From: a virus
Taxonomy: Duplodnaviria > Heunggongvirae > Uroviricota > Caudoviricetes
Strand: one strand, 5' to 3'
IMG/VR virus record: IMGVR_UViG_2667528155_000011
Location: 1 to 4,545 of that record
Length of the DNA stretch: 4,545 bases
The notes beneath the pieces are model-generated. The model worked only from the letters and a program-made list of their open reading frames with translations, was not told where the DNA came from and made no database searches. Shown piece by piece: positions 1-4,545 of this stretch (positions are counted from its first letter, which is position 1; the number at the start of each line of letters is the position of its first letter). The translations under genes were made by a program, and so were the position numbers.

Positions 1-2
1 GG

Positions 3-209
3 CGGTTTTAAACCACGTCGCTGATTATCTGACGCGTAGGCATAACGGAAATGGGCAATATCCGTCTCCAGTGCATTCCCCGCATCAGAGATAAGCGGCA
101 CACCAGAATAAGGATGCCGCCCACCAAACAAGACGTGAAAAATCAGCAACGCAAGGCCAAAATTATCGTGATTTTCTGTGCGTTCAAAGCCGACAAATGA
201 CGACAACCC
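3..209 (-). other. ORF fragment running off the left window edge, unknown function; weak resemblance to the C-lobe of a Ser/Thr protein kinase
   Basis: Minus-strand frame is open for ~69 codons from 209 to the window edge (...HDNFGLALLIFHVLFGGRHPYSGVPLISDAGNALETDIAHFRYAYASDNQRRGLKP). No convincing start codon or RBS. The stretch DNFGLALLIFHVLFGGRHPYSG loosely resembles kinase subdomain IX (D-x-W-S-x-G...L-x-G-x-x-P-F). Not in the supplied ORF track because it is edge-truncated. Confidence 0.2.
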
Positions 210-225
210 CCAGCTAGGCTGGGGG
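207..225. other. GC-rich hairpin (8-bp stem cccccagc / gctggggg, 3-nt loop), possibly a terminator-like structure at the IS200 left end
   Basis: Perfect inverted repeat 207-214 / 218-225 seen directly. Minus-strand flank is moderately T-rich (ttgtcgtcatttgtcggctttg); plus-strand flank is ttccggaaagc. IS200 is known to carry a terminator hairpin near its left end, but I cannot confirm this is it. Confidence 0.3.
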
Positions 226-263
226 TTCCGGAAAGCTTTCAGCTTTGAGGCCAGTTATTAAAA

Positions 264-333
264 CCCCTTTTGATTTGTTAAAACACCTTGCGGTCTGGCA
301 ACTGCAAGTGTCAAACAAGAAATCAAAAGGGGG
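264..333 (+). promoter_or_regulatory. Imperfect long inverted repeat pairing the tnpA Shine-Dalgarno region (IS200-type translational-control stem-loop)
   Basis: Left arm ccccttttgatttgtt (264-279) is complementary to aacaa(ga)aatcaaaagggg (314-333). The right arm contains the SD aaggggg (327-333), 5 nt before the tnpA ATG at 339. Matches the known IS200 arrangement in which a stem-loop occludes the RBS. Confidence 0.5.
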
Positions 334-338
334 TCCCA

Positions 339-527
339 ATGGGGAACGAAAAGAGCTTAGCGCACACACGATGGAACTGTAAATATCACATAGTTTTTGC
401 GCCAAAATACCGAAGACAAGTGTTCTACAGAGAGAAGCGTAGAGCAACAGGCAGTATTTTGAGAAAGCTGTGTGAGTGGAAAAGTGTACAGATTCTGGAA
501 GCTGAATACTGTGCAGATCATATCCAT
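339..527 (+). pseudogene. tnpA: IS200-family transposase TnpA, N-terminal 63 codons only
   Basis: Translation MGNEKSLAHTRWNCKYHIVFAPKYRRQVFYREKRRATGSILRKLCEWKSVQILEAEYCADHIH matches remembered IS200/IS1541 TnpA through the HxH motif. It then diverges (NNIYHHRGYGQKSG*) and lacks the catalytic-Tyr C-terminal region. The track ORF 288..572 starts upstream, but the SD-positioned ATG is at 339. Confidence 0.6.
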
Positions 528-894
528 AACAACATTTACCATCATCGCGGATATGGCCAAAAAAGTGGCTGAAGATGATGCAGAAGTCTCATCCATAACC
601 AAGCCGGGTGCAGAAATTCATGAGTCTTAGCCCACCTCTGGTGATATTAAACGTGCGCAGGGGGCATAACTGATTCTCGCCAATGGTATGAATCTGGAAT
701 TATGGTTCCAGCGCTTTTGCCAGCATCTCAATGAGGTTCCAGAGGTGATTGTCTCTTCGGGTGTGACACCGGTAGGGCTCACCAAAGGGCCCTATGAGGG
801 CAAACCTACCCCCCAATGCCTGGATGTCGCCAGATAACGCTCTGATTTACATTGTTAATATTCGTGATGCTTTAATAAAATACGATCCGGAAAA

Positions 895-969
895 TGAACT
901 GCCCGGGAATCCTGGAGACTAAACTCCCTGAGAAAGAGGTAAACAGGATGACTAAAAATACTCGTTTTC
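895..969 (+). mobile_element. IS3-family (IS629/IS1203-like) left terminus: terminal inverted repeat plus first 7 codons of orfA
   Basis: tgaactgcccgggaatcctggagactaaactccctgagaaagaggtaaacagg followed by ATG ACT AAA AAT ACT CGT TTT (MTKNTRF) at 948-968. This matches the remembered IS629-type IRL and OrfA N-terminus. Similarity ends at the nnn (970-972); downstream sequence is not IS629-like. Confidence 0.55.
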
Positions 970-1022
970 NNNCGCAAATTTCTCGCCCCTGACGATAGCC
1001 CGCCAGCCGCCTCGCTTCTCGC

Positions 1023-1412
1023 TCAATGGCGATACGCTGTGATGGCGGGATCTGCGGCCACAGCGGTTGCATGGTCACCCCGGTGGGATCGCGATAATCC
1101 ACCGCGTGAATCTTNNNTCTGCNGCAATNCCANNGCGNCCTGGCTATTGGGGGAAAAGTCTTTCAAACCAAGCTGTTTACAGTAAGCATCCCACCACCGG
1201 GAAAGAATCTGGTAGCGTCCAGCAGCCGTTGATTTAAGTTTTGGGTTTAGCGTGACAAGTTTGCGAGGATGATCGGAGTAATCAGTGAATAGCTCACCAC
1301 CTACAATAACGTCGTAGCCGTGATTGCGGGTTGGCTGTCGCCCGTTATCCGTTCCTTCTGACCACGCCAACATATCGAGGAAAGCTTTACGCTGAGGATT
1401 AAGATTTAGCAT
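1023..1412 (-). CDS. R: Phage endolysin, lambda R-type lytic transglycosylase; 3' end uncertain
   Basis: First ~100 residues ([91 protein letters not shown]...) are near-identical to remembered lambda R, including the catalytic-Glu motif AWSEGTD. ATG at 1412 is preceded by GGGGTG. Region 1115-1140 contains ambiguous bases and the C-terminal 29 residues diverge from lambda R; the ORF is 129 aa versus 158 in lambda. Confidence 0.75.
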
Positions 1413-1716
1413 TTTTCACCCCTGTCAGTCGTTCCCAGAAGTATGTCAGTGCAACCGAACCCATCGCACCACTAATCCCCGCTGTCGCGAGAATCATGTA
1501 AATACTGAATCCACTTTCGATACTGTTCAGGCCACCAATAACACCGGTGAATCCCGACACCACTATCTGAGCCAAAGCATTTATCCAGCTCCACGTTGCT
1601 TTACTCTGCTTCACATCTATCAGGTAGCGGACCAGACCGCCCCAACCTGCGATGATCAGCAAAACGAGCCAGAACGCTCCGGCAAGGCTCTCTTTTTCGT
1701 GCATATGAATAGCCAA
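1399..1716 (-). CDS. Putative holin (three hydrophobic segments, charged C-terminus), possible dual start TTG 1716 / ATG 1704
   Basis: 101-105 aa ORF directly upstream of and overlapping the endolysin start by 14 nt. Hydrophobic stretches AGAFWLVLLIIAGWGGLV, WINALAQIVVSGFTGVIGGL and FSIYMILATAGISGAMGSVALTYF, followed by the basic tail [11 protein letters not shown]. Family assignment is by position and topology, not by recognised sequence. Confidence 0.6.
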   Translation of the reverse strand: MAIHMHEKESLAGAFWLVLLIIAGWGGLVRYLIDVKQSKATWSWINALAQIVVSGFTGVIGGLNSIESGFSIYMILATAGISGAMGSVALTYFWERLTGVKNAKS

Positions 1717-1818
1717 TGTTTCGCCGCCGACAAAAGGCCGGGACGTTAAATGTCAGAAATCAGGCTCACGGGGTAATTTAACGACAAAGCACGGAGTTGA
1801 TGCTCCCCGCAAGCCTGG

Positions 1819-1844
1819 AATAAAAAAGCCAGCATGTAGCTGGC
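1819..1844 (-). terminator. Rho-independent terminator (tR'-like) in the Q-to-holin control region
   Basis: Minus strand reads GCCAGC-tacat-GCTGGC followed by TTTTTTATT (stem 1844..1828, U-tract 1827..1819). Confidence 0.6.
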
Positions 1845-1920
1845 AACAGAGGGTTAAGCAATATCAACTCAACAGCTGAAGACACCCTGGCTGGGGTACG
1901 TTGGAAGGATACTCACCGCC

Positions 1921-1958
1921 CAGAAACAGAAAAGCCCAAGGCTTTAAACCTCGGGCTT
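1921..1958 (-). terminator. Candidate hairpin plus U-rich tail (upstream member of a possible tandem terminator pair, or a leader RNA structure)
   Basis: Minus strand: aaagcc-ttg-ggcttt (or the longer aagccc...gggctt stem) followed by ttctgtttctg. Weaker than the 1819-1844 terminator. Confidence 0.35.
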
Positions 1959-2013
1959 GAATTTGGATTACTGCCAGTGCGTACAACATTGGCAAAATAT
2001 CAGATTTACATAA

Positions 2014-2042
2014 AATATATGATTTTTAATCCAGTTTTGCAA
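2014..2042 (-). promoter_or_regulatory. Candidate late promoter (PR'-like) overlapping the 3' end of the Q-position gene
   Basis: Minus strand: -35 TTGCAA (2042..2037), 17-bp spacer, -10 TATATT (2019..2014), predicted start ~2007. A -10-like GATATT and TTGCCA lie in the initial transcribed region (2001..1990), a possible sigma-dependent pause element as in lambdoid late promoters. An alternative weaker promoter is TTGCCA (1995..1990) / AGTAAT (1972..1967). Hexamer matching only. Confidence 0.35.
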
Positions 2043-2715
2043 TATCTTGCTGTGAAAATGTGGTCTTTTGTTTTGAACGTGTTTTCGTTAAAAGCAATAA
2101 AGCTTGGCTATCAAGCTGTAGAAAAATGTGCTTCATTGCAACCCAGCGTTCAGTAAATGTCTCAGACCAGTTTTTTGATGTCACTCCCACCAGTGATGCC
2201 AACTCCTGGTATTCATAGGTCTTACGCCCTGCCAGCTCGTTCTTCACATCCTGTGCCGCCAGCCAGATCAACTTCTTCAAACGTTCCAGTGTCTTACCTG
2301 CAATTTTCCTGGTACCCAACAGAGTCTTAAACTCGCTCCATGCCCACTGCGTTATGGTGACCTGATGTTCCCAGCGAACACTTTCGCTGTAACTCCACAG
2401 CAACCACGCTTTCTGATGTTCTTCGAGAGACAGAACCGCGCGGCGCCATGATGATGTTGAGAACTCGATCGGACTGACCAGGGCAATGGATGAGCCTTTC
2501 GCCCGTGACTGCTTACCGGGTATCGGCGGATTATCCAGCGTTATTAACCTGCCGGTCACTTCATCCAGAATGCGCGGTTTCTTTCGTTTGTATGTACCGG
2601 TATCAAATTGCGCATGCTCCTGCCAGGCCACCAACTGCCCTTTCGTCGCACCACTCAGATCGGCGGTGGCCACCATGAGCTGCTCGCGAACAAACTGTAA
2701 ATATTGGGTATTCAT
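2026..2715 (-). CDS. Putative late-gene antiterminator Q-like protein (assigned by synteny; family not recognised)
   Basis: 229-aa ORF with AGGAG 9 nt upstream of the ATG at 2715, coupled to ylcG by an ATGA overlap. It sits where quuD/Q sits in DLP12-like prophages, just upstream of the promoter/terminator region and lysis genes. It contains no cysteine, so it is not a zinc-finger Q-lambda type. Trp-rich, with a possible HTH near the C-terminus (YQELASLVGVTSKNWSETF). Confidence 0.45.
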   Translation of the reverse strand: MNTQYLQFVREQLMVATADLSGATKGQLVAWQEHAQFDTGTYKRKKPRILDEVTGRLITLDNPPIPGKQSRAKGSSIALVSPIEFSTSSWRRAVLSLEEHQKAWLLWSYSESVRWEHQVTITQWAWSEFKTLLGTRKIAGKTLERLKKLIWLAAQDVKNELAGRKTYEYQELASLVGVTSKNWSETFTERWVAMKHIFLQLDSQALLLLTKTRSKQKTTFSQQDIAKLD

Positions 2716-2852
2716 GCGGCCGCTCCTTTCAGTGTTTTGGCGTAATTTTTCAGTATTCGGTAATCAGTCACGACAGAACCGGAAAACCGGTACAACCGCA
2801 GGCGCATCCAGCGAAGGCGGAGGTGTTCTGTGATATAAGATTCAAACGTCAT
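2712..2852 (-). CDS. ylcG: Small 46-aa protein, YlcG-like (DLP12 ylcG position)
   Basis: ATG at 2852..2850 overlaps the rusA stop; its TGA overlaps the next ATG. Translation [46 protein letters not shown]. Size and position match ylcG downstream of rusA. Below the supplied ORF track's length cutoff. Confidence 0.5.
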
Positions 2853-3211
2853 TCGCCCTCCAGTTCTGTAATGGTCAGCTCCAGCTTCCCGCCTTTAACG
2901 ATCGGCATCTTCACAACGCGGTAATCAACAACCTGCGCATCATCCAGCCAGAAACCTGCTTTAGTAAGTGCGTCAAAAGCGGCTTTTTGCAGATTATCCA
3001 GGTCACGGCGACGGCGATCCGGCATGTGGCACTCAATGCGGATTTTCACTGGCATAGCCAGGCCGATATCCAGCATGGAGCCTTTGATGATTCGGGCGAC
3101 GTTATCGCGGTATGCTTGCCCCTCTGCGCTGATGTGCGTGCGCCCGCGATTATGGCGGTAATAGCGATTATTGCTCGGAGGCCAGGGTAATGTGATGCTG
3201 TAGGTATTCAC
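2849..3211 (-). CDS. rusA: Crossover junction endodeoxyribonuclease RusA (Holliday junction resolvase)
   Basis: 120 aa, [45 protein letters not shown]...[40 protein letters not shown]..., near-identical to remembered E. coli RusA including the acidic catalytic cluster. GTG start at 3211 overlaps the ybcO stop (GTGA). Confidence 0.9.
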
Positions 3212-3498
3212 GCCTTAATAACCCCCTCTTTCAGCCAGATAACCTGTGTTCTCGCCATACCTTCCAGCGCGCATTCTTTTGCATATCCAGCGTCAACAAA
3301 ATGCGTGCGACGGTCGATCTCGTCGTGACAGGCAGAACATGCAATGGTGGCAATAAGGTCTGGCAGTTTAATACCGGTGCCGCACAATCCAGCCAGCCGG
3401 ATATGTGCCAGTACAGACGTTTCAGAATTGCCATTACATACGCCAGGGATTCTTACCTGGCATTCCCGACCACGCGCTGCTTTTCTCAAATCAGCCAT
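3208..3498 (-). CDS. ybcO: YbcO-like prophage protein (DUF1364, putative nuclease with Cys cluster)
   Basis: 96 aa from the ATG at 3498, [96 protein letters not shown], with AGGAGG 6 nt upstream. The track's longer ORF begins at a TTG at 3537 with no RBS. Matches remembered DLP12 YbcO. Confidence 0.8.
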
Positions 3499-3661
3499 GA
3501 CTCCTCCTTGCTGCCAGTCGCAACCATTTTTTATCAACCAGGCTGGCGGTATATCCGAGCAGTGTTGGTATTTCGGATGGCTTCAGCTCAGGCTTACGCT
3601 TACGACGATTTGGTACTCTGTAGATGTGTCCGTTCATGACACGAATAAGCGGTGTAGCCAT
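3491..3661 (-). CDS. ninE: NinE-family protein (56 aa)
   Basis: ATG 3661..3659 overlaps the ybcN TAA (TAATG) and has AGGAGG upstream. Translation [56 protein letters not shown]. Its 3' end overlaps the ybcO start by 8 nt. Below the supplied ORF track's length cutoff. Confidence 0.75.
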   Translation of the reverse strand: MATPLIRVMNGHIYRVPNRRKRKPELKPSEIPTLLGYTASLVDKKWLRLAARRSHG

Positions 3662-4116
3662 TACGCCTCCTGCTTGTCGCGCAGCAGCTGGAACTCGCAG
3701 CTCTGCGGAATAGTCAGGTTGCAGCCAATATTCATCGCCCAGGCTTCAACCTTACACAGGAAGACATACATCTCTCCGGTATCAAGATCGGAGGTATGGC
3801 GTAACGACTGGATAGTAGTGATTTCGCCGGTTACGACATCAACCAGGTCCTTGGTTTCATAACCGAGGTATGTGTGTTTGAGAGCATCTTTTACCCATGC
3901 TGCGGTAGCGAACGATTTCCCCCTGCTGATGAGGTATTCACTGATTTCGCTGTACCACATATGGCTGAGTGCATTCTGGGAAAGACTGCGTTTCTCTCGC
4001 CACGGTTTAAGCACCATGCGAAAGCATTTGCCTTCCTCCAGATAAGGCTGGATCTGCTGGCCGATAGCGGTGAAGTTGCCGCGATGTAATTTGATGCCGT
4101 CTTGTGAGAGGTTCAC
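3661..4116 (-). CDS. ybcN: YbcN-like prophage protein (DLP12 ybcN family, reported DNA base-flipping protein; occupies the ninB position)
   Basis: 151 aa, [154 protein letters not shown] start at 4116 with GGAGGTG 5 nt upstream. Near-identical to remembered K-12 YbcN. Confidence 0.8.
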
Positions 4117-4237
4117 GCTTCACCTCCGCAGAGCTCAAACGCTAGATGCAAAGAATTGCAGGTGCATTTCTGCATCTGTGAAGGGAGAAGAGAGTTTGGA
4201 TTGTATGTGCGCATAAACGTCCCCGTTTAGCGCAGAA

Positions 4238-4266
4238 GTCACCGGAGTTGTTCAGGCTCCGGTGAC
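4238..4266. repeat. Perfect 10-bp inverted repeat (gtcaccggag / ctccggtgac) with 9-nt loop, between the ybcN start and the IS2 end
   Basis: Seen directly at 4238-4247 and 4257-4266. No strong U-tract on either strand. Could be a tR2-like terminator remnant upstream of the nin genes or a protein-binding palindrome. Confidence 0.4.
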
Positions 4267-4288
4267 ATAATTATGCCGTGTTGATTTC

Positions 4289-4545
4289 TAGACTGGCCCC
4301 CTGAATCTCCAGACAACCAGTATCACTTAAATAAGTGATAGTCTTAATACTAGTTTTTAGACTAGTCATTGGAGAACAGATGATTGATGTCTTAGGGCCG
4401 GAGAAACGCAGACGGCGTACCACACAGGAAAAGATCGCAATTGTTCAGCAGAGCTTTGAACCGGGGATGACGGTCTCCCTCGTTGCCCGGCAACATGGTG
4501 TAGCAGCCAGCCAGTTATTTCTCTGGCGTAAGCAATACCAGGAAG
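4289..4545 (+). mobile_element. IS2 left end (IRL onward), continuing past the right window edge
   Basis: tagactggccccctgaatctccagacaaccagtatcacttaaataagtgatagtcttaatactagtttttagactagtcattggagaacag matches the remembered IS2 left terminus and is followed by the insC start. Confidence 0.85.
4380..4545 (+). CDS. insC: IS2 transposase OrfA (InsC), N-terminal part, 3' partial at window edge
   Basis: ATG at 4380 with GGAG 6 nt upstream. Translation [55 protein letters not shown] matches remembered IS2 InsC. Confidence 0.85.

Follow-up and report, generated by a model that had tools for sequence, protein, structure and literature searches.

A probable chimeric contig behind an apparently truncated lambda-R-type endolysin gene in a DLP12-type prophage sequence

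The closest described lysis system to the locus considered here is the S-R-Rz-Rz1 cassette of phage lambda, whose endolysin R is a lytic transglycosylase (PDB 1AM7 and 3D3D). The locus lies in a 4,545-base stretch of viral DNA (the window; positions 1 to 4,545 of IMG/VR record IMGVR_UViG_2667528155_000011). Codons 1-100 of the endolysin gene in the window are of the R type, with the glutamate at residue 19 kept, and a closely matching public contig, L006, has a full-length R together with Rz, Rz1, and bor. As in lambda, the R gene of the window is directly downstream of, and overlaps, a holin gene, and both follow a gene for a Q antiterminator and a late-promoter/terminator region. In contrast to lambda, the last 58 codons of R and the Rz/Rz1 genes are replaced in the window by unrelated DNA, and the holin belongs to family PF16083 (LydA-like) rather than to the S family.

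Prophages of the DLP12/phage-82 type, with the gene order ybcN-ninE-ybcO-rusA-ylcG-Q-holin-R-Rz-bor, are nearer still. Window positions 1111-4288 have the same order and are 99.7-100% identical to the prophages of E. coli 7CC (L001) and of L006, and 93% identical to phage 82, but the window departs from the prophage at R codon 100/101. The lysis genes of DLP12 in K-12 are presumably of another type than those of the prophage found here. Past the departure the nearest described gene is hyfI, which encodes the hydrogenase-4 small subunit and is part of the hyf operon; positions 973-1114 are identical to hyfI codons 162-208. In contrast to the complete gene, the window holds 47 of the 252 codons and has neither hyfH nor hyfJ as a neighbor, and this hyfI is a stray fragment, not a gene.

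The remaining point of comparison is the misjoined draft contig with ambiguity codes. Like such contigs, the window combines unlinked segments, has joints inside genes and IS elements, and carries N's at positions where the parent sequences mismatch; unlike them, its overlaps are very short or weak (7 nt at one joint, and 29 nt at 62% identity at another). A literal reading of the window would give a cryptic prophage that is defective in lysis, lacks spanins, and has an endolysin with a novel C-terminus. The evidence reviewed below indicates that the window is very probably a chimeric contig, and that the apparent truncated endolysin is most likely an artefact.

BLAST of pieces of the window gives the following map, in which the two components of the plasmid-derived stretch are also listed separately.

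1..206, (-) strand: internal fragment of the chromosomal core gene yegI, 100% identical to yegI in many genomes
207..894, (+) strand: pAA-plasmid stretch, made up of the 5' part of IS200 and a sitA-like pseudogene fragment
339-527, (+) strand: truncated tnpA of IS200
526-895, (+) strand: sitA-like metal-transporter pseudogene fragment
895..969, (+) strand: left end of an IS3-family element, belonging to the pAA-plasmid stretch
970..972: NNN where the IS3-family fragment meets hyfI
973..1114, (-) strand: internal fragment of hyfI, codons 162-208, 100% identity
1115..1138: cluster of eight N's at the R/hyfI joint, inside the R end of the prophage segment
1111..1412, (-) strand: 5' two-thirds of the lambda-R-type endolysin gene, codons 1-100 plus 2 bases
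1399..1704, (-) strand: holin gene, 101 aa
1111..4288: DLP12-type prophage segment, 99.7% identity by BLAST
4289..4545, (+) strand: end of an IS66-family element, upstream of the ybcN-like gene

Four sources that are unlinked to one another, namely two genes of the chromosome, a virulence plasmid, and a prophage, thus meet within 1.1 kb.

The endolysin ORF (1023..1412, minus strand) encodes 129 aa and reaches its stop 29 aa short of the 158 residues of R. Searches of Pfam and NCBIfam return no family for R, even with the intact 158-aa protein as query, and membership is therefore judged against the sequence of the solved structure 1AM7. Residues 1-91 differ from lambda R at nine positions (approximately 90% identity), as read off the alignment of the identical protein from L006. 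The glutamate at residue 19, within the motif ...AWSEGTD..., aligns with E19 of 1AM7; this is presumably the catalytic residue of lambda R, and it is retained in the window ORF. Of the whole R fold of about 158 residues, codons 1-100 are represented in the window, and the 129-aa product as written would be without residues 101-158. The sequence-only reading of this DNA had described residues 1-100 as tracking lambda R; the homology is real, at about 90% identity, but the place of the break needs correcting. R-type DNA passes through the N cluster, with every called base matching R of L001 and L006 as far as 1111, so that R breaks at codon 100/101, after the cluster rather than before it. A megablast search with window 872-1720 as the query, covering 5,426 complete genomes of E. 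coli and 50,697 phage records (INPHARED), defines the same limit: the matches take in holin and endolysin, all of them end at 1118 or 1111, and none extends over the rest. R homology ends at the same positions in plasmids.

The last 29 residues of the ORF have no relation to R, in agreement with the earlier description of the tail as divergent. Positions 973-1114 match hyfI of many complete E. coli genomes at 100% identity, and the fragment shares the strand of R. When translated in the hyfI frame this stretch, which ends in ...GREIC, corresponds exactly to HyfI residues 162-208 (47 residues). A second ORF, 872..1102 on the minus strand, had been reported to stay open across the whole region; it does, and it is the true hyfI frame, giving HyfI residues 166-208. 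The divergent tail is hyfI DNA read in the R frame, out of its own frame, and ended by a chance stop. Because the stretch is hyfI DNA read out of frame, the RG...RGD spacing that the tail has in common with lambda R is a coincidence.

These results bear on the proposal that errors at 1115-1140, in the form of a frameshift and of miscalled or ambiguous bases, conceal an intact R. The N cluster does coincide with the loss of R likeness, and a second frame is open downstream of it. However, the nucleotide alignment of 973-1140 against relatives of lambda R, which had been put forward as a check, assigns the sequence to R as far as 1111 and the rest to hyfI. Positions 973-1110 have no real similarity to R in any reading frame and are 100% hyfI, and no correction of the N's restores R. 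With hyfI and no R frame beyond 1111, the proposal is refuted, and the chance that it could still hold is negligible.

Across the 4,545 bases, ambiguity is confined to 970-972, 1115-1117, 1123, 1129, 1133-1134, and 1138; the suspicion raised earlier about data quality at about 960-1150 was well placed. All 11 lie at the two joints that flank hyfI. At the R/hyfI joint the parents can be aligned with three 1-base gaps, and each of the eight N's then stands in a column where the parents differ:

R parent at the joint: CTT TAA TCTGC T GCAAT G CCA CT GCG T C
hyfI parent at the joint: CTT CTG T-TGC A GCAA- A CC- GA GCG C C
Window at the joint: CTT NNN TCTGC N GCAAT N CCA NN GCG N C

The called bases in the cluster are those common to both parents, and at the three 1-base gaps the R base is kept. 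The continuation of hyfI can be threaded through every called base of 1115-1139, without a mismatch, if three 1-base gaps are allowed. In a simulation that scored the called bases of 1115-1139 and allowed up to three 1-base gaps and no mismatches, one of 600,000 random 30-mers threaded likewise (about 2e-6). The joint between the IS3-family fragment and hyfI has the same character without gaps: the window reads TC NNN CG, the pAA parent TC CCC CG, and the hyfI parent TC GAT CG, so that all three N's are parent mismatches while the flanking TC and CG are common to both. With N's confined to joints and placed at columns of parent mismatch, the window has the first attribute of a chimera. The N's have the look of a consensus from two different, overlaid sequences and not of random poor sequence. 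As a general rule, where N's occur at a switch in homology and each N falls on a mismatch between the sources, an overlay should be suspected before biology is invoked.

The DNA beyond hyfI comes from a plasmid. Window 202-969 is contiguous over 768 nt and matches, at 99.9% identity, DNA that lies downstream of aggR on the pAA-type plasmids of enteroaggregative E. coli. The source is specific, as IS200 is found at 100% identity only in the pAA copy; the chromosomal IS200C copies are about 97.8% identical. This stretch of truncated IS200, sitA-like, and IS3-family sequences (positions 3001-3768 in L003) is conserved at 99.9-100% on many pAA-type plasmids, which suggests that the data came from an enteroaggregative E. 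coli. The only Rfam match in the window, a full-length match to the STnc490 model of an Hfq-binding sRNA (205-329, plus strand, 140.5 bits), covers the 5' region of the IS200 fragment.

In the IS3-family element the terminus is at 895 and transposase orfA starts at 948; the element is cut at 969, which is 75 nt inside it and after seven transposase codons (at codon 8). On pAA-type plasmids the transposase pseudogene runs on for about 400 nt and includes an IS3-type frameshift pseudoknot. At the other end of the plasmid stretch, yegI meets IS200 some 15 nt in from the left end of the element, off its terminus; the end of IS200 was placed by aligning independent IS200C copies beside icd, emrB, and plaP, which have about 15 nt more on the left. 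The yegI/IS200 joint shows a 2-nt AA overlap and no N's, and in none of the many genomes with 100% identical yegI does yegI run on into IS200. This joint supports the patchwork nature of the whole left 1.1 kb. A genuine insertion of IS200 into yegI followed by repeat-collapsed assembly was considered and rejected, given the position of the joint, some 15 nt into IS200, and the pAA-specific identity of the copy.

The three odd joints (yegI/IS200, IS3/hyfI, and hyfI/R) all connect internal sequence to internal sequence, and none is at an IS terminus. This is the evidence that decides on a second proposal from the sequence-only reading, in which R was truncated and the spanin genes were deleted through insertion or recombination of an IS3-family element at R. 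The left end of such an element is indeed 142 nt downstream of the break, and two further IS elements are present in the window. R, however, adjoins internal hyfI sequence and no IS end; the IS3-family fragment faces away from R, with its terminus at 895 and its cut 75 nt inside the element, and it is part of the contiguous 768-nt pAA stretch. The joint at R has no IS end or inverted repeat and no target-site duplication. IS-mediated truncation of R with loss of the spanins is contradicted by the map of segments and is very improbable. The observation from which it started is itself correct: no Rz/Rz1-like ORF is found downstream of R within the window, where hyfI, IS3, sitA-like, IS200, and yegI sequences are located instead, and the spanin arrangement of an Rz gene (PF03245) just downstream of R with an Rz1 gene embedded in its +1 frame is absent from the window.

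The odd joints were also sought in other collections. None of 5,426 E. coli genomes, 72,556 plasmids (PLSDB), and 50,697 phages (INPHARED) spans any of the three. Exact-pattern scans for two of them (hyfI/R and yegI/IS200), with N as a wildcard, show both to be absent from IMG/VR, JGI metagenomes, and species-representative genomes. The chimeric ORF, with its N's filled from the R parent, was compared as a protein with 5.8 billion protein clusters; 6,915 R homologues were found, none of which matches over the full length, and the best matches are ordinary 158-aa R proteins. The window therefore combines the other attributes of a chimera, loci that are unlinked and joints that are absent from independent assemblies. 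The protein-cluster matches include dozens of singleton R variants of 132-226 aa on ENA contigs of about 3.5 kb, which resemble error-rich assemblies of a lambda control amplicon for nanopore sequencing.

An intact version of the locus is known. An exact-protein lookup of the holin variant of the window leads to L006 (assembly GCA_000936455.1, contig CDRL01000143.1). Over window 1111-4545, L006 agrees at each of the 3,427 called bases and differs only at the eight N's. It goes on into an intact 158-aa R, then Rz with Rz1 embedded in it, bor, and the terminase genes. The L006 R protein aligns with lambda lysozyme 1AM7 over 158 of 158 residues (E 1.7e-99); Rz has 153 aa and matches PF03245 (E 9.9e-54); and Rz1 is a 60-aa ORF embedded in the +1 frame, with a lipobox-like ...LVVVGC motif. 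Rz and Rz1 are present in both L001 and L006. An uninterrupted R homologue of about 158 aa with recognizable Rz/Rz1 genes had been named as the finding that would overturn the picture of a lysis-defective prophage; it exists in L006, though not in the window itself.

The joint of the prophage with the IS66-family element (4288/4289) recurs base for base in L006, and its presence in an independent public contig shows that this joint is genuine. L001, which is without IS66, continues with prophage sequence past that point. The IS66-family insertion may serve as a lineage marker of the source strain. In two close relatives of the prophage, L004 and L005 (GCA_016669325.1 and an ENA metagenome scaffold), R has a C-to-T change at nt 202 that gives the nonsense mutation Q68*; the R gene is at 6293-6769 in each, and the window and L006 keep the intact CAG codon. 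Genuine inactivation of the same endolysin thus occurs in nature.

At 1111 the sequence jumps from prophage R into a piece of about 170 nt of the unlinked hyfI gene, and this piece is joined to the pAA-plasmid stretch and, beyond that, to the unlinked yegI. With its overlaid ends, the hyfI piece has about the size of a single short read and may have bridged two unrelated contig ends, with the disagreements in the overlaps written as N. The false join was most likely made in assembly, gap-filling, or consensus calling and not in the cell; a step of gap-filling, read-bridging, or scaffolding is a guess only. In the real locus R would be a lytic transglycosylase of the normal 158 aa, with Rz, its embedded Rz1, and bor after it.

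Several findings count against a chimera of this kind. Standard local alignment of the hyfI and R parents gives chance-level scores and does not pick the joint, and the overlaps (7 nt for IS3/hyfI, and 29 nt at 62% identity for hyfI/R) are too weak for an ordinary overlap assembler. Homology-driven false overlap was rejected as the specific cause on the strength of the same chance-level local alignments of hyfI with R. A chimera made by ligation of restriction fragments was likewise dropped; hyfI has GATC at 970-973, but inspection by eye gives no matching site in the partner or at the other joints. In addition, the microhomologies at the joints (AA, TC..CG, and TCTT) would also fit real illegitimate recombination.

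The last point leads to the alternative that the joints are real, in which the last third of R and the Rz/Rz1 genes were lost to filler DNA from hyfI and pAA through illegitimate, microhomology-mediated end joining, so that a prophage remnant defective in lysis was left; the N's would have come later, in consensus calling, from reads of the intact hyfI locus mis-mapped over the 142-nt fragment. Besides the short microhomologies at each joint, it can draw on the position of the N's, all of them just outside the hyfI fragment, where reads that extend past it from an intact hyfI copy would clash with the local sequence; on the adjacent pAA stretch, which shows that genuine patchworks of IS and gene fragments arise in these bacteria; and on the Q68* mutation in L004 and L005 as a genuine inactivation of the same R. 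It has to account, however, for four unlinked sources within 1.1 kb with no joint at an IS end, for the failure to find these joints in any collection searched, and for a contig, L006, that is identical at the called bases and has the intact locus. Furthermore, reads from the intact pAA IS3-family element should by the same logic cause ambiguity on the hyfI side of the 969/973 joint, yet none is seen there. Real joints are on balance unlikely. The fuller scenario, a double-strand break in R of a prophage of enteroaggregative E. coli that was repaired by end-joining with hyfI and pAA filler, at the cost of the endolysin and the spanins and with the N's as a later mapping artefact, is more doubtful still. 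If it were true, the patchwork would be a natural case in which bacterial end joining captured several filler fragments, plasmid DNA among them; even so, a real rearrangement would leave an inactive gene amid scrambled DNA and would imply no new function.

A chimeric contig remains the preferred explanation. The overlay pattern of the N's makes a computational join the most likely one, and we infer that the source strain of the window has the intact version of the locus and that the joins are computational; L006 need not be from the same strain as the source of the window. Most likely, neither the apparent truncation nor the loss of the spanins exists in any genome. The natural locus carries an ordinary lambda-type holin-R-Rz-Rz1-bor cassette, and the case is mainly one of quality control.

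The genuine part of the window is an ordinary DLP12/phage-82-type late region. The late-regulation block (2026..4116, minus strand) is of the DLP12/phage-82 type, as annotated from the 99.7% identical L001 and the gene calls of L004-L006, and the phage 82 record X92588 is 92.9% identical to it. Upstream of the holin it comprises the following genes.

3661-4116, (-) strand: ybcN-like gene
3491-3661, (-) strand: ninE
3208-3498, (-) strand: ybcO
2849-3211, (-) strand: rusA
2712-2852, (-) strand: ylcG
2026-2715, (-) strand: gene for antiterminator Q, PF06323, E 9.6e-97

The holin gene (1399..1704) overlaps the start of R. Its product matches Pfam PF16083 (E 3.6e-21), which places it in the LydA-like holin superfamily III and not in the lambda S type; it is annotated as a phage holin in the 99.7% identical prophage of E. 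coli 7CC, and the exact protein is found in natural DLP12-type prophages. The lysis cassette is in this respect a mosaic, with a LydA-type holin (PF16083) before a lambda-type R in place of the lambda S-type holin (PF05106). Relative to E. coli 7CC, the window has only two nonsynonymous changes, I60N in the holin (nt 1526) and P45L in YbcO (nt 3365).

A late-promoter-like site, TTGCAA-17-TATATT, is located at 2042..2014 on the minus strand, between Q and the holin gene, and is followed by two strong terminator-like hairpins at 1958..1932 and 1844..1828 on the same strand. The layout of 1828-2042 is as expected for a putative pR'/tR' region acted on by Q.

Follow-up and report, generated by a model that had tools for sequence, protein, structure and literature searches.

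A probable phage 82-type late-gene control region and a candidate pre-holin RNA motif in a lambdoid prophage

Gene organization of the nin-Q-lysis segment

The DNA analysed here, a stretch of 4,545 nucleotides that we call the window, carries on its minus strand a lambdoid nin-Q-lysis segment with IS-derived sequence on both sides. The NinB gene (4116-3661) is followed on the same strand by those for NinE, YbcO and RusA, and a 46-aa YlcG-like ORF lies between RusA and Q, also on the minus strand. The Q gene (2026..2715, minus strand) codes for a 229-aa antiterminator of the Q82 family (Pfam PF06323, E 9.6e-97). The first lysis gene, at 1399..1716 of the minus strand, codes for a LydA-type holin (Pfam PF16083, E 3.9e-21) and carries a holin annotation in PhiR47_2 and in RefSeq E. 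coli genomes, and an R-type lysozyme gene on the same strand is truncated and contains Ns. Because of the flanking IS elements and the truncated, N-containing lysozyme gene the prophage is regarded as degraded, and for this reason the 82-type switch described below may no longer be in charge of a working lysis cassette.

The Q protein of the window shares 94% identity over 229 aa with that of phage 82 (13 amino-acid differences), and the order and sizes of the genes NinB-NinE-YbcO-RusA-orf45-Q agree between the window and the phage 82 record X92588. This record ends at the Q stop codon, and the DNA comparison with phage 82 reaches that far; its final 75 nt, which include the -35 hexamer and the spacer up to the stop, show 5 mismatches with the window. 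No tRNA gene was found in the window with ARAGORN, and between Q and the holin the sole minus-strand ORF of at least 40 aa is one of 43 aa with a TTG start that overlaps the leader, in agreement with a preliminary description of this DNA, according to which no tRNA or cargo gene is inserted here.

The late promoter and the presumed Q-binding element

The end of the Q gene is overlapped on the minus strand by a -35 hexamer TTGCAA of the 82 pR' type (2037..2042) and a -10 hexamer TATATT (2014..2019; consensus of the relatives tAtatT), which are separated by 17 bp, within the 16-18 bp of sigma70 promoters, such that the Q stop codon TAA (2028-2026) sits in the promoter spacer. The preliminary description had pointed to this same pair of hexamers at the same spacing over the end of Q, and this holds. 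It had added that promoter and Q overlap as they do in lambda, and here it was mistaken, as the -35 of lambda PR' begins 43 nt past the Q stop (last base of Q at 44509, TTGACT-17-TAAATT at 44552-44580).

The -35 hexamer shows no difference between the window and the phage 82 record X92588. The 17-bp spacer AACTGGATTAAAAATCA (2020..2036) contains the final codons of Q together with the stop; its positions 2036-2026 are those of X92588 with no differences, and the block ATTGCAAAACTGGATTAAAA within it is common to the window, phage 434 and Gifsy-1. The Q-binding element (QBE) of phage 82 lies between the -35 and the -10 (PMC4914094), and the spacer of the window is presumed to be the QBE bound by the Q82-type protein.

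The promoter match on its own does not exceed chance: the window has 5 promoter-like sites, and shuffled sequences have 5.2 +/- 2.6 (for terminator-like sites the counts are 10 vs 4.3 +/- 2.2). The case therefore stands on homology and conservation. A promoter-like site on the plus strand at 1989-2016 (10/12 matches) is probably fortuitous, because the -35 and the A at position 2 of the -10 are missing in the relatives, as compared by eye. A promoter in or just before terminator 2 (TTGCCA, CATATT) was rejected, the spacings being unsuitable.

The start site and the pause element

The wild-type RNA from 82 pR' begins with AAA, its positions +15-17 are GCC and its position +25 is U (PMC5001585). 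As no other start satisfies these three features, transcription in the window is predicted to begin at A2007 of the minus strand, the first A of an AAA. The start of the Rfam isrJ model, at 2010, is 3 nt upstream of this A. Read from A2007, the window has AAATC-TG-A-TATTTT-GCC-AATGTT-G-U, which agrees with every retrievable published feature of 82 pR'; 3' of the Q stop, this fit was judged against published text descriptions and not by alignment.

The candidate sigma70-dependent pause element is the extended -10-like sequence TG-a-TATTTT at +6 to +14 (1994..2002), in which TG at 2002-2001 is followed by one base and by TATTTT at 1999-1994; its assignment is based on invariant bases and on the description of phage 82, in which the element is likewise -10-like with an extended -10 and is engaged by sigma70 when the RNA is 21 nt long (PMC5001585). 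It is followed by a putative discriminator-like GCC at +15 to +17 (1991..1993), recognised from the sequence and from the GCC at +15-17 that the 82 pause requires (PMC5001585). Next, the stretch at +18-23 is AT-rich (AATGTT), as is the stretch ahead of the pause site in 82 pR' (PMC5001585, PMC4914094), and then come G at +24 and U at +25. Pausing at 82 pR' occurs at +25/+26, with U at +25 (PMC5001585), and by this fit the predicted pause positions in the window are +25 (U) and +26 (1982..1983). Engineered insertions in 82 pR' have been made at +9, +15 and +18 (PMC5001585, PMC4914094); the 1-nt insertion at +18 brings a G to the pause end (PMC5001585), from which it follows that +24 of 82 pR' is a G.

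The pause-like repeat had been described before as GATATT, and this hexamer is indeed present at 2001-1996. The register, however, has to be corrected, since the conserved element is TGnTATnnT, two bases downstream: the invariant bases fall on the G of the extended -10 and on the -12, -11 and -7 positions in this register, whereas in the GATATT register the last base varies among T, C and G across loci.

Conservation of the promoter and pause block

Searched with the Q protein, a set of genomes with one representative per species yielded 24 loci. They come from E. coli, Shigella and 12 further genera of enterobacteria, and their Q proteins are 61-75% identical to that of the window. Adding phage 434, Gifsy-1 and the window and leaving out the duplicates L014 and L021 gave 25 distinct sequences, over which Q identities span 61-94%. 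The TTGCA of the -35 and the bases G+7, T+9, A+10 and T+14 never vary in these 25 sequences, window included. All of them have the promoter/pause block. Measured from the Q stop, its place does not change in 23 of the 24 distinct Q82-family loci compared; the exception is Gifsy-1, in which an inserted module parts the block from Q and the promoter block alone is retained. Its retention away from Q in this prophage shows that the block is a discrete functional unit.

Of 5,426 complete E. coli genomes, 790 (~15%, about one in seven) carry the whole 421-nt segment from Q to the holin with 95-99% identity, O157:H7 and O55:H7 strains among them, and the same holds for phage PhiR47_2. A 100% match occurs in E. 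coli 2013C-4974. Given this near-identity in so many genomes and in PhiR47_2, the system is already known: judged by its sequence, the control region is a copy of the textbook, well-studied phage 82-type switch.

Terminator 1 and the IsrJ-like leader RNA

Downstream of the predicted pause site, a 12-pair stem with a U-rich tail folds at 1922..1958 of the minus strand (+50 to +86). We refer to it as terminator 1, the putative equivalent of tR'; its stem, at 1958-1932, has -17.8 kcal/mol (z -4.9), its tail UUCUGUUUCU runs to 1922, and the succession of a G+C-rich hairpin and the U tract UUUUCUGUUUCU is that of an intrinsic terminator. The hairpin with a U-rich tail that the preliminary description had placed at about +50 to +85 is this one. 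A terminator scan found a strong hairpin plus U tract within +28 to +86 in 22 of the 24 related loci, and in the other two (L012, L013) an equivalent of terminator 1 appears on folding. Across the relatives the stem has about 12 different sequences, and of its 9 consensus pairs 4 show compensatory changes.

The RNA from +1 to +86 folds into a leader hairpin 1 (+13 to +37; 1971..1995, minus strand; -8.5 kcal/mol, z -1.8) and the hairpin of terminator 1, with z -4.1 for the whole. Hairpin 1 is strong in some lineages, weak in leaders of the IsrJ type and absent from phage 434 and L007, and it was rejected as a universal element of the leader. RNAalifold did not recover it from a MAFFT alignment of the leaders, because its registers differ between lineages.

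The leader RNA predicted from these elements is ~80 nt long (1925..2007, minus strand, with the 3' end placed by terminator 1) and resembles the Salmonella sRNA IsrJ. The Rfam isrJ model (RF01393) matches 2010-1931 with 30.4 bits (E 0.0087), a score that lies below the gathering threshold of 37 bits and thus outside formal membership of the family. At the equivalent position the model gives 100.3 bits in Gifsy-1, 93.5 bits in Citrobacter L017 and 58.9 bits in Pseudocitrobacter L008; the matches in L017 and L008 are directly 3' of a Q82-type gene, and in the window, L002, L008 and L017 the model starts 32-33 nt past the first base of the -35. IsrJ has been mapped by primer extension as a 74-nt RNA. 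As the isrJ model matches at equivalent positions and IsrJ itself was mapped, the window leader is, on this evidence, a diverged homologue of a demonstrated transcript, the IsrJ of Salmonella Gifsy-1. Conversely, by position and sequence, the virulence-associated IsrJ is the terminated leader of an 82-type late promoter, a description that we did not find in the literature searched. Homologous leaders are present across Enterobacteriaceae, including ~15% of complete E. coli genomes. IsrJ would fall into one class with StxS and lambda 6S RNA, as an RNA that arises as a by-product of control by antitermination, which suggests that its expression obeys the logic of the prophage.

A different view of the short RNA is that it is mainly the product of a trans-acting, Hfq-binding sRNA gene of the IsrJ family with targets in the host, and that Q control comes second. 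IsrJ influences invasion and effector translocation in Salmonella and isrJ is labelled Hfq-binding in Rfam, two other late-promoter leaders, StxS and lambda 6S RNA, have a trans-acting role or bind Hfq, and the window leader is built like a usual sRNA, in which a 5' hairpin is joined by a linker rich in A and U to a terminator that ends in a U tail. However, the best-conserved part of the RNA, +1 to +14, coincides with the DNA element required for pausing, and past +17 the sequence varies freely between lineages, unlike a conserved seed region, so that we consider this view unlikely, if deserving of attention. The two roles are compatible and do not exclude each other, and an sRNA role would therefore be an addition to Q control and not a replacement for it.

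Terminator 2 and the pre-holin RNA motif

Closer to the holin, at 1819..1844 of the minus strand, the stem GCCAGC/GCUGGC (1844-1828) is followed by UUUUUUAUU (1827-1819). This hairpin, terminator 2, had been called a canonical terminator in the preliminary description, and we agree: the stem has -10.7 kcal/mol, it is G+C-rich and it leads into the U tract UUUUUUAUU, as in intrinsic terminators. Folding of the minus-strand RNA, which had been suggested as a check, thus came out in favour of both terminators.

The two terminators had been described as a tandem pair in one compact region. Both are present, but they do not form one unit. The similarity of the window to phages with related Q genes stops just past terminator 1 (query positions up to 191-197), and the similarity to phages with other Q types, such as mEp237 and UPF_BP1, starts at ~1870 to 1830. 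From these limits, terminator 1 alone is assigned to the Q/leader module, and terminator 2 opens a separate conserved module that heads lysis cassettes. In the relatives terminator 2 is found at +156 to +488, after tRNA genes or morons, and units with other stems and the same UUUUUUAUU tract precede holins in many phages.

Terminator 2 is followed by a long-range stem-loop (1761..1817, minus strand; -26.1 kcal/mol, z -4.8), in which CAGGCUUGCGGGG (1817-1805) is paired with CCCCGUGAGCCUG (1773-1761) and the loop carries the conserved GUGCUUUGUCGUUAAAU (1792-1776). The layout of the whole motif (1753..1851, minus strand) comprises the terminator hairpin with its fixed UUUUUUAUU tract, a long-range stem of 11-13 bp and a loop with GCUUUGUyGUUAAAU. 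A covariance model, R1, was built from seven copies of the motif and searched in 40 sources; it gives 63.3 bits (E 3e-11) in the window and finds the motif in 27 of the 40. Among 26 distinct sequences, changes on both sides occur in all 6 pairs of the terminator 2 stem and in 10 of the 11 pairs of the long-range stem, that is in 16 of the 17 pairs of the motif. Standard pairs occupy 98.4% of cells vs 76.5% in shuffles and 22-52% when the partners are slid by 1-3 columns. Both the pair counts and these percentages lean towards the structure, because the alignment was fitted to the R1 model.

The distance from the end of the motif to the holin start codon is 24-50 nt in most of the loci examined, and the holins that it precedes belong to five Pfam families. 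By BLAST it is present in 55 phage records, nearly all of them without annotation at that place; the motif has no match in Rfam, and it is absent from lambda and phage 434.

The stretch between the terminators (1852..1895, minus strand) is not unique filler, as by eye it resembles the sequence that follows tRNA genes in the relatives (ACCCCAGCCAGGGTG...GATATTGCTTAACCCTC in the window vs AACCCAnnnCCwGGG...GACATTGCCTTACCCTC in these). Since relatives have tRNA genes, or morons in reverse orientation, between the two terminators, and since the window retains this diverged copy of the stretch after their tRNAs, terminator 2 could be thought to stand outside late control, as the leftover 3' end of a former tRNA or moron unit that is kept by descent only. 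We judge this to be quite unlikely. Terminator 2 with its U tract and stem-loop is fixed at 24-50 nt from most holin starts, with or without cargo, a spacing seen with all five holin families and with no fewer than two types of Q, and the both-side changes in every pair of its stem speak for selection on the hairpin itself.

A further reading, somewhat less likely than not, makes terminator 2 the opening half of a cis-acting RNA motif of ~100 nt (1851-1753) that would be undescribed so far, a possible gate on holin expression. With the same reserve we suggest that this motif could mark the start of the lysis cassette in many enterobacterial temperate phages, whatever their Q type or holin family. 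It is the only item in this region that may be new. Our working view is that terminator 2 would be a second barrier to Q-unmodified polymerase just upstream of the holin, a role of the kind suggested in general terms for intra-operon terminators. One option for the motif as a whole is that it would stop Q-unmodified polymerases and that cleavage in the U tract would leave a protective 5' stem-loop on the lysis mRNA. A covariation-supported motif directly upstream of unrelated holins points to a shared, unstudied layer of holin control, and the holin is the most dangerous gene that a prophage carries.

Three other explanations of the motif were tried and discarded. Pairing of the loop with the pre-holin leader, which in the window would join CGUUAAAU and AUUUAACG over 8 bp and in L008 would have the same length, was dropped, as by eye it is not kept in L033, mEp237, L024 and UPF_BP1. 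The loop was also rejected as an rrn/nut boxA, to which it is similar at only ~5/8 positions. As for IpeX, the sRNA of DLP12, the nmpC of K-12 is on the opposite strand, and upstream of essD the R1 model gives only 14.5 bits.

Proposed mechanism of late-gene control

We propose, with a probability of about 0.9, that positions 2042-1819 of the minus strand control the late genes of a lambdoid prophage of the phage 82 type. The preliminary description had put forward a late promoter, a pause element and a terminated leader RNA as the substrate of Q, and this reading is supported by the near-identity of Q to Q82 and by the fit to 82 pR', and is further backed by the conservation over 25 loci and by the mapped 74-nt IsrJ at the Gifsy-1 site. 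It is highly improbable that the promoter match is fortuitous, as the number of promoter-like sites expected from shuffling might suggest, and that both hairpins just end the early rightward (PR) transcript with nin and Q, for the bases of the -35, -10 and pause element are invariant at fixed positions in 25 loci, the Gifsy-1 block still makes IsrJ after being moved off Q, and the fit to the text descriptions of 82 pR' is close.

By analogy with lambda and Stx phages, the sigma70 promoter over the last Q codons would fire constantly. The steps that follow, from the start through pausing and Q binding to read-through, are modelled on phage 82. RNA polymerase would initiate at A2007, and sigma70 would re-bind TGaTATTTT at +6 to +14, leading to a pause at +25/+26. 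Without Q, the polymerase would resume transcription and stop at terminator 1 (~+80), freeing the short IsrJ-like leader, and any polymerase that escapes or has started downstream would meet terminator 2, ~100 nt upstream of the holin. When Q is made, the 229-aa Q82-type protein would bind the DNA between the -35 and the -10 and load onto the paused polymerase with the help of NusA, making it resistant to both terminators, and the Q-modified polymerase would then go on through the holin gene into the remainder of the late operon. The practical outcome is a correct annotation of a very common prophage module, the late promoter, pause site and leader of which are left blank in genome annotations.

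Comparison with known systems

The lambda PR'-6S-tR' system offers the same general scheme, with Q-independent activity of the promoter, a sigma70-dependent proximal pause, a terminated leader and Q-dependent read-through into S. The components are different. The Q of lambda belongs to PF03589 (PMC9388147) and is unrelated to the PF06323 protein of the window, lambda is not among the 34 phages with DNA matches to the window, and it has no pre-holin motif; its pause is at +16/17 vs a predicted +25 in the window, and its leader has 194 nt vs a predicted ~80 nt. The equation of lambda 6S RNA with PreS was rejected, as PreS is LPR1, which comes from the early left operon.

StxS, an RNA of ~74 nt that arises from early termination at the Q-controlled late promoter of Stx phage, is like the window leader in being a short terminated leader of a late promoter, with no sequence similarity and with a different Q type; tRNAs and stx genes lie downstream in Stx phages, whereas the window is without cargo. 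In phage 21 and phage L the QBE reportedly overlaps with the 3' end of Q. The presumed overlap of QBE and Q in the window is alike, but the Q of those phages is a Q21-family protein (PF06530) and the repeats of their QBE are others.

The IsrJ locus of Gifsy-1 shares with the window the promoter block, which is 91.5% identical over 47 nt, and the two agree in their start region and in their layout of a 5' hairpin plus terminator. The sequences of hairpin 1 and of the terminator are unlike those of the window, as is the placement of the block, which in Gifsy-1 lies after anrP, with a P1-like immI module (IsrK/C4) between Q and the promoter.

Phage 82 is alike in its Q (94% identical), in the order of the nin genes and Q, and in the -35 and that part of the spacer that reaches to the Q stop, which are identical. 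According to the text descriptions it is also alike in the AAA start, the element at +6 to +14, the GCC at +15-17, the G at +24 and the U at +25. The window in addition has the marks by which a phage 82-type region is recognised, namely a PF06323 Q gene directly upstream and an intrinsic terminator 3' of the predicted pause site.

A conserved RNA motif upstream of the holin gene

At 1753-1851 on the minus strand, we found an RNA motif directly preceding the holin gene, with copies in L008 (3564-3663), L030 (1520-1620), L151 (1782-1883) and 20 more sources. The motif begins with the hairpin of terminator 2, followed by UUUUUUAUU and then by a long-range stem of 11-13 bp, and the loop inside this stem contains GCUUUGUyGUUAAAU. 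Its covariation is strong, as 98.4% of the cells are paired and changes on both sides occur in 16 of the 17 pairs. The downstream holins belong to five Pfam families and the upstream Q genes to at least two types. The motif has no Rfam family, and no description of it was found in the literature. In the DLP12 prophage of E. coli K-12, a weak match to its covariance model (L150, 4749-4845; 14.5 bits, E 0.11) lies directly upstream of essD and may represent a degenerate copy.

Within the long-range stem-loop, at 1790-1811 (minus strand), lies a third terminator-like site, a weak one consisting of TGCGGGGAGCATCAACTCCGTG and then CTTTGTCGTT. This site and the outer stem compete for the GCGGGG segment; thus, the outer long-range stem and the inner weak terminator may be alternative structures.

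Between terminators 1 and 2, the stretch at 1852-1895 (minus strand) is similar to a roughly 85-nt conserved sequence, AACCCAnnnCCwGGG...AGAGCyGACATTGCCTTACCCTCAyATTGCC, which in L008, L010, L015, L016, L023 and L027 is located upstream of their own terminator 2. The 3' end of a tRNA directly precedes it in L010, L015, L016 and L023; the window has the inter-terminator stretch and no tRNA gene. Downstream of the motif, two in-frame start codons of the holin gene, TTG at 1716 and ATG at 1704, are spaced four codons apart (1702-1716, minus strand), and the protein begins with MAIHM...; this organization may correspond to a holin/antiholin dual start.

The late promoter and signal-like matches on the opposite strand

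The spacer of the late promoter (2020-2036, minus strand), presumed to be the Q-binding element, falls into about five types among the window and the equivalent sites of L004-L027: AACTGGATTrAAA, AAGTCAATTAAAT, AAATGAACTAAtT, AACCGAACTGAAA and AAGTAGATTGAAA. The same spacer types encode differing Q C-termini (KLD, KVN, EMN, KPN and KVD), and this may point to Q specificity co-varying with its presumed site.

On the plus strand, the top-scoring promoter-like match of the entire window (TTGGCA, 16 bp, TAAAAT; 10/12) is located at 1989-2016, antisense to the leader RNA and directed into the 3' end of Q. This match is probably fortuitous, since its sequence is that of the pause region in reverse complement and the relatives do not conserve it. 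A perfect TTGC-N6-TTGC, the consensus of the lambda CII site, is present at 2037-2050 (plus strand), overlapping the -35 of the late promoter on the opposite strand, and the equivalent site is annotated in the phage 434 record as a CII site and paQ -35. In the window, no suitable -10 was found downstream of it, and the same nucleotides also code for the Q C-terminus.

Prophage borders and comparison with Gifsy-1

The prophage segment is flanked by mobile-element debris (205-572, 530-968, 970-1140 and 4290-4545). STnc490, the IS200 5' RNA structure (205-329, 140 bits), is followed by a truncated Y1 transposase; the fragment at 530-968, with part of a metal ABC transporter and a transposase, is identical to plasmid sequence, and the right end holds the start of an IS3-family transposase, which we take to be IS2. 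The lysozyme gene is shortened and contains runs of N.

In Gifsy-1 (L002, 1502-1608 and 685-883), the 82-type promoter block and IsrJ are placed after anrP, not after antQ. Rfam matches to c4-a1b1, C4 and isrK, which constitute a P1-like immI module, lie in between. Stated nowhere in the searchable literature, the reading that follows from this arrangement is that IsrJ appears to be the terminated leader RNA of the late promoter in Gifsy-1, moved away from Q by an insertion.

Follow-up and report, generated by a model that had tools for sequence, protein, structure and literature searches.

Q antitermination proteins fall into three families, Q21 (PF06530), Q-lambda (PF03589) and Q82 (PF06323) (Yin et al. 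2022, PMC9388147). [quoted passage not shown] NusA stimulates the loading of Q82 when the nascent RNA is short and inhibits it when the RNA is long, and Q82 and NusA remain with the elongation complex, shielding about 10 extra RNA nucleotides (PMC4914094). The QBE is embedded between the -35 and -10 elements, and a transplanted segment of 82PR' from -31 to +30 suffices (Wells et al. 2016, PMC4914094). The wild-type 82pR' transcript begins with AAA, and the -10-like pause element of this promoter has an extended -10 motif (Bird et al. 2016, PMC5001585). Within the 82pR' initial transcribed region, GCC at +15 to +17 is followed by an AT-rich stretch, U occupies +25, and the RNA end is not followed by a G (PMC5001585). 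A one-base insertion at +18 moves a G to the pause site, and hence +24 is G (PMC5001585).

The window analysed here, a stretch of DNA 4,545 nucleotides in length, carries on its minus strand an open reading frame (ORF) that runs from an ATG at 2715 to a TAA stop codon at 2028-2026, encodes 229 amino acids and has AGGAG as its ribosome-binding site, 7 nt before the start codon. A stop codon shortly upstream of the ATG prevents the protein from being extended in frame at its N terminus. The initial annotation, which gave no strand, had described the product as cysteine-free and tryptophan-rich, and this was borne out by the composition of the protein (0 Cys; 10 Trp, or 4.4%). The same annotation had been unable to place the ORF and had allowed that it might be a different regulator. 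Comparison with Pfam, however, resulted in a match to PF06323 (Phage_antiter_Q; E=9.6e-97, 323.4 bits against a cut-off of 25) that spans residues 4-220 of the protein and positions 1-217 of the 220 in the profile. No other Pfam match was detected at E<=0.1, including to PF03589 and PF06530, so that the search of the Pfam Q families proposed in that annotation returned PF06323 alone and no confident match to a non-antiterminator family. The protein also matched PHROG 304, "anti-termination protein Q-like", over its full length (E=5.9e-108). A scan of NCBIfam gave no match even at E<=1, and a PDB sequence search with the protein alone or with a 39-sequence profile gave nothing at E<=10, Q21 chains included; the PDB contains no structure of a Q82-family protein. 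The exact sequence is present in NCBI on 68 contigs as "bacteriophage antitermination protein Q [Escherichia coli]", and RefSeq gives the gene the same name in a 99.8% identical region of E. coli 7CC.

When the protein was compared by tblastn with 50,697 phage records, matches were found in 73. The second best was X92588.1, [quoted passage not shown], in which the matching CDS is labelled "phage 82 Q antiterminator". The product of this CDS (CAA63332), the prototype of PF06323, is 94.3% identical in amino acid sequence to the protein encoded here, with 229 of 229 residues aligned and no gaps. Given the PF06323 match and this degree of identity, the protein belongs to the Q82 family, as a close allele of its prototype; far from being unplaceable, it is a textbook Q82. 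The ORF almost certainly encodes a phage-82-type Q (82Q), the late-gene transcription antiterminator of a lambdoid (DLP12-like or phage-82-like) prophage. The features of the locus are as follows.

1059-1412, minus strand: endolysin gene (GH24), truncated, located by tblastn of the 7CC endolysin against the window
1399-1704, minus strand: holin gene, first late gene under predicted Q control (PF16083, E=3.9e-21; PHROG 785, holin)
1818-1844, minus strand: intrinsic terminator T2, GCCAGC...GCUGGC at 1844-1828 followed by U6 (+164 to +190)
1922-1958, minus strand: intrinsic terminator T1, 12-bp stem at 1958-1932 (+50 to +76) with a U-rich tail to +86
1983-2002, minus strand: predicted sigma70-dependent pause module, with the features described for 82pR' in PMC5001585
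2014-2019, minus strand: -10 hexamer TATATT of the late promoter pR' from the promoter scan, with +1 (first A of AAA) at 2007
2020-2036, minus strand: promoter spacer AACTGGATTAAAAATCA, inferred location of the QBE, containing the Q stop codon
2037-2042, minus strand: pR' -35 hexamer TTGCAA from the promoter scan, within the last Q codons
2026-2715, minus strand: Q82-type late-gene antiterminator gene, 229 aa, stop codon included
2712-4214, minus strand: upstream nin-region genes, co-oriented with Q and identified by Pfam, RefSeq names and collinearity with phage 82
2712-2852, minus strand: ylcG/orf45
2849-3211, minus strand: rusA (Pfam RusA match)
3208-3498, minus strand: ybcO/orf96 (Pfam YbcO match)
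3491-3661, minus strand: ninE
3661-4116, minus strand: ybcN/orf151
4113-4214, minus strand: orf33

The upstream genetic context of the ORF was the same as that of phage 82 Q. The minus strand of the window from 2026 to 4240 aligned without gaps to X92588.1 from orf33 through Q, with approximately 94% nucleotide identity overall and 93% for the upstream nin-region genes, and the Q gene is placed between the nin/rusA region and the late promoter and lysis genes. The order ybcN-ninE-ybcO-rusA-ylcG-ORF given in the initial annotation was confirmed by Pfam, by RefSeq in the 99.8% identical E. coli region and by the phage 82 record, and the assignment of the ORF to the Q position agrees with its collinearity with the phage 82 nin region. 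Upstream of orf33, a 29-bp palindrome (GTCACCGGAG...CTCCGGTGAC) was observed at 4239-4267; it corresponds to the "possible regulator-binding site" annotated at 82-110 of X92588.1, and an IS66-like element begins shortly beyond it.

Differences between the protein and phage 82 Q were unevenly distributed along the sequence. Residues 84-203 are 100% identical in the two proteins, and this segment contains the helix-turn-helix (HTH), YQELASLVGVTSKNWSETFTERW. Of the 13 substitutions, 9 fall in residues 8-83 and 4 in residues 204-224. At the DNA level, the first ~260 nt of the gene are 85% identical to X92588.1, the next ~350 nt 98.6% and the last ~80 nt 93%. The disparity between the N-terminal third (85%) and the middle of the gene (98.6%) suggests a mosaic within the Q gene, with candidate recombination breakpoints near the SWRRA motif (residues 89-93) and near residue 204. 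In an alignment of 39 representatives of PF06323, which are 22-85% identical to the protein, all 13 family-invariant residues were found to be retained (R10, A16, W90, R91, R92, A93, W104, W126, Q155, W183, W191, L206 and R213). Because residues 84-203 are identical to those of Q82 and all 13 invariant residues are present, the function of the protein is most likely the same as that of Q82, and this allele would be expected to be active by the same token. Counting against this reading, the first 85 residues, believed to interact with the RNA exit channel, hold 9 of the 13 substitutions.

The absence of cysteine was also considered in the context of the wider family. Under an assumed cysteine frequency of approximately 1.15%, about 7% of proteins of 229 amino acids would be expected to contain none; the absence is therefore real but unremarkable when taken alone. 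Conversely, 5 of the 10 tryptophans are invariant across the PF06323 alignment, and the tryptophan richness is therefore a genuine family trait. Among 219 full-length homologues, 81 contain no cysteine, while members of the Hafnia/Serratia and N15-like subgroups have 4-10 cysteines, and the alignment column of Ser108 is occupied by Cys in 30 of the 39 representatives. The suggestion of a cysteine-free Q family was correct in pointing to what is the Q82 family (PF06323), but the trait holds for the close clade only, with distant members containing 4-10 cysteines. Absence of cysteine was accordingly rejected as a hallmark of PF06323. A hidden metal site in the family was likewise rejected, as no CxxC pattern is conserved among the 39 representatives. 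Lack of cysteine separates proteins of the Q82 clade from Q-lambda, yet it is not a family-wide property.

A promoter scan identified the candidate late promoter pR' as TTGCAA-17-TATATT at 2042-2014 on the minus strand. With +1 set at 2007, the minus strand reads AAATCTGATATTTTGCCAATGTTGTA, in which AAA occupies +1 to +3, TG +6 and +7, TATTTT +9 to +14, GCC +15 to +17, G +24, T +25 and A +26. The putative pause module accordingly comprises TGaTATTTT at +6 to +14 (2002-1994), GCC at +15 to +17 (1993-1991), an AT-rich stretch, G at +24 and U at +25 (1983). All of the features described for 82pR' are thus present and in register, and the predicted pause site is therefore position 1983 of the window. 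These sequence features match the description of 82pR' and would be consistent with pausing at +25.

The region of the Q 3' end and promoter was then aligned among seven loci, with Q proteins 62-95% identical to the one encoded here. The -35 hexamer TTGCAA is invariant in these seven diverged Q82-family loci. Conservation was 85% in the block from -35 to -7 (20 of 29 columns invariant) and 86% in the block from -6 to +14 (14 of 20 columns invariant). The flanks were less conserved, at 57% for the 3' end of the coding sequence and 36-55% after +15. Such a pattern would be expected if the promoter, QBE and pause elements are functional and a terminator comes after them. The QBE is probably located at 2020-2036, a placement that derives from the conservation among relatives and the positions quoted in the literature. 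X92588.1 ends at the Q stop codon and holds no pR' DNA for comparison; the phage collection contained no phage 82 late-promoter record, and a full-text search with the sequence string gave no match.

Two further promoter-like sequences were observed on the opposite strand. The first, TTGCAATATCTTGC (2037-2050, plus strand, antisense to Q), is the sole TTGC-N6-TTGC in the window and occupies a position homologous to that of the annotated CII-binding site/paQ -35 in the phage 434 record (3166-3179 of locus L001). It overlaps the palindromic pR' -35 hexamer TTGCAA, and no convincing -10 was seen; the motif is not significant alone, at least one match being present in 57 of 200 shuffled sequences. 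The second, TTGGCA-16-TAAAAT (10/12; 1989-2016, plus strand), is the best sigma70-like site of the region, lies antisense to pR', overlaps the pause element and is directed into Q. Its score may be no more than a consequence of how AT-rich and -10-like the pause module is.

Between pR' and the first late gene, the two intrinsic terminators listed above were identified. In the interval from 1650 to 2900, 6 terminator-like sites were found as compared with 1.3 expected, and both T1 and T2 form in the minimum-energy fold of the 193-nt leader (z=-2.9). At the position of T1, each of the 6 other diverged loci has its own, different hairpin and T-tract. The distal part of the leader near T2 (1760-1870, minus strand) is 75-82% similar to sequences in Salmonella phage UPF_BP1 and phage mEp237, and neither phage is among the listed Q-protein matches. 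The leader and terminator segment appears to have been exchanged independently of Q. In the PPompW/Stx2a-associated phages, which encode a Q82-family Q with 75% identity to the protein encoded here, genes for tRNA-Met and tRNA-Lys follow the pR' leader (481-589 of locus L007, PPompW_132418); no tRNA genes were found in the window by ARAGORN.

By analogy with Q82, a pathway for late-gene expression from this locus can be proposed. RNA polymerase holoenzyme would initiate at pR' (+1 at window position 2007), and sigma70 would re-bind the TG-extended -10-like element at +6 to +14, resulting in a pause at +25 (window position 1983). Promoter-bound Q, aided by NusA, would then touch the beta-flap tip helix and enter the elongation complex, and the modified polymerase would pass the terminators at +50 to +86 and +164 to +190 and proceed into the lysis genes. 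Terminator read-through, contact with the beta-flap tip and stimulation by NusA would each be expected of this allele, as they are documented for Q82.

The downstream genes and the flanks of the module bear on whether this pathway still operates. The initial annotation had placed a promoter, terminators and lysis genes downstream of the ORF. The promoter, T1, T2 and a holin gene were found, the last of these intact and matching at 99% identity the "phage holin family protein" that RefSeq annotates in strain 7CC, but the lysis genes are incomplete: the late operon breaks off within the endolysin gene, where IS-related DNA takes over. Residues 1-117 of the 158 of the endolysin are present, and no match to Rz/Rz1 was found after the endolysin within the window; N-masked bases are present at 970-972 and 1115-1138. 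Next to the prophage, the left 1.1 kb of the window consists of mobile-element debris in a patchwork. A segment of E. coli plasmids that carries an IS200/IS605 tnpA, a transposase and a Zn/Mn-transporter fragment matches 202-969 at 99.9% identity. The annotation of this plasmid segment includes a Zn/Mn ABC-transporter solute-binding protein, and Pfam detected within 202-969 a Y1_Tnp fragment (339-572) fused to a ZnuA-like fragment (472-630). The single Rfam match was to the IS200-derived sRNA STnc490 at 205-329 (140 bits). At 948, the plus strand encodes MTKNTRF, a peptide resembling the beginning of an IS3-family orfA, and O157:H7 matches with a query range from 895 list an IS3/IS1203 transposase among their features. 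At the other end of the window, the start of an IS66-family accessory transposase gene (tnpA) was found at 4380-4545 on the plus strand (HTH_Tnp_1, E=1.8e-15), running off the window end; in strains NR1441 and NR2550, this nin region has an annotated ISEc23 (IS66-like) as its neighbour. Strains 7CC and O157:H7 3-5-1 carry the Q module within a DLP12-type defective prophage with the order ybcK/ybcL/ybcM ... Q, holin, GH24 endolysin, rzpD, bor ... nohD. None of 5,426 complete E. coli genomes contained at least 80% of the window contiguously.

These observations raise the alternative that the Q gene, although intact in appearance, is an idle relic of a decayed prophage, either unexpressed or without a functional lysis cassette, and drifting toward pseudogenisation. 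The loss of the endolysin after about residue 117, the lack of Rz and the IS-related flanks mean that the Q gene may have no current biological role, and both the residence of the module in a defective prophage in 7CC and O157:H7 and the absence of a largely contiguous copy of the window from the complete genomes favour the same view. Against it, the Q ORF is full-length with all of the family-invariant residues, the ribosome-binding site, promoter, pause element, both terminators and holin gene are intact, and the occurrence of an identical protein on 68 contigs argues against random decay. On balance, an idle gene is possible but unlikely. This alternative concerns the present-day role of the gene and not its identity, and it is compatible with the Q82 explanation. 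The Q module is intact, yet it lies within an IS-eroded prophage remnant.

The predicted structure of the Q protein contains a poorly ordered, loop-rich N-terminal segment and a helical core ending in a C-terminal HTH, the latter having been anticipated as a possibility in the initial annotation. The pLDDT of the model was below 50 at residues 21-44 and 62-73. The top structural matches of the model were all antiterminators and, in line with the comparison to Q21 and Q-lambda that had been suggested, the closest likeness was to AlpA, Q21 and Q-lambda. The model has the helical core, C-terminal HTH and N-terminal loop of the Q-like fold proposed to be common to AlpA, 21Q, lambdaQ and 82Q (Wen et al. 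2022). It can also be reconciled with a published proposal in which a ring or nozzle at the RNA exit channel is built from the N-terminal part; confidence in that part of the model is low, and therefore nothing firm can be said of the nozzle.

The structural matches also bear on the idea that the ORF encodes a conventional HTH activator or repressor that has come to occupy the Q slot, rather than a processive antiterminator. The evidence runs the other way: the protein is 94% identical to one that drives read-through in a reconstituted in vitro system, searches of Pfam, PHROG and the PDB gave no match to a non-Q regulator family, the top structural matches are antiterminators without exception, and two terminators between the promoter and the first late gene are the architecture expected for antitermination. 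A conventional regulator is therefore very improbable. Least credible of all is membership, as a divergent protein, in the Q-lambda (zinc-finger) or Q21 family, since the protein has no cysteine and therefore no possible Cys4 zinc site or Q-lambda-type zinc finger, matches neither PF03589 nor PF06530 at E<=0.1, resembles no PDB chain at E<=10 by sequence or profile, and belongs to a family whose profile gave a non-significant hhalign result against lambda Q (probability 0.3%, E=0.2); the initial annotation was right to set aside a zinc-binding protein of the Q-lambda type.

Membership in the Q82 family leaves room for a deeper relationship among these proteins. AlpA of Pseudomonas aeruginosa (PDB 7XYB chain G), which comprises 168 aa and governs a chromosomal programmed-cell-death operon rather than phage late genes, has 13-16% sequence identity to Q and no detectable sequence relationship to it. 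Q21 (PDB 6JNX/6P19; PF06530) and Q-lambda (PDB 4MO1/7UBM; PF03589) likewise have no significant sequence similarity to Q, and Q-lambda has a Cys4 zinc finger, whereas the Q protein here does not. A common ancestor has already been put forward for these proteins from AlphaFold models (Wen et al. 2022). In contrast, Yin et al. 2022 (PMC9388147) favoured analogy and noted that Q82 may not form a closed nozzle. The ability of 82Q to load onto complexes with long RNA leaves a closed nozzle for Q82 an open question (PMC9388147, PMC4914094). That Q82-family proteins are very remotely homologous to AlpA, Q21 and Q-lambda, and act through the same ring or nozzle at the exit channel, is a tentative reading with somewhat less than an even chance of being correct. 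It concerns the Q82 family and not this window. The question for the field is the structure of Q82 and the manner of its loading, including whether a nozzle is formed and how long RNA is accommodated, and to this the window adds nothing special; its importance is small and lies mainly in correct annotation.

Several described systems can be compared with the locus. Distant members of PF06323, N15 gp40, VP882 Q, PY54 gp43 and Hafnia phage yong2 Q, have the SWRRA motif and the invariant tryptophans in common with the Q protein and are late antiterminators by annotation, but they are just 23-36% identical to it and contain 4-10 cysteines; in N15, the Q gene adjoins cro instead of following a nin region. 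Phage 434 Q (OL657226.1, annotated as "Q82-like") is 86.0% identical in amino acid sequence, and the block from -35 to +14 is common to both loci; phage 434 differs in the single cysteine of its Q protein (C108), in its terminator and in its downstream genes. Escherichia phage PhiR47_2 has a Q protein that is 94.8% identical, and its whole Q-to-holin intergenic region is alike at 98.9%. Phage 82 Q itself has 229 amino acids and no cysteine, as does the protein here, and the two loci share the upstream order orf33-orf151-ninE-orf96-rus-orf45 and, as judged from the literature on phage 82, the architecture of pR' and its pause element. Unlike that of phage 82, the Q gene here lies in a prophage remnant on the chromosome, where the lysis cassette is truncated. 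Collectively, the gene, its family and its control elements are all already known, and the gene is a standard allele of the textbook Q family of which phage 82 Q is the prototype.

Follow-up and report, generated by a model that had tools for sequence, protein, structure and literature searches.

Does an IS2 element that lies upstream of rusA in a DLP12-type prophage switch on this Holliday junction resolvase gene, or does it leave the gene as it was or cut it off from transcription? Studies of E. coli K-12 have established that rusA is normally quiescent and that it is activated by the IS2 and IS10 insertions rus-1 and rus-2 (PMC1636454, PMC10956419, PMC3533792), as a first-pass annotation of the DNA analyzed here had stated. 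Both rus-1 (IS2) and rus-2 (IS10) are ruv suppressors in K-12 according to papers that cite the original reports (Mandal 1993 and Mahdi 1996, as cited in PMC1636454, PMC3533792, and PMC4118853), and a study from the Sharples laboratory (Curtis et al. 2014; PMC4118853) states that the rus insertions supply a promoter "upstream of this operon." As to where rus-1 and rus-2 lie and which way they point, the open-access literature gives general statements and no coordinates. The DNA analyzed here (the window, a stretch of 4,545 nucleotides) resembles rus-1 in that an IS2 element has inserted upstream of rusA, beside the DLP12 ybcN-to-rusA module. It differs in that rus-1 is defined by its phenotype, i.e., ruv suppression via transcription of rusA, and was selected in the laboratory, whereas the window copy is known from sequence alone and resides in a natural or draft genome.

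The minus strand of the window from 1118 to 4288 was found to be the late-regulation and nin-like part of a DLP12-type lambdoid prophage, with the gene order ylcH-ybcN-ninE-ybcO-rusA-ylcG-Q followed by a holin gene and by a truncated lysozyme gene that lacks its last 182 bp (Table 1). All of the module reading frames are intact and agree in order and length with the annotations of K-12 MG1655 and E. coli 7CC, and ybcM lies outside the window. The ylcH stop codon overlaps the ybcN start, and the ylcH ATG is at 4214 to 4212. RusA retains the acidic motifs RRRDLDN and LDDAQ, and YbcN has been described as an Orf-family recombination mediator or "DNA base-flipping protein" (PMC4118853). Since the module is intact, nothing else was obviously altered beside the IS2 insertion. 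Q is not the 127-amino-acid QuuD of K-12, with which it shares only 45 identities in 229 positions.

E. coli 7CC was 99.8% identical to the window over positions 1118 to 4288, and homology was lost exactly after 4288; 7CC is an empty-site relative. The corresponding spacer of K-12 is likewise uninterrupted and is identical to that of 7CC. The insertion point falls within the 116-bp spacer between ybcM and ylcH, 42 bp beyond the stop codon of ybcM and 74 bp upstream of the ATG of ylcH; the IS2 end is 172 bp from the ybcN GTG (4116) and, with ylcH-ybcN-ninE-ybcO in between, 1077 bp upstream of where rusA starts. The first-pass annotation had placed an IS2 left end about 170 bp upstream of the ybcN module, in agreement with the 172 bp and with the 256/257 identity to IS2 found here. 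It had also described the flank upstream of ybcN as intergenic; the distance stands, but ylcH, on the minus strand, occupies part of the 172 bp, so that the insertion point is properly given as 74 bp upstream of the ylcH ATG. The 172-bp flank is present in 2,824 of 5,426 complete E. coli genomes, and the exact window junction (flank plus IS2 left end) was found in none of the 5,426. Exact junction patterns likewise gave no match in the genome contig and metagenome contig collections, and an exact look-up of the YbcN protein in contigs returned IS-free DLP12 prophages only. The spacer that served as the IS2 target is AT-rich and ordinary, and the joint coincides exactly with the outermost nucleotide of IS2.

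Table 1. Features of the window (positions are those of the window) and sites of IS2 copies inspected at the same locus in other E. coli (positions relative to ybcN or to module genes)
Feature	Position	Strand or orientation	Basis or remark
yegI segment	1-206		100% identical to core chromosome
pAA-type enteroaggregative plasmid segment	202-969		99.9-100% identical
NNN; single N	970-972 and 1115-1117; single N at 1123, 1129, 1133-1134, and 1138		
hyfI fragment, 142 bp	973-1114		100% identical
Late antiterminator Q, 229-aa type (PF06323)	2026-2715	-	7CC annotation, Pfam match
ylcG	2712-2852	-	46/46 identical to 7CC, 33/46 to K-12
rusA, Holliday junction resolvase, intact, GTG start	2849-3211	-	111/120 identical to K-12, 120/120 to 7CC
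ybcO (DUF1364, putative nuclease)	3208-3498	-	92/96 identical to K-12; annotated in 7CC and K-12
ninE	3491-3661	-	56/56 identical to K-12; Pfam NinE in neighboring contigs
ybcN, GTG start	3661-4116	-	Annotated in 7CC and K-12; 146/151 identical to K-12
ylcH, 33 codons	4113-4214	-	K-12 b4588; 32/33 identical to K-12, 33/33 to 7CC
Predicted leader hairpin 2	4208-4234	-	RNA fold; encloses the ylcH Shine-Dalgarno-like GGGGA and AUG
Predicted leader hairpin 1, 10-bp stem GTCACCGGAG / CTCCGGTGAC	4238-4266	-	RNA fold
-10-like CATAAT, left from the split TTGATT-17-CATAAT	4270-4275	-	IS2 parts CATAAT from TTGATT
Promoter-like GGGCCA-18-CATAAT, 8/12, across the joint	CATAAT at 4270-4275	-	Permissive consensus scan
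Presumed 5-bp target site ATTTC	4284-4288	None	Inferred from 5-bp duplications of 11 comparator IS2 copies
IS2 (IS3 family), first 257 bp	4289-4545	+	Window stops inside the element
IRL, 42 bp, TAGACTGG...TTAA	4289-4330	+	Read from sequence; layout per PMC3299598 and PMC3219604
Promoter-like TTAAGA-17-GATACT, 8/12, inside IRL	4347 to 4319	Facing module	Permissive consensus scan
PIRL, weak extended -10 of the IS2 transposase genes, TGATAGTCT	4336-4344	+	Reads away from ybcN
orfA (insA) of IS2, first 55 codons	4380-4545	+	ATG 91 bp inward of the IS2 end, matching annotated IS2 copies
IS2 of S21/H14	146 bp before ybcN, in hairpin 1	Divergent, as in window	
IS2 of EC21Z-078	20 bp before ybcN, in ylcH	Divergent, as in window	
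IS2 of pCE-O153H30-A and of YZ_2_1	Inside ybcN	Divergent, as in window	
IS2 of TOK-001	ninE/ybcO	Divergent, as in window	
IS2 of DXMF6-3R	91 bp before ybcN	Co-directional	
IS2 of EV36 (K-12/K1 hybrid)	376 bp before ybcN, in ybcM	Co-directional	Duplication CTCAC
IS2 of P13-6	495 bp before ybcN	Co-directional	
IS2 of EC05	532 bp before ybcN	Co-directional	
IS2 of STEC308	564 bp before ybcN	Co-directional	
IS2 of S1-JOR-02-A	Inside ybcN	Co-directional	

Positions 4289 to 4545 are the left end of canonical IS2. When aligned with the 1331-bp IS2 of E. coli HB101, this segment showed a sole mismatch, at 4320 (G in the window, A in HB101), and BLAST returned thousands of matches annotated as "IS3-like element IS2 family transposase" at 98 to 99% identity. 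In five IS2 copies at unrelated loci, homology to the window started at TAGACTGG (4289) and ran inward only. Some BLAST matches reached 12 to 22 bp past the IS2 end; since the flanks of the five aligned copies are unrelated, this extension was set aside as chance similarity. The IRL is identical in 41 of 42 positions to that of the HB101/K-12 copy, its tip TAGACT is the inward -10 element of the minicircle junction promoter Pjunc (layout per PMC3299598 and PMC3219604), and a TAAATAA OrfA site lies at the offset expected for an IS2 left end when compared with PMC3299598. Moreover, TGATAGTCT, the only match to TGnTAnnnT on either strand of 4117 to 4545, lies 48 to 56 positions from the IS2 end, in agreement with the published position of PIRL (PMC3299598). 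With orfA read from the plus strand and the module from the minus strand, the two are transcribed divergently. There is no N at the junction, which lies within 3.4 kb of uninterrupted sequence. As a separate observation, an IS2 copy of HB101 (yidX::IS2) is flanked by ATTTC (positions 1514 to 1518 and 2850 to 2854 of locus L020), the same pentamer as at 4284 to 4288 in the window; the sharing probably reflects coincidence or a mild preference for T-rich pentamers as targets.

If IS2 were to drive the module from this position, an outward promoter at the left end or a hybrid promoter across the joint would be expected. The published IS2 left-end promoters, PIRL and the TAGACT -10 element of Pjunc, both read inward (PMC3219604, PMC3299598), and the "outwardly reading -35 motif" of IS2 is placed "in the right end," i.e., in the IRR (PMC3219604). 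It is the IRR -35 element that IS3-family fusion promoters use, including those formed by IS2 at ampC, acrEF, and neoR (PMC9330008). As cited in that paper (for ampC, Jaurin and Normark 1983), these cases are like the window in that IS2 lies in or beside the promoter of a silent or weakly expressed gene; they differ in that, by the general account of IS3-family fusion promoters in that review, the outward IRR -35 element lies 17 bp from a resident -10 element (PMC9330008), whereas in the window the IRL abuts the resident CATAAT, and the arrangement of an IRR -35 element 16 to 18 bp upstream of a resident -10 element is absent there. Promoter and terminator scans, which register consensus matches only and are weak evidence, gave no promoter site of at least 9/12 on either strand of 3900 to 4545, and the whole 1331-bp IS2 yielded neither a promoter-like site of at least 9/12 nor an intrinsic terminator on either strand. 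When the scan was made permissive, two 8/12 motifs directed toward the module appeared. Upstream of ylcH, the empty locus has a single site of at least 9/12, TTGATT-17-CATAAT (9/12), which faces ylcH in 7CC (L001, 9181 to 9153, minus strand) and has the same sequence in K-12; if the insertion was simple, TTGATT has been displaced from CATAAT by 1.3 kb. The hexamers that IS2 places 16 to 18 bp upstream of CATAAT (GCCAGT, GGCCAG, and GGGCCA) have at most 3/6 matches to TTGACA, and a hybrid promoter at the joint was rejected on this ground. The IS10 promoter pOUT reportedly activates adjacent genes, in work attributed to Simons et al. in 1983 and to Ciampi et al. in 1982. It is an outward promoter at the transposase-proximal end of its element, which is the geometry that the IS2 of the window would need, but pOUT is documented for IS10 and no counterpart is documented or predicted at the IRL of IS2.

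The RNA that would lead into the module from the joint (4200 to 4288, minus strand) is predicted to be strongly folded, at -32.7 kcal/mol (z = -5.8; 0 of 200 shuffled sequences as stable). The fold comprises two strong hairpins directly downstream of CATAAT, the first of which is possibly the ybcM terminator, though its U tract is poor. No Rfam family was matched in a search with 4200 to 4288. Together, the spacer hairpins could provide both a terminator for ybcM and translational or attenuation control of the string of genes from ylcH to rusA.

For comparison, the 1077-bp flank (3212 to 4288) joined to full IS2 in each orientation was used as a query against the 5,426 complete E. coli genomes. 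Within about 1.7 kb, IS2 was co-directional (IRR toward the module) in 23 genomes and divergent, as in the window, in 12 genomes. All 11 of the inspected loci carried a complete, 1331-bp IS2 with perfect 5-bp duplications, at 11 different sites within about 1.2 kb, from the 3' part of ybcM to ninE/ybcO. The window site, 172 bp before ybcN with ATTTC as the presumed target, differs from all 11 of these, and the right end of its IS2 lies outside the window. A control flank in the same prophage, ylcI-ybcW-ybcV, gave 7 plus 2 genomes at the same threshold, with many further matches at 74 to 75% coverage near the paralogous Qin region. The ybcM-ybcO stretch is a recurrent IS2 target, roughly 4-fold above this one control in raw genome counts with kinship ignored. 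An orientation bias was considered as a sign of selection and discarded, as the 23 versus 12 genomes came down to about six independent sites each way among the inspected loci, with no clear bias. EV36, a laboratory strain, has derivatives, KMS2001 and KMS2005, of the same lineage carrying IS2 inside ybcM (L023).

These comparisons make it probable, as far as the sequence allows a judgment, that the effect of IS2 on the module is neutral to polar and not activating. Since the element points away from the module, a routine insertion that is neutral or mildly blocking, and not an on-switch for rusA, appears the most likely reading. A simple copy-and-paste insertion would have taken place, with duplication of ATTTC expected and with ybcM presumably on the far side. 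First, the -35-like TTGATT is parted from the -10-like CATAAT, so that the only sigma-70-like site upstream of ylcH is split; because K-12 retains this site whole and yet keeps rusA quiescent, it would be at best a weak promoter, and little expression was likely lost. Second, any transcript that comes from the upstream side, be it from ybcLM or from the early pR operon (seen in intact relatives), would run through 1.3 kb of IS2, antisense and untranslated, before reaching the module. Rho typically terminates RNA of this kind (Rho polarity), and polar IS2 insertions are known from classical work. We propose that transcripts through IS2, being antisense and untranslated, would be prone to termination of this kind. 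Third, the IS2 left end would supply no documented or predicted promoter toward the module. The first-pass annotation had left two outcomes side by side, namely, that IS2 cuts the module off from read-through or that it supplies outward or hybrid promoter activity. The first, polar outcome is the one favored here; the second fared poorly, with orfA diverging from the module, the IRL promoters reading inward, the outward -35 element residing in the IRR, and no site of at least 9/12 detected.

The simple insertion makes a prediction about the far side of the element, where the IS2 right end, ...GGGGCAAATCCA, should be followed by ATTTC and then by CCAAAATCAAAATCG...ybcM. The expected right junction would thus read ...GGGGCAAATCCA-ATTTC-CCAAAATCAAAATCGATAGAATTGC... 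into ybcM. As the right end lies outside the window, IS2 might instead mark a rearrangement breakpoint (adjacent deletion, inversion, or IS2-IS2 recombination) that severs the module from ybcM and the early region. The source genome is apparently rich in IS elements, the other junctions of the window are missing from the 5,426 complete E. coli genomes, and the left junction of IS2 is missing from complete genomes, genome contigs, and metagenome contigs alike. Nevertheless, 11 of 11 comparator IS2 copies nearby are simple insertions with duplications, the joint is at the exact terminal nucleotide of the element, and its target is ordinary AT-rich DNA; a breakpoint is unlikely. The first-pass annotation had gone further in this direction by stating that IS2 "replaced" early-operon sequence beyond 4289, a claim that finds no support in the neighboring IS2 copies, all 11 of which are complete and have perfect 5-bp duplications. 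IS2 moves by insertion, with no replacement of target DNA.

A natural rus-1-like allele, in which an outward or hybrid promoter of IS2 or the relief of a block switches on ylcH-ybcN-ninE-ybcO-rusA, was considered as well. Upstream insertions of IS2 and IS10 do turn rusA on in K-12, the place given for the rus promoters, "upstream of this operon" (PMC4118853), is the general location of the window IS2, and IS2 is about 4 times more common near ybcM-ybcO than in the control stretch (35 versus 9 genomes). Weak 8/12 motifs do face the module, and IS3-family ends commonly carry outward promoters (PMC12095673): that study estimated that at least 26% of IS3-family elements have them, and of five IS3-family ends for which no outward promoter was predicted, two were nonetheless able to drive a reporter, the IS2 left end not being among those tested. 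In the window, however, the adjoining end is the IRL, whose documented promoters are directed into the element, and the outward -35 element on record belongs to the IRR; a promoter-less IRL end thus faces the module, although rus-1 could have the same orientation. No site of at least 9/12 reads toward the module, and the one native promoter-like site is left weaker, not stronger, by the insertion. Furthermore, the neighboring IS2 copies point either way, and those inside ybcN and at ninE/ybcO destroy genes of the module. We consider a rus-1-like allele at this site quite unlikely.

The IS2-rich ybcM-ybcO stretch may be a hot region or a selected region. Both orientations occur and some insertions fall inside module genes, so that tolerance or target preference fits at least as well as selection. 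In STEC306 to STEC308, the IS2 right end makes a Pjunc-like hybrid, TGGAAA-17-TATGAT (-10 element 5/6), directed toward ylcH-ybcN-rusA from 564 bp upstream (L026, 1770), and EC05 has a weaker hybrid of the junction-promoter type (AATCAT; L027, 1738). The Pjunc-like hybrid was rejected as a shared feature of the six co-directional insertions; because it occurs only in STEC308 and, weakly, in EC05, it is not a general mechanism. The STEC308 and EC05 insertions are, on these predicted hybrids, more plausible than the window copy as natural activators of rusA. A broader proposal, that ybcM-ybcO is a selected landing zone for IS2 in which wild rus-1-like alleles wake YbcN and RusA and in which the IS2 left end carries an unrecognized outward promoter like pOUT, so that even the divergent orientation of the window copy would activate, strikes us as distinctly improbable.

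Returning to the reading preferred here, the window IS2 appears to mark a new site for an event of a kind already known to recur, with a probably neutral or polar outcome, and it is like any IS2 insertion in nonessential prophage DNA. In its present form the finding is of little consequence: a cryptic prophage holds one more IS2, at a site new among 5,426 complete E. coli genomes. For annotation, it matters that ylcH occupies the supposed intergenic region and that the orientation of IS2 speaks against activation. Were the window copy or the co-directional copies to raise RusA and YbcN, natural isolates would have a Holliday junction resolvase in reserve, which would bear on DNA damage tolerance and on recombination with incoming lambdoid phages; under rus-1-like activation, the strain would have a second Holliday junction resolvase together with an Orf-type recombination mediator.

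The left quarter of the window is of another kind. Positions 1 to 1140 form a chain of unrelated E. coli segments, none of the complete E. coli genomes covers at least 80% of positions 1 to 1120 in one place, and matches to positions 1 to 215 end at the yegI boundary (206). The window looks like a scaffolded or chimeric draft, and its long-range context is to that extent unreliable. That the DLP12 and IS2 segments were likewise joined by the assembler and lie apart in the genome is very improbable, for although the window chains unrelated segments (yegI, pAA type, hyfI piece, and prophage) with N-marked joints, there is no N within 3.1 kb of the IS2 junction, the two segments meet precisely where IS2 begins, a point that a chance fusion would seldom strike, and 257 bp of IS2 follow uninterrupted and without an N.

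Several minor observations concern the prophage part. Relative to K-12, a mosaic boundary is apparent, with 92 to 100% protein identity from ylcH to rusA, 33/46 identities for ylcG, and an unrelated Q. The K-12 porin gene nmpC (with IS5), which lies between Q and the lysis genes, is missing from the window, where the Q-holin gap is about 300 bp. Positions 1931 to 2010 (minus strand) gave a subthreshold Rfam match to isrJ (30.4 bits versus a gathering score of 37; E = 0.009) within this 300-bp gap, in which a lambdoid late promoter, qut, and a short terminated leader are expected.

Others concern the left quarter. Positions 205 to 329 (plus strand) matched Rfam STnc490, the Hfq-binding RNA region of the IS200 5' end, at 140.5 bits versus a gathering score of 56, and the boundary between yegI and IS200 coincides with the IS200 terminal hairpin. 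Downstream, at 339 to 572 (plus strand), lies a truncated IS200/IS605 TnpA reading frame of 77 amino acids (Y1_Tnp). The exact truncated TnpA protein was present in 771 blocks of the contig collection, the contigs found were pAA plasmids, and in most of the contigs read it lay near a gene for an AraC-family regulator and a dispersin gene, which suggests that these neighbors are aggR and aap of pAA plasmids. Finally, at about 894 to 969 (plus strand), there is an IS3-family left end of the IS629/IS1203 type (TGAACTGCCCGGGAATCCTGGAGAC..., ATG at 948) that is cut by the NNN at 970; in O157:H7 genomes, an IS1203-type element likewise adjoins the corresponding prophage region.
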